Below, piece by piece: positions 1 to 45,605 of a DNA stretch of 45,605 bases (its first letter is position 1; each line of letters begins with the position of its first letter). The DNA is from a virus (Duplodnaviria; Heunggongvirae; Uroviricota; Caudoviricetes). Below the pieces are notes generated by a model. The model was not told the origin of the DNA and did not search any database. It saw nothing but the letters and a program-made list of their open reading frames with translations. A program made the translations under genes and the position numbers. The DNA is taken from positions 81,261 through 126,865 of the IMG/VR virus record IMGVR_UViG_2932604667_000002; one strand, 5' to 3'.

Positions 1-98
1 CGATTGGCGTCGGTGGCGGACCGGTAAGCGAACGCCGCGACGCCGAGAGGAACGGCGCCGATGGCCACCTGAATCAACAGCTCAGGAATGGTCGCCAT
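1..98 (-). CDS. Membrane-anchored protein, N-terminal part only (runs off window start)
   Basis: ATG at 98 with GGAGG upstream; translates MATIPELLIQVAIGAVPLGVAAFAYRSATDANR (one hydrophobic helix); overlaps end of upstream gene. Confidence 0.55.
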   Translation of the reverse strand, partial: MATIPELLIQVAIGAVPLGVAAFAYRSATDAN

Positions 99-513
99 CG
101 CCCGCCTCCGGCCACGTGGCGATCAATGCGATCCAACCGCCGAACGCCGCCCAGATGCTCGCGGCCACCCACCCGCGAGGGTTGGCCCCCGTGAACACCC
201 CGACGACGTGGGCGATCCCGTACGCGATCATCAGGCCGGAGGTGAGGGCGTACGCCAACCGGTCGGACTTGGCGAACGCCTGCACCAGCGACAGCACCCC
301 GGCCGCCGTCCACGCCGTCACCCATACCTGCACCGGCAGGATGTCCACCAACACCTGGTAGCCGGGCTGGGCCTGGACGTACGGCGGCGCGAACGCGAGC
401 GACGCGGAGATCAGCAAACCGAGCGCGCCGACGAACAGCAGGGACACGCCGCGGCGGCCGACCCGCCGCCACAACCTGCGGCCCGCGCCCCTGCCCCACG
501 CCCGTGCCCTCAC
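82..513 (-). CDS. Multi-pass membrane protein, putative holin/lysis-module protein
   Basis: About 4 hydrophobic segments and basic N-terminus; follows minor tail genes; own late promoter at 520-548. Confidence 0.6.
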   Translation of the reverse strand: MRARAWGRGAGRRLWRRVGRRGVSLLFVGALGLLISASLAFAPPYVQAQPGYQVLVDILPVQVWVTAWTAAGVLSLVQAFAKSDRLAYALTSGLMIAYGIAHVVGVFTGANPRGWVAASIWAAFGGWIALIATWPEAGDGDHS

Positions 514-519
514 GTGGGC

Positions 520-548
520 ATCGTCTGCGGCCGCCGCGGTTAACGTCG
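520..548 (-). promoter_or_regulatory. Late promoter L1 (CGACGTTA-N15-GACGAT), probably leaderless onto GTG 513
   Basis: Motif match with exact 15-nt spacing; expected TSS coincides with start codon. Confidence 0.65.
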
Positions 549-553
549 CCCCC

Positions 554-1048
554 TCACCTCTGCCAGGCGGCCAGGACCCGCACGGTCGTTGCGTCCGAAC
601 CCGACACCCGGCGGGCCTCGACGTACACCCGGTGCGCGCTGCCGATCGCCCAGGCGTCCGGCAGCGCGATCATGACCCGGGCGTCCTGGTCGGCTCCGCC
701 GGCGGCGGTCGTCACGGCCGCGCCGGTCAGCCCGAGGTCCGGGACGGTGAGCCGGGCCTCCATCACCGACGCGGCCCCCGTGCCGAGGCCGAGGTCGGCG
801 TACAGGTTGTGGCCGGACCGGTAGACCATGGTCACGTGCGTCTGGACGAAGCTGCCGGATGTGCAGGGCACACCCGAGGCGGGCGCCGCCACGGTGAACG
901 ACAGGTCCTGGCGGCGGATCTTGGCGCCGTTCGTCGCCACGGCCCCCCGGATCGCTGACACGGCCCGCACTAGGTTGGGACCCTTGGTGACGAGCCGGGA
1001 GCCCGCGTGCCGGGACGGCGGCGGCGTCGGATAGTCGCGTGCTTCCAT
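554..1048 (-). CDS. Hypothetical tail-tip-associated protein (164 aa)
   Basis: ATG 1048 (MEARDYPTPP) directly after minor tail gene; beta-rich C-terminus. Confidence 0.7.
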   Translation of the reverse strand: MEARDYPTPPPSRHAGSRLVTKGPNLVRAVSAIRGAVATNGAKIRRQDLSFTVAAPASGVPCTSGSFVQTHVTMVYRSGHNLYADLGLGTGAASVMEARLTVPDLGLTGAAVTTAAGGADQDARVMIALPDAWAIGSAHRVYVEARRVSGSDATTVRVLAAWQR

Positions 1049-1059
1049 CGTTCCCTCGC

Positions 1060-2178
1060 CTAGTGCGTGATGATGTCGCCGCAGGTGAACTCGTACTGCT
1101 CCTCGCCCTCGTCGCCCGCGGTCACCGAGACGCCGGTGATCCGCAGGTAGCCGATGAACCCCGGGGCACCCGTCTCCGGATCGGGCGGCCACCGCCAGTC
1201 GGAGATCCGCACCAGGACGTCGTCCCCCAACTGGAAGTCGCCGATCTGCAGGCCGGGCTGCGCGACCGCGGTGAAGTGGGCGACGACCCGAGGCCCGGAC
1301 CGGTAGGCGCCCAGCGCGTCGGCGTGGGCCTGCAAGGTGGCGGAGTCGACGATGCCGTCGAAGTTCTCGCCGTACTCCATGATCGGGTACCCGTCGGCGA
1401 TCAGGTCCGGCCGATCGCATCGCGCGGTGAGCTGCACACCCTCGTCCGTCTCGGTGTTGGCCCACGACCTGGTCGCCATCGGCGTGCCCGCGTCCGCCCA
1501 CGTGTAGGTCTCGATGTTGCCGCCGCCGACGAAGCGGTTGAACTCGAACACCACGCCCGACGCGCTGCCCACCCGCCCGAGGCGGGGGTAGCCCAGCATC
1601 AGCGACTCATGCGGCAGCCCGCCGACCCAGACGACCTGGGACGCGAAATCGAACCCGTCGATGACCTCGCTGAGTTGGGTCAATGCCGTCAGGACGGGGG
1701 ACTGGTCGTACTGCGAGAACGAGCGGTCCCGGACCCGGCCGGACAGCACGCTGGGATCGGTGTGCATCCACATGTCGCCGCCTGGCTCCTCCTGCACCGA
1801 ATCCAGGAAGGCGCAGGCCATCGGGAGCTGGTCGACGCCGCGGTACTCCACCGTCGGCATCGTCCGGACTGCGAAGTAGCCGAGGGTCTCCTCGGCGGTG
1901 ACGGTGAGGATGCCGGAGGAGGAGTCGTAGCCGGGTTCGGCGTTGATCCAGCCTCCCCAGACGAGCATCCCGTCCCGCTCGACGAACACCTTGGTGCGGT
2001 AGGGCAGCACCGCGTCGGCGATCCGCTGCGATGGGAAGTCGTCGGAGTACATCGGGATCTGCCCGGTGAACGTGCCGACGCCGGACAGCTCCCAGCCGTA
2101 GGACACCTGCTCCATCGGCAGCGTGTCGATCAGCCGCTTCGTCGAGATGTCGTAGAAGAGGTATCGGTAGGTCGCCAC
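1060..2178 (-). CDS. Minor tail protein (baseplate hub/Tal-like)
   Basis: 372 aa; position after Dit; N-terminal YRYLFYDISTKRLIDTLP and WGGWI motifs typical of actinophage minor tail proteins. Confidence 0.8.
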   Translation of the reverse strand: MATYRYLFYDISTKRLIDTLPMEQVSYGWELSGVGTFTGQIPMYSDDFPSQRIADAVLPYRTKVFVERDGMLVWGGWINAEPGYDSSSGILTVTAEETLGYFAVRTMPTVEYRGVDQLPMACAFLDSVQEEPGGDMWMHTDPSVLSGRVRDRSFSQYDQSPVLTALTQLSEVIDGFDFASQVVWVGGLPHESLMLGYPRLGRVGSASGVVFEFNRFVGGGNIETYTWADAGTPMATRSWANTETDEGVQLTARCDRPDLIADGYPIMEYGENFDGIVDSATLQAHADALGAYRSGPRVVAHFTAVAQPGLQIGDFQLGDDVLVRISDWRWPPDPETGAPGFIGYLRITGVSVTAGDEGEEQYEFTCGDIITH

Positions 2179-2181
2179 GGG

Positions 2182-3297
2182 TCACCAGACCGGCTGCACG
2201 CACAGCCAACTGTCCGTGATCTGGTGGGTGGCGGTCGTTCCGGAGCTGAGCCTGCCCATCAGCTTGACCGTGGTCGGCCCCGCGGTGAGTCCCGTGTACA
2301 GCTTCGTCCTGGACGCGGACTGGCTCGGCGTCAGCGAGTTGGCGACGGCCGGTCCAGCGACGCACGCCGAGTAGCCGGTCGACGGCGGGACCGTGTTCGC
2401 GCCGGAGATCTGCGGCGCCACCCGAAGCGTCGAGTCCGCGCTGTTGGAGTTCCACCCCGAGAAGCCCCAGGAGATCAGCAGCTTGCCGCTGGCGGGCACC
2501 GTGACGTTGAGGGACGGCGCCGCGGTGTAGTCCAGCCAGGCCGCCGCCGCCGAAACAGTCCTGTTGCCCCCCTCGTCTGCGGCGTAGGAAGGGGCGTAGG
2601 CGGCCAGGATCGACGCGACACCCGCCGCCGTCTGGTAGCCCTCGTTCCGCCAGCCCACCCAGCCCGTGCCGTTGTGCCAGAGCGGGAGCAGGTTGGTGAG
2701 GTCGTAGGCGGCCATGCCCGGGTGCGGGTTTGCCGGCAGAGCGCTGGCTGGTGCGGGGATCGCCCCGCCCAGCGCGGCGACGAACGCCCTCTGGTCAGTG
2801 ATGTTCGCGTTCGTGATCGAGGAGGCGGCGGCGTTGACCGTCACCATCGCCAGCGGGATCGCCGCCGGCGGGACGGCAGGGGCGACCGGCGAGCTCGCCG
2901 GCGTGCCGGTGACCACCTCCAGCGTCCACTGGTTGGCCGACCCGGACGCCTCCGAGTCGTACACCCGCGCGATGATCAGGTCGCGGCGGCCGAGCGTGGC
3001 GTGCGCCCCGGTGATCGTCACGTCGTAGGGGGCGTCGTTGGACACCGTGTAGACGCCGCCGGTCGCCGACGCCGCCTGGACGAACGCCACGCCGGCGCTG
3101 ACCGTCACGACCATTCCGGGCGTCGCGCGCTGCGTGACCTGGAGCGCCGTGTTGCCCGGCGACGGCCGGACCCCGGAGCGGACCGCGAGCGGGCCGACAC
3201 CGTGCAGCGGAGGCAGCGTCGCCGCGGCCGCGAGCCGGTCCAGCCGCGCCGGATACGTACCGGCCTGCAGCCAGGACGGCGGATTGAGAGGAGCCAC
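2182..3297 (-). CDS. Minor tail protein
   Basis: 371 aa; RRDLIIARVYD / VVTGTPASSPVAPAVP / IPLAMVTV / ITDQR motifs typical of actinophage minor tail proteins. Confidence 0.78.
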   Translation of the reverse strand: MAPLNPPSWLQAGTYPARLDRLAAAATLPPLHGVGPLAVRSGVRPSPGNTALQVTQRATPGMVVTVSAGVAFVQAASATGGVYTVSNDAPYDVTITGAHATLGRRDLIIARVYDSEASGSANQWTLEVVTGTPASSPVAPAVPPAAIPLAMVTVNAAASSITNANITDQRAFVAALGGAIPAPASALPANPHPGMAAYDLTNLLPLWHNGTGWVGWRNEGYQTAAGVASILAAYAPSYAADEGGNRTVSAAAAWLDYTAAPSLNVTVPASGKLLISWGFSGWNSNSADSTLRVAPQISGANTVPPSTGYSACVAGPAVANSLTPSQSASRTKLYTGLTAGPTTVKLMGRLSSGTTATHQITDSWLCVQPVW

Positions 3298-3312
3298 AAA
3301 ATCCCCCAGGGG

Positions 3313-4203
3313 TCAGGACCATGCCGAGGAGGCGGTCACGGTCATTTGCGGAATGGGGGTGGGCGTGATGTCCGGCGGCGGCGTCCCAGGTGTGCCGCGG
3401 AACGCGATCTCGTTGGAGCCGGGCGCGAGCATCCACCAGGCCGACGTGGCGGTGATCCGGTACGCCTGGTTCGCTGCGCCGTTGAGGAGGGCGACCTGCG
3501 TTTTGAGGTCGATGGTCAGCGTCTCGTCGTAGGCCAGCGTGAGGTCGAATGCCAGTTCGCGGCCCGAGGCCACGTGCTCGACCTGCGGGTTGATGACCGG
3601 CCCGGTGATGACGATCACGGCGGGCGTCTGGTCGTAGTCGCCGTCCTGCTGGATGTAGACGCTCCCGGTGGAGCCACCCGCGCCCGCGCCGTAGGTCACC
3701 GAGTAGGTCCGCGAGTAGGTCCGGCCGGCGGTCAAGGACGCGGGGAGCGTCGTGGTGCCGCTCATGGGGGTCGCCGCGTACCGCCGGGGATCGGCCGCCA
3801 CCACGGTGAGCGCCCACCGGAACGCGAACGATCCCTCATCGGTCAGCGCGACCTGATCCGACATGCGCACGTTCGCCACCCGGGTCAGGTGGTCCTCGGC
3901 GACGACGAGCTGCACCAGGGTCCGCGGGTTGACCGCCGCCTTGATGCGGTCCTTGGCGGCGAGCATGGTCAGCCGGTCGGGCGCGACGGCCCGCCCGGAC
4001 AGGGTCACCACGCGCGGCCCGTAGAGCCCGGGGCCTCCCCATGCGCCGTCGGTGCTGTTGCGGGGTTCGGTCAGTGCCCGGACCGGCGGCGAGGAGGACC
4101 AGCCGTCCTCGGCCTCGACGATCCAGTCGACGCCCCAGGCGTCGGTGACGTTGCCCTCCCAGGTGCCCAACCTGTAGAGGGGCGTAGCCGTCTGCGTGCT
4201 CAA
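3313..4203 (-). CDS. Distal tail protein (Dit-like)
   Basis: TTG start overlaps tape-measure stop (TTGA); GAWGGPGLYGPRVVTLSG, AADPRRY, LAPGSNEIAF motifs. Confidence 0.8.
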   Translation of the reverse strand: MSTQTATPLYRLGTWEGNVTDAWGVDWIVEAEDGWSSSPPVRALTEPRNSTDGAWGGPGLYGPRVVTLSGRAVAPDRLTMLAAKDRIKAAVNPRTLVQLVVAEDHLTRVANVRMSDQVALTDEGSFAFRWALTVVAADPRRYAATPMSGTTTLPASLTAGRTYSRTYSVTYGAGAGGSTGSVYIQQDGDYDQTPAVIVITGPVINPQVEHVASGRELAFDLTLAYDETLTIDLKTQVALLNGAANQAYRITATSAWWMLAPGSNEIAFRGTPGTPPPDITPTPIPQMTVTASSAWS

Positions 4204-7200
4204 CGGAGCATCTCCCCCAACTTGCGAGCGGCGACGACGCCGATCTCGTGCTCGGACTGCCGTGGCTGGGGGTGGATGTGCTGGACGATCTGCGGCTGCC
4301 CGCCGACGGCGGCCAGGGCGTGCAGGGCCGGGGCGGTGGCCGTCGTGCTGCGGTGGAGGCGGGCGGCGCTGTTGTTGAGCGCCTGGACCGCGCGCTCGCC
4401 GCCGAGCAGGTCGACGACCTCCGGCGTGATGACCCACTCGCGGCGGCCGGTCGCGTTGAGGACGGCGTTCCAGCCGCGCTCCAGTGGGCCGCCGTGGTCG
4501 CGCTTGAGGAAGCTCGCGGGTGGGCGGCCCCACCAGGCGGGCCGCTCGGGAACTTCCCGGACCCGGGCGCCGGTGTACGGCGCCTCAATGATCTTGTTGT
4601 TGCCGCTGTAGAGGAACTCGTGGCCGGGGTGCGGCTGGCCGATGTCACCTTCGCGCGGACGACCGGTGACCGGCGTCAGCCAGGGCTTCTGCGTGTAGGT
4701 GGTGCGGGGCATCAGCTTGCCCGTCACCCGGTACCAGGCCTGCTGGACGAGGCCCGAGCAGTCCAGGCCCTTGCCCCAGGCGGTGCCGCCCCATACGTAC
4801 GGCACGCCGATCTGCGTGCGGGCGAGAGCTACGGCCTTGCGGCCAGGGCCGCCGATCTCCTCGTCCTTGCCGTCCAGCCAGTTCAAGAAGCCGTTGACCA
4901 TCCGCCGGGGGACGGATGCGAGCCCTCGGGCGAAGTCCGAGCCGCCCAGGGAGTGCTCGATGGCCGACAGGACCGGGTCGACCACCACAGAGGCGGCCTT
5001 GCGGATGCCGCCGACGAACCAGTCCTTCGCCTGGCCGAAGAACGACTTGATCCCGCCGATGATCCCGCCGTCGGCGAACCCCGGGCCGGGGTCGCCGACC
5101 AGGCCCAGCATCCGGGCGACCGCGCCGGCGCCACCACGGCGGGCCGCGGCGTTGGATGCGTTGATGTAGTCCTCGCCAACGGCACGCACCCACTCCGGCC
5201 GCATGACGGCCTCGCCGCCGGACAACCGCAGCGCGCCGCCGGTGGGGGAGGTGAAGGTATGGACATCGCGACCGGGGGTGTAGCCCGGCAACACGCCGCC
5301 GGTCGCGAAGCCCCGAGGCATCGGGACCTGCAGGTTGTCCGGCTTGATATTGAAGAAGGACGCCACCTTGTTCCAGGCAGCGAGGATTCCGCGGTTCAGC
5401 ACCGTGTCGATCACGAAGCGGACGGGTGCCTTCGCGATGTCACCGATCTTGTTCCAGGCTGTCTTGATCGCGCTGACGGCGATCTCGAAGCCTTTCTTCA
5501 CGGCGTCGATCCCGGCCTTCAGCCCAGCAAAAGCAGGCTTAATGATCTTGTCTGTGGCCCAGGAGATCGCCGCACCGATCCCCTTGAACGCTGGGGAAAT
5601 GATCTTCTGCCAGAGCCAGGTCGCCGCTGCGCCGATGGCCTGGAATGCCGGGACGATGATCGTCTTCCAGAGCCAGGTGGCTACCGCGCCGACGACGCGG
5701 AACGCCGCGTCGACCCCGTCCCGGAACCACTTCACGTTCCTGTAGGCCCAGACCACGCCCGCGACCAACGCCGCAATCGCGATCACGATCAGCCCGATCG
5801 GATTGGCATCGAGCACGAAATTCAGGGCAGTCTGCGCGGCCGTCCACAGCGCCGTCGCAGCCCGCACTGTCCCCTGAGCGACCGCCATCGCGATCGTCTT
5901 GGCCGTGTTCGCGGCGGCAGCGAGCGCGGCCTTGCCGTACTGCACCACCAGGCTGCCCACGGCGGTCGCCGCACCCCACGCCGCCGTCGCACCCCGGCCG
6001 ATCGCACCGGCCACCGACGACAGACCGCCGAGGATCGCAGAGCTGGCGCTCTTCGCGAGCGACGCCGTCCACGACCCGACCGCGGCCGCACCACGCCGCG
6101 CAGCCGCCGCGGCCTTCTCGATCCCGGCCGCAACCGCCTGACCACCGACGGCGCTGGCGACCGATGCGGCACCCTTCTCCGCACCGCGCCCGGCCACCCG
6201 CCGGGCGACCGCGCCACCGGCCCGCTTCGCGCCAGAAGCAACCGCCCCGCCCGCGCTCTTGGCGGCCCGGCCGACTGCACCGGCTCCACGCTTGAGCGCC
6301 CCGCCCGCCTTCGACGCCGCACTGCCGACGAAACCGCCGACCGCGTCCGCCGCGTACATCCCGCGCAGCGCGACAGACTCGGCGGCGCCCTTGACTGCCC
6401 CGCCTGCCTGCTTGGCCGTGAGTTTGGCGACGCCGCCGACCCCGAGCCCACCGGTCAACGGGCCGGTCAGAGCACCGACGACCTTGCCGATCCCGGTGTA
6501 CTTCGCCAGCTTGGCGACGTTGCCGAGGATCCCGCCGAGCCCCTTGGCGACCAGGCCCAGGCCGAGCCCGGCACCGGACAAGGTCAAGATGGCCGACAGG
6601 ACCGCTCCACCGCCGGGAAGCTTAGTGATCGCCTCCAGGACGTCGAGGATGCGGTTCAGGACCCAGAACAGGCTGGACAGGCTGTCACCGCCGGTGATCT
6701 CACCGAAGCGGACGAACAGGGAGATGACCCGGTTGAGCAGATCGCCGAACTGGCGCATGACTGGGACGGTGTTCTCGAAGAACCGTTGGATCCGCTCCGC
6801 GTTGGCCGGGTCGCCGGTCCAGTTCCGGAACTGCTTCGCCGCCGCGGCGAGCGAGCCGAGCAGGGTGTCACCGGCCGGCCGCGCGAGCTTGCCCAGGTTG
6901 AACAGGCCCGCCGTGAAGTCGGCGATGATCCGGCCGAGTGTCTTGGCCGACTTCTTCGCCCGCTCGAAGAACGCTGCCATGGTGCCGGTCTCACGGCCGA
7001 CCCACGCCGCCTTCTCTGCTGCCTCCGAGAGCTTGAGCACCCACCGGGCGAACGGCTCCAGGAGCGTCGGCCCGGCCACGACGGCGACATGCCGAAGCGC
7101 GGAGACGATGGCGTTCAGGGCGTCACCGAACGTGGACAGCGCCCGGTTGTTCGACGCCATGACGTCGCCGATGTCGCGCTGGAACAGCGGCTGCGTCGCC

Positions 7201-8864
7201 GTCGCGGCCAGCCCCCGCGCGAGCGCGCCGATACGGCGGCCGGTGTCGACGAGTCCCTTCTGCAGGACGTCGAGCAGCGGGAGACCCTGGGTGATGGCCG
7301 CCTGCAGCGGAGGCAGAAGTGCCTGCTGAACGGCGTTACGCAGCTTCTCGAACCGAGGCTGCAACGTGCTGTTCAGGAACCGCGCGAATGCCTGGCCCGC
7401 CGGCGAGAGCTTCGACATGGCGTTGTTCAGCGCGCGGAACGCAGCGGTCTGCCCAGCCGCCGCCGAGGTCCCGCCGGCCATCGCCTGGGCCACCGCCTGC
7501 TGGGCATCCCGCACCCGTCGGGCGGCGTCGGCCTGCGCGCGTGCGACATTCCGCGCCGCGTCCTCCCGGATGCGCGCGAGCTCCTTGGCGGCCGCGACCT
7601 CCGACTTCTGGGCGTCGAGCACGCTCTGCTGCGCGGCGACGACACGCTCGTCACCGTCGACACCCTCGGCGTCCGCCTTGGCCTTGGCCTTGGCCAGCTC
7701 CTCGTTACGCGCCTGGATCTCGGCGAGCCTCTGCTGCGCCTGCCGGAACGCCAAGTCCGCTTCACGCCGCTGCAGGTCGGTGGCGACCGCCCCCGGCGAG
7801 GCCAACTGCTGGAGCTGCCTCTCCGCATGCTCCAACGCGATCTTGGCGGCTTCTTCGTCGAGCTTCCCGCCGGCGACCTCGAGCGCGAGGTCCTTCATCC
7901 GCTGGATGGCGTTGAGCCGCTCGGCGTTCAGCTTGGCCAGGGCGCGCTGCGTCGCCTGGTGTGCGGACGCCAGCCGGGCCTCGCCGGACTCGATCGACCG
8001 GGCGGCGTTGCGCTCGTCGTCGGCCACCTGCTGGGCCGCCTGGCGCCGGGCGTCGGTCAGCCGCTGCTGAGCCGCCCGGACCTGGTCCAGCGCGGCCGCC
8101 CGCTGGGTGCCCGCGGTCCGGGACGCGGCTCCGGATGCGGTCTCGGCCTTGCCCAGTTCCTTGACCGCCGCGCCGATGCCGCTGAACCCGAGCAGGAGCG
8201 CGCCGAGGCCCTGGACGGCCACACCGGCGAGGTTCGGGATCGCGGCCAGCACGCCGACGGCCTGCGAAGCGGAAGCCGTGATCGCGTACAGGCCACCCGC
8301 CAGGTTGGCGAGCGCGCCGGCCGCGACCATGATCCCCGACGCGATGGCTGGGAACTTCGACAGCGACGTCAGCAGGTCCCCGACCGACGACAGCGTCCGC
8401 TCGGCCGCGCTGCTGTCCGCCTCGACACCGATCCGGATCGGGTTGAGCTGCTGACGTGCCCGCAGCGCGGCGATCGACGCCGCCGCCCGGGTCGTGTCGG
8501 CCTCCACGTCGACCTTGAGGTCCCGGGTCAGCTCGTTCAGCTTCCGCCGGGCCGTCGTCGTGTTGACCTCGACAGCGACGCGGACCTTCAGGTCCTTGGC
8601 CGCCTCGGCGAGCTTGTCCTTCAGCTCTTTGCGGATCTGGGTCCGGCTCGCCTGGACGGTGATCTGCGCCTTGGCAGCCTTGGACGCCTCCCGTGCCGCG
8701 GTCTGCGCCTGCGCCTGGATACGGCTACGGTCCAGCTCGACCTTGATCTTGGCCTTGACGTCCTTGAGCTCGGTCTTGAGCTTCGTCTGCGCGTCCCGGC
8801 GGAAGCCACTGGTATCAGCGAGGACATCGGCGTAGATACGCCCCGCCGATGCGCCCTCCGCCAC
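4200..8864 (-). CDS. Tape measure protein with C-terminal NlpC/P60 peptidoglycan hydrolase domain
   Basis: ~1554 aa Ala-rich helical protein, GTG 8864 with GGAGG; ANPIGLIVIAIAAL and W-periodic repeats; GVPYVWGG..GLDCSGL..GH near C-terminus. Confidence 0.95.
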   Translation of the reverse strand: MAEGASAGRIYADVLADTSGFRRDAQTKLKTELKDVKAKIKVELDRSRIQAQAQTAAREASKAAKAQITVQASRTQIRKELKDKLAEAAKDLKVRVAVEVNTTTARRKLNELTRDLKVDVEADTTRAAASIAALRARQQLNPIRIGVEADSSAAERTLSSVGDLLTSLSKFPAIASGIMVAAGALANLAGGLYAITASASQAVGVLAAIPNLAGVAVQGLGALLLGFSGIGAAVKELGKAETASGAASRTAGTQRAAALDQVRAAQQRLTDARRQAAQQVADDERNAARSIESGEARLASAHQATQRALAKLNAERLNAIQRMKDLALEVAGGKLDEEAAKIALEHAERQLQQLASPGAVATDLQRREADLAFRQAQQRLAEIQARNEELAKAKAKADAEGVDGDERVVAAQQSVLDAQKSEVAAAKELARIREDAARNVARAQADAARRVRDAQQAVAQAMAGGTSAAAGQTAAFRALNNAMSKLSPAGQAFARFLNSTLQPRFEKLRNAVQQALLPPLQAAITQGLPLLDVLQKGLVDTGRRIGALARGLAATATQPLFQRDIGDVMASNNRALSTFGDALNAIVSALRHVAVVAGPTLLEPFARWVLKLSEAAEKAAWVGRETGTMAAFFERAKKSAKTLGRIIADFTAGLFNLGKLARPAGDTLLGSLAAAAKQFRNWTGDPANAERIQRFFENTVPVMRQFGDLLNRVISLFVRFGEITGGDSLSSLFWVLNRILDVLEAITKLPGGGAVLSAILTLSGAGLGLGLVAKGLGGILGNVAKLAKYTGIGKVVGALTGPLTGGLGVGGVAKLTAKQAGGAVKGAAESVALRGMYAADAVGGFVGSAASKAGGALKRGAGAVGRAAKSAGGAVASGAKRAGGAVARRVAGRGAEKGAASVASAVGGQAVAAGIEKAAAAARRGAAAVGSWTASLAKSASSAILGGLSSVAGAIGRGATAAWGAATAVGSLVVQYGKAALAAAANTAKTIAMAVAQGTVRAATALWTAAQTALNFVLDANPIGLIVIAIAALVAGVVWAYRNVKWFRDGVDAAFRVVGAVATWLWKTIIVPAFQAIGAAATWLWQKIISPAFKGIGAAISWATDKIIKPAFAGLKAGIDAVKKGFEIAVSAIKTAWNKIGDIAKAPVRFVIDTVLNRGILAAWNKVASFFNIKPDNLQVPMPRGFATGGVLPGYTPGRDVHTFTSPTGGALRLSGGEAVMRPEWVRAVGEDYINASNAAARRGGAGAVARMLGLVGDPGPGFADGGIIGGIKSFFGQAKDWFVGGIRKAASVVVDPVLSAIEHSLGGSDFARGLASVPRRMVNGFLNWLDGKDEEIGGPGRKAVALARTQIGVPYVWGGTAWGKGLDCSGLVQQAWYRVTGKLMPRTTYTQKPWLTPVTGRPREGDIGQPHPGHEFLYSGNNKIIEAPYTGARVREVPERPAWWGRPPASFLKRDHGGPLERGWNAVLNATGRREWVITPEVVDLLGGERAVQALNNSAARLHRSTTATAPALHALAAVGGQPQIVQHIHPQPRQSEHEIGVVAARKLGEMLR

Positions 8865-8925
8865 CCCACGCCTCCACCGGCCCCGGCCAGGCGGGGCACG
8901 CTCATGGGGGTGGGCATCGCGCGCC

Positions 8926-8954
8926 AAGCTACGGAGCGGCAGGTGCTAAGGTCG
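8926..8954 (-). promoter_or_regulatory. Late promoter L2 (CGACCTTA-N15-TAGCTT) for tape measure operon
   Basis: Motif match; leader contains GCCCACCCCCATGAGC, identical to L5 leader. Confidence 0.75.
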
Positions 8955-9063
8955 ACCGCTGCCCCGGCCGAGGCGAAGCCGCAGCTAGAGGGCCGTTTCA
9001 CGCGAAGATCTAGAGAGATCGCCGTCGATACACTGAGGACGAGACGCCTGAAGGAGCCACATC

Positions 9064-9324
9064 GTGAGTGACATCACTGAGACGCTCCGGTCCCTGGCAG
9101 CCGGAGACGTCACCCTCGACCAGGTCGCCGAAGACTTCGCGGCGCGGACCTGGCCGACCCCGCCCAAGCCCGCCGACAACCTCGACGCCGCCATGAAGCG
9201 GATGGCCGAGGACCCGGAGCCGCTGACCCCGGGAACCTGGGACGAGGTGTCAGCGGCCTATACCTCCGGCCTGATCGACGATGAGCAGTACGCCGCCCTG
9301 TTCAAGGCGGTCCAGCGCCACTAG
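9064..9324 (+). CDS. Small acidic protein, candidate antitoxin/immunity partner of zeta-family kinase
   Basis: AAGGAG RBS, GTG start, 86 aa acidic helical; 3' end overlaps zeta gene end by 4 nt; TACACT -10-like box upstream. Confidence 0.7.
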   Translation: MSDITETLRSLAAGDVTLDQVAEDFAARTWPTPPKPADNLDAAMKRMAEDPEPLTPGTWDEVSAAYTSGLIDDEQYAALFKAVQRH

Positions 9325-10652
9325 CGCCGACCCCGGGAGGCGCGGGAACGGGCCGCGTCGGAGGCATCCGCGTACGCCTCGTCCAGCGCCTCCTCCAGGT
9401 CCTGCTCGATACGCTCCAGTCGCGGGTCACTGCCATATCCCGGCCGCGACCGGATCTGCCGAAGCTCCGCGCTGATCATCTCTACTCGCTCCTGCGCCGG
9501 ATCGTCGTACCAGCCGTTCGTATCCAGCAGCTCTGGAGCTCGGCCCCGCACCGAGTTGTCGAACAGCGCCCACCCTTCGAGCTGATCTTTCAGCTCCTCG
9601 AAGTTCCGGCGGTTCGCCGAGGACCAGTCCGCCACCGCGTTCGCACGGATGACTTCCGGAGGAACGAAGCGGCCGCCCTGCCCCTTGCCTTCGCGGTACC
9701 GCTCCAGCCCGCGCCGGTGCCGCGACAGCGCGCGGGAGACGCTCTCCTCGACGGGGATGTCGACGAACACCGACCGGATATCGAGGTAGCCGGCGTCCCG
9801 CAACTCCTTGATCCGCCGCGCCGTCGAACCCTTGCTCGCCATCGTGATGTCCCAGATCACATTGGTCTTGTTCGCGTACAGCCGCTGCGCGAGCAGATTC
9901 GCGATGTGCCCGGACTCCTCATGGATCAGCGCGGCACCCTCCATCGGCGCGACGCCCTCGACCTTCGGGACCATCCCGCGCTCGGCCATCATCTCCTTGA
10001 CGTCATCGACGTTGATCGTCGCGAAGTCAGCCGAGGACACATCGGCATGGCGTTCGAGGACCGTTGTCTTCCCTGCTCCGCCCAGGCCGCCGGACAGCAG
10101 CGCCCGACCCTCACGCGGCACCGAGGAGTACTTCTCCATCATCTCGTCGACGATCTGCTTGTGCTGGCGGGCACGCTCGGGCGTGTAGGTCTTCCCGTCG
10201 CCGTTCTTGGTGTGGAGCTTGTCGGTGGACAGCCCGTCAGCGAGCGCCTTGTCCAGCCGCTGGCGCAGCTCGGCCGTGTGCTTCTCGTACTGGGCGTCGG
10301 TCAGCGGTGCGTGGCCACCGCCGTCCGGCTTCACATCCGGTGTGACGTCCGGCTTGACATCCGGCTTGCTCTTGTCGAGGGACACCTTGGCACGCGACAC
10401 CGACCGGACGACGCCATCGGCGTCCTCCACCAGGATGCCGCCGTCTGCGGCGCGACCTCGGACCACACCCGGGCCGTGCCCCTCCACCGACACGTGGGAT
10501 CCAACAGTCGCGAACTGTCCGTCCCTGTCCCGCGGGTGCTTGTTCGGATCCCATGCGCGCGAGATCCGCCCCGCCAGGCGCCTCAAGCTGCCCTTGCTCT
10601 CGACCGTGTAGGTCAGGCCGCCCCGCTCCCACCGCAAGCCCTTGTCGTGCAT
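9321..10652 (-). CDS. Zeta-toxin-family P-loop kinase with N-terminal WDPNKHPRDRDGQF extension
   Basis: Walker A GGLGGAGKTT, INVDDVK, ALIHEES, NVIWDIT, GGRFVP motifs. Confidence 0.85.
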   Translation of the reverse strand: MHDKGLRWERGGLTYTVESKGSLRRLAGRISRAWDPNKHPRDRDGQFATVGSHVSVEGHGPGVVRGRAADGGILVEDADGVVRSVSRAKVSLDKSKPDVKPDVTPDVKPDGGGHAPLTDAQYEKHTAELRQRLDKALADGLSTDKLHTKNGDGKTYTPERARQHKQIVDEMMEKYSSVPREGRALLSGGLGGAGKTTVLERHADVSSADFATINVDDVKEMMAERGMVPKVEGVAPMEGAALIHEESGHIANLLAQRLYANKTNVIWDITMASKGSTARRIKELRDAGYLDIRSVFVDIPVEESVSRALSRHRRGLERYREGKGQGGRFVPPEVIRANAVADWSSANRRNFEELKDQLEGWALFDNSVRGRAPELLDTNGWYDDPAQERVEMISAELRQIRSRPGYGSDPRLERIEQDLEEALDEAYADASDAARSRASRGRR

Positions 10653-10681
10653 CCCGCCCCGCCTTCAGATCACCTGCGGCG

Positions 10682-10710
10682 AAGGTAGGGAGGACAGGCA
10701 GGTAGTGTCG
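10682..10710 (-). promoter_or_regulatory. Late promoter L3 (CGACACTA-N15-TACCTT) for zeta-family gene
   Basis: Same spacing and consensus as structural-gene promoters. Confidence 0.65.
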
Positions 10711-10737
10711 CGGGCTGCGACCTCGGCCCGCCCCAGC

Positions 10738-11337
10738 TCAGGCGGCGGCCGCCGCCGGCGAATCGAGACCGAGCACGAACTCGTGCATCGCCTTGATGTG
10801 CCGGGCGTCGGCCAGCGCGTGGTGAGCGACGCCGTCCCGTTCCGGGAGGCGCGGTCCGCCCAGGCGGGCGACCTCCTGTCGTACGTCGTTCGTCCACTTC
10901 GGAATGTCCGACGGCAGCGCGGCCATCGGGCCGAACATCTGCGCCAGGACGACATGGTCGTAGGCGCTGTACCAGCCCCACATTTCGGCATCGGCAGTGG
11001 AGGTGATGAACTGCCGCACCTCGTTGCGGATCACCCATCCTGGCTTCACGACCGGGTCGGTCAGGTCCAGGCGCCCCACGAACGGGGGAGCCATGATCAG
11101 GTGCCGCCCGAGCGGATCATGCAGTGCCGCCGGGTCGAACTTCTCAGGCGCGAACTCCACGAGCGGCAGATGCGGCCAGACGTTCGTCATCAGCCACTCG
11201 TGCTTGTGAACCCGCTCCCAGGGGGCGTCGCTGAACACCGCGTAGTACTCACGCCCGTCCTCGGCCACCATGCCCACAGAGATCGGATCGACCGTTCGGC
11301 CATCCTCAATGAACTCCCAGTCGTGATAGATCCGCAC
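10738..11337 (-). CDS. DEDDh 3'-5' exoribonuclease, Rv2179c/RNase AS-like
   Basis: GTG 11337 with GGAGG; RIYHDWEFIEDGRT, DPISVGMVAEDGREYYAV, WGWYSAYDHVVLAQMFG, HHALADARH motifs. Confidence 0.88.
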   Translation of the reverse strand: MRIYHDWEFIEDGRTVDPISVGMVAEDGREYYAVFSDAPWERVHKHEWLMTNVWPHLPLVEFAPEKFDPAALHDPLGRHLIMAPPFVGRLDLTDPVVKPGWVIRNEVRQFITSTADAEMWGWYSAYDHVVLAQMFGPMAALPSDIPKWTNDVRQEVARLGGPRLPERDGVAHHALADARHIKAMHEFVLGLDSPAAAAA

Positions 11338-11354
11338 ACTGCCTCCCGTCTCGT

Positions 11355-11774
11355 CTATCCCTGGGACCGGCGGCGAGCCGCGTGCGCCGCCTTCAGCACG
11401 CTGACCGCGTGCGCCATCCCCGTCTCGCCCGTCTGCCCCCGCTTCAGATGCGCAGGACGTGGCACCTCGACCGGCCGGCGCCGCCGATGGTCCGACGCCG
11501 TGATCGACACTTCTTCCTTGATCTGCGCCAGGAGCTCGTGTTCGAGCGTCCACTCGCGGGCCTGCCGCAGCCGCTCCCGGATCTCCGGCGTTGTGCGCAC
11601 CAGCGAGTCGTCCGGCAGCCGCACCACGTAGGCGGCGAGCTCGCGGACCCCTATGCGGCCAGGGGTTCCTGCAGGTGCCCAGCAGAGGCGGGCGTCGAGT
11701 CCGAGATGGGCGCGGAAGTCGTAGGCGAGGTCGTCCCACCGTCCGAGGGCGTGGTGGGCTGTGAGGATTCCCCC
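11355..11774 (-). CDS. Tail assembly chaperone, -1 frameshift extension (GT)
   Basis: Open -1 frame entered at GGGGGAA; ends ...AAHAARRRSQG. Confidence 0.75.
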   Translation of the reverse strand, partial: GGILTAHHALGRWDDLAYDFRAHLGLDARLCWAPAGTPGRIGVRELAAYVVRLPDDSLVRTTPEIRERLRQAREWTLEHELLAQIKEEVSITASDHRRRRPVEVPRPAHLKRGQTGETGMAHAVSVLKAAHAARRRSQG

Positions 11775-12220
11775 AGGCCCACTCCGTACCAGCCGACGAG
11801 GGCGCTGATCAGGTCGGCGACGTCCCACGGCGTCGGCCGCATGCCGACAAACGCGGCGTATCCGGCCTCACCGAGGAGTCGCCGCCCCATCTCCTTGACC
11901 GCCTCGATCAGCTCCTTCGGCAGGTCCGGGTTCGCGGCCAGGACGTCGACCACGTAGGAGATCGCAGCCATCCCTGACGTTTCCTGGTCAGTGGCCGACA
12001 TCATCACCAGGGCCTGGCGGACCAGCAGGGCCAGGTCGACGTTCACGTCCTGCAGAGGCTCCAGAACGTCCAGGGCGAATTCCGGCTCCAGTTCGGCGAT
12101 CAGGACGTCGCCGTACTGGAGCCGCAGAACGTCGCCGCGGCCTTCCCGCTTGGCAGCGCGAGCGGCGGCGCGCGCGGCCCGCTTGGCGGCCAGGTCGACG
12201 ACTTCTGGGGTGTAGGGCAT
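11651..12220 (-). CDS. Tail assembly chaperone (G)
   Basis: ATG 12220 with GGAGGGAG; downstream of major tail gene; low-complexity S/T/P tail after the slippery site. Confidence 0.82.
   Translation of the reverse strand: MPYTPEVVDLAAKRAARAAARAAKREGRGDVLRLQYGDVLIAELEPEFALDVLEPLQDVNVDLALLVRQALVMMSATDQETSGMAAISYVVDVLAANPDLPKELIEAVKEMGRRLLGEAGYAAFVGMRPTPWDVADLISALVGWYGVGLGESSQPTTPSDGGTTSPTTSAPISDSTPASAGHLQEPLAA
11768..11774 (-). other. Programmed -1 frameshift slippery heptamer G GGG GAA
   Basis: Same heptamer as the known mycobacteriophage L5 tail chaperone site, in frame as LGES. Confidence 0.85.
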
Positions 12221-12253
12221 GTGTGGGCTCCCTCCGAGTGGGCGATCGGCGAG

Positions 12254-12282
12254 AGCGTAGAAAGGCCGCATGCGTAAGGTCG
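12254..12282 (-). promoter_or_regulatory. Late promoter L4 (CGACCTTA-N15-TACGCT)
   Basis: Motif match upstream of tail chaperone. Confidence 0.75.
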
Positions 12283-12513
12283 CGCCCTGCGGCGAGCGCG
12301 GGCGGCAGGTGGCCGACGTCCAACCCCGGGGACGCCGGCCACCTGGAACCCCTCGGGGTTCGTGCCGCGATTGCGGGGGCGACTCCGTTCTCGCGGCCTG
12401 CCAGGGGACGATAGGGACCCAACCGCCGCAGCTCCGACCCAGGACGCGCCGGCATGTCGGCCCTTTACGGCCCCCAGGAGGGCTCTGGCTGTGGCCCCAA
12501 CCGGGGCCTGATG

Positions 12514-13083
12514 TCAGGGAGTGACGGCGAACGCCGGGTCCGTCGTGAGCAGGTACCAGCTATCGCCGACGTCGGATCCCAGGACGGTCAGCCGCAGAGG
12601 CAGCGTCGACTCACTCGTCTTGTTCAGGCTGACCTCGGCGCCTTCGGCCTGCTCCGCCTTCGGGATCACGAGCCGGTAGGTCTTGCTGCCGTCGATGACC
12701 TCGACGATGCACGCGGTCTGCGTCCGCCCGCCCACCGGGGGAGGAGCGAAACGGTAGTGCGCCGGCGGACCGGCGACGCTGGTGACCGTGCCACCACCGA
12801 ATACCGCCTTGAAGTTGCCCGCGGACCATTCCTGGAGGTCGACCTGCACCTGCACGGTCTCTTCCGTCTGGAAGCGCCGGGTGGGGAAATTCGACTGGTG
12901 CGACCTCACCTCTTCGAAGGAAGGATCCGTCGACCACTGCAAACTGTCGGGGGTGAAGTAGCCGACCTCCTTCCAGTCCGGGTCGAGCGTGCTGGTCGGG
13001 TCAGCGGGCGCGGTGGTGCCTACCGGAGCCAAGTACACGCGCGCGAGCTGCGGGACAACGATGCGGGTCGCATCCACCGCCAT
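12514..13083 (-). CDS. Major tail (tube) protein
   Basis: VYLAPVGT, WKEVGYFTPD, EVIDGSKTYRLVIP motifs typical of actinophage tail tube proteins; precedes chaperones. Confidence 0.88.
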   Translation of the reverse strand: MAVDATRIVVPQLARVYLAPVGTTAPADPTSTLDPDWKEVGYFTPDSLQWSTDPSFEEVRSHQSNFPTRRFQTEETVQVQVDLQEWSAGNFKAVFGGGTVTSVAGPPAHYRFAPPPVGGRTQTACIVEVIDGSKTYRLVIPKAEQAEGAEVSLNKTSESTLPLRLTVLGSDVGDSWYLLTTDPAFAVTP

Positions 13084-13122
13084 GAGGCACTCCGTTGCTC
13101 ATGGGGGTGGGCATCGGCCGCC

Positions 13123-13151
13123 AAGGTACGGAGCGGCGACGGTTAAGGTCG
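13123..13151 (-). promoter_or_regulatory. Late promoter L5 (CGACCTTA-N15-TACCTT)
   Basis: Motif match; leader GCCCACCCCCATGAGC. Confidence 0.78.
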
Positions 13152-13252
13152 CGCCCTGCAGCGGACGGAAAAGAGCAGGTCAGCGATATCGAAGGCGTTC
13201 TTTGCCCTCATGCCATAATTGCGGCGGCAACTACCCCACGAAGGAGACCGTC

Positions 13253-13840
13253 GTGTTCACCCTCGACGAGCTCGACCGGTTACTCACCGATCCCGTCGAC
13301 CGCCGGTTCTTCGCCAAGCTCGCATACGGCGAGGTGCCCGCCCATCAGTCCGACCTCGGCCGCTGCATCATCTGGACGCGCGCCACCAACAAGGACGGCT
13401 ACGGCGCGTTCAAAGACGGCGACGGGAAGACCGTCAACAGCCACCTGTGGCTGTACCGGCGTCTGGTCGGCCCTCTCCCCGAGGGCTACGAGCTGGACCA
13501 CCTGTGCCATCGCCGGGACGTCTGCACACCAGGCCCGACCTGCCCGCACCGGGTATGCGTCATCCACGTCGACCCGGTCACCCAGCTTGAGAACTGGCGC
13601 CGCAGCGGGGCCATCACCGTCATCCACGCCAACCAGGAGATGTGCGAGGGCTACAAGGGCACGTACCACCACCCGCTCAGCGGCGACAACCTGTACATCA
13701 CCCCCGACGGCCGCCGCGAGTGCAGGGCATGCCACCGGATGCGCTGCGAGGACTACCGAGCCCGCCGCAAGATGCTGCTCTCCAAGCTCCGCGACGCCGA
13801 ACTCCGCGCGGCCGGGCAGCTCACCCTCATCGACCTGTAG
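13253..13840 (+). CDS. HNH homing-type endonuclease
   Basis: AAGGAG RBS + GTG; CIIWTRA..DGYG, ELDHLC..R..C, VTQLENWRR, C-terminal NLYITPDGRRECRAC. Confidence 0.88.
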   Translation: MFTLDELDRLLTDPVDRRFFAKLAYGEVPAHQSDLGRCIIWTRATNKDGYGAFKDGDGKTVNSHLWLYRRLVGPLPEGYELDHLCHRRDVCTPGPTCPHRVCVIHVDPVTQLENWRRSGAITVIHANQEMCEGYKGTYHHPLSGDNLYITPDGRRECRACHRMRCEDYRARRKMLLSKLRDAELRAAGQLTLIDL

Positions 13841-13844
13841 CCCG

Positions 13845-14276
13845 TCACGCCGGCACGGGGTGGCAGTAGACGCGCACCTGCGCGAGATACCGCGGCTGCC
13901 CGTTCGGCTCGGGCTGCCAGCTCCCCCCGAGCAGCGACTCGACCTCGGTGATGACCGGGCCGGCCGCCGGCGTCTCCTGCTCCGGCAGCTCCTTCAGTAC
14001 GCCGAGGGCCAGATACAGCAGCCACCGCAGTTGCGCCTTCCCCGGACTGCCGTCGAGGTCGCCGTACGCCTCGATCTGCACGACCGGCGCGAGCAGCCAC
14101 CGCAGATCCCGATCGTCCCCAGGCGGGTCGGTGATCCTGATCCGCGGGTACGGCGGCTTGTTGACCAGCCCGACGCGGTCCACGCCACCCAGCTCGGCGA
14201 CCATCAACGGATGGGCACCAAGCCAGGTGATGACCCGCGGCAGCGGATCCGCGCGGGCCAGGTCGTCAGCGGCCAC
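13845..14276 (-). CDS. Tail terminator-like protein
   Basis: 143 aa; position before major tail; VQIEAYG motif. Confidence 0.7.
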   Translation of the reverse strand: MAADDLARADPLPRVITWLGAHPLMVAELGGVDRVGLVNKPPYPRIRITDPPGDDRDLRWLLAPVVQIEAYGDLDGSPGKAQLRWLLYLALGVLKELPEQETPAAGPVITEVESLLGGSWQPEPNGQPRYLAQVRVYCHPVPA

Positions 14277-14279
14277 CGG

Positions 14280-14516
14280 TCAGGACTTGCCCGACGACTT
14301 GGCCGGAGCGGAACCACCCAGGGCCTGGGTGACCTGAGCAGCGTCCTCCGGATCGACGTGCGCCGCGTACCCCGCGTCAATGATCGCCTGGGCGTACTCC
14401 TGCGGGACTGTGATCTTCGAGCCGGTCGGGTAGTCCTTCTTCGCCTGGGCATGCAGACGCTCCGCCTGCTGTGCCGTCAGCGGGTTCGAGAGAGTGAGCG
14501 TGACCGTGTCCGCCAC
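14280..14516 (-). CDS. Small hypothetical virion-module protein (78 aa)
   Basis: GGAGG + GTG 14516; own late promoter. Confidence 0.65.
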   Translation of the reverse strand: MADTVTLTLSNPLTAQQAERLHAQAKKDYPTGSKITVPQEYAQAIIDAGYAAHVDPEDAAQVTQALGGSAPAKSSGKS

Positions 14517-14547
14517 CAGGGCCTCCAATGCGCGAGTAACGCCGCCG

Positions 14548-14576
14548 AGGATGCCCGCCCGCACCCGTTAAGGTCG
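14548..14576 (-). promoter_or_regulatory. Late promoter L6 (CGACCTTA-N15-CATCCT)
   Basis: Motif match. Confidence 0.65.
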
Positions 14577-14582
14577 CCCCCT

Positions 14583-15164
14583 TCACGTACGGCGAGCCCG
14601 CGCAGAGCGCAGCTCGGCCGCCACGATATCCACCGCCCCGCCGAGGAACCGCGCCGCACGGTCCCCGCTCGTGCCGAACTCGGACTCCTCGATCCGCTCG
14701 AACCGCACCGACACCCGGCCGCGGGCACCCGTCGCTGTCACCGTGACCGGCTCGGCCCGCACCGCCTTGCCGATCGCGCCCGGCCACACCACGGCGATGC
14801 ACCGGCACCGTGTCTTCTGATCCTCTGGCAGGTCGTCGTCTCGCGGCTCGCGCGCCAGCACCCACTCCCCAGGCACGATCTTCATGCCGCCGGCGACGTT
14901 GACCGCCCGCCGGTCTCGCCGCCGCCCTTTCCGGATGTAGACCTGGCGGGCCAGCTTGAACCGGATGTTCTCCGGGATCGTCTGCCCGTCCGCCTTGCGG
15001 TGCGCCGGCCGGACCCGCTCATCGGCCGCCGTAATCCAGACCTTCGCGGCGGGCGCCCGGCGCGCGGCCTCCGCCGCGAGCCGCCGGGTGAGCTCCTGCA
15101 CGGTCGACCGGACCCGCCGCGCCATCATCGCGTTCAGGTCCTGTCGCAGCTCTACGCGGGCCAC
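14583..15164 (-). CDS. HK97 gp10-like neck/tail-completion protein with inserted MuF-like segment
   Basis: AARRAP...SEFGT...RFLGGAV frame of gp10 family; insert KVWITAADERVRPAHRKADGQ...CRC. Confidence 0.7.
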   Translation of the reverse strand: MARVELRQDLNAMMARRVRSTVQELTRRLAAEAARRAPAAKVWITAADERVRPAHRKADGQTIPENIRFKLARQVYIRKGRRRDRRAVNVAGGMKIVPGEWVLAREPRDDDLPEDQKTRCRCIAVVWPGAIGKAVRAEPVTVTATGARGRVSVRFERIEESEFGTSGDRAARFLGGAVDIVAAELRSARARRT

Positions 15165-15197
15165 ACGTCCCCCAAAGAACAGGGGGTGGCAGACACG

Positions 15198-15226
15198 ACA
15201 CTACGGCGACGACCTGGCCGTGGTCG
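15198..15226 (-). promoter_or_regulatory. Late promoter L7, variant (CGACCACG-N15-TAGTGT)
   Basis: Spacing conserved; followed by GCCACCCCC leader motif. Confidence 0.6.
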
Positions 15227-15229
15227 CTG

Positions 15230-15814
15230 TCAGGTGAACCGGACCGCCGGGACGCGCAGCTCCCACGAGTCGGACAGGAACAGATTCCCCAGGTCGTCCA
15301 GCGTCGCCTCATACTGAGACCGGCCCTCCAGCAGGTCCACACCCGCCCGGCGGTACGCCTCGACCACGAACTGAGCAGGCAACAACCGCCCGGTGCTGCT
15401 CACCCGCCGACGCGCCCGAACCGACCGCGCCCCCATCCGGACCAGCATCAACGCCAGGTAGTCCGCCATGCCGTACCGGGTGCCGTCCAACGACAACGCC
15501 GCGCTGGCGATCGCATCGCCCTGCGCGCCGCTCAACGTCCCCGGCCAGCCGTAGGCGACGTATTCGCCGGCGTAGTCGTCACGATGAGAGATCCGCACCC
15601 CGCTCGGCCACGGCTCAATGATCCGCACCCGGTCCAGCACGATGACCGCATGGGTGTAGCGCGTCGACTCCCCGGTCAGCATCTGACCGATCGTCGAGCG
15701 GACATGAGTGAATCCGTAGGAGCAGGTCAACCCGATAGCCCCAGGTGGCGGCGCCCAAGACACGCTCGGAGCGTACGCGCCGCTCCCCGCCGCCGTCGCA
15801 GGACAAACCGCCAT
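15230..15814 (-). CDS. Permuted papain-like NlpC/P60 (YiiX-like) protein, catalytic Cys apparently lost
   Basis: YTHAVIV, IIEPWPSGVR, GTRYG, then LLPAQFVVEAYRRAGVDLL where family has CS.LV..AY..AG. Confidence 0.65.
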   Translation of the reverse strand: MAVCPATAAGSGAYAPSVSWAPPPGAIGLTCSYGFTHVRSTIGQMLTGESTRYTHAVIVLDRVRIIEPWPSGVRISHRDDYAGEYVAYGWPGTLSGAQGDAIASAALSLDGTRYGMADYLALMLVRMGARSVRARRRVSSTGRLLPAQFVVEAYRRAGVDLLEGRSQYEATLDDLGNLFLSDSWELRVPAVRFT

Positions 15815-15835
15815 CTCGGCGACCTTGGACGGCTG

Positions 15836-15889
15836 TTGCCGAAGCCTTTAGATACCGGTACATTCGAGGTGTTGGGAGAGCGACCCGAC
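15836..15889 (+). promoter_or_regulatory. Repeated early promoter/operator/leader cassette E1
   Basis: TTGCCG-17-TACATT, TACCGGTA palindrome, leader GAGGTGTTGGGAGAGCGACCCGAC, then AAGGAG. Confidence 0.85.
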
Positions 15890-15905
15890 CTTAAGGAGAC
15901 TCGTC

Positions 15906-16166
15906 ATGGGTAGGACCTTCACCTACGCCGTCCAGACCACCCACAACGGCGGCCAGACCTGGAACAAGGGCGCCGCCGTCGTCAGCAGCTTCGTCCCCAG
16001 TTACGACCACAACGACGTCGCCGCCTGGCTCGCGGCCACCACCGACATGCGCCGCGACGGCAGCCAGCGCGTGGCCGTCTGGCTCGGCTGCCACCGCAAG
16101 ACCCCGCACTACCCGCCGATCGTCACCTGCGTGCCCGGCGAGCAGCCGCGCCAGATGCCGAACTGA
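15906..16166 (+). CDS. Hypothetical protein
   Basis: First gene after E1, good RBS. Confidence 0.75.
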   Translation: MGRTFTYAVQTTHNGGQTWNKGAAVVSSFVPSYDHNDVAAWLAATTDMRRDGSQRVAVWLGCHRKTPHYPPIVTCVPGEQPRQMPN

Positions 16167-16426
16167 TGCGAATCCAGCTCCCGTACGTCAACTGCGTCGA
16201 CTGCGCAGGCCAGATCATCCCGCCCCTGTTCGCAATCCAGGGGCGGGATGCCCTTATCTGCCTCTTCTGCGGCGTCGCCAGGTCCAGGGACGGCCAGGGC
16301 CACACCATCGTCCCCCTCAAGGCCGCCGACGAAAGCCCCAGCTACGGCTTCGCCCCCGCCATGGACCAGTTCGACGCAGCCGCCCTCGTCTGCCGCCTCG
16401 GCGGCACCGTCCTGGAGGACCAGTGA
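16166..16426 (+). CDS. Hypothetical protein with two CxxC motifs (Zn ribbon)
   Basis: CVDC and CLFC; TGATG coupling. Confidence 0.7.
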   Translation: MRIQLPYVNCVDCAGQIIPPLFAIQGRDALICLFCGVARSRDGQGHTIVPLKAADESPSYGFAPAMDQFDAAALVCRLGGTVLEDQ

Positions 16427-16749
16427 CCGACGAGTACATCCCGTTCCATCACGAGCACCCCCTCCACGGCCAGCCCGGCCAGCGCGCATTCTTCACCCGC
16501 GACAGCGTGCTCCCGGCCGCCGACCTCGTCGGCCGCACCGTCACCCTCGCCGGCAAGGACGGCCAGGTCTACGACAAGACCGTCGTCACCGCCTGCGACG
16601 GCCGCACCCTCACCCTCAACGGCGGCCGCATCGCCTGGCCCTACCAGCCCTACTGGGAGCCCACGCCGATCACCGAGGTGTCCGTCCCCACCTGGGAGAT
16701 CGCCCGCGGCCGCCTCTTCCCCGACCAGCAGGAGGACACCACGTCATGA
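16423..16749 (+). CDS. Hypothetical protein (paralog of 16746-17057)
   Basis: GTGA overlap; DLVGRTVTLAG..G..Y..T.V.A.DG motif. Confidence 0.75.
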   Translation: MTDEYIPFHHEHPLHGQPGQRAFFTRDSVLPAADLVGRTVTLAGKDGQVYDKTVVTACDGRTLTLNGGRIAWPYQPYWEPTPITEVSVPTWEIARGRLFPDQQEDTTS

Positions 16750-17057
16750 CCACACCCGGCGCCGAGACCAACTTCGGCCAAGCCCAGCGCACCCCCGGCG
16801 GATGGAGTCTCCCCGCCGACACCGGACAGATCCCCGTGCTCGACCTCGTCGGCAAGACCGTCACCATCGTCGGCGTGAGCGGCCTGACCTGGAAGCAGAC
16901 CACGGTCATCGCCGTAGACGGTGACGCGCTCGACATCGAGGGCGGCACCCTCGACTTCATCCGCAACCCCGTCCGCGAGCCCCGCACGGTCGGCTTCACC
17001 CGCCTGTTCGCCAGGGACATCGCCGGCGGCTGCATCCACCACGGGGAGGCCAAATGA
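16746..17057 (+). CDS. Hypothetical protein (paralog of 16423-16749)
   Basis: GGAGG + ATG 16746; DLVGKTVTIVG..G..W..T.V.A.DG motif. Confidence 0.75.
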   Translation: MTTPGAETNFGQAQRTPGGWSLPADTGQIPVLDLVGKTVTIVGVSGLTWKQTTVIAVDGDALDIEGGTLDFIRNPVREPRTVGFTRLFARDIAGGCIHHGEAK

Positions 17058-17461
17058 GCGGCGGCGGGAAGAGCGGGAAGGTGGACCTGATCTACGCGGT
17101 CGTCATCACCAAGCCCGGCCACGACACGGTCCGCATCGGCCCGATCCACTTCCACCACCAGGCCGAGAGCTGGATCTGGACGCTCAACCGGTCCCGCACC
17201 AGTACGGCCATGCCCGCCGGAACCACGTGGGAGATCACGCCGTACGACCCGAGCGTCCCGCACGACGACCCCGCGGAAATCCCCACCACCACGGACGCGC
17301 TCGCCGCTGCGATCATGCAGACCCACGACTACGGCGAGAAGGCATTCCCCGACCTGTTCCTGCGCCTTGAGGCCCTCGTCGGCACCGGCGAGGCGCAGAA
17401 ACGCTGGAAGAACGCCTGCGCCTACGCCGACCACCTAGAGACCGACGAGGAGGAGGAGTGA
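17054..17461 (+). CDS. Hypothetical protein
   Basis: ATGA coupling, protein-like composition, acidic C-terminus. Confidence 0.75.
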   Translation: MSGGGKSGKVDLIYAVVITKPGHDTVRIGPIHFHHQAESWIWTLNRSRTSTAMPAGTTWEITPYDPSVPHDDPAEIPTTTDALAAAIMQTHDYGEKAFPDLFLRLEALVGTGEAQKRWKNACAYADHLETDEEEE

Positions 17462-18030
17462 CGACCTACACCATCCGCCAGGCGGCCCCGGCCGACGTCG
17501 AGTCCGTCGCCGACCTGATCACCGGCTCGGCCCGGTGGATGCACGCCCGCGGCTGGGATGCCTGGCCCCGGGACGGCTTCCCCGTCGAGCGGCTCATGCT
17601 CGACATCAAGGACCAGACCACCTGGCTCCTGGAGGACAGCGGCAAGGCCATCGGCACCCTGGTCCTGGACACCAGGCCCGACGAGGAGTTCATCGCCGCC
17701 GGCCTCGGTGTTGCCGGCGAACCCGTCACCCGCGCGCTGCTCGTCCACAAGATGGCCGTCGACCGCCGCCGCGCCGGAATCGGACTCGGCGGCCTCCTCC
17801 TGGACTGGGCATGTGACCGTGCCGCCCAGCAGGGGCGCGATGCAGTCTGGCTCAACGTCGCCAGACGGGCCGCCTCCCTGCAGAACTGGTACGCCTGGCA
17901 AGGGTTCGACTGCATGACCGTCGTCACCAGTACCGGCCGGCCATCCGGATCCCTGTGGACTCGCCCCGCGCGACCCCAGCCACACCTGGCCGGTCTCGTG
18001 ACCACCCTCGTCGGCACGGACGAGGACTGA
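17458..18030 (+). CDS. GNAT family N-acetyltransferase
   Basis: YTIRQAAPAD, VHKMAVDRRRAGIGLGGLLLDWA (motif A), LQNWYAWQGF (motif B). Confidence 0.88.
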   Translation: MTTYTIRQAAPADVESVADLITGSARWMHARGWDAWPRDGFPVERLMLDIKDQTTWLLEDSGKAIGTLVLDTRPDEEFIAAGLGVAGEPVTRALLVHKMAVDRRRAGIGLGGLLLDWACDRAAQQGRDAVWLNVARRAASLQNWYAWQGFDCMTVVTSTGRPSGSLWTRPARPQPHLAGLVTTLVGTDED

Positions 18031-18091
18031 CCCCGCGTCCCACCCGGGCGGCCAACCGGCCGCCCGCCCAACCCTGGAACGGAGAACCCCG

Positions 18092-18397
18092 TTGACTACA
18101 ACCCAGAACCCCACCCCCTACGAGATGCTCACCACCAGCGCAGCGCTCGTCCAGGCGATCGCCGCAACCGAGCGGGCCATCGCCACTGGCCAGCCGCGCA
18201 CCCCCGCCAGCGACAAGCGCGTGGAGGACGCGGGACGGGAGTTGCTCGACAAGCTCGCGAAGGAGACCGACCCGGGCGCCCGCATGGAGCTGTGCGAGGA
18301 GCTGCACGACGTCCTGGAGCCGATCGTGGGCGAGTGGGCGGCCACCGTGCTGCTGACGATCTCCTGCATGTACGAGGACATGGCCGCCGACGACTGA
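18092..18397 (+). CDS. Hypothetical helical protein
   Basis: GGAG + TTG start. Confidence 0.65.
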   Translation: MTTTQNPTPYEMLTTSAALVQAIAATERAIATGQPRTPASDKRVEDAGRELLDKLAKETDPGARMELCEELHDVLEPIVGEWAATVLLTISCMYEDMAADD

Positions 18398-18431
18398 CAC
18401 CCGTACCCTGGCCGGGGTTCGGCCAAAGATC

Positions 18432-18460
18432 AGAAGCCCTCGGAACGTCCGAGGGCTTCT
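18432..18460 (+). terminator. Intrinsic terminator immediately upstream of E2
   Basis: 13-bp stem AGAAGCCCTCGGA/TCCGAGGGCTTCT followed by T-rich tail. Confidence 0.8.
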
Positions 18461-18471
18461 TCATGTCTCCG

Positions 18472-18527
18472 TTGCCACGCTACTTAGATACCGGTACATT
18501 CGGAGGGTGTTGGGAGAGCGACCCGAC
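18472..18527 (+). promoter_or_regulatory. Repeated early cassette E2
   Basis: TTGCCA-17-TACATT, TACCGGTA, GTGTTGGGAGAGCGACCCGAC. Confidence 0.85.
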
Positions 18528-18552
18528 AGCCCGCAACCAGGAGGAGCCGCCC

Positions 18553-18843
18553 ATGTCCACCACCAAGCTCGACGCGACCACGACCCCGTGGACCGACCTC
18601 CAGCCCGGCGACGTGATCACCTTCAGCTACAGCAGCGCCCACAGCGCCACGTGGACCTTCCGCGGCCTGGGAGGGGCGTACAAGCCCAACCCGGCCATGA
18701 CGGTCGCGAACCTCAACACCGACCTCGACGACCCTGGCTACATCGACGAGATCGCCGTCTTCGCCGCTCTCCCCGTCGCGGAGAGCCTGTACGCCAGGGC
18801 CAACACCATCACCATCACCCGGCCGGGCGCCAGCGACCTGTAG
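18553..18843 (+). CDS. Hypothetical protein (paralog of N-terminus of 45081-45605)
   Basis: GGAGGAG + ATG; WTDLQPGDVI..Y......W.F pattern. Confidence 0.75.
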   Translation: MSTTKLDATTTPWTDLQPGDVITFSYSSAHSATWTFRGLGGAYKPNPAMTVANLNTDLDDPGYIDEIAVFAALPVAESLYARANTITITRPGASDL

Positions 18844-18865
18844 GTGCCCTCAGAAGAGAAGAGAT

Positions 18866-18905
18866 GTCGGGAGGGGGCCACCGAAGGAAAGAGCCCCCTC
18901 CCGAC
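18866..18905. terminator. Strong hairpin, probable terminator (pyrimidine tail on minus strand)
   Basis: 13-bp stem GTCGGGAGGGGGC/GCCCCCTCCCGAC. Confidence 0.6.
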
Positions 18906-19044
18906 TGCCGCATCTGGCGGCGCTATCCCACACACTCACCATTCCGACGGCGACGTCCTGGAATGCCGAGCAGGCTCACCGTCTCACCAGCGGCCACCTT
19001 GCGTCGCCCGCTGCGAGCACGCGACACGGCCAAGGAGTCCAACA

Positions 19045-19419
19045 GTGAACGCCATCACGATCCACCTCGTGGAGACCGACGTCGCCGTCGTCAAACTCCC
19101 GGCCGGCGGTATCGCTCGCGTCCACCACCCCAGCGGGCCGCGCGACTACCCGCCCGTCCCGCGCGATGAGCCAGTGTTCCTGGTCGTCCCCGGCGACCGC
19201 GAGCGCCTCGGCGGGGGCGCGACGCACTCCATCTACTACGACGAGACCGGCCTCCGCAACGGACGCCACCGTCACGACCGGGCTGTCTGGCACGCCGCCG
19301 CCAGAGCCGCGCGCCGTGGCGACGTCGGCGACGTCGTCCTCATCCATCACGAGGAGCAGACCCGCTACGGCCGCACCCGCTGGGCCGCGACCGGCCTCAC
19401 CGTATGCCCCAGCCGCTGA
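19045..19419 (+). CDS. Hypothetical protein
   Basis: AAGGAG + GTG 19045. Confidence 0.7.
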   Translation: MNAITIHLVETDVAVVKLPAGGIARVHHPSGPRDYPPVPRDEPVFLVVPGDRERLGGGATHSIYYDETGLRNGRHRHDRAVWHAAARAARRGDVGDVVLIHHEEQTRYGRTRWAATGLTVCPSR

Positions 19420-19429
19420 GCTCGGAGCC

Positions 19430-19780
19430 TCACGGCCGCGTGCCGGCGTCCCGCAGGTGCGCCTCCACCCGGATGTAGTCGATCGCCGGATCAGCGTTGT
19501 GCTTCAGCAGGTCAGCAGACGTGACCAGCCACTGCATCCGCGCGCGTGGATCCTCGACCAGGTCGTTCTGGTGGACCGGCCACGCCGCCGGGTCCAGCGC
19601 GAGGACCCACGTCCGGCCCCCCGGCAGCCCCGCCGGGACGTCGCCGGATTCTTCCGCCCGGCCTGGCCACGGCCCCAGCAGTCCGCCCCAGCCGCCGCCG
19701 ACCGCGTCCCCGTGAGCGTCCACCGCGGGCGCCTCACGCCGACGCACCCCGAGCTGCCGGTCAGGCAGCAGGACGCTCAT
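19430..19780 (-). CDS. Head-to-tail stopper/closure-like protein
   Basis: Position after adaptor; WVLALDPAAWPV..D.VED pattern. Confidence 0.6.
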   Translation of the reverse strand: MSVLLPDRQLGVRRREAPAVDAHGDAVGGGWGGLLGPWPGRAEESGDVPAGLPGGRTWVLALDPAAWPVHQNDLVEDPRARMQWLVTSADLLKHNADPAIDYIRVEAHLRDAGTRP

Positions 19781-20042
19781 ACTGATCCCGCACCGGGTAG
19801 AGCGTGACGGACCGCCACAGGTCCGATGCCTCGGCCGTGTCGAGCCAGACCAGGCGGGTCGCCCCCTCATGGCCGTGAATCTTGATGATGTCGGCGATCG
19901 AATCGGCGATGCACGTCGTCTTCCACGCGCTGTTCCAGCGGTAGGCGCACACGCCGTCGGGGAACTCGATCCCCCACACCACTGTGCCTTCACCGGAGAT
20001 GCCAGAGACGTCCACATCCCTGACCAGGATGAACCGCCGCAC
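19761..20042 (-). CDS. Conserved phage hypothetical protein
   Basis: RRFILVRDVDVSGISGEG.V.WGIEFPDG...RW..HGHEGATRLVW, a recognisable widespread phage family; TAGTG coupling. Confidence 0.75.
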   Translation of the reverse strand: MRRFILVRDVDVSGISGEGTVVWGIEFPDGVCAYRWNSAWKTTCIADSIADIIKIHGHEGATRLVWLDTAEASDLWRSVTLYPVRDQYERPAA

Positions 20043-20695
20043 TATTCCCCCCATCGGTAGTAGTCGCGCCACTCGTACGGCCACGGTTCGGTGGCCCGGG
20101 TGGCGAACTGACGGACACGCCGACCAGCGAGCCGCCACCGGTCGACGCTGGAAAACGGGAGGGGAGACCCGGGGAACCGCTCCCCGGAGGAGGCTGGCGC
20201 CGTGGGGTAGGTGTCGGCGTACGTCACCGACTGGCCTTCCACGGACAGAGAGGTGACCCGCCGGGCCTCATCAGGCAGCAGCCGCCGGAACAGCGACTGC
20301 ACCACGGGGGAGTGGATGGCCAGATCACGCACCAGTCGGCGGATCGGCGCGAGATCGGGATCGGTCACCGCGTCCAGGCCCGCCGTGTAGACGACCGTGT
20401 ACCGCCCGGTCGGGTACCCGTCCACAGGATGGGTCTCGGGCGTCACGGAGAGGATGGAGAGCACCGGTTCGTGGTCCAGGCGGAACCGGCCGTCCGCCGG
20501 GGACGCCACGCCGGTCTGGGTGTAGGTCCGCGGCGTGATGGGCCGCCCTAGGTACGCCTCGACATCGGCCTGCGCGTCCAGGAGCGCCTGCTCGACGAGA
20601 CAGAGGTCGGCGCCGGGCAGCGGCTGGGGCAGCCTCAACCGGCGGGCCACCTCCGCCGCCGAGACGACCAGCGGGGGAGTCACGGGAGTGCTCAC
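20042..20695 (-). CDS. Head-to-tail adaptor
   Basis: LLDAQADVEAYLGRPI, YTVVYTAG, SLSVEGQSVTY motifs. Confidence 0.78.
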   Translation of the reverse strand: MSTPVTPPLVVSAAEVARRLRLPQPLPGADLCLVEQALLDAQADVEAYLGRPITPRTYTQTGVASPADGRFRLDHEPVLSILSVTPETHPVDGYPTGRYTVVYTAGLDAVTDPDLAPIRRLVRDLAIHSPVVQSLFRRLLPDEARRVTSLSVEGQSVTYADTYPTAPASSGERFPGSPLPFSSVDRWRLAGRRVRQFATRATEPWPYEWRDYYRWGE

Positions 20696-20701
20696 CGCCG
20701 C

Positions 20702-20730
20702 AGGGTCGCAGCCGCCACCAGCTAAGGTCG
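20702..20730 (-). promoter_or_regulatory. Late promoter L8 (CGACCTTA-N15-GACCCT), probably leaderless onto GTG 20695
   Basis: Motif match; expected TSS at start codon. Confidence 0.68.
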
Positions 20731-20844
20731 CGGCCTGGAAAACGGGAGAGGCGCGGCACCGTCTCATCCGCTGGACGGTGCCGCGCCTCGTACGGTCCGC
20801 GTTCGCCCACCCCACGTTAACGAGCGCGACCGTACGTCTATGGG

Positions 20845-21285
20845 TCAGCTTTCGCTGGTCACGGCCTTGTACTTGTCCACCAACTGGTGTGCCTGCCACA
20901 GCGGCACCTCGGCGCCGGCCGGGAACAGCAGGTGCATGGCGATCTGGCTGGCGTTCGGGTACTTGAACCGCTCGTAGACCTGCGTGGTCACCCGGGCGAC
21001 GGTCCGCGGGTCACCTGCGGCAGGCCACTCGAATACGTCGTCGATGTCGAGTGGGCGGCCGTCCGCGTCGACCAGGCCCTCGTGCGAGCTGCCCGACACC
21101 GACCGCAGGGCCGCGTTGGCGGCGATGTGGTTCGTGGTGGAGTCCGGGATTCCGAGCTCGGGGGAGCGCTGCGCCAGCGCCTCCGGGGATTCCAGTGGAG
21201 CCGCGGCGGTCTGCTGAGCGGCGACTAGTCCTGCGGGCATGTCCGCCGACAGCTCGTCGGCCTGGTCCGCCTTGCTCTTGGCCAC
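20845..21285 (-). CDS. Hypothetical head-associated protein
   Basis: 146 aa, good RBS, own late promoter. Confidence 0.72.
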   Translation of the reverse strand: MAKSKADQADELSADMPAGLVAAQQTAAAPLESPEALAQRSPELGIPDSTTNHIAANAALRSVSGSSHEGLVDADGRPLDIDDVFEWPAAGDPRTVARVTTQVYERFKYPNASQIAMHLLFPAGAEVPLWQAHQLVDKYKAVTSES

Positions 21286-21322
21286 GTCGATGCCCCTTCG
21301 CTCCGTCTGGGATGTCGTGAGC

Positions 21323-21351
21323 AGGCTAAAAGCACGCTGTGGCTAAGGTCG
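21323..21351 (-). promoter_or_regulatory. Late promoter L9 (CGACCTTA-N15-TAGCCT)
   Basis: Motif match. Confidence 0.78.
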
Positions 21352-21379
21352 CGGGCTGGAGCGGGTGGAGTTTCGTGCC

Positions 21380-21565
21380 TCAGTCGTGGAGGCAGCCGCG
21401 CGCCCAGGAGTAGTTCGGCGGCTTGGGGCAGGTCGGCCAGATGATGCGCTGGCAGCGCGGGCATCCGGTGCATCCGGGGCCAACGGCTCGGCATGGTGCC
21501 GGCACGGGCTGGAGCGGACGGGGGCGGTGGAACCATTGGCGCCGGCGCGCGTCGCGCTCCTTCAT
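21380..21565 (-). CDS. Small Cys/Pro-rich protein
   Basis: GGAGG + ATG; CTGCPRC cluster. Confidence 0.45.
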   Translation of the reverse strand: MKERDARRRQWFHRPRPLQPVPAPCRAVGPGCTGCPRCQRIIWPTCPKPPNYSWARGCLHD

Positions 21566-21811
21566 ACGTACCTCCGCTCGGGCTGCACCCTATGCGACTG
21601 GTTCGTCACATTCTGCATGGGGGTGGGGCGCATTTGGACCGTTTCGGTGATCTCGGACAGGGAGATCACAGGCGGACGATTGCGGTGGCGACCACGACGC
21701 CGTCAGAATGGTTGAGCAGCCGGACCCATGAGCGATGACCCGATCTTTAGTTGTATGACTACCTTTGGCAGAGGTGTGTTGGGAAATGGGTCCGGCTACT
21801 CAAGTCTTCAG

Positions 21812-22147
21812 TCAGGGGCTCCAGATGAGCCGCTGGTAGGCCAGGCCGACGCAACGATCCATCTTCGTCGCGTCGGGCCACATGGCCCGGATCGCCCTCT
21901 GATACTCCTCGGGCGAAAGTCCATCAAGGTCAACGCGCGCGGTCAGCGCGGTCCACTCCTGGTACAGCTCCCGCACCCGGGTGACACCGCCAAGGCGGGC
22001 AACTCCCTGCGCTGCGAGCCGGGACAGGTCGTCCAACTGCGGCTCGTCGGGAAGGTCGGCGGCGTACAGGGCGACCGCCAGCGGGCCGTAGGCCAGGTTC
22101 TGAGCACGATCCCCGAGACGCCACTCGGTGCGGGTCTGCGTTGTCAC
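21812..22147 (-). CDS. Hypothetical protein divergent from GntR (possible Kil-type target)
   Basis: GGAGGTG + GTG 22147. Confidence 0.7.
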   Translation of the reverse strand: MTTQTRTEWRLGDRAQNLAYGPLAVALYAADLPDEPQLDDLSRLAAQGVARLGGVTRVRELYQEWTALTARVDLDGLSPEEYQRAIRAMWPDATKMDRCVGLAYQRLIWSP

Positions 22148-22206
22148 CGTCTCACCTCCCGGTAGCTCCCAGAAGATCACGCTGTCTGATCAGCACTGCC
22201 AGGGAA

Positions 22207-22235
22207 ACGCTAGCATGTACTACTTGGCCGTACAA
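22207..22235 (-). promoter_or_regulatory. Promoter TTGTAC-17-TAGCGT overlapped by TGTAC-N9-GTACA inverted repeat (candidate GntR operator)
   Basis: Seen in the divergent intergenic region. Confidence 0.55.
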
Positions 22236-22314
22236 GCCGAGCAGTACGATTAAGGCGGTTAAGGCGCCATGAACGCGCTACGGTAACGACCACCCTTTGG
22301 AGGTAGGTGAGGCA

Positions 22315-23094
22315 GTGTCCGCAGCACGGAAAGAAGACGAGCGCTCGCTGCAGGAGCAAGTCGCAGCGGAGCTCCGGGGACGCATCGAGAGGGGAGACCT
22401 ACGCCCCGGCGATCCGATCCCCTCTGAGGCCGCCCTGATCGAGCAGCACGGAGTAAGCCGCCAGACCGTCCGTGCTGCCCTGAAGGAGCTCGCCCAGGAG
22501 GGCCTCCTCACAGGCGGCCAAGGCCGCCAGCGGACCGTCCGGATCATCGAGCGGATCGAATGGCACCTGTCGACCTTCGAGTCCATCAACAACCACAAGG
22601 CCGTCGCCTGCGACCCGGCCAGCGACCAGTGGGCGACCGACGTCCAGGCCCAGAACCGCGTACCGCGGCAAGAGGTCGAGGTCGCCATCGCCTACCCGAG
22701 CGAGCGAGTGGCCGCGCGCCTCGAAGTCGCCACCGACCAGCCGGTCGTTGAGCGGCGCCGCGTGCGCTACGTCGATGGGACGCCCTACCAGCTCGCGACG
22801 AGCTACTTCCCCCAGGACCTGGTGCTGGGCACCCCGCTGATGCAACCCCGCGATGTCGCGGCCCCTGGAGGCGTGCTCGCCTCCATCGGTCACGTCCAGG
22901 TCCGCTACCGCGACGAGGTCGACGCCCGGATGCCCACCCGGGACGAGGCCACCCGCCTGGAGATGTCCCCGGGAACCCCGGTCATCGTGCACACCCGCAC
23001 CGGCTACGACGCCGACGGCCGACCCCTCCGCGTGATGATCACTGTCGTGCCTGGCGACAGGTACACCCTTGTCTACGAAAGCGACGCCTCATGA
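22315..23094 (+). CDS. GntR family regulator with UTRA domain (HutC/KorSA type)
   Basis: LRPGDPIPSEAALIEQHGVSRQTVRAALKEL wHTH; UTRA C-terminus. Confidence 0.93.
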   Translation: MSAARKEDERSLQEQVAAELRGRIERGDLRPGDPIPSEAALIEQHGVSRQTVRAALKELAQEGLLTGGQGRQRTVRIIERIEWHLSTFESINNHKAVACDPASDQWATDVQAQNRVPRQEVEVAIAYPSERVAARLEVATDQPVVERRRVRYVDGTPYQLATSYFPQDLVLGTPLMQPRDVAAPGGVLASIGHVQVRYRDEVDARMPTRDEATRLEMSPGTPVIVHTRTGYDADGRPLRVMITVVPGDRYTLVYESDAS

Positions 23095-23681
23095 CATACG
23101 CCATCCGACGAGCCAACCCCGGCGACCTGGACGCGCTGTACGCGCTCCGCACCGAGGCCGAGCAGTGGCTGGCAGCCGCCGGCGTCGAGCAGTGGACTCC
23201 GCGCTGGCACGACCACGCGCGCGGCCTGATCCGCGACAGCGTCCACGCCGGAGAGACCTGGGTCGTCGAGCACCAGGATGACGTCATCGCTACGGCCCGC
23301 ATCGCTGGCCCCGACCGCGACTTCTGGGCGCCGGACGATGCCCTGGGGGCGGCGGACTACCTGTACAAGCTCATCGTCAGCCGCTCCCACGCCGGTTCGG
23401 GCCTGGGTGACGCCGTCATCGACTGGGCGTGCGGCCACGCAGCGCGCCGGGGCCGGCAGTGGCTCCGCATCGACATCTGGCGGACCAACGCGAAGCTGCG
23501 GCAGTACTACGAGAGCCGCGGGTTCACCCATGTCCGTACCGTCGTCGTGCCCGGCCGGAGCTCCGGCCTCCTGCTCCAGCGTCCCGTCGACCTGCGGACC
23601 GCGCCCGCCGGCATCCACCTGGAGGCGGCGGGGGAGAAGCAGGACGAGGAGGCCCCTTCGCTGGCGGAGCTCACTCGCTGA
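23091..23681 (+). CDS. GNAT family N-acetyltransferase
   Basis: LYKLIVSRSHAGSGLGDAVIDWA, LRQYYESRGF; ATGA coupling to GntR. Confidence 0.9.
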   Translation: MTYAIRRANPGDLDALYALRTEAEQWLAAAGVEQWTPRWHDHARGLIRDSVHAGETWVVEHQDDVIATARIAGPDRDFWAPDDALGAADYLYKLIVSRSHAGSGLGDAVIDWACGHAARRGRQWLRIDIWRTNAKLRQYYESRGFTHVRTVVVPGRSSGLLLQRPVDLRTAPAGIHLEAAGEKQDEEAPSLAELTR

Positions 23682-23690
23682 ACAAACACG

Positions 23691-23730
23691 AAAAGGCGGG
23701 TGCGGAATCGAATTCCGCACCCGCCTTTTT
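23691..23730. terminator. Bidirectional intrinsic terminator
   Basis: 18-bp perfect stem with A4/T5 flanks between convergent GNAT and capsid genes. Confidence 0.92.
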
Positions 23731-23771
23731 CATTTCAGCTTTCCATTGCGGAAATCGCTGAATTGTGCGAC

Positions 23772-25088
23772 TTACTTGGTGAAAGAGCCGATGACGAACG
23801 ATTCTGGGCGATCTACAACAAGGCCCACCCGCTCCTCGCAGCGAATCGTGACCGCATTCCTTTCGAAAAGATCACGATTTTCCGTCGAGATTTGGATATT
23901 CACTTGCTGCCTATCATAAAGCTTTGCACCAAAGCCCCAGGCGCCGAGAACGAACTTGCCTTCCTGAATGGCTGGAGTGTCGACGACGTCCAGCCTCCAG
24001 ACTCGCTTTTCGCCGCCGACGGCCACGCTTACAGCGATGACGTAGGCGCCGTTGTTGTCCTTTTCGAGTTCCAGCTCCTCCCAGTCCAGCGGGTGCATGA
24101 CCACGCCGGTCGGGACGAAGTAGGCGAGAATCGCGCGAGTCATTGCGCGACGGACCTGGGCGGAATACCGGTCGGAAGCGAGGCCCGTGTAGAGCTGAAC
24201 TCCCGGAGTGTTGAAAAGGCCCGTCAGATTCTCCCCGACTCCGTCGCCGTAGAGGATCTGCCAGTCCTCCTGCATCTTGACGCCGTCCGTCATGTCCCTG
24301 TCGATCAGGCCGCGCAGGCGCGGCTCGTCGTCAAGGGTGTTGCGGTGGGCGTACATGATGTGGGCGATGGTGCAGATCGGGTACGTCACCGGGACGATCG
24401 TCAGATCGGACCGCGGCTTCAGACCGAAAACGTCGGTCGGGCCTCCGGTGGGCGGCGAGACACCGTCGGCCGCGCGCCGCTCGGGCACCGTCGCGGCCCG
24501 GTTGGTGTAGCCGGTCTCACGCAGGCCGTACAGCATGTTGGCGCTCGTCGCCTCCGCCGGGAACAGGTCCCGGACGCGACCTGGCCTCAGCATCCGCGGG
24601 GTCAGGCCCAGGTTCTGCGGCGTACCCAGCGACGGGATCGTGATGGTCCCGGCCATGGAGCTGTAGACGTCCTTGACCTCGGTCCCGTGGATCGAGGTGT
24701 CGAAGGTCGCGGTCTGCCCGAACTGGCGGAACCCGCTGGCCTTCATCTCGGCGTAGGCGTCGGACTCCAGCCAGCGCTGCGACAGCGCCTTGCGCTCGGC
24801 CGGGGTCTGGGCCATCTCGACAGCCTCGGCGCCGGCGGCCGGACTGCCGGCGGGGCGACCGGAGAACTCGAAGATCCCCAGAGCCTTTTCGTCGGCCATG
24901 ATCTGGCCGCGCAGCTCGTCGGCCTCATTGATCGCCTTGCGGTACGCCTCGGCCTGCTCGGTGGAGATGACCCACTTGCCGGGCTCTTCCTCCTTGAAGG
25001 AAGAGCCGATCTGTTCGATCTGAGCGACCTTTTCCTGAAGCGCCTCATTGCAGGTCTTCAGGCGGTCCCGTACTGCCGTGAGAGTCAC
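23772..25088 (-). CDS. Major capsid protein (HK97 fold, N-terminal delta/scaffold domain)
   Basis: AGGAG + GTG 25088; coiled-coil N-terminus; GDGVGENLTGL, VMHPLDW..LEL.KD.NG.Y, NAVTIRCEERVGL motifs. Confidence 0.93.
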   Translation of the reverse strand: MTLTAVRDRLKTCNEALQEKVAQIEQIGSSFKEEEPGKWVISTEQAEAYRKAINEADELRGQIMADEKALGIFEFSGRPAGSPAAGAEAVEMAQTPAERKALSQRWLESDAYAEMKASGFRQFGQTATFDTSIHGTEVKDVYSSMAGTITIPSLGTPQNLGLTPRMLRPGRVRDLFPAEATSANMLYGLRETGYTNRAATVPERRAADGVSPPTGGPTDVFGLKPRSDLTIVPVTYPICTIAHIMYAHRNTLDDEPRLRGLIDRDMTDGVKMQEDWQILYGDGVGENLTGLFNTPGVQLYTGLASDRYSAQVRRAMTRAILAYFVPTGVVMHPLDWEELELEKDNNGAYVIAVSVAVGGEKRVWRLDVVDTPAIQEGKFVLGAWGFGAKLYDRQQVNIQISTENRDLFERNAVTIRCEERVGLVVDRPESFVIGSFTK

Positions 25089-25194
25089 GGTGGTGCTCCT
25101 GCGAACGGGCGGCATGCGGCGAGCGCAGCCGCGAAACACACGGGGTGGTGTTCTGCCGTTCGCCCAGTCAGCACCGGGACGACCTCGACTGTTG

Positions 25195-25225
25195 TGACCG
25201 TAGGAGGCGGAGTCAGCTACGGTCG
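25195..25225. promoter_or_regulatory. Late promoter L10, palindromic (minus CGACCGTA-N15-TACGGT; plus TGACCGTA-N15-TACGGT)
   Basis: GACCGTAG...CTACGGTC inverted repeat gives the consensus on both strands. Confidence 0.7.
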
Positions 25226-25229
25226 CGCC

Positions 25230-25593
25230 GACCAGCGAAGATTCTTCGCACTGAGTTGTGCGTCGTCGCACTCAGGAGTGCGGAAATACATGCCTGAAGA
25301 AACAGGCACTCCACATACCTGCAGTGAGCAGATCGCTACTGTTTGGCGCAACGCATGGCCAGAACACCCGTCGCGCGTTGACGGAGTTCCTGGGATAGCC
25401 ACGCGCCGCGCTTCCCGTCGTCACCGGTTCGGCGGGGAACGGGGGCCGTGCTGAGGACGCCGCGAACCACCAGGAGGGGGCACTCACCACGTGAGTGCGG
25501 AGGAGGGGACGCGGCGTCCTCAGACGATCCCAAGCGCACATAGGGGGAGATGGACATGGGGCTGCGCGCTCGCTCAACTGTGGCAGCCCCATG
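25230..25593 (+). ncRNA. Putative structured non-coding RNA (~365 nt, about 9 stems)
   Basis: Series of hairpins incl. 14-bp and 11-bp perfect stems; G-U pairs favour plus strand; no credible ORF. Confidence 0.5.
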
Positions 25594-25597
25594 CGTC

Positions 25598-27343
25598 TCA
25601 GACCAGCCGCCGACTGCTCGCGTCCGCCATGATCCGGTACGCCCGAGCCTGCAGCGCCGGATCCACCTCGACCATCCCAGCCGCCGACTTGCCGGTGGTG
25701 CCGCCCGGCTGCGCCGAGGGGGCCGTCGAGTCCACCAGCGTCTCCGGAGTGGGCTCCTGCTCGTTGTCCTCCGCCGCCGGAGACAGATCGAGCACGTAGC
25801 CGGACCGGCGCAGCACCGCCACGATCTCCTTCACCGCGGCGACGAGCCGCTTCTCGTTGGCCCCGGACAAGACGCGCCCCGCCTTGTGCTCACCGGCCAG
25901 CAGCGCCTTCAGGCCAGACGTCACGTCCTCGAGCATCCCCGGGTACGGCAGTAGCATCTCGCCGGACTCGCTGGCGCCATCCACGCTGACGGTCAGGTTC
26001 ACCGGCACCAGCTCGTCCACGCGGACCGCGCCCTCGCCGGTCTGCGGGTCCAGGTCGACGACGTACGGCACCTCATACGACTTGGCCCGCGGCTGCCCGT
26101 CCTCAGACGTCCAGGCCGTGATGACCGCCCGGTCCGGCCAGGTGCCCACGACCTCGACGAGGGCCTCGCCGCCGAGCCTCGCCGCCGCGGCGTCCCGTAC
26201 GTGCTCCTTGAGTTCTTCGAAGGTTCCGGGCAGGTGGGGGAAGCTCGTCGACTCCACCGTCTCCTGGGCGGCGTTGTCCTTCCGGCCACCATGCGCGTTC
26301 GGCCCAGGCCACTGGCCCGTCGCGGCATGGTGGAGGTTGGCGCAGAAGCCCTTGGCGCGCTCCGGCGGCATGTGCTTGCCGGCGATCCGGACGCACCTCT
26401 CCCAGTCCCCAGGGGTGTTCCATCGGATCTTCGCCGCGCCCTCGCCGGTCAGATACCAGCGCTTGAGCCGGGCCACCGAGCGCTCATCCTCGGGCGTGTC
26501 GGCCACGCCCGGGACGCCGGACTTGTCCGCCAGGTCGTCCTCGCCAGCGCCCTGGTCCTCGGGGGCGTGGCGCAGCCCCTCCTCCAGTTCCGCGGGGTCG
26601 AGGTCGTCGATGGCGGCGGAGTGCAGGGCGCTCTCCTCGCTGTCCTCCTCGCCGTCCTCCTGGGCGGCGCCCTGGTCGGCCTCGTCCCCGGCGTCCTGCT
26701 CTGGCTCCTGGTCGCCGTCCTGCGGCTCGGGCGCGTCAGCCTCCCCGCCGATCGGCTCGTACTCCTCCTCGTCGCCGTCGACCTCCCGACCGCCGAGCGC
26801 GGACTTCACCGCCAAGGTGCCCGACATCGAATTGGCTCCGAACAGGACGGGAGAGTATTCGAACAGGTCGATGCCCTTGATCCTGCGGATGCCGTCCTTC
26901 CCACGGACGCTCTTGCCCTTGGGAACGCGGAAGCCGATGCTCCATTCACATTCCGCGACCTCGGAGAAGAACTTCACGTCGTGGTAGGCGTTGCGCCCGA
27001 CGTCGGTGGCGAGGTTGTACCTGGTCTTGACGTACAGCGCGCCGGCGCCCTGCGGCCACGGCTTGCCGTCCCGAGTCTTGGCCGGCAGCCGAGGGTCCCC
27101 AGGCAGCCACTCCTCGATGGCCTCGGTACGGCTGGCCCACTTCGCCCAGTCATGCCCGAAGATGCCCTTGGGCTTGCGCCGCTTCAGGGTCTCGGCGTAC
27201 ACCCCTGGCTCCAGGATGTCGCCGTCGTCATCCACGACGCCGGTGACGGACACGATCGCCTCGACCACGCCGGTCTCGTCATCGGCGGTGAGCAGCTCCG
27301 CCTCGGTGCTGCTGGTCGTGGTGGCCTTGAACTCCAGGCGCAC
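25598..27343 (-). CDS. Prohead (capsid maturation) protease with long C-terminal extension
   Basis: VVDDDGDILEPG, GIFGHDW, EWSIGF, LFEYSPVLFGAN motifs; acidic linker; extra domains. Confidence 0.9.
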   Translation of the reverse strand: MRLEFKATTTSSTEAELLTADDETGVVEAIVSVTGVVDDDGDILEPGVYAETLKRRKPKGIFGHDWAKWASRTEAIEEWLPGDPRLPAKTRDGKPWPQGAGALYVKTRYNLATDVGRNAYHDVKFFSEVAECEWSIGFRVPKGKSVRGKDGIRRIKGIDLFEYSPVLFGANSMSGTLAVKSALGGREVDGDEEEYEPIGGEADAPEPQDGDQEPEQDAGDEADQGAAQEDGEEDSEESALHSAAIDDLDPAELEEGLRHAPEDQGAGEDDLADKSGVPGVADTPEDERSVARLKRWYLTGEGAAKIRWNTPGDWERCVRIAGKHMPPERAKGFCANLHHAATGQWPGPNAHGGRKDNAAQETVESTSFPHLPGTFEELKEHVRDAAAARLGGEALVEVVGTWPDRAVITAWTSEDGQPRAKSYEVPYVVDLDPQTGEGAVRVDELVPVNLTVSVDGASESGEMLLPYPGMLEDVTSGLKALLAGEHKAGRVLSGANEKRLVAAVKEIVAVLRRSGYVLDLSPAAEDNEQEPTPETLVDSTAPSAQPGGTTGKSAAGMVEVDPALQARAYRIMADASSRRLV

Positions 27344-27395
27344 GAGCCCTCCCTCGCAACGTTCGCGGGGGTGGGCGCGCGTGCTGTCGGCCGCA

Positions 27396-27424
27396 ACGCT
27401 AGGCAGCGCTGGTCGTTTAGGTCG
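27396..27424 (-). promoter_or_regulatory. Late promoter L11 (CGACCTAA-N15-TAGCGT)
   Basis: Motif match; GCCCACCCCC in leader. Confidence 0.75.
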
Positions 27425-27501
27425 CGTCCTGCCCGAGGCATGAGTCGGCCCCGCCCTGCAGAGCAGGACGGGGCCGAGGTGTCAGGCCGCGACGGGGAGC
27501 C

Positions 27502-28098
27502 TCAGAACGGGTCGTCTACGTCACCAGGTGCCATCGGAGGCCAGTACGGTGACCGCCGCAGCATCTCGGCGATCCGACGCAACTGATCGGTGTACTCCTT
27601 CTCGGGCAGCGCGATGGCGTGCAGGCTGGGCGACACCGTCCCGTCAAAGCCGACCGGCACCGCGGCCAGCAGACCCTGGTCGTCCAGCCAGTAGAGGAGG
27701 CTGCGGCAGATGACGAACGGCCCGAGAACCGGCGGGCGACCGGTCCTGACGAGCCGCATCAAAAAGCTCTTGATGACTAGCAGGTCCTCGAAGGGCTCCG
27801 GGTCGCCGTCACGGCAGGCCCTGGACGCGGCGGTGTCAGGCTGCCAGTCGCTGCTGAGCGGGCAGCAGACCAGGCTGTTGCCCTCTAGCCAGAACAGATG
27901 CTCAAGACCGGCGACCACCGGCCGGTCACGGTCTGCCTCCATGGTCTGATTGATGACGACTCGGTAGGTCGACCCGTCGGACAGGACCAGGCGGAGTCCA
28001 CCCGGGCCGACCCGATCCACGGCCGCGAGCTCGGCGATGCCGACTTCCCGACCGGCGACCGCCTCGCCGACCAGCGACGTGATGTGCTCGAGGTTCAC
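27502..28098 (-). CDS. Hypothetical protein (E3 cassette)
   Basis: GTGA coupling with upstream gene, AAGGAGGG RBS. Confidence 0.72.
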   Translation of the reverse strand: MNLEHITSLVGEAVAGREVGIAELAAVDRVGPGGLRLVLSDGSTYRVVINQTMEADRDRPVVAGLEHLFWLEGNSLVCCPLSSDWQPDTAASRACRDGDPEPFEDLLVIKSFLMRLVRTGRPPVLGPFVICRSLLYWLDDQGLLAAVPVGFDGTVSPSLHAIALPEKEYTDQLRRIAEMLRRSPYWPPMAPGDVDDPF

Positions 28099-28550
28099 CG
28101 GCCCTCCTTCGCGGCCGCGCGTTCGGCGGCAGCGTCGGGGAGGACCTCGCCCGCCACCGTTGTCGGAGCCTTGAAGAAGTCACGCATGAAGATGGCGACG
28201 TCGTGGGCTGCTTCGTCGGCGCGCTCCCAGTCGGGGGCGTCGGAGTTCGCCGCGGCGACGCGCAGCCGCTCCGCCGTCTTGACCAGCTCGCGCAGCTCGT
28301 CCAGCGGGTTGGGCGGGATCTCGGTCTCCGCGACCCGGTCCCACACCCGGCCGACCGCGGCCTCCACCGGGATGTCGTCGGACAGGATCGAGGTGTCGTG
28401 GAACTCCTCCTCCTGCTCCAGGTGGCCGGACACGACTTCGGTGACGGTGGTGTCCAGCGAGAGTTCGATGTGAAGCCTCGCCACGACTTTGACGTGGTCG
28501 TCGTCCAGCGGACGGGCGACGACGGATTGATAGATGCGGGAACCCTGCAT
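28095..28550 (-). CDS. Hypothetical protein (E3 cassette)
   Basis: AAAGGA + ATG 28550. Confidence 0.75.
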   Translation of the reverse strand: MQGSRIYQSVVARPLDDDHVKVVARLHIELSLDTTVTEVVSGHLEQEEEFHDTSILSDDIPVEAAVGRVWDRVAETEIPPNPLDELRELVKTAERLRVAAANSDAPDWERADEAAHDVAIFMRDFFKAPTTVAGEVLPDAAAERAAAKEGR

Positions 28551-28578
28551 ACGTGGTCCTTTCTCCTGGTCAAAGGCA

Positions 28579-28633
28579 TTGGGTCGCTCTCCCAACACAC
28601 TCTGAATGTACCGATATCTAAGTGGTGTGGCAA
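28579..28633 (-). promoter_or_regulatory. Repeated early cassette E3
   Basis: TTGCCA-17-TACATT, GTGTTGGGAGAGCGACCC leader; palindrome variant TATCGGTA. Confidence 0.82.
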
Positions 28634-28677
28634 CGGGGCGCCCCGGCGGCCAAGGGGATACCGCCGGAACGCCCCGT
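28633..28677 (-). terminator. Hairpin/terminator between Ig-like gene and E3
   Basis: ACGGGGCG/CGCCCCGT plus CCGGCGG/CCGCCGG stems. Confidence 0.55.
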
Positions 28678-28682
28678 CAGGG

Positions 28683-29150
28683 TCAGGCGTAGGTGAACGC
28701 GCCCGTCAGGGTCGACGTGCCGCCGCTCGTGGTCACCACCACGTCCACCGCCCCGGCGGCGTGCGCCGGCACCGTGGCCTTGATGGTGGCCTGGTCCACA
28801 ACGGTGACCGCCGTGGCCGCGTTCCCGCCCACGGTCACCTTCGCGTCCAAGGTGAACCCGGAGCCCTTGATGGTGACGACGGTCCCGCCGGCCGCCGGGC
28901 CGGTCGCCGGAGATACCGACTCGGCCGCCGGAGCGGCGAACTCGCGGTCCCACCACGACTGGCGGATGAGCTGCCCCGGCCGGAACCGGAGCTGCCGCAT
29001 CTGCGTCGGATACAGGACGTTGTCGTACGGGGTGAGGTCGTACACCGGGATGAGCACCCGCACCCACGGGTCCGTCTCGGTTACCGGCTGCAGGACCGTC
29101 GAACCCGGGACCTTCGGGACCACCGAACCGTCTTCCTTGACCAGGGACAT
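28683..29150 (-). CDS. IPT/TIG (Ig-like) domain protein, possible capsid decoration
   Basis: VSPATGPAAGGTVVTIKGSGF...VTVGG...VPAHAAGAVDVVVTT...AFTY. Confidence 0.85.
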   Translation of the reverse strand: MSLVKEDGSVVPKVPGSTVLQPVTETDPWVRVLIPVYDLTPYDNVLYPTQMRQLRFRPGQLIRQSWWDREFAAPAAESVSPATGPAAGGTVVTIKGSGFTLDAKVTVGGNAATAVTVVDQATIKATVPAHAAGAVDVVVTTSGGTSTLTGAFTYA

Positions 29151-29184
29151 GCCTACCTCCCAAGCACGGGGGTGGCAGGCCCAG

Positions 29185-29213
29185 ATCGTGGCAGGCGTCG
29201 GCCTCTAACGTCG
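29185..29213 (-). promoter_or_regulatory. Late promoter L12 (CGACGTTA-N15-CACGAT)
   Basis: Motif match; GCCACCCCC leader. Confidence 0.68.
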
Positions 29214-29229
29214 CCGCCTGCCAGAGCCG

Positions 29230-31572
29230 TCACGCGGCGGCCGCCGCCTCGCGGTCGGCCCGGGTGAACCGGGTGACCATCCCCTCCGGCGGCGCCACGA
29301 ACCGGCCGCTGACCCTGCACCGGTGGGCAGCCCAGCAGCGGCAGTTGTAGACCTCCCCGGGCGGACCTGCGGGGTCGCCCGGGTAGCGCAGCAGGGCGGT
29401 GCCGACGTGGAAGAACTCGCCGACCGGCTGGGACTGCCCATCCGCTGCCCGGTGGGTCAGCCGCACCTGCTCGTCCCGCCGGGATCGCCACTCCTTGTCG
29501 ACGACCAGCCCGGTCGCCGCGAGGGCCTGGGCGGCGACGTCACGAGCGCCCCCGATGACGGCGGTTGCCGCCTGGACGGCCAGACGATCCGCCCACCCGG
29601 GCAGGGCGCCCTTCTGGTCGCGCACCGCCTGGACGATGTCGTCGATCGACGCGCCCGCCTGGTCGGCGGTGACGACCAGGCGGCGCAGCCGCTCGGCCTG
29701 CTCTGCGGCGGCGGAGCCCACCATGCCGACGACCCCCGCGACGACCGGCCCCAGGACCAGGGGCACATCGACACCTGGCGCCAGGTCCTCCACCAGCCCG
29801 GCGGCGGCGACGGCCGCGGCCGCCTGGATGACCGGATGAGCGGCCTGCTCCGCCTCCTCCTGCCACCGGCCGGCGTCCACCACCGTCCCGGCGTCCAGTG
29901 CCTTGGTGCCGACCCGCGTGTCCACCGGGTACTCGGCGACCCAGTGGCGGGTGCCCTTGCGGGCCTTCGGCGAGGCGAGCCTGCTCGCGGTCCGCTCGAT
30001 GAGCCGCACCGCGGTCGCGGTGAGCACCGCGGCGAGCGTCGCCTCGACCTTGTCCCGATGCTGAAGGTCCGGCTGCGACTCCCGGTCGCCGGCCTGCTTG
30101 GTTTCCGTCGGGCGGACCAGTCGCAGCACCGGCCGTGCCGTACCTGCCCTGGCGGGGTGGTCCTTGCGCGCGGGTGGCTGCGGCGGCGTGGCGGGCTGAT
30201 CTGGTTCGGCGGGCTGATCCGGCGGCGAGCCCGCGCCCTGGGCGTCCTCCTGGCCGGGCGGCTGGTCGCCGGGCTGCGCCATGTTGTCCTGCAGCGCCGG
30301 CGGGACCTTCGCCGCTGCTTCCTCATCCAGCGTCTTCTGGTCGGCCTCAGACGTGGCGACGAGCGTCTTGCCGGACGGCAGCCACAGCGCCCGGGTCCTC
30401 GGCATGTCGATCGGGTCCCGGCCGGCGACTTCCCGGTACTCGTCGATCGTGATCAAACCCATGTCGTACTCGGAGCGGGCCTCCTCCCGGCGGGCCTTCT
30501 CCGCGCGCTGCAACACCTCGACGCCGCTGACGTCGAACCCAGGGAGGAGGTCGTCGGAGGAGTCGTCGTCGAACCCCGTCGCCAACAGGTCGAGCATCAC
30601 CGGCATGGTGATCGTCCAGAAGGCGTACAACTCGGCGTCCGCGTTGCTGTACGTCCGCTCGGCCGCGTACCCGATCACCGACTCTGGCACCCCGAACGCC
30701 GTCAGGATCTCTGTCTTCGCGGTCTGGGACGTCGTCTCGTACGCCATGTCCCGGGGCCGGGTGGCGAGGTCGACATAGGAGACGTCACCGGCGATGACGG
30801 TCATCTTCCCGGCCTCGGCGGCCCCCTTGCCAAACTTGGACTCGATGCGGTCCATGTCGTCCGGGTCCATCTCACCATTGATCGCGAGCACGCCGCCCGG
30901 TCGCGCGTCGTTCTTCAGGAACGCGACGTTGTACAGGCGGGAGAAGAAGTCGAGCTCGACGCTGAGCCCCGCCGCTTCCAGTGGCGTCACTCCGGAGAAT
31001 GGATCAACGGGGTGCGGCTCCCGGAACCAGCGGACGTTCTCCACGGGGATCGGCTGGCGGGACCCGTCGGCGCGGATCACCTCGTAGTGGGAGATCAGGT
31101 CCTGGCCCGTGCCCGGCACCGGGAAGGTCCGGCCGGGCGGCAGCAGGTCCATCCGGACCACGTCACCGCCGCGTGACCGGGTGACCTCGACGAACGCGCC
31201 GCGCTTGGACAGCAACACCTGGGCGGCCAGTCGCTTCCTGAACTGGCGGCCCGTTTCGATGGGGTTGGCCTGCTTGTTCAAGATGCGGTAGAGCGGATGG
31301 TCCTCGACGACGTCCTCGCCGTCCTTCATCACGAACGGCAGCCGGGCGGCGTTCCCCGCGATGGCCTCGACCGCCTTGTAGACATAGACCAGCCGTTCGT
31401 ACGCTTCCGCCACGGCCCGCTCGACGGGCCACGGCCGCGGCCGGTAGGTGGAGCTGAGACCAGCCGCGGCCAACCCCGCCGCATACTCCGCGAACACGAT
31501 CTTGTGTTCGTCGGCGCGCTGCAGCCGAGACCTGCCGGGGAGGACCCGGCGCACCAGTTCGCGAACCTCCAC
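29230..31572 (-). CDS. Portal protein fused to MuF-like minor head domain
   Basis: HK97-portal motifs (FLKNDARPGGVL, ILTAFGVP, ITIDEYRE); C-terminal KEWRSRRDEQVRLTH..DGQ...YPGDP...YNCRC. Confidence 0.92.
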   Translation of the reverse strand: MEVRELVRRVLPGRSRLQRADEHKIVFAEYAAGLAAAGLSSTYRPRPWPVERAVAEAYERLVYVYKAVEAIAGNAARLPFVMKDGEDVVEDHPLYRILNKQANPIETGRQFRKRLAAQVLLSKRGAFVEVTRSRGGDVVRMDLLPPGRTFPVPGTGQDLISHYEVIRADGSRQPIPVENVRWFREPHPVDPFSGVTPLEAAGLSVELDFFSRLYNVAFLKNDARPGGVLAINGEMDPDDMDRIESKFGKGAAEAGKMTVIAGDVSYVDLATRPRDMAYETTSQTAKTEILTAFGVPESVIGYAAERTYSNADAELYAFWTITMPVMLDLLATGFDDDSSDDLLPGFDVSGVEVLQRAEKARREEARSEYDMGLITIDEYREVAGRDPIDMPRTRALWLPSGKTLVATSEADQKTLDEEAAAKVPPALQDNMAQPGDQPPGQEDAQGAGSPPDQPAEPDQPATPPQPPARKDHPARAGTARPVLRLVRPTETKQAGDRESQPDLQHRDKVEATLAAVLTATAVRLIERTASRLASPKARKGTRHWVAEYPVDTRVGTKALDAGTVVDAGRWQEEAEQAAHPVIQAAAAVAAAGLVEDLAPGVDVPLVLGPVVAGVVGMVGSAAAEQAERLRRLVVTADQAGASIDDIVQAVRDQKGALPGWADRLAVQAATAVIGGARDVAAQALAATGLVVDKEWRSRRDEQVRLTHRAADGQSQPVGEFFHVGTALLRYPGDPAGPPGEVYNCRCWAAHRCRVSGRFVAPPEGMVTRFTRADREAAAAA

Positions 31573-31605
31573 CGTCCCCCTCCGCCTGTCGCCCCCGTGC
31601 GGCAG

Positions 31606-31634
31606 ACCGTAGGCGGGGTGGTGTGCTTACGTCG
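31606..31634 (-). promoter_or_regulatory. Late promoter L13 (CGACGTAA-N15-TACGGT)
   Basis: Motif match upstream of portal. Confidence 0.72.
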
Positions 31635-31645
31635 CGGGCTTGATC

Positions 31646-32119
31646 TCAGCTCGCAATGGCCAACTGCGGAGGATCGTCATCCCCGCCGGCCTCTGCGACC
31701 GCCGTTCCCGGGACAGCGGGCTGGGCGTGCTTCCTCTTCTTGCGGATCCCGATCGGGCCGCCCCTCAGATAGCTGTTGTCCGCGGCCGCGGCGCACGGCT
31801 CGTCCTTGACGTCATCCCACGGGCGGCGGCACTGCTCGCAGTAGGACTCCAGGATCTCGACACGCTCGCCCTTCTCCAGGCGCACCGCGTGCCGGAGATA
31901 GGCGCGGGCGGCCTGACGGGACGAGAGCCGGATGATGGCCGCACCGAGCCATACGTGATCTTCGCTAAAGTCCAGCGTCGGCAAAGGACCCTCCAGGGCT
32001 GCTTGTCGCCGGAGCTCGGGACATCGTCCCGCGTTCCTGGTGGCGTGTGGGTCAGCGTCCGTCGCCCTGGACGTCTGGGGATACGCCCCCCGGGGTGAGG
32101 CAGGCTGTGGAACAGCCAC
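31646..32119 (-). CDS. Hypothetical Cys-containing protein between terminase and portal
   Basis: CEQC..C motif; start uncertain. Confidence 0.6.
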   Translation of the reverse strand: MAVPQPASPRGAYPQTSRATDADPHATRNAGRCPELRRQAALEGPLPTLDFSEDHVWLGAAIIRLSSRQAARAYLRHAVRLEKGERVEILESYCEQCRRPWDDVKDEPCAAAADNSYLRGGPIGIRKKRKHAQPAVPGTAVAEAGGDDDPPQLAIAS

Positions 32120-32146
32120 GACCCATGGTAGCCACGTTTCCGCTGG

Positions 32147-33799
32147 TCAGGGGTTGACGAGCCGGGCTTTCTTCCTCTTGGGCTTCTTCGGCGCCTCCTC
32201 GTAGATGGCGAGGAGCGCAGCCTCAGCGCGGTCGGGACTGTGCAGGCCCCGCTCCCGCAGCGACTTCTTCGACTCGATCACGGTGTAACCGGACATCGTC
32301 GTGGACCGCTTCGGCGCCCGAAGCTGCGCGAGCGTCTTGTGATCCACACGCAGCCGGATCCGGCCACTCTCATGCCCCGGGCCGGGCTGCAGCAGACTCC
32401 TCAACGCCAGCCACATCTCGTCACGTTTGCGGTACGGACGCATCGTCGCCGACTCCGGCTCCCGGCCGGTGTCCTCCGACACCACGACCGGCACGATCTC
32501 GGCGTCGTGGATCCCTTCCGACGCCCACGCCTGCAGGACGCCGGCGACGCCCCAGCCCACGCCGATGCCGTCCACCTTCACGCGGATCTTCGCTTCGGTG
32601 CCCAACACCCGCCGGAGCTCCTCAGCCCGCCGGATATGTTCGAGCACCACCCCCGCCACCGTGATCGCGTTGTCGTTGTCCGCGCCGGCCGAGCGGTGCT
32701 CGATCGTCAGCAGGTCCCCGACCGCCCGCGCAACCACGAACTCGTCGCCACCATCCGCAGCGACGTCCACACCGAGGCGGATCCACGCCCCGGGCCGCAC
32801 CCGCCAGCGTTCCCGCTCCTCGGGCAGCCCCAGGTCGGCCAGAGCCGTCCACTCCTCGTCGTCTGGCTCCTCCGATTCGAACGCGGCGTCCACCCACGAC
32901 GACGGAATCGCCCGCGACGGGCCGCCCCTCGGGAACCGCGCGTGGACCTTGGCCACGCAGTAATTGGAGTCGCCGCCGTGCTCGGAGACGATCTCCTCCA
33001 CCCACGACGGCTTCACCAGGTGCTTCGTGACGCGATGGTTGGGCACCTGGCAGGTCCGGCAGATCGGCGCGTCCTCGCCCGACAGCGCCGGCGTGTCATA
33101 GGCGGAGATCGGGATGACCTTCACGCCGTCCTGCTCGCACAGCCCCTCGAACCAGGACGCCTCCTCGTCGCTGGGCGGGTTCCCAATCGCGAGCATGTGG
33201 GAGCCCTCGGTGGACACCATGCCGGACAGGTTCCGGCCGATCACGTGGCTGATACCGCCGGCCTCGTCCACGATCAGAAGCAGCCGCGGCGCGTGGATGC
33301 CCTGGACACTGGCCTCGTTCCAGGGCGCGGCGGACAACCCGTAGGCGACCACGACGTCCATCCCGGACGCCGTCTGAACCTTGAGCTGGGCCATGTCGAC
33401 GACCCCGGGCAGCTTGGCGCGGGCGTGCGCGAACCGCACCTCCGACCAGAGCAGCCGCACCACCTGGCGCCACGTCGGCGCCAGGGTGATGACCTTGACC
33501 GTGCCCGGAGGATGCACCATCGACATCCACAGAGCCGCCCGGCTCGCTGACCACGTCTTGCCCGAGGCGTAGCAGGACGGCACGGCCACCTTGTTGACGT
33601 GCGGCAGCGCCGCCAGGATCTCCCGCGGCTTCGACCACGTGTTCTCACCGAGGACATCCGTCACGAACCCAACGGGATCATCGACCCAGAGCGCGTACGG
33701 CGTGCCGCCCTCCCGCGCGGCCACCGTGAGCACCTGCGCCAGGTCGGCCTGCGTCAGCCCCTGCAGGAACCCGCGCCGGACCTCGGGCGCGAGCGCCAC
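32147..33799 (-). CDS. terL: Terminase large subunit
   Basis: Walker A-like SCYASGKT, Walker B LLIVDEAGG, GNP, RNaseH-like LGVDVAADGGD, SPDRAEA; true start may be CTG 33877. Confidence 0.92.
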   Translation of the reverse strand: MALAPEVRRGFLQGLTQADLAQVLTVAAREGGTPYALWVDDPVGFVTDVLGENTWSKPREILAALPHVNKVAVPSCYASGKTWSASRAALWMSMVHPPGTVKVITLAPTWRQVVRLLWSEVRFAHARAKLPGVVDMAQLKVQTASGMDVVVAYGLSAAPWNEASVQGIHAPRLLLIVDEAGGISHVIGRNLSGMVSTEGSHMLAIGNPPSDEEASWFEGLCEQDGVKVIPISAYDTPALSGEDAPICRTCQVPNHRVTKHLVKPSWVEEIVSEHGGDSNYCVAKVHARFPRGGPSRAIPSSWVDAAFESEEPDDEEWTALADLGLPEERERWRVRPGAWIRLGVDVAADGGDEFVVARAVGDLLTIEHRSAGADNDNAITVAGVVLEHIRRAEELRRVLGTEAKIRVKVDGIGVGWGVAGVLQAWASEGIHDAEIVPVVVSEDTGREPESATMRPYRKRDEMWLALRSLLQPGPGHESGRIRLRVDHKTLAQLRAPKRSTTMSGYTVIESKKSLRERGLHSPDRAEAALLAIYEEAPKKPKRKKARLVNP

Positions 33800-33873
33800 C
33801 AGGTCATCGAACAGCCGAGTCGCCTCACCAGAGCGGCCCCTGGCCAGCGCCTGGGCAGCATCGGCTACCCGGG

Positions 33874-34125
33874 TCAGCGTGACTCCAGCAGCTCCGCGGC
33901 GACGGCCGGATAGCAGACGGGACAGCGACCGACACCGGCGTCGGCCATCGTCAGATCACCCGTCAGGCCGCATGCGGTTCCCCCGCCCGGGGACCGGCGA
34001 TGCCCGAACACACCACCATCCACCTGCCAGCGCAGCGCCGGATGCATGACAGCCTGCGCCGCCTGCGCGCGCCAGCGCCGCCGGCGCGCGTCGCGGGCCT
34101 GGTCCAGCGATACGACGTCCCCCAT
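33874..34125 (-). CDS. Small Zn-binding hypothetical protein
   Basis: GHRR..G.TACG...RCPVC; GGAGGGGG RBS. Confidence 0.65.
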   Translation of the reverse strand: MGDVVSLDQARDARRRRWRAQAAQAVMHPALRWQVDGGVFGHRRSPGGGTACGLTGDLTMADAGVGRCPVCYPAVAAELLESR

Positions 34126-34152
34126 GAGGGGGAGCGTGACCGGCGCGGGCGC

Positions 34153-34653
34153 CTAGTGTCGCCCCCTCGGACTCCTCGTCGGCGCCACCGGCCTGTCAGG
34201 GTCGGGGATCTCGTGACCCAACCGGCGAATGTGGGTGAGTCGGCTCGACGTGCTGGGGAACTGGAGCCCGCAGCCGCACTCCCACACCTCCTCAATGTTG
34301 TCGGGGAACCACCACGCAATCTTCCCCGCAGGAGTCCCCTTGTGAGACCTTTCGGCATGCCCCTTGCGGTCTCGCAGCAGGACCCACCTGTCCGGGCAGA
34401 GTCCGCACTGGACACGCAGAGCGGGGACCGGGGCCACCACTGGTGTCGGCTTCGCCGGCGCTGACGCAGCACTCCCCCCGCGTCCCTTGACCGCCGCCAC
34501 CAGGCCCGCCATCGGCCCGTACAGCGCCTCGTCACAGGTGGAGCACAGGTCGACCTCCTCACCCTCGATCGCCCGCGTGATCGAGGCGTGGACCTTCTCC
34601 TGGTGCTGCCACAGGTCGTTATCGCAGAACCGGACGATGACGACTTCCTGCAT
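34153..34653 (-). CDS. Lsr2-dimerisation-like N-terminus with two C2H2-like zinc fingers
   Basis: EVVIVRFCD...IEGEEVDLCSTCDEAL..PM; CGLC..H....H and CGCG..F.....H....H. Confidence 0.6.
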   Translation of the reverse strand: MQEVVIVRFCDNDLWQHQEKVHASITRAIEGEEVDLCSTCDEALYGPMAGLVAAVKGRGGSAASAPAKPTPVVAPVPALRVQCGLCPDRWVLLRDRKGHAERSHKGTPAGKIAWWFPDNIEEVWECGCGLQFPSTSSRLTHIRRLGHEIPDPDRPVAPTRSPRGRH

Positions 34654-34985
34654 CACAGCTCCCCGAGGCGACGAAGAGACTCCACCCGCATGGAAGCGCG
34701 GCCAGCCGCTGAGACACGCCCCAGGCCCTCCATCCGGTAACCGTCGGCGTAGTCGTAGGAGTTCGAGATGAGGGTCCCGTCGATGCCGAGGACCCTGGTA
34801 CGGCTTGTGCCGCAGCGGCCGCACTGGGTGGACCAGTGGAACTGTCCTTCGCTGCGTCGCACAGTCGACCGCAGCGGATCCCAGGAGTGGCTCCAGGTGC
34901 GGCACAGCAACGCCTCGGTGTCGAGCGAGGCGGCAAACTTCGAGACTTCGTCCAGGTCCGCCGCTTGTGGTGTGCGTGTGGTCAT
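34653..34985 (-). CDS. Conserved actinophage Zn-binding hypothetical protein
   Basis: LLCRTWSHSW...CGRCGT.R...YDYADGY; TGATG coupling. Confidence 0.75.
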   Translation of the reverse strand: MTTRTPQAADLDEVSKFAASLDTEALLCRTWSHSWDPLRSTVRRSEGQFHWSTQCGRCGTSRTRVLGIDGTLISNSYDYADGYRMEGLGRVSAAGRASMRVESLRRLGEL

Positions 34986-35170
34986 GTGCTCCCTCTGCAT
35001 GCATCAGCGTGGGCTCAGCCGTCCTGGCTGGCCCATCTCCGATGCGGCGGGAGAAGCAGAGAGGTGGGGCGCCGCACATCAGCTACGCAACCGCGAAGCT
35101 GACCAGTAATCCAAGCACGTCCCGACGCCGGCGAGGAGCAACTGCGGCAGGAAAGCCAGGCAGAAACAGA

Positions 35171-35206
35171 AAGAGGGCGCCGGACTGAGTAGTCCAGCGC
35201 CCTCTT
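35171..35206 (-). terminator. Intrinsic terminator
   Basis: AAGAGGGCGC/GCGCCCTCTT stem, T-rich tail on minus strand. Confidence 0.75.
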
Positions 35207-35215
35207 CCGCGACGG

Positions 35216-35860
35216 TCAGGAGTCGGACGAGGCCGACTGCCGGTTGCGGCGACGCTCCCTGCCCACGGTCTTGTTCCAGGAGTTCGCCGTGCCGTTCATC
35301 AACTGCGACCAGGCCGCCGTGGAGACGCCAGCCTGCGCGGCGAGCTCGGTCGGCGTCATCCTCGCGCCGTACACGCCGGTCTGGATGTTGAGGCCGAGGA
35401 TCCGGCGCATCTCCCGCGCGGTCGTCCCGATGGCCTCGTTCTTGACGATCTCAGCGTGGACGGTCCTGGCCTCCTCCAGCGCCGCCGCCTGTTCTTCCGG
35501 GCTCTTGTTCAGCCAGACCCGCTGCCCCTTCCGGATTGCCCGGCCAGGCAGATGACGCTCGTCGACCTTGTCCAGTGCCCGGTTAATGACGCGCCGGTCA
35601 GCCACGTCCGCCTGGCGGCCGATCTCCGCCTTGGACATCTCGTACTTCAGGTGCAGCAAACCGAACGCAATCCGGCGCCGGTTGTACAGCTCGTCCATCT
35701 CCGGAGTGCGGCGGTAGACACGGGCCGCGATCTGGGAGGCGGTGGCGAACCGGGCTATGGGGTCCGGGATCGCCTCCAGCTCCGCTAGCGTCTCGGGGCT
35801 CGCGTTGAGCTTGTCCATGTCCGCGTCAGTCATCGCGTCCAGCACGGGTGTGTTAGTCAT
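35216..35860 (-). CDS. Putative DNA-binding regulator with two HTH-like segments
   Basis: MSKAEIGRQADVADRRVINRAL and MTPTELAAQAGVSTAAWSQLMNG; AGGAGG RBS. Confidence 0.65.
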   Translation of the reverse strand: MTNTPVLDAMTDADMDKLNASPETLAELEAIPDPIARFATASQIAARVYRRTPEMDELYNRRRIAFGLLHLKYEMSKAEIGRQADVADRRVINRALDKVDERHLPGRAIRKGQRVWLNKSPEEQAAALEEARTVHAEIVKNEAIGTTAREMRRILGLNIQTGVYGARMTPTELAAQAGVSTAAWSQLMNGTANSWNKTVGRERRRNRQSASSDS

Positions 35861-35914
35861 GTCAACCTCCTTGTCTCCTGCTCTGGATCGCATCGCTCTG
35901 GGATCCGATCACAT

Positions 35915-35942
35915 ATTGTACCGGTAATTAACTCCTCGGCAA
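35915..35942 (-). promoter_or_regulatory. Partial early cassette: TTGCCG-16-TACAAT with TACCGGTA palindrome, no shared leader
   Basis: Shares -35, palindrome and -10 with E1-E6. Confidence 0.7.
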
Positions 35943-36185
35943 TCATAAAGATCGCGGCGTGGCGTCTTCTTTACCTTCCAGCTCGGACTCCACGACGATC
36001 GCCGAGACGGCGGTGCCCGGTGCCAGAAGCACCTCGACCCGGTCGGGGTCGAGCGCCACGGCGCACATGTATCCGACCGGCTGACCAGCAGGGTCCTCGC
36101 ACCGCACACCGACCGACGTCGTGCCCAGGTCGTGCTGTACGACGACGATGCCGTCAGCGTCCGCCGTCACCCGCTCCAACCGCAT
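35943..36185 (-). CDS. Hypothetical protein
   Basis: GGAG + ATG 36185. Confidence 0.55.
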   Translation of the reverse strand: MRLERVTADADGIVVVQHDLGTTSVGVRCEDPAGQPVGYMCAVALDPDRVEVLLAPGTAVSAIVVESELEGKEDATPRSL

Positions 36186-36453
36186 CCGTGGTCTCCTCGT
36201 TCTCCTCCATGCCGATGAGCTCGTTGAGCCGACCCACCGGCAGCGCGTCACCCGCCTTCGCGGTGACCTTGGTGGTGCCGTATGACCACCAGTGCGCCTC
36301 CGCCGGGCCGTGGTCGGCCACGTAGCGCCGCGCCCGGTCCACGTGCGGCAGGGCCGCCTCCCGGTCACTGTAGGGGCCGAGCAGCGGCAGCCACTTCGTC
36401 GCCGTCGTCCTGGCGGTCACGTAGAACCCGATGCCGGTCGTGGTCTCGTTCAT
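36154..36453 (-). CDS. Hypothetical protein
   Basis: GAGGAG RBS; FYVTA...LLGPY pattern. Confidence 0.7.
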   Translation of the reverse strand: MNETTTGIGFYVTARTTATKWLPLLGPYSDREAALPHVDRARRYVADHGPAEAHWWSYGTTKVTAKAGDALPVGRLNELIGMEENEETTDAVGAGDGGR

Positions 36454-36508
36454 GGGATCTCCTCTCGGGTCGCCCAGGTCGCTCCCCTGGACGAGGCGGG
36501 GGACGGGC

Positions 36509-37648
36509 TTATCGCGGCTGCACCGTCATGAGCACGTGGAAGTAGTCGGCGTCGCCCTCGGGGGCGTCGGCGGGGGTGAAAAGGACCGACTTCTTCGGCC
36601 CATGCAGACTCCACCGGATGGAGGTGCTCCGGAACGCGGACAGCGCCTGCAGCAGGAACTCGGCGCCGAGCGCCATGCGCATCCCCTCGCCGGTGACCTC
36701 CGCCTCCAGCGGTTCGGCCATCGCCTTGGCGTCCTCGCCGGACTCCAGTAACATCCCGCCGTCCGCATCGAAGGTCACGTACACCGGCTTGTTCTTCTCC
36801 AGGACCAGCTTGGCCCGCTTGATCGCCTCCACCAGCGGAGCGACCGGCGTGATCACCGTCGTCGAGCCGCCCTTCGCGCCGTTCACGAATGTCCGATAAT
36901 TCACGGTGTCGGCGTCGATCAGCCGCGCTATGGCCTGCCGATCGCCCATCTGGAAGCCGATCATCGCCGGGCGGAGGACGCCGCCCTCCATTCCCCGGTC
37001 GCCGGCCAGAACCAGGCCAACCTCTCCCTCAGCGGCGCGGGCGACGTCCTCCAGGAAGGCAGGGGAGACGATCGCCGCGGCGACGAGGTCCTCGACCGGC
37101 TCCCATGACAGCGGCACCATCGCGACCCGGTACCGGTCGGTGGCCATGACGGTCAACTGGTCGCCGTCGATGTCGAACATCACCCCGGTGATGGTGGCGA
37201 GCTGCGAGCCGACCTCGGGCACGAACTTGGTCTGCTCGATCGCGCGCCGCAGGTCGACGGCGTCGACCGTCCCGCACGGCTCCGGGATGGTCGGCAGCGT
37301 CGGGTAGTCGTCCTCCGGCATCCGGGGGAGGGTGAAGCGAGGCTTGCCCGACGTCACGGTCACCGAGCTGTCGCTGACCTCGATGTCGAGTATCTGCCGC
37401 GCCGGCATGGACTGCAGGACCTGCGCGAGGAGCTTGCCCGGGACGAGGAAACGGCACGTGTCCGCGACCTCGACGGGCACGCTCGCCTGCAGCGAGATCT
37501 CGTAGTCCCAGCCGGACAGAGTGAGGCGTTCGCCGTCGGACTCCACGAGCATGCCCGACATGATCGGCACCGCAGACATGCTCGGTATGGCGCGGGCGAC
37601 CCAGGCGGCGGCGTCGGCCAGGGCGTCACGCGAGACGGAGATTCTCAT
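36509..37648 (-). CDS. dnaN: DNA polymerase III beta sliding clamp, divergent phage copy
   Basis: RISVSRDALADAAAWVAR, DYEIS, LVPGKLL, MPEDDYPTLP, MATDRYR, RLID motifs of actinobacterial DnaN. Confidence 0.93.
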   Translation of the reverse strand: MRISVSRDALADAAAWVARAIPSMSAVPIMSGMLVESDGERLTLSGWDYEISLQASVPVEVADTCRFLVPGKLLAQVLQSMPARQILDIEVSDSSVTVTSGKPRFTLPRMPEDDYPTLPTIPEPCGTVDAVDLRRAIEQTKFVPEVGSQLATITGVMFDIDGDQLTVMATDRYRVAMVPLSWEPVEDLVAAAIVSPAFLEDVARAAEGEVGLVLAGDRGMEGGVLRPAMIGFQMGDRQAIARLIDADTVNYRTFVNGAKGGSTTVITPVAPLVEAIKRAKLVLEKNKPVYVTFDADGGMLLESGEDAKAMAEPLEAEVTGEGMRMALGAEFLLQALSAFRSTSIRWSLHGPKKSVLFTPADAPEGDADYFHVLMTVQPR

Positions 37649-37890
37649 CGGGCCATCTCCAACAGGGCTTCGAACCCGGGCAGCGGCGGCTGAACGCCGT
37701 CGGGGACCGCGATGTAGTCCTCCAGCCCCTCTAGGGCCTCGTCGATGTGGCCCTGCGTGACGGCCAGGCCGATCAGCGCGCGACGGTCGTTGTGGTCGGT
37801 CCGAGAGATGACATCGTCGGCGTACGCCTGCTCGACGATGAACGCCGCCTGCGCGCGATCCGCGTCGGTGGGGACGCTCGGGTTACCCAT
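37645..37890 (-). CDS. DUF1707/SHOCT-like small protein
   Basis: DADRAQAAFIVEQAYADDVIS..D...R pattern; GGAGG RBS. Confidence 0.6.
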   Translation of the reverse strand: MGNPSVPTDADRAQAAFIVEQAYADDVISRTDHNDRRALIGLAVTQGHIDEALEGLEDYIAVPDGVQPPLPGFEALLEMAR

Positions 37891-38047
37891 GGATACCTCC
37901 ATAGATCAGGTAGTGGATGAGGCCGGCCACGATGTAGCAGCCAGCCAGGAAGAGGAAGCCGCCGATGATGACGGCCGCCGCGATGAACGGAAGAACGAGG
38001 ATCCGGCCGACGAGGTCGATCCGGTGGCGGCGACGGATGATGTCCAC
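37883..38047 (-). CDS. Small membrane protein (54 aa, below ORF-track cutoff)
   Basis: AAGGGGG + GTG; long hydrophobic stretch ILVLPFIAAAVIIGGFLFLAGCYIVAGLIHYLI. Confidence 0.65.
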   Translation of the reverse strand: MDIIRRRHRIDLVGRILVLPFIAAAVIIGGFLFLAGCYIVAGLIHYLIYGGIHG

Positions 38048-38056
38048 GACGCCCCC

Positions 38057-38413
38057 TTACGCGGCCTCGACCAGGGCGGGCGTGGCGGGGGCCGCCGCTG
38101 CCGCCGTGTCGAGCGTGTCGAGTGCGTCCTGCAGGTCCTGCTCGACCTGCTCCTCGTACGCCTCGTCGTCGACGGGGCCGTCGTCGTCGTACAGACCCAT
38201 CCGGGTCGCCGAGCCGCCAGCCAGAGCGAGCTTCTCCTGCCCCATCAACGCGCGCCAGATCGGGCGCCACAGGTTCAGCAGGTTCGAATCGGTCAGCTCG
38301 GTGCCGGAGTAGATGTCCCGCAGAGCGTCGCAGACGGCGCTCCACGCGACGGGCGGGTCCTCGACGAGCTCGGCCAGCTTGCGGCGCCGCTCTGACATGG
38401 GGACACCAGTCAT
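38057..38413 (-). CDS. Hypothetical protein (first gene after E4)
   Basis: GAGGAG + ATG 38413. Confidence 0.72.
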   Translation of the reverse strand: MTGVPMSERRRKLAELVEDPPVAWSAVCDALRDIYSGTELTDSNLLNLWRPIWRALMGQEKLALAGGSATRMGLYDDDGPVDDEAYEEQVEQDLQDALDTLDTAAAAAPATPALVEAA

Positions 38414-38432
38414 GATCTGTCTCCTCGGGGTG

Positions 38433-38487
38433 GTCGGGTCGCTCTCCCAACACCTCTGAATGTACCGGTATTTAACGAGGGCGGCAA
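38433..38487 (-). promoter_or_regulatory. Repeated early cassette E4
   Basis: TTGCCG-17-TACATT, TACCGGTA, full leader. Confidence 0.85.
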
Positions 38488-38510
38488 GAGGGAAATCCCC
38501 CTTGCCGCCC
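38479..38510 (-). terminator. Hairpin/terminator overlapping -35 of E4
   Basis: GGGCGGCAAG/CTTGCCGCCC stem. Confidence 0.6.
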
Positions 38511-38530
38511 ACATTCGACGATTGACCACG

Positions 38531-38818
38531 TCAACGTCGCGCGCTCTCGCTCTCCTTGGAGTGGCGGGGCTGCTCCCAGCCGATGTGCCACACCAGCCAG
38601 GCGGCGCCGGCCGCGATGGCGGCCACGCTCAACCAGCGCTTGCGCCGGAGCTGCGCGCTCAGCGTCTTGGGTCCCGGGGCGGACAGGCACGCCGCCGTCT
38701 CCAGCGCGGCGAACGACGTCGCGACAGCGCCGCCCCACACCGCCCAGGCGAGGGGATACCGGCCGGGGTCGAACTGCACGACGACGGGGGAGGGGAGGGC
38801 CTGCGAAGTCTCGCTCAT
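38531..38818 (-). CDS. Small membrane protein
   Basis: Two hydrophobic segments; WAVW..LETAA..KTLSAQLRR..W. Confidence 0.7.
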   Translation of the reverse strand: MSETSQALPSPVVVQFDPGRYPLAWAVWGGAVATSFAALETAACLSAPGPKTLSAQLRRKRWLSVAAIAAGAAWLVWHIGWEQPRHSKESESARR

Positions 38819-38827
38819 CGTCTCCCC

Positions 38828-39178
38828 CTACGCGAGTTCGAAGTAGTAGGTCCGGCGCCCGTCGCGCGCCGTGACGTCCCAGGGGCCGGCGTGGTTCGCG
38901 GACGCGGCCCAGGCCCGCTGGTCGCAGCCGCGGCCCGCCCACTCGTGGGTGGGCATGGCGCCGGCGCCGAGGGCTCGGCCGATGCAGACCTGCCCGAGCA
39001 GGTCGCGGGCCGAGACCTTCGCCCGGTTGGGGACGGTGGCGAGCGCCTGCTCGAACTCGGCGCCGGTCGCCACGTCACCGCAGCGGGGGCATCGGAACGC
39101 CCAGTTCGCGAGGTCCGAGCCGAACCGCTGCTCGGCCTCGGTCCGTAACTCAGCCTCGCTGAGTGCGCGTGTGATCAT
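38828..39178 (-). CDS. VVA0879-like Cys-rich protein
   Basis: EAEQRFG.D..NWAFRCPRCGDV...CIGR...RGCD pattern; AAGGAG RBS. Confidence 0.7.
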   Translation of the reverse strand: MITRALSEAELRTEAEQRFGSDLANWAFRCPRCGDVATGAEFEQALATVPNRAKVSARDLLGQVCIGRALGAGAMPTHEWAGRGCDQRAWAASANHAGPWDVTARDGRRTYYFELA

Positions 39179-39219
39179 CGTTGTCTCTCCTTGGAGTGAA
39201 GGGGGAAGCGGCTCAGTAG

Positions 39220-39651
39220 TCACCGTCTGGCCGCTCTCTGCCGGCGGAGGTCGTCGAGCCGAACGGCATCTCCGAACGCCGCCAGGATGGTGTCGAACTC
39301 GTCTCGGTGCCTGGCGACGAGCTCGGCCAGCGCCCGCAGCTCGTCGGCGAACACATCAGCCTTCAGCCCGCCGTACACCTGGCGGCCGCCGAAGTTGGTG
39401 TAGGACTCCCGGTAGATGACCTGGACGGGGTCCTCCTGGAAGGTCGCCCAGTTCGCCGCGGTGTCCAGGCAGGTCATGCAGGTGAACAGGGCGGCCCGCT
39501 GCTTGCCCATCTCGCGGATCCGCGCCTTGAGCTCGTCCTGGGTGATGGCGGAGCGGACGTCGCCAGCCGGGCGCCCGCATTCGGTGATCTCGTTGCCGGG
39601 GGAGCGCCACGGCAGCAGTGGGCGGATGACATGGTCACGCGGCTGGGGCAC
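39220..39651 (-). CDS. Hypothetical Zn-binding protein
   Basis: TECGR...TCMTC; AAAGGA + GTG 39651. Confidence 0.7.
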   Translation of the reverse strand: MPQPRDHVIRPLLPWRSPGNEITECGRPAGDVRSAITQDELKARIREMGKQRAALFTCMTCLDTAANWATFQEDPVQVIYRESYTNFGGRQVYGGLKADVFADELRALAELVARHRDEFDTILAAFGDAVRLDDLRRQRAARR

Positions 39652-39691
39652 GTTCAGGTCCTTTCGCGGGTGGAAACGATGTGGCGATCTG

Positions 39692-40045
39692 TCACCAGCT
39701 CCCGATCCCTCGCGCGCCGGCGCGGGAGGCCACTCGGGTGACGGTCTCGGGAAGCTCGTCGGGGGTGAAGCAGGCACTCCCTCGCCAGTGCGCGACGTCG
39801 TAGGTGTCGGGCTGGCCCGGCTCGCCGGTCAGGCGGTAACAGGGGATGACCAGGAGGCGGTCTCCGGTGTAGTTCGGGGCGACGGCGATGTGCCGGTTGC
39901 TGCCACCGAGCCGGAACCGAAGCGCGGCCCGGTCGGGGTTCTTGATGGAGTAGCTCGTGACGTCGCGGGCGCCGATCCTTACGAGGGTGTCCAGGCCGAC
40001 GGCGGCCTTCAGGTCGTCGCTGCTCATGGCGGTGTATCGGTGCAT
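39692..40045 (-). CDS. Hypothetical protein (first gene after E5)
   Basis: GAAGGAG + ATG 40045. Confidence 0.72.
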   Translation of the reverse strand: MHRYTAMSSDDLKAAVGLDTLVRIGARDVTSYSIKNPDRAALRFRLGGSNRHIAVAPNYTGDRLLVIPCYRLTGEPGQPDTYDVAHWRGSACFTPDELPETVTRVASRAGARGIGSW

Positions 40046-40062
40046 AACCATCTCCTTCGGGT

Positions 40063-40118
40063 GTCGGGTCGCTCTCCCAACACCTCCGAAAGTACCGGTA
40101 TTTAGCACGTCGATGCAA
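40063..40118 (-). promoter_or_regulatory. Repeated early cassette E5
   Basis: TTGCAT-18-TACTTT, TACCGGTA, full leader. Confidence 0.82.
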
Positions 40119-40512
40119 GCCGTGCGGGGAATTCGAACCACACCACGGTGCCGGCGCCGTCAGGCCTCCAGTCCCACCGCTGAGCGGTCCGAGCGATGAT
40201 GTCCATCCCGCGGCCGCCGGTCCGGTCCTCGCGAGGGGCACGCACGGTCGGCAGCGAGCTGGCCCCGCCGGCGTCTCGAACGGCGACGCGGAACACCTGG
40301 GCCTGGACCTCTACCTCGACGGTGAACATTCCGCCGGCGTCGCCCGAGGCGGTGTGGACGATGGCGTTGGTCGCCGCCTCTGACACGAGCAGCGTCGCCT
40401 CGTCCAGGTGGTCCAGCCCAGCCAGGGCGTCCTGAACGAAACGCCGGACGGCGGACACGGATCGGGGGTGGCCGATGAACTCTTGACGGCTGATCACAGT
40501 TGGGGGTGCCAT
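40102..40512 (-). CDS. HATPase_c anti-sigma-factor-type ATP-binding protein (RsbW-like)
   Basis: SVSAVRRFV, LLVSEAATNAIVH (N box), VRDAG (G1), GGRGMDII (G2), GTVVWFEF. Confidence 0.92.
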   Translation of the reverse strand: MAPPTVISRQEFIGHPRSVSAVRRFVQDALAGLDHLDEATLLVSEAATNAIVHTASGDAGGMFTVEVEVQAQVFRVAVRDAGGASSLPTVRAPREDRTGGRGMDIIARTAQRWDWRPDGAGTVVWFEFPARLASTC

Positions 40513-40657
40513 GTTGTCCTCGCAGGTTGCGCAGCTTGGTACGGGCTTACCTGTGACGGGAGCCGGGCAACCCCCCTGATCGGCAATCCTCTCGCCCAGG
40601 AGTGAAGCGCCAGACTAAGCAGGCGCCCGGCGTCCGGTCACGACCCGGTGTGAATGG

Positions 40658-40810
40658 TCAACTGGAGGTCTCTCCGGAGGTGTCGGCGCTCGCGGTGCCG
40701 GTGCCCTGGCAGCCGCCGCAGGTGATGTAGCCGACCGGCGGGTTCCAGATCAGACCATCGACGCAGCCGTGGCCACAGCCGCCGCGGACGATGCGGATGA
40801 TGAAAGGCAT
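40658..40810 (-). CDS. Small DnaJ-type Zn-finger peptide (50 aa)
   Basis: GAAGGAG + ATG 40810; CGHGCVDG and CGGCQGTG. Confidence 0.65.
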   Translation of the reverse strand: MPFIIRIVRGGCGHGCVDGLIWNPPVGYITCGGCQGTGTASADTSGETSS

Positions 40811-40869
40811 GGTGAGTCTCCTTCGGTAGACCCGCATCGCTCTAACGGGTTCAAGACCACTGTAGGACT

Positions 40870-40967
40870 CGGCCAGGGATTCGTACATAAGTGCGACGTC
40901 GGGATACGAAAGACAAACTCCCAGGTTATGGCTCGACAACCACGTCGAATGTCCCCGTATTTAGCCG
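40870..40967 (+). ncRNA. Y-RNA-like element 1 (degenerate tRNA-like module)
   Basis: Closing stems CGGC/GCCG, ACAU/AUGU, CGACGU/ACGUCG around AAGUG; inner hairpins, one ending GGCUCGACAACC as in element 3. Confidence 0.5.
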
Positions 40968-40980
40968 CTACGGTGGTCGA

Positions 40981-41059
40981 GCACTCCGAAGTGCAGGCGA
41001 CGGTTACTTCACAGCGCATGTGGTTTCCAGTTCCCGACGCCGACTCGTTATCGGAGGGC
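40981..41059 (+). ncRNA. Y-RNA-like element 2 (Ro-binding stem, no tRNA module)
   Basis: CUCCGA/UCGGAG closing stem; GAAGUG.AGGCGACGG.UACUUC and CCCGACGCC shared with element 3. Confidence 0.6.
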
Positions 41060-41072
41060 ATGAGGCTTCACG

Positions 41073-41186
41073 CAGTGCCTGAAGTGAAGGCGACGGATAC
41101 TTCTTCGCAGGTTCGACTCCTGCACCTGGTTCCGCCAGGTGTGTCGACGGCTCGACAACCCGACGCCACCTAGTTGTCAGGCGCTG
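41073..41186 (+). ncRNA. yrlA: YrlA-like Y RNA, circularly permuted tRNA mimic
   Basis: 10-bp terminal stem; T arm GCAGG-UUCGACU-CCUGC, then closed acceptor hairpin ACCUGG/CCAGGU, then D arm GUCG-ACGGCU-CGAC; 41 nt upstream of TROVE gene. Confidence 0.8.
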
Positions 41187-41227
41187 ACCGCCCGCCCTCC
41201 CACCCCTGCCACACGACGAGGGCCATC

Positions 41228-42805
41228 ATGAGCAAGTTCAACAATGACGCCCTGCAGGTCGTCGCCCCCACCGGGCCGATCACCTCCGAGCAGACCGCGA
41301 CCGCCACCACCCACCAGGGCGCCCCCGGCTTCCGCCGCGACCCCCACAGCGAGCTGTTCCTGCTCGCCGTCACCAACTTCGTCTCCGAAGACACCGCCTA
41401 CGAGACCGGCACCCAGCGCAACCATCGCTTCCGCGACCTCGTCCGCCAGCTCGCCATCAGCGACCCGGACTGGCTGGCCCGGATGATCCGCTGGCTGCGC
41501 GCCGAGGCCGGCATGCGCTCCGCGGCCGTCGTCGCCGCGGCTGAGGTCGTCCACGCCCGCATCGGCGGCGAGCTGCACGGCCACTCCCGCGCCGTCGTCG
41601 CCGACGCCCTGCAGCGCGCTGACGAGCCAGGCGAGATCCTGGCCTACTGGTTCGCCACGTACGGCCGCAACCTGCCGATCCCGCTCAAGCGCGGAATCGC
41701 GGACGCGGTGTTCCGGCTCTACAACGAGCGCGCCCTCCTGAAGTACGACAACCCCACCAAGCCGATCCGGTTCGGTGACGTCATCGAGCTCGTCCAGCCG
41801 CGCTACCACGCCAAGGCGTACGGGACCTGGCGCGACAGCCTGTTCCGGTACGCCATCGAACGCCGCCACGGCCGGGGCAACCCCATCCCCGAGGGGCTCC
41901 CCGTCCTCCGGGCGCACGCCGACCTGTACTCCATCCCGGTCGAGCAGCGCCGCACCTTCCTCGACCGCGAGCACGCCGCCGAGATGCTGGCCCGCGCCGG
42001 CGTCACCTGGGAATCCCTGGCAGCCTGGCTTCAGGGGCCGATGGACGCCCGCGCCTGGGCGACGATCATCCCGTCCATGGGAGTGTTCGCTCTCGTCCGG
42101 AATCTGAGGAACTTCGACAAGGCGGGCCTGTCCGACGAGGACGCCGCCACCGTCATCACTCGGCTCACCGACGCCGCCGCCGTACGGCGCTCCCGCGTGC
42201 TCCCTCTGCGGTTCCTGGCCGCCTACCGGGCCGCCCCCTCGCTCCGCTGGGCCTGGCCGCTCCAGCAGGCCATGGACCACTCGCTCGACAACCTGCCGCT
42301 GCTCGCCGGCCGGACCCTGATCCTCGTCGACCAGTCCGGCTCCATGGACAACCGCCTGGGCCGGCAGAGCGAGCTCACCCGGGCGGACGCCGCCGCCGCG
42401 TTCGGCTCCGCCCTGGCCGTACGGGCGCAGCACGCCGACCTCTACCAGTTCGGGTACGAGCACGACCGCGTCGAGTTCCATCGCGCCGACTCCACGCTCA
42501 GGATCCTGGGCCAGTTCCGCGGCATGGGCGGCACCGAAACCGCGGCCGCGGTCCGCGCCACCTACGACGGCCACGACAGGGTCGTCATCCTCACCGACGA
42601 GCAGGCGAACGGCGGCTGGGGAGGAGCGAACCCGACCATGCTCGTCCCGGACAACATCCCGGTCTACACCTGGAACCTGGCCGGATACGAGCACGGCCAC
42701 GGCGCCGACGGCCCGAACCGCTACACCTTCGGCGGCCTGTCAGACAAGGGCTTCGAGATGATCCCGCTGCTGGAGCGCGGCGTCCAGGGCGACTGGCCGT
42801 TCTGA
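41228..42805 (+). CDS. rsr: Ro60/TROVE domain RNA-binding protein with vWA domain
   Basis: ELFLLAV.NF..E..YE, ALVRNLRNFD, RSRVLPLRFLAAY, TLILVDQSGSM (MIDAS), GGTET, DRVVILTDEQ, WNLAGY. Confidence 0.95.
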   Translation: MSKFNNDALQVVAPTGPITSEQTATATTHQGAPGFRRDPHSELFLLAVTNFVSEDTAYETGTQRNHRFRDLVRQLAISDPDWLARMIRWLRAEAGMRSAAVVAAAEVVHARIGGELHGHSRAVVADALQRADEPGEILAYWFATYGRNLPIPLKRGIADAVFRLYNERALLKYDNPTKPIRFGDVIELVQPRYHAKAYGTWRDSLFRYAIERRHGRGNPIPEGLPVLRAHADLYSIPVEQRRTFLDREHAAEMLARAGVTWESLAAWLQGPMDARAWATIIPSMGVFALVRNLRNFDKAGLSDEDAATVITRLTDAAAVRRSRVLPLRFLAAYRAAPSLRWAWPLQQAMDHSLDNLPLLAGRTLILVDQSGSMDNRLGRQSELTRADAAAAFGSALAVRAQHADLYQFGYEHDRVEFHRADSTLRILGQFRGMGGTETAAAVRATYDGHDRVVILTDEQANGGWGGANPTMLVPDNIPVYTWNLAGYEHGHGADGPNRYTFGGLSDKGFEMIPLLERGVQGDWPF

Positions 42806-42815
42806 ACACAAGAGA

Positions 42816-42843
42816 AGGCCCGGCGGACCAGGCCGCCGGGCCT
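42816..42843. terminator. Hairpin terminator between convergent TROVE and toxin genes
   Basis: 11-bp stem AGGCCCGGCGG/CCGCCGGGCCT. Confidence 0.7.
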
Positions 42844-42858
42844 CCCCTGCAACTTGCT

Positions 42859-43206
42859 CTACTCGCCGTCAGCGAAGCTGAACGCCGCCCGTACAGCGGC
42901 ACGCAACCGCTTCCGAGCGTCGGGATCGGTGATCTCACCGACCTTCTCTCCCAGCCGAGACAGGGAGATCGTCGACAGGTAGTCCATCAACGCGAAACCC
43001 TCATCACCGAGGGGCGTGACGAACAGCAGGGACGTGGTTCGCACGTCCGGCTCCAGCTCCACCACGATCACGGCGTTGCCGACGACCGTGTGGAAAAGAC
43101 GACTGGACACGACAACTCGCCGCACCCACCGCCCGTCGTATTCGCGCCGCGCCCGGAAGATCTCACCGAACGCCGGGGGAGAGGCGCGTCTGGACGGATC
43201 ACTCAC
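42859..43206 (-). CDS. PemK/MazF-like toxin
   Basis: GEIF..., RRVVVSS...NAVIVV, ALMDYLSTISLSRLGEKVGEI, RLRAAVR follow the PemK fold pattern. Confidence 0.68.
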   Translation of the reverse strand: MSDPSRRASPPAFGEIFRARREYDGRWVRRVVVSSRLFHTVVGNAVIVVELEPDVRTTSLLFVTPLGDEGFALMDYLSTISLSRLGEKVGEITDPDARKRLRAAVRAAFSFADGE

Positions 43207-43463
43207 GCGGCGCCACGCACCTCGCGAGCTCCCCGGTCCGCGGCCTCCTCAGCGAGCCGGATCTTCTCGGCCCGCCTGCCCGTACGGCCCAGCCGTTCCA
43301 TCTCCTCCTGGAACGTGGGGGCGTCGTGCTCGGCGATGGCCTGCATCGCCGCTCGGTCGTAGAACTCCGACGGTGATACGCCGATGGCCTCGGCCACCCG
43401 CGCGACCTGCTCACGAACCGACGCCTGGAGGTACAGCGTCGCTTTCTCCTTCTCGCCGCTCAT
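43203..43463 (-). CDS. Ribbon-helix-helix antitoxin
   Basis: KATLYLQASVREQVARVAEAIGVSPSEFYDRAA; GTGA coupling with toxin. Confidence 0.75.
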   Translation of the reverse strand: MSGEKEKATLYLQASVREQVARVAEAIGVSPSEFYDRAAMQAIAEHDAPTFQEEMERLGRTGRRAEKIRLAEEAADRGAREVRGAA

Positions 43464-43512
43464 ACCGCCAAAATATACGTACAGCCGCCACTGCGCAGTA
43501 GGGATCGGCGCC

Positions 43513-44682
43513 CTATCCGAAGAACACACGCTGCCGGGGCGCGGTCTCGACGCTGGCCCATGCCTTAGCGAAGCCAGGGCCGACCTTGTCGGCGACCACG
43601 GCGGGGGCTGGCACTAAGGCGTGCCAGGCGCTGGGGAAGTACACGTTGAGGCGAGACAGCATGGCCCGTCGATGCCCGCCGTCACGATCGACCATGACGT
43701 CGAGTTCGACGGCCTGCTGCTGCAGCTCGGCGAGCATCTCCGCGCGCGTGCCCTCCGCCAGGCGAACCACGCTGCGGACCGCGTTGGCCGGCCGGGTGAT
43801 GTCGTCCTCACGGGCACGGAACACCCGGCGCACGTCGTACAGCGCCCACGGCTGGGCGTCGAGGTGACGCTCGAACTGCTCCAGCAGGTCACGTGAGCCC
43901 GGGGTGTTGGCGAGCAGGTCGTACAGCCGCTCACCGGCGATCAGCCCCTGCTTCGGGTTGAGCGCGACCGCGACGTGCTCCATCAGCAGCGCCTGCATGG
44001 CCTCGCCGGGGTTGGCCAGGTACCGCGGAATGGTCCGCTCCTTGCCCGCCTGGGTGGTCAGGGCGAAGGGACAGAAGACACACGCGCTCTTGATCCACGC
44101 CACGCCGAGCTGGGCCAGGATGTAGTGCTCACATGTGAGCCTGTCCCAACCCCACTCGATCAGGGGGTAGACCGGCATCCGGCCCGGCACCTTCCCCTCG
44201 CGCTGGTCCCGGTGCATCCTCTTGACCTCGCCAGCCTCGAACCCGACGGCGTGGATGAACGGCTCGCCCTGGGTGTGCTGCGCGATCCACTGGTCGAGGA
44301 CCCAGCCTTTGAACTGCAGGCTGCACAGCCGCTTCCCGCCCGTCTGGGGGACGGTGCCGATGGTGAGCATGTCCTTGGCCAGGGTGTAGCTGCCGGAGAT
44401 GTGGCACCGGCTCGGTGAGCGGGTGTCGGACAGTACGACGATCCCGTCTGTGTCCGACTCGCCGGCGCGGGCGACCTGGACCGTGCGCACACCGCGCGCT
44501 GTGAGCAGGGGATAGATGTGCCGGTCGACCAGGTCGCCGGTCTTGTCCCACTCGCCTCCGGTCTGGGCGGTGATGACGACGAGGTCCTTCAGGTCGCAGG
44601 GGCAGGTCTCGGGCTCCAGCAGCCAGCGGAGCAGGATCGCGGTGCTGTCGACGCCGAGGCCGTACGAGAGGATGACCTTCAT
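43513..44682 (-). CDS. PP-loop / PAPS-reductase-like (adenine nucleotide alpha hydrolase) protein
   Basis: ILSYGLGVDST PP-loop, RLCSLQFKG, YPLIEWGWDR..C, KSACVFCPF. Confidence 0.78.
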   Translation of the reverse strand: MKVILSYGLGVDSTAILLRWLLEPETCPCDLKDLVVITAQTGGEWDKTGDLVDRHIYPLLTARGVRTVQVARAGESDTDGIVVLSDTRSPSRCHISGSYTLAKDMLTIGTVPQTGGKRLCSLQFKGWVLDQWIAQHTQGEPFIHAVGFEAGEVKRMHRDQREGKVPGRMPVYPLIEWGWDRLTCEHYILAQLGVAWIKSACVFCPFALTTQAGKERTIPRYLANPGEAMQALLMEHVAVALNPKQGLIAGERLYDLLANTPGSRDLLEQFERHLDAQPWALYDVRRVFRAREDDITRPANAVRSVVRLAEGTRAEMLAELQQQAVELDVMVDRDGGHRRAMLSRLNVYFPSAWHALVPAPAVVADKVGPGFAKAWASVETAPRQRVFFG

Positions 44683-44999
44683 TGCGGGCGCACCACCTGC
44701 ATGACCTCGGTCGCTGCGGAGACCAGGATGTTCCCCCACAGCAGGGCGGTTACGGCCGTCCCACGGTGGCTCCATGCCTGTTCCAGAGTGACCGGATACC
44801 AGCGGGTCGGGTCGTACCGGCAGTCACTCGCTCTCGGCCGGACGTACACCGTCGCGGCCTCCAGGTCGGCCAGTGGGACGGTGGCCATCAAGGTCTTGAA
44901 GTCGGAAGGGCCGACGACGGCGACGGTTTCGCCGGTCTGGACCTGGAACAGCAGGTCGTCGGCGTCGTGGTCGGCGACGGTCACAGCCGATGCGTGCAT
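44679..44999 (-). CDS. Hypothetical protein (first gene after E6)
   Basis: AGGAG + ATG 44999; ATGA coupling to next gene. Confidence 0.7.
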   Translation of the reverse strand: MHASAVTVADHDADDLLFQVQTGETVAVVGPSDFKTLMATVPLADLEAATVYVRPRASDCRYDPTRWYPVTLEQAWSHRGTAVTALLWGNILVSAATEVMQVVRPQ

Positions 45000-45015
45000 G
45001 GACATCTCCTGTCGT

Positions 45016-45071
45016 GTCGGGTCGCTCTCCCAACACCTCTGAATGTACAGGTATCTAAGTCACGTGGCCAA
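45016..45071 (-). promoter_or_regulatory. Repeated early cassette E6
   Basis: TTGGCC-18-TACATT, palindrome variant TACCTGTA, full leader. Confidence 0.82.
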
Positions 45072-45080
45072 AGAGTCGTG

Positions 45081-45605
45081 TCACCGGTCGCGTCCCTGAC
45101 GGAACCAGCGTGCCAGGGTCCAGCCGTACTCCTGACTGCCGACACCGTAGACGTTGGCGACGATCGCGACGTCCTGGCTGGTAGGCCCGAACCGGTAGTC
45201 GGCGCCGGGAGAGCCCGAGTAGGGGCAGACCTTGGCGACGATGGCAGCGGCGTGCTTCACCTTCACAGATGCCGTGATCGGCTCCTGGGTGGTGAGCTCC
45301 TGCGTGGGCACCTCGCGGCCGTGCTCGTCCGTGGTGACGTAGCGGGTGATGGTGGCTGTCTTGGCCCTCCCGATGTTGGCGACCAGGTGGTCGAGGCGGA
45401 CCGCGAGTGTGTCCAGGGTGCCCAACTCGTCGAGGATGTGGATCCGGTGGTAGCCAGCGACGGCGTGGTAGATCCCGACTACCTCGATGAAGTGCCAGAC
45501 GCGGGTGCGGTCATTGGCGTACTGCAGCCGGATCTCGTCGCCGGCCTCCAGGTCGGCCCACTTTGCGTCGGCGGGGAGTGTGGATGCGTGCTCGGTGATG
45601 GTCAC
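45081..45605 (-). CDS. Hypothetical protein, possibly 5'-truncated by window end
   Basis: GTG at last bases; N-terminus similar to 18553-18843. Confidence 0.7.
   Translation of the reverse strand: MTITEHASTLPADAKWADLEAGDEIRLQYANDRTRVWHFIEVVGIYHAVAGYHRIHILDELGTLDTLAVRLDHLVANIGRAKTATITRYVTTDEHGREVPTQELTTQEPITASVKVKHAAAIVAKVCPYSGSPGADYRFGPTSQDVAIVANVYGVGSQEYGWTLARWFRQGRDR

What the first reader, a model, noticed from the sequence alone, without database searches (positions are those of the whole stretch)
40870..42805. Phage Ro60 gene preceded by three different tandem Y-RNA-like elements
Seen: 41073-41186 folds by eye into a circularly permuted tRNA (T arm, closed acceptor hairpin, D arm) on a long terminal stem. 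40981-41059 repeats the same stem sequences (GAAGUG.AGGCGACGG.UACUUC / CCCGACGCC) but has a short loop instead of the tRNA module. 40870-40967 keeps AAGUG, a closing stem and the GGCUCGACAACC D-arm-like tail. Known: Ro60/Rsr binds Y RNAs, YrlA RNAs are permuted tRNA mimics, and Ro/YrlA occur in some phages. Inference: one Ro60 loaded with three interchangeable RNA adaptors, giving a modular RNP that could decoy tRNA-targeting defence nucleases or recruit different RNases/ligases during infection.
Basis: partly seen in the sequence, partly recalled or inferred. Interest (0 to 1): 0.85.

Follow-up and report, generated by a model that had tools for sequence, protein, structure and literature searches.

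The report
Phage Ro60 with two Y RNAs
An actinomycete phage carries a Ro60 RNA-binding protein gene preceded by two, not three, partner Y RNA genes, which is the usual layout, but both RNAs and the protein's RNA-binding segment carry a rare docking-site variant seen so far only in phage records.

Summary
Partly confirmed. The window is part of a 126.9-kb actinophage record. It holds an intact Ro60/Rsr gene (41228-42805).

- **Elements 2 and 3 are real Y RNAs.** Element 2 (40980-41059) is a short stem-only form. Element 3 (41074-41186) is a YrlA-type form with a permuted tRNA mimic. A covariance model built without element 3 finds it at 47 bits. The same model finds about 260 elements just upstream of rsr, on its strand, in 162 related loci, with strong covariation.
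- **The layout is ordinary.** "Short + long + rsr" is the commonest layout there. It is in print (Chen 2014; Thermus phage phiLo 2025), and this scan has met such arrays many times on other DNA.
- **Element 1 (40870-40967) is not supported.** It gets no model hit and no fold signal, and it lacks the closing stem and the invariant UACUUC. It lies upstream of the predicted start, in the leftward gene's promoter region. Only a 12-nt repeat links it to element 3.
- **New here.** Both Y RNAs carry a rare docking-loop variant (AAGUG/GUUGU instead of GUGCG/GAUCU). In 10 of 10 such loci, all from viral records, Rsr has I151, no His190 and R202, against 0 to 3 of 153 others. These residues align with the helices that contact Y RNA in phiLo Ro60.

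No RNA data exist, so function is inferred.

The parts
40969..40974 (+). -10-like hexamer TACGGT. It predicts a rightward transcription start near 40980, at the first base of the short Y RNA.
   Evidence: A TAnnnT hexamer sits about 16-24 nt before the CGAA anchor of the first Y RNA in 14 of the 22 rows the script listed, including the window. An AGCAC-type start follows it in the window, L022, L056 and L075. This is inference; no mapping data exist.
40980..41059 (+). It has a 9-bp terminal helix, the internal loop AAGUGCA / GACUCGUUA, an 8-bp second helix with a central A-A mismatch, UACUUC, and a small apical loop.
   Evidence: Model R1 gives 72 bits (this element was in the training set). 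Homologous elements at the same place in 4 relatives show compensatory changes.
41074..41186 (+). It has the same docking stem and carries a permuted tRNA mimic.
   Evidence: R1 gives 47.4 bits, E 1e-7, and this element was not in the training set. Rfam YrlA matches the full model at 23.7 bits, E 0.012, below the gathering score of 69. Fold z-score is -3.9. Compact relatives with the same module order are L010 and L011.
41107..41123 (+). T-arm mimic: a 5-bp stem with loop UUCGACU.
   Evidence: Aligned to the T arm of Rfam YrlA and present in the MFE fold.
41124..41140 (+). Closed 7-bp acceptor-stem mimic with loop UCC. A possible RNase P and CCA-addition site lies at 41133/41134, by analogy with M. 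smegmatis YrlA.
   Evidence: Fold. The analogy is from PMC4201824. Cleavage itself is inferred, not shown.
41143..41156 (+). D-arm mimic: GUCG / CGAC with loop ACGGCU.
   Evidence: Aligned to the D arm of Rfam YrlA and present in the fold.
41228..42805 (+). rsr, encoding a 525-aa Ro60 orthologue (TROVE + vWA with MIDAS residues D368, S370, S372, T436, D457).
   Evidence: Pfam TROVE E 7e-13. phrog_850 E 1e-53. PDB 9KOP/9L5Y (Thermus phage phiLo Ro60) E 8.5e-36. The MIDAS residues sit at invariant alignment columns.
41633..41857 (+). Codons 136-210 of rsr, the predicted Y-RNA-contacting segment. It carries the class-A signature: I151, Q190, Y193, Y198-G199-T200, R202, D203.
   Evidence: Mapping onto phiLo Ro60 residues R137, K141, K142 and R178 comes from the alignment and PMC12135203.
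42817..42834 (.). GC-rich hairpin after the rsr stop codon, a likely terminator shared with the convergent gene.
40870..40967 (.). It is not a Y RNA. It is divergent promoter DNA for the leftward genes.
40942..40977 (-). Decayed copy of the phage's reiterated early promoter/operator box (GCTAAATACgGGgACATTC against the consensus TTAAATACCGGTACATTC).
   Evidence: nhmmer with a profile of 32 cassettes from the same genome gives E 3e-4.
40830..40864 (-). Leftward -10 TACAGT (40864-40859) and a leader hairpin with the cassette's GAGCGA loop (40850-40830). They lie ahead of the 50-aa CxxCxGxG gene at 40810-40661.
40930..40941 (+). 12-mer GGCTCGACAACC, identical to 41149-41160 in the D-arm region of the long Y RNA. 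It also forms an 11-nt inverted repeat with 40972-40982.
   Evidence: It is unexplained.

Best explanation
The 417-nt gap between a leftward Zn-finger gene and rsr holds one rightward unit. In order it has a -10-like TACGGT, a short stem-only Y RNA (40980-41059), a 112-nt YrlA-type Y RNA (41074-41186), rsr, and a terminator hairpin. The top of the long RNA is a circularly permuted tRNA mimic.

Shown here: both RNAs have the family's covarying docking stem, in the family's standard place and order. The protein is an intact Ro60 orthologue.

Inferred from M. smegmatis, D. radiodurans, Salmonella and Thermus phage phiLo: the RNAs are cut out of one precursor with rsr. Each docks by its 5'/3' stem on the outside of the Rsr ring. 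Each then acts as an adaptor or gate that couples Rsr to host RNA enzymes; PNPase is the documented partner. The tRNA-like head is recognised by tRNA enzymes.

Element 1 is not part of this unit. It lies upstream of the predicted start and consists of the leftward gene's promoter region plus a decayed copy of the phage's reiterated promoter/operator box.

The locus belongs to a minority class-A docking variant. Both strands of the internal loop differ in both RNAs, and residues 151, 190 and 202 of Rsr differ together. This most likely marks an altered RNA-protein recognition pair.
For: - Stem model R1 hits 40980-41059 (72 bits) and 41074-41185 (47 bits; not in the training set). It hits nothing else in the 126.9-kb record above 16.1 bits (the next-best scores are E 0.36 and 0.84).
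- Of the 267 hits at E<=1 in 162 rsr loci (which include the window's own two and two reverse-strand echoes of forward hits), 261 lie upstream of rsr on its strand.
- Covariation on 125 aligned hits: 90.8% of cells paired; score 0.505 against 0.146 in shuffles and at most 0.109 when slid.
- Layout: 40 of 83 sources (82 viral loci plus the window) have exactly two elements, typically a short one (about 72-78 nt) followed by a long one with a T loop.
- Rfam YrlA aligns over its full length to element 3.
- Protein.
- Published parallels: at least two Y RNAs per species, processed from one precursor upstream of rsr (PMC4201824). phiLo Ro60 binds two upstream Yrl RNAs and host PNPase (PMC12135203).
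- Element 1.
- Class A.
Against: - There is no expression, processing or binding datum for this phage.
- Rfam's own YrlA threshold is not reached (23.7 bits against 69).
- Element 2 alone does not fold better than shuffles (z -1.25).
- The promoter call rests on a conserved -10-like hexamer only. The consensus promoter scan found none.
- The exact 12-mer shared by elements 1 and 3 (about 5-10 per 1000 by shuffles) is not explained by the promoter reading. Element 1 could be a decayed paralogue.
- The class-A RNA-protein coupling could be physical linkage. Monophyly of class A in codons 1-135 is not rejected (p-AU 0.67), so one recombination tract covering the Y RNAs and the 5' 630 nt of rsr is possible.
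Confidence: 0.8

Rival explanations
1. Element 1 is a decayed paralogue of the long Y RNA. An old duplicate lost its T arm, its acceptor hairpin and its Ro-docking stem, and was later overlaid by promoter sequences. It is now non-functional as a Y RNA.
For: The exact 12-mer GGCTCGACAACC is shared in collinear position, after AAGUG...CGACG...GAUAC and before a CGACG-like 3' strand. The 12-mer is rarer than chance: 5-10 of 1000 shuffles, and only two exact copies in the whole window. Loci with 3-4 tandem Y RNAs exist.
Against: Outside the 12-mer, the alignment to elements 2 and 3 is at chance level. The 3' third of element 1 is better explained as a copy of the promoter/operator cassette on the other strand. 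No relative conserves this stretch.
Confidence: 0.13
2. One reading: three functional, interchangeable Y-RNA adaptors, with element 1 as a divergent third Rsr ligand.
For: Element 1 has AAGUG and a perfect 6-bp helix, CGACGU / ACGUCG, in the position of helix 2. Arrays of 3-4 Y RNAs occur in 7 of 83 sources.
Against: It gets no hit with the stem model trained on the same AAGUG subclass, with filters off and E up to 10. It lacks a terminal helix next to AAGUG, the 3' GUU(G/A)UC and UACUUC (at least 80% conserved at every position across the 125 aligned elements). Its fold z-score is -0.88. It lies upstream of the conserved -10 position.
Confidence: 0.05
3. The class-A signature is only a linked recombination module. 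The Y RNAs and the N-terminal 210 codons were inherited together from one ancestor and joined to different 3' halves. There is no change in recognition specificity.
For: The segment 136-210 tree puts all 10 class-A proteins in one clade (99 SH-aLRT). The rest of the protein rejects that clade (p-AU 2e-117). Codons 1-135 do not reject it. The RNAs lie directly 5' of the gene.
Against: The differences fall on the two strands of the docking loop and on residues beside those shown to contact Y RNA in phiLo Ro60. His190 is otherwise invariant: 150 of 153 relatives and phiLo. In pairwise identity, codons 1-135 follow the C-terminal relationships, not the class.
Confidence: 0.35

Closest known systems
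Thermus phage phiLo Ro60 with Yrl1 and Yrl2 (PMC12135203; PDB 9KOP, 9L5Y)
   Same: A phage-encoded Ro60 with two Y-RNA-like genes directly upstream. It is the best solved-structure match of the window's protein (E 8.5e-36). The docking stem has a CGAA-type motif. The RNA lies by helices alpha8 and alpha10, which align with the window's residues 150-155 and 190-192.
   Different: phiLo keeps the His that is Gln190 here, and has Ser where the window has Ile151. Its RNAs are simple hairpins with no tRNA-like module. The host phylum differs. Nothing has been tested biochemically for the window's system.
Mycobacterium smegmatis YrlA/YrlB-Rsr and mycobacteriophage YrlAs (Chen et al. 2014, PMC4201824; Rfam RF02553)
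   Same: An actinobacterial locus with two Y RNAs upstream of rsr on one precursor. One is a permuted tRNA mimic with a 7-bp acceptor stem (an RNase P and CCA-adding substrate in M. smegmatis). The other is a stem-loop form.
   Different: The order here is short then long. The Rfam YrlA model scores only 23.7 bits. The docking loop is the AAGUG/GUUGU variant.
Class-B Y RNA pairs of Streptomyces, Actinomadura, Nonomuraea, Microtetraspora and most actinophage rsr loci
   Same: Same layout, same helices, same UACUUC motif. The proteins are 55-62% identical.
   Different: The loop motifs are GUGCG / GAUCU. Rsr has K/Q151, H190 and Q202.

Membership tests
Ro60 / Rsr (TROVE + vWA ring protein) | TROVE domain | tested here: met
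   Pfam PF05731 E 6.7e-13, 49 bits against a cut-off of 23. phrog_850 E 1e-53 over residues 1-516.
Ro60 / Rsr (TROVE + vWA ring protein) | C-terminal vWA domain with MIDAS residues (DxSxS, T, D) | tested here: met
   D368, S370, S372, T436 and D457 sit at invariant columns of 25 orthologues. The Pfam VWA_2 match itself is below its cut-off (20.8 bits against 27).
Ro60 / Rsr (TROVE + vWA ring protein) | Sequence relationship to a Ro60 of solved ring structure | tested here: met
   9KOP/9L5Y E 8.5e-36 and 2NVO E 2e-4. At profile level, 1YVP E 4.5e-8. No fold was predicted here.
Ro60 / Rsr (TROVE + vWA ring protein) | Binds Y RNA | not testable with these tools
   Needs a gel shift or RIP.
NCBIfam Rsr equivalog NF041674 | Score above the curated cut-off | tested here: not met
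   24.6 bits against 900. The window's protein is an orthologue of a different sub-lineage from the one that model represents.
YrlA (Rfam RF02553), element 3 | Rfam gathering score | tested here: not met
   23.7 bits against 69, E 0.012, full-length alignment. None of 20 related loci reached it either, so the model under-reaches in this clade.
YrlA (Rfam RF02553), element 3 | Encoded within 4 kb of rsr (criterion of Chen 2014) | tested here: met
   It ends 42 nt before the rsr ATG.
YrlA (Rfam RF02553), element 3 | Terminal docking stem plus a permuted tRNA-like domain (T arm, closed acceptor-like hairpin, D arm) | tested here: met
.
YrlA (Rfam RF02553), element 3 | GNCGAAN0-1G motif on the 5' strand | tested here: inconclusive
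   Element 3 reads CCUGAAGUG (U for C). Element 2 reads CUCCGAAGUG (the CGAAG core is present; the upstream G is not).
Bacterial Y RNA in general, element 2 | 5' and 3' ends form a conserved, covarying helix with an internal loop, next to rsr | tested here: met
Bacterial Y RNA in general, element 1 | The same docking stem | tested here: not met
   No hit with filters off. Similarity is at chance level apart from one 12-mer.
Reiterated early promoter/operator-leader cassette of this phage (3' part of element 1, minus strand) | TTGCCA, about 18 nt, TAAATACCGGTAC(A/T)TT, then a GAGCGA-loop hairpin | tested here: inconclusive
   Only the operator/-10 part matches (nhmmer E 3e-4, 10 bits). The -35 and the hairpin are degenerate.

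The most novel reading that the evidence does not exclude
Class-A Ro60/Y-RNA pairs are a recognition system orthogonal to the host's class-B Ro60/Y RNAs. By changing both strands of the docking loop in every Y RNA, together with residues 151, 190 and 202 on the RNA-binding helices, some actinophages run a private Ro RNP. The host Rsr cannot capture its RNAs, and host Y RNAs cannot titrate its protein.
Probability: 0.3. Interest if true: 0.65.

Novelty: new variant of a known kind. Interest (0 to 1): 0.42.

Why it matters
As first described, this is one more phage Ro60 with Y RNAs, a kind already in print and met often in this scan.

What could matter is the natural specificity switch. Across 163 loci, a five-base change on each strand of the Y-RNA docking loop goes with three residue changes in Rsr, without exception. 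One of those residues is a histidine that is otherwise invariant. They sit beside the residues shown to contact Y RNA in the only phage Ro60 structure.

That gives a short, directly testable list of contacts for how Ro60 reads its RNA. It also raises the question of whether phages insulate their Ro particle from the host's.

Tried and rejected
- **Rfam at gathering thresholds.** Nothing in the window. No YrlA in 20 related loci.
- **ARAGORN on the window.** No tRNA genes.
- **blastn of the whole intergenic region against 162 loci.** Only parts of elements 2 and 3 matched; nothing matched element 1.
- **First regex scan for AAGUG...GUUG elements.** Too narrow, with 6 loci only. Replaced by the covariance model.
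- **Public sequencing runs.** No RNA holder listed, and one DNA run that may be the source sample, so expression could not be examined.
- **GAAGU / ACUUC as a conserved local pairing.** Rejected. UACUUC stays invariant when the 5' motif changes to GUGCG.
- **Mapping His190 onto vertebrate Ro60 His187** (H187S loses Y RNA binding, PMC11277228). Profile searches aligned only the C-terminal half of 1YVP, so the correspondence is untested.
- **Two reviews** (PMC10870794, PMC6542706) are not held.
- **Recombination against co-evolution.** The tree of codons 1-135 is ambiguous. Y-RNA backbone identities are all 68-82% and do not discriminate.
- **Class A in cellular genomes.** A pattern scan of 401 Actinomycetes genomes gave two hits (as many as the reversed-pattern control). 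Both are a third type, with a different 3' strand and Arg at position 190.
- **RtcB.** Not found in the record.
- **Six IMG/VR loci** with the class-A 5' motif but no rsr in the DNA held were not followed.
Full report
**Context.** The window is the last 45.6 kb of a 126,865-bp IMG/VR provirus record of about 70% G+C. It encodes a portal, a large terminase, a head protease and a minor tail protein. In its right part it encodes DnaN, an anti-sigma-like ATPase and small early-type genes. Earlier notes of this scan call the element a 152-kb phage-plasmid of Microtetraspora fusca and describe a promoter-plus-leader-hairpin cassette repeated about 25-30 times. I did not verify the host name. I did recover 32 copies of the cassette myself. 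The record also holds 29-32 tRNA genes near its start and no RtcB.

**The protein.** The ORF 41228-42805 (+) gives 525 aa with a TROVE domain (Pfam E 7e-13). It matches PHROG 850 over its whole length (E 1e-53). The MIDAS residues of the vWA domain fall at invariant columns. Its best solved relative is the Ro60 of Thermus phage phiLo (9KOP/9L5Y, E 8.5e-36). Its nearest sequences overall are cellular Rsr proteins of Thermomonosporaceae and Streptosporangiaceae, at about 60% identity. The gene is intact and is followed by a terminator-like hairpin at 42817-42834.

**Elements 2 and 3 are Y RNAs.**
- Rfam at gathering thresholds finds nothing in the window.
- With E-value thresholds, the only relevant hit is YrlA over its full model length at 41076-41186. 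It scores 23.7 bits, far below the gathering score of 69.
- Element 3 folds much better than shuffles (z -3.9). Elements 1 and 2 do not.
- I fetched 82 viral and 80 cellular loci encoding relatives of the protein, each with 1.5 kb of flank.
- Four viral loci share a 25-nt block with element 2.
- I aligned element 2 with four short elements from three of those loci (L022, L056, L075). This gave a consensus of two helices, with compensatory changes in 7 of 17 pairs. I built covariance model R1 from that alignment.
- R1 finds element 3, which was not in the training set, at 47.4 bits (E 1e-7). It finds nothing else in the window or in the whole record above 16.1 bits (next-best E 0.36 and 0.84).
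- In the 162 loci it finds 144 and 121 elements at E<=1 (one search's total of 146 includes the window's own two). Leaving aside those two and two reverse-strand echoes of forward hits, 261 of 263 lie on the rsr strand upstream of rsr. Chance hits would not show that placement.
- On 125 aligned viral elements, 90.8% of cells pair. The covariation score is 0.505, against 0.146 for shuffles and at most 0.109 for slid partners. That alignment was fitted to the model, which favours the structure.

**The layout is the ordinary one.** At E<=0.05, 40 of 83 sources (82 viral loci plus the window) have exactly two elements, and 7 have three or four. The usual order is a short element of about 72-78 nt with no T loop, a spacer of about 12 nt, a long element of about 135-145 nt with a GGUUCGA T loop, about 40 nt, then rsr. 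Cellular loci of Streptomyces, Kitasatospora, Actinomadura and Nonomuraea look the same. The window fits this pattern: 80 nt, a 14-nt spacer, 112 nt, then 42 nt to the ATG. Its long element is a compact form, and relatives with the same module order exist (L010, L011).

In print, Chen et al. 2014 report at least two Y RNAs per species, including M. smegmatis YrlA and YrlB upstream of rsr on one precursor, and YrlAs in most phage genomes they searched. The phiLo study shows a phage Ro60 binding two upstream Yrl RNAs and assembling with host PNPase. This scan has also reported tandem Y-RNA arrays beside phage Ro60 genes on other DNA several times.

**The tRNA-like head of element 3.**
- The T arm (41107-41123) has the loop UUCGACU.
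- The next hairpin (41124-41140) has 7 pairs and the loop UCC.
- After two bases comes a D arm (41143-41156) whose loop contains GG.
[quoted passage not shown] Cleavage between 41133 and 41134 would leave ...UCC, one A short of a CCA end. This is inference.

**Element 1 is not supported.**
- With filters off and E up to 10, R1 gives nothing between 40811 and 40979 except a 1.5-bit hit on an unrelated hairpin. R1 was trained on exactly the AAGUG subclass.
- Element 1 has AAGUG, but no helix strand abuts it. It lacks the 3' GUU(G/A)UC and the UACUUC motif, which is at least 80% conserved at every position across the 125 aligned elements.
- Its local alignment to element 2 is no better than shuffles (721 of 1000). 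Its alignment to element 3 consists only of the 12-mer GGCTCGACAACC (5-10 of 1000 shuffles).
- No related locus conserves the stretch.
- On the minus strand, 40977-40942 matches the operator/-10 part of the phage's reiterated cassette (nhmmer E 3e-4).
- The leftward 50-aa CxxCxGxG gene (40810-40661) has its own -10, TACAGT (40864-40859). It also has a leader hairpin carrying the cassette's GAGCGA loop (40850-40830).
- On the plus strand, TACGGT (40969-40974) occupies the position where 14 of the 22 rows the script listed (window included) have a TAnnnT hexamer before their first Y RNA. In the window and three close relatives (L022, L056, L075) an AGCAC-type start follows it. So the Y-RNA/rsr transcript probably starts near 40980, downstream of element 1.
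- The 12-mer stays unexplained, as does its 11-nt inverted repeat with 40972-40982, which brackets the cassette remnant. A decayed Y-RNA paralogue is the main rival reading.

**A docking-site variant that co-varies with the protein.**
- Most elements read CCCG-GUGCG-(C/A)AGG on the 5' strand and GAUCU-CGGG on the 3' strand. I call this class B. It is found in 77 of 80 cellular and 55 of 82 viral loci.
- The window's two RNAs, and those of L022, L056, L060 and L075, read CC(C/U)G-AAGUG-nAGG and GUU(G/A)U-C(G/A)GG. I call this class A.
- Within a locus, all the Y RNAs share the class. L022 and its protein-level sister L019 have Y-RNA regions that align along their whole length (74-79% identical), yet both RNAs differ on both loop strands.
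- Comparing Rsr proteins, all class-A proteins have Ile151, Gln/Asn190 and Arg202. The 130 class-B proteins have Lys/Gln151, His190 in 130 of 130, and Gln202 in 128.
- As an independent sample, I scanned IMG/VR for the RNA motif alone. Five further loci with an adjacent rsr all carry the protein signature.
- Totals: 10 of 10 class-A loci against 0 to 3 of 153 others, depending on the residue (0 with Ile151; 3 without His190, all Arg; at most 3 with Arg202).
- On a tree built without codons 136-210, the class needs six changes, and the AU test rejects a single clade (delta lnL 353, p 2e-117). Six independent contrasts all agree for each of the three residues (sign test p 0.03).
- The 73-column tree of codons 136-210 alone puts all ten class-A proteins in one clade (99 SH-aLRT).
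- Codons 1-135 are ambiguous, and the RNA backbones do not discriminate. I therefore cannot separate co-evolution from a recombining 5' module made of the Y RNAs plus the RNA-binding part of rsr.

**Where the residues sit.** I used the profile alignment to 9KOP, with chain index minus 9 as residue number. All eight residues named in the paper check under this numbering.

| phiLo Ro60 residue | Window position |
|---|---|
| R137 | 150 |
| K141, K142 | 154, 155 |
| H176 | 190 |
| R178 | 192 |

The paper places the CGAA stem-bulge of Yrl2 beside helices alpha8 and alpha10. It reports that R137A, K142S, R178A and K193A weaken binding three- to 4.5-fold. So the class-specific residues flank experimentally supported contact residues. 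A mouse Ro60 H187S mutant is reported to lose Y RNA binding. Whether that His corresponds to His190 could not be tested.

**Distribution.** All ten class-A loci come from viral records. Class A was not found in the 80 cellular rsr loci. It was also not found in a pattern scan of 401 sampled Actinomycetes genomes. The two hits there are a third type, with a different 3' strand and Arg at position 190. Streptosporangiales genomes sampled here are class B: a Microtetraspora MAG, Streptosporangium, Nonomuraea and Actinomadura. These are samples, so class A is "not found in those searched", not absent.

**Verdict.** The locus is a new member of a described kind, in the family's standard layout. The decoy idea has no support in the sequence. 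The added value is the class-A docking variant and its strict coupling to the RNA-binding segment of Rsr. I could not find this described in the papers held or in earlier notes of this scan. It is a sequence correlation with a plausible structural basis, not a shown change of specificity.

Noticed in passing
L060:1142-1286 (IMGVR_UViG_3300021420_000016): One of three tandem class-A Y RNAs encloses a complete, unpermuted tRNA-shaped body inside the Ro-docking stem. Rfam tRNA scores 44 bits at 1189-1260, and ARAGORN reports a 2-nt 'anticodon'. Eight ordinary tRNA genes lie directly upstream.
   Followed up: partly
window 42862-43206 (-) and 43206-43529 (-): A 115-aa ORF convergent with rsr has a weak PemK/MazF-like match (Pfam E 0.003, below cut-off). 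A 108-aa ORF precedes it and abuts it, as in a toxin-antitoxin pair. NCBIfam and PHROGs gave nothing.
   Followed up: partly
window 40105-40512 (-): A 136-aa HATPase_c_2 protein resembling anti-sigma factors of the SpoIIAB/RsbW type (Pfam E 1e-15). It lies in the leftward operon that diverges from the Y-RNA/rsr unit.
   Followed up: no
window 40661-40810 (-): A 50-aa ORF with CGHGC and CGGCQGTG motifs (DnaJ-like zinc-finger pattern). It has no family match. Its leader hairpin is a variant (loop UUAGAGCGAUG) of the phage's reiterated GAGCGA hairpin.
   Followed up: partly
window 40931-40941 with 40972-40982: An 11-nt inverted repeat (10 of 11 complementary) brackets the decayed promoter/operator box. 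One arm is part of the 12-mer shared with the long Y RNA. Its meaning is unknown.
   Followed up: no
Alignment A3 (125 Y RNAs of viral loci): The hexamer UACUUC just after helix 2 is highly conserved (each position at least 80%, invariant in the rows inspected) in both docking classes and in short and long forms. It has no conserved pairing partner, so it is a candidate protein-contact or tertiary motif.
   Followed up: partly
L192 and L193 (two cellular Actinomycetes genomes): A third docking type, GUACCGAAGUGCAGG ... GGUUCUCGGUAC, sits on a YrlA-like RNA upstream of a more divergent Rsr that has Arg at the position of His190.
   Followed up: partly
G000:C1:932-6666 (same record, outside the window): An array of 29-32 tRNA genes. 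In L060 such an array runs straight into the Y RNAs and rsr. In this record the two lie at opposite ends.
   Followed up: no
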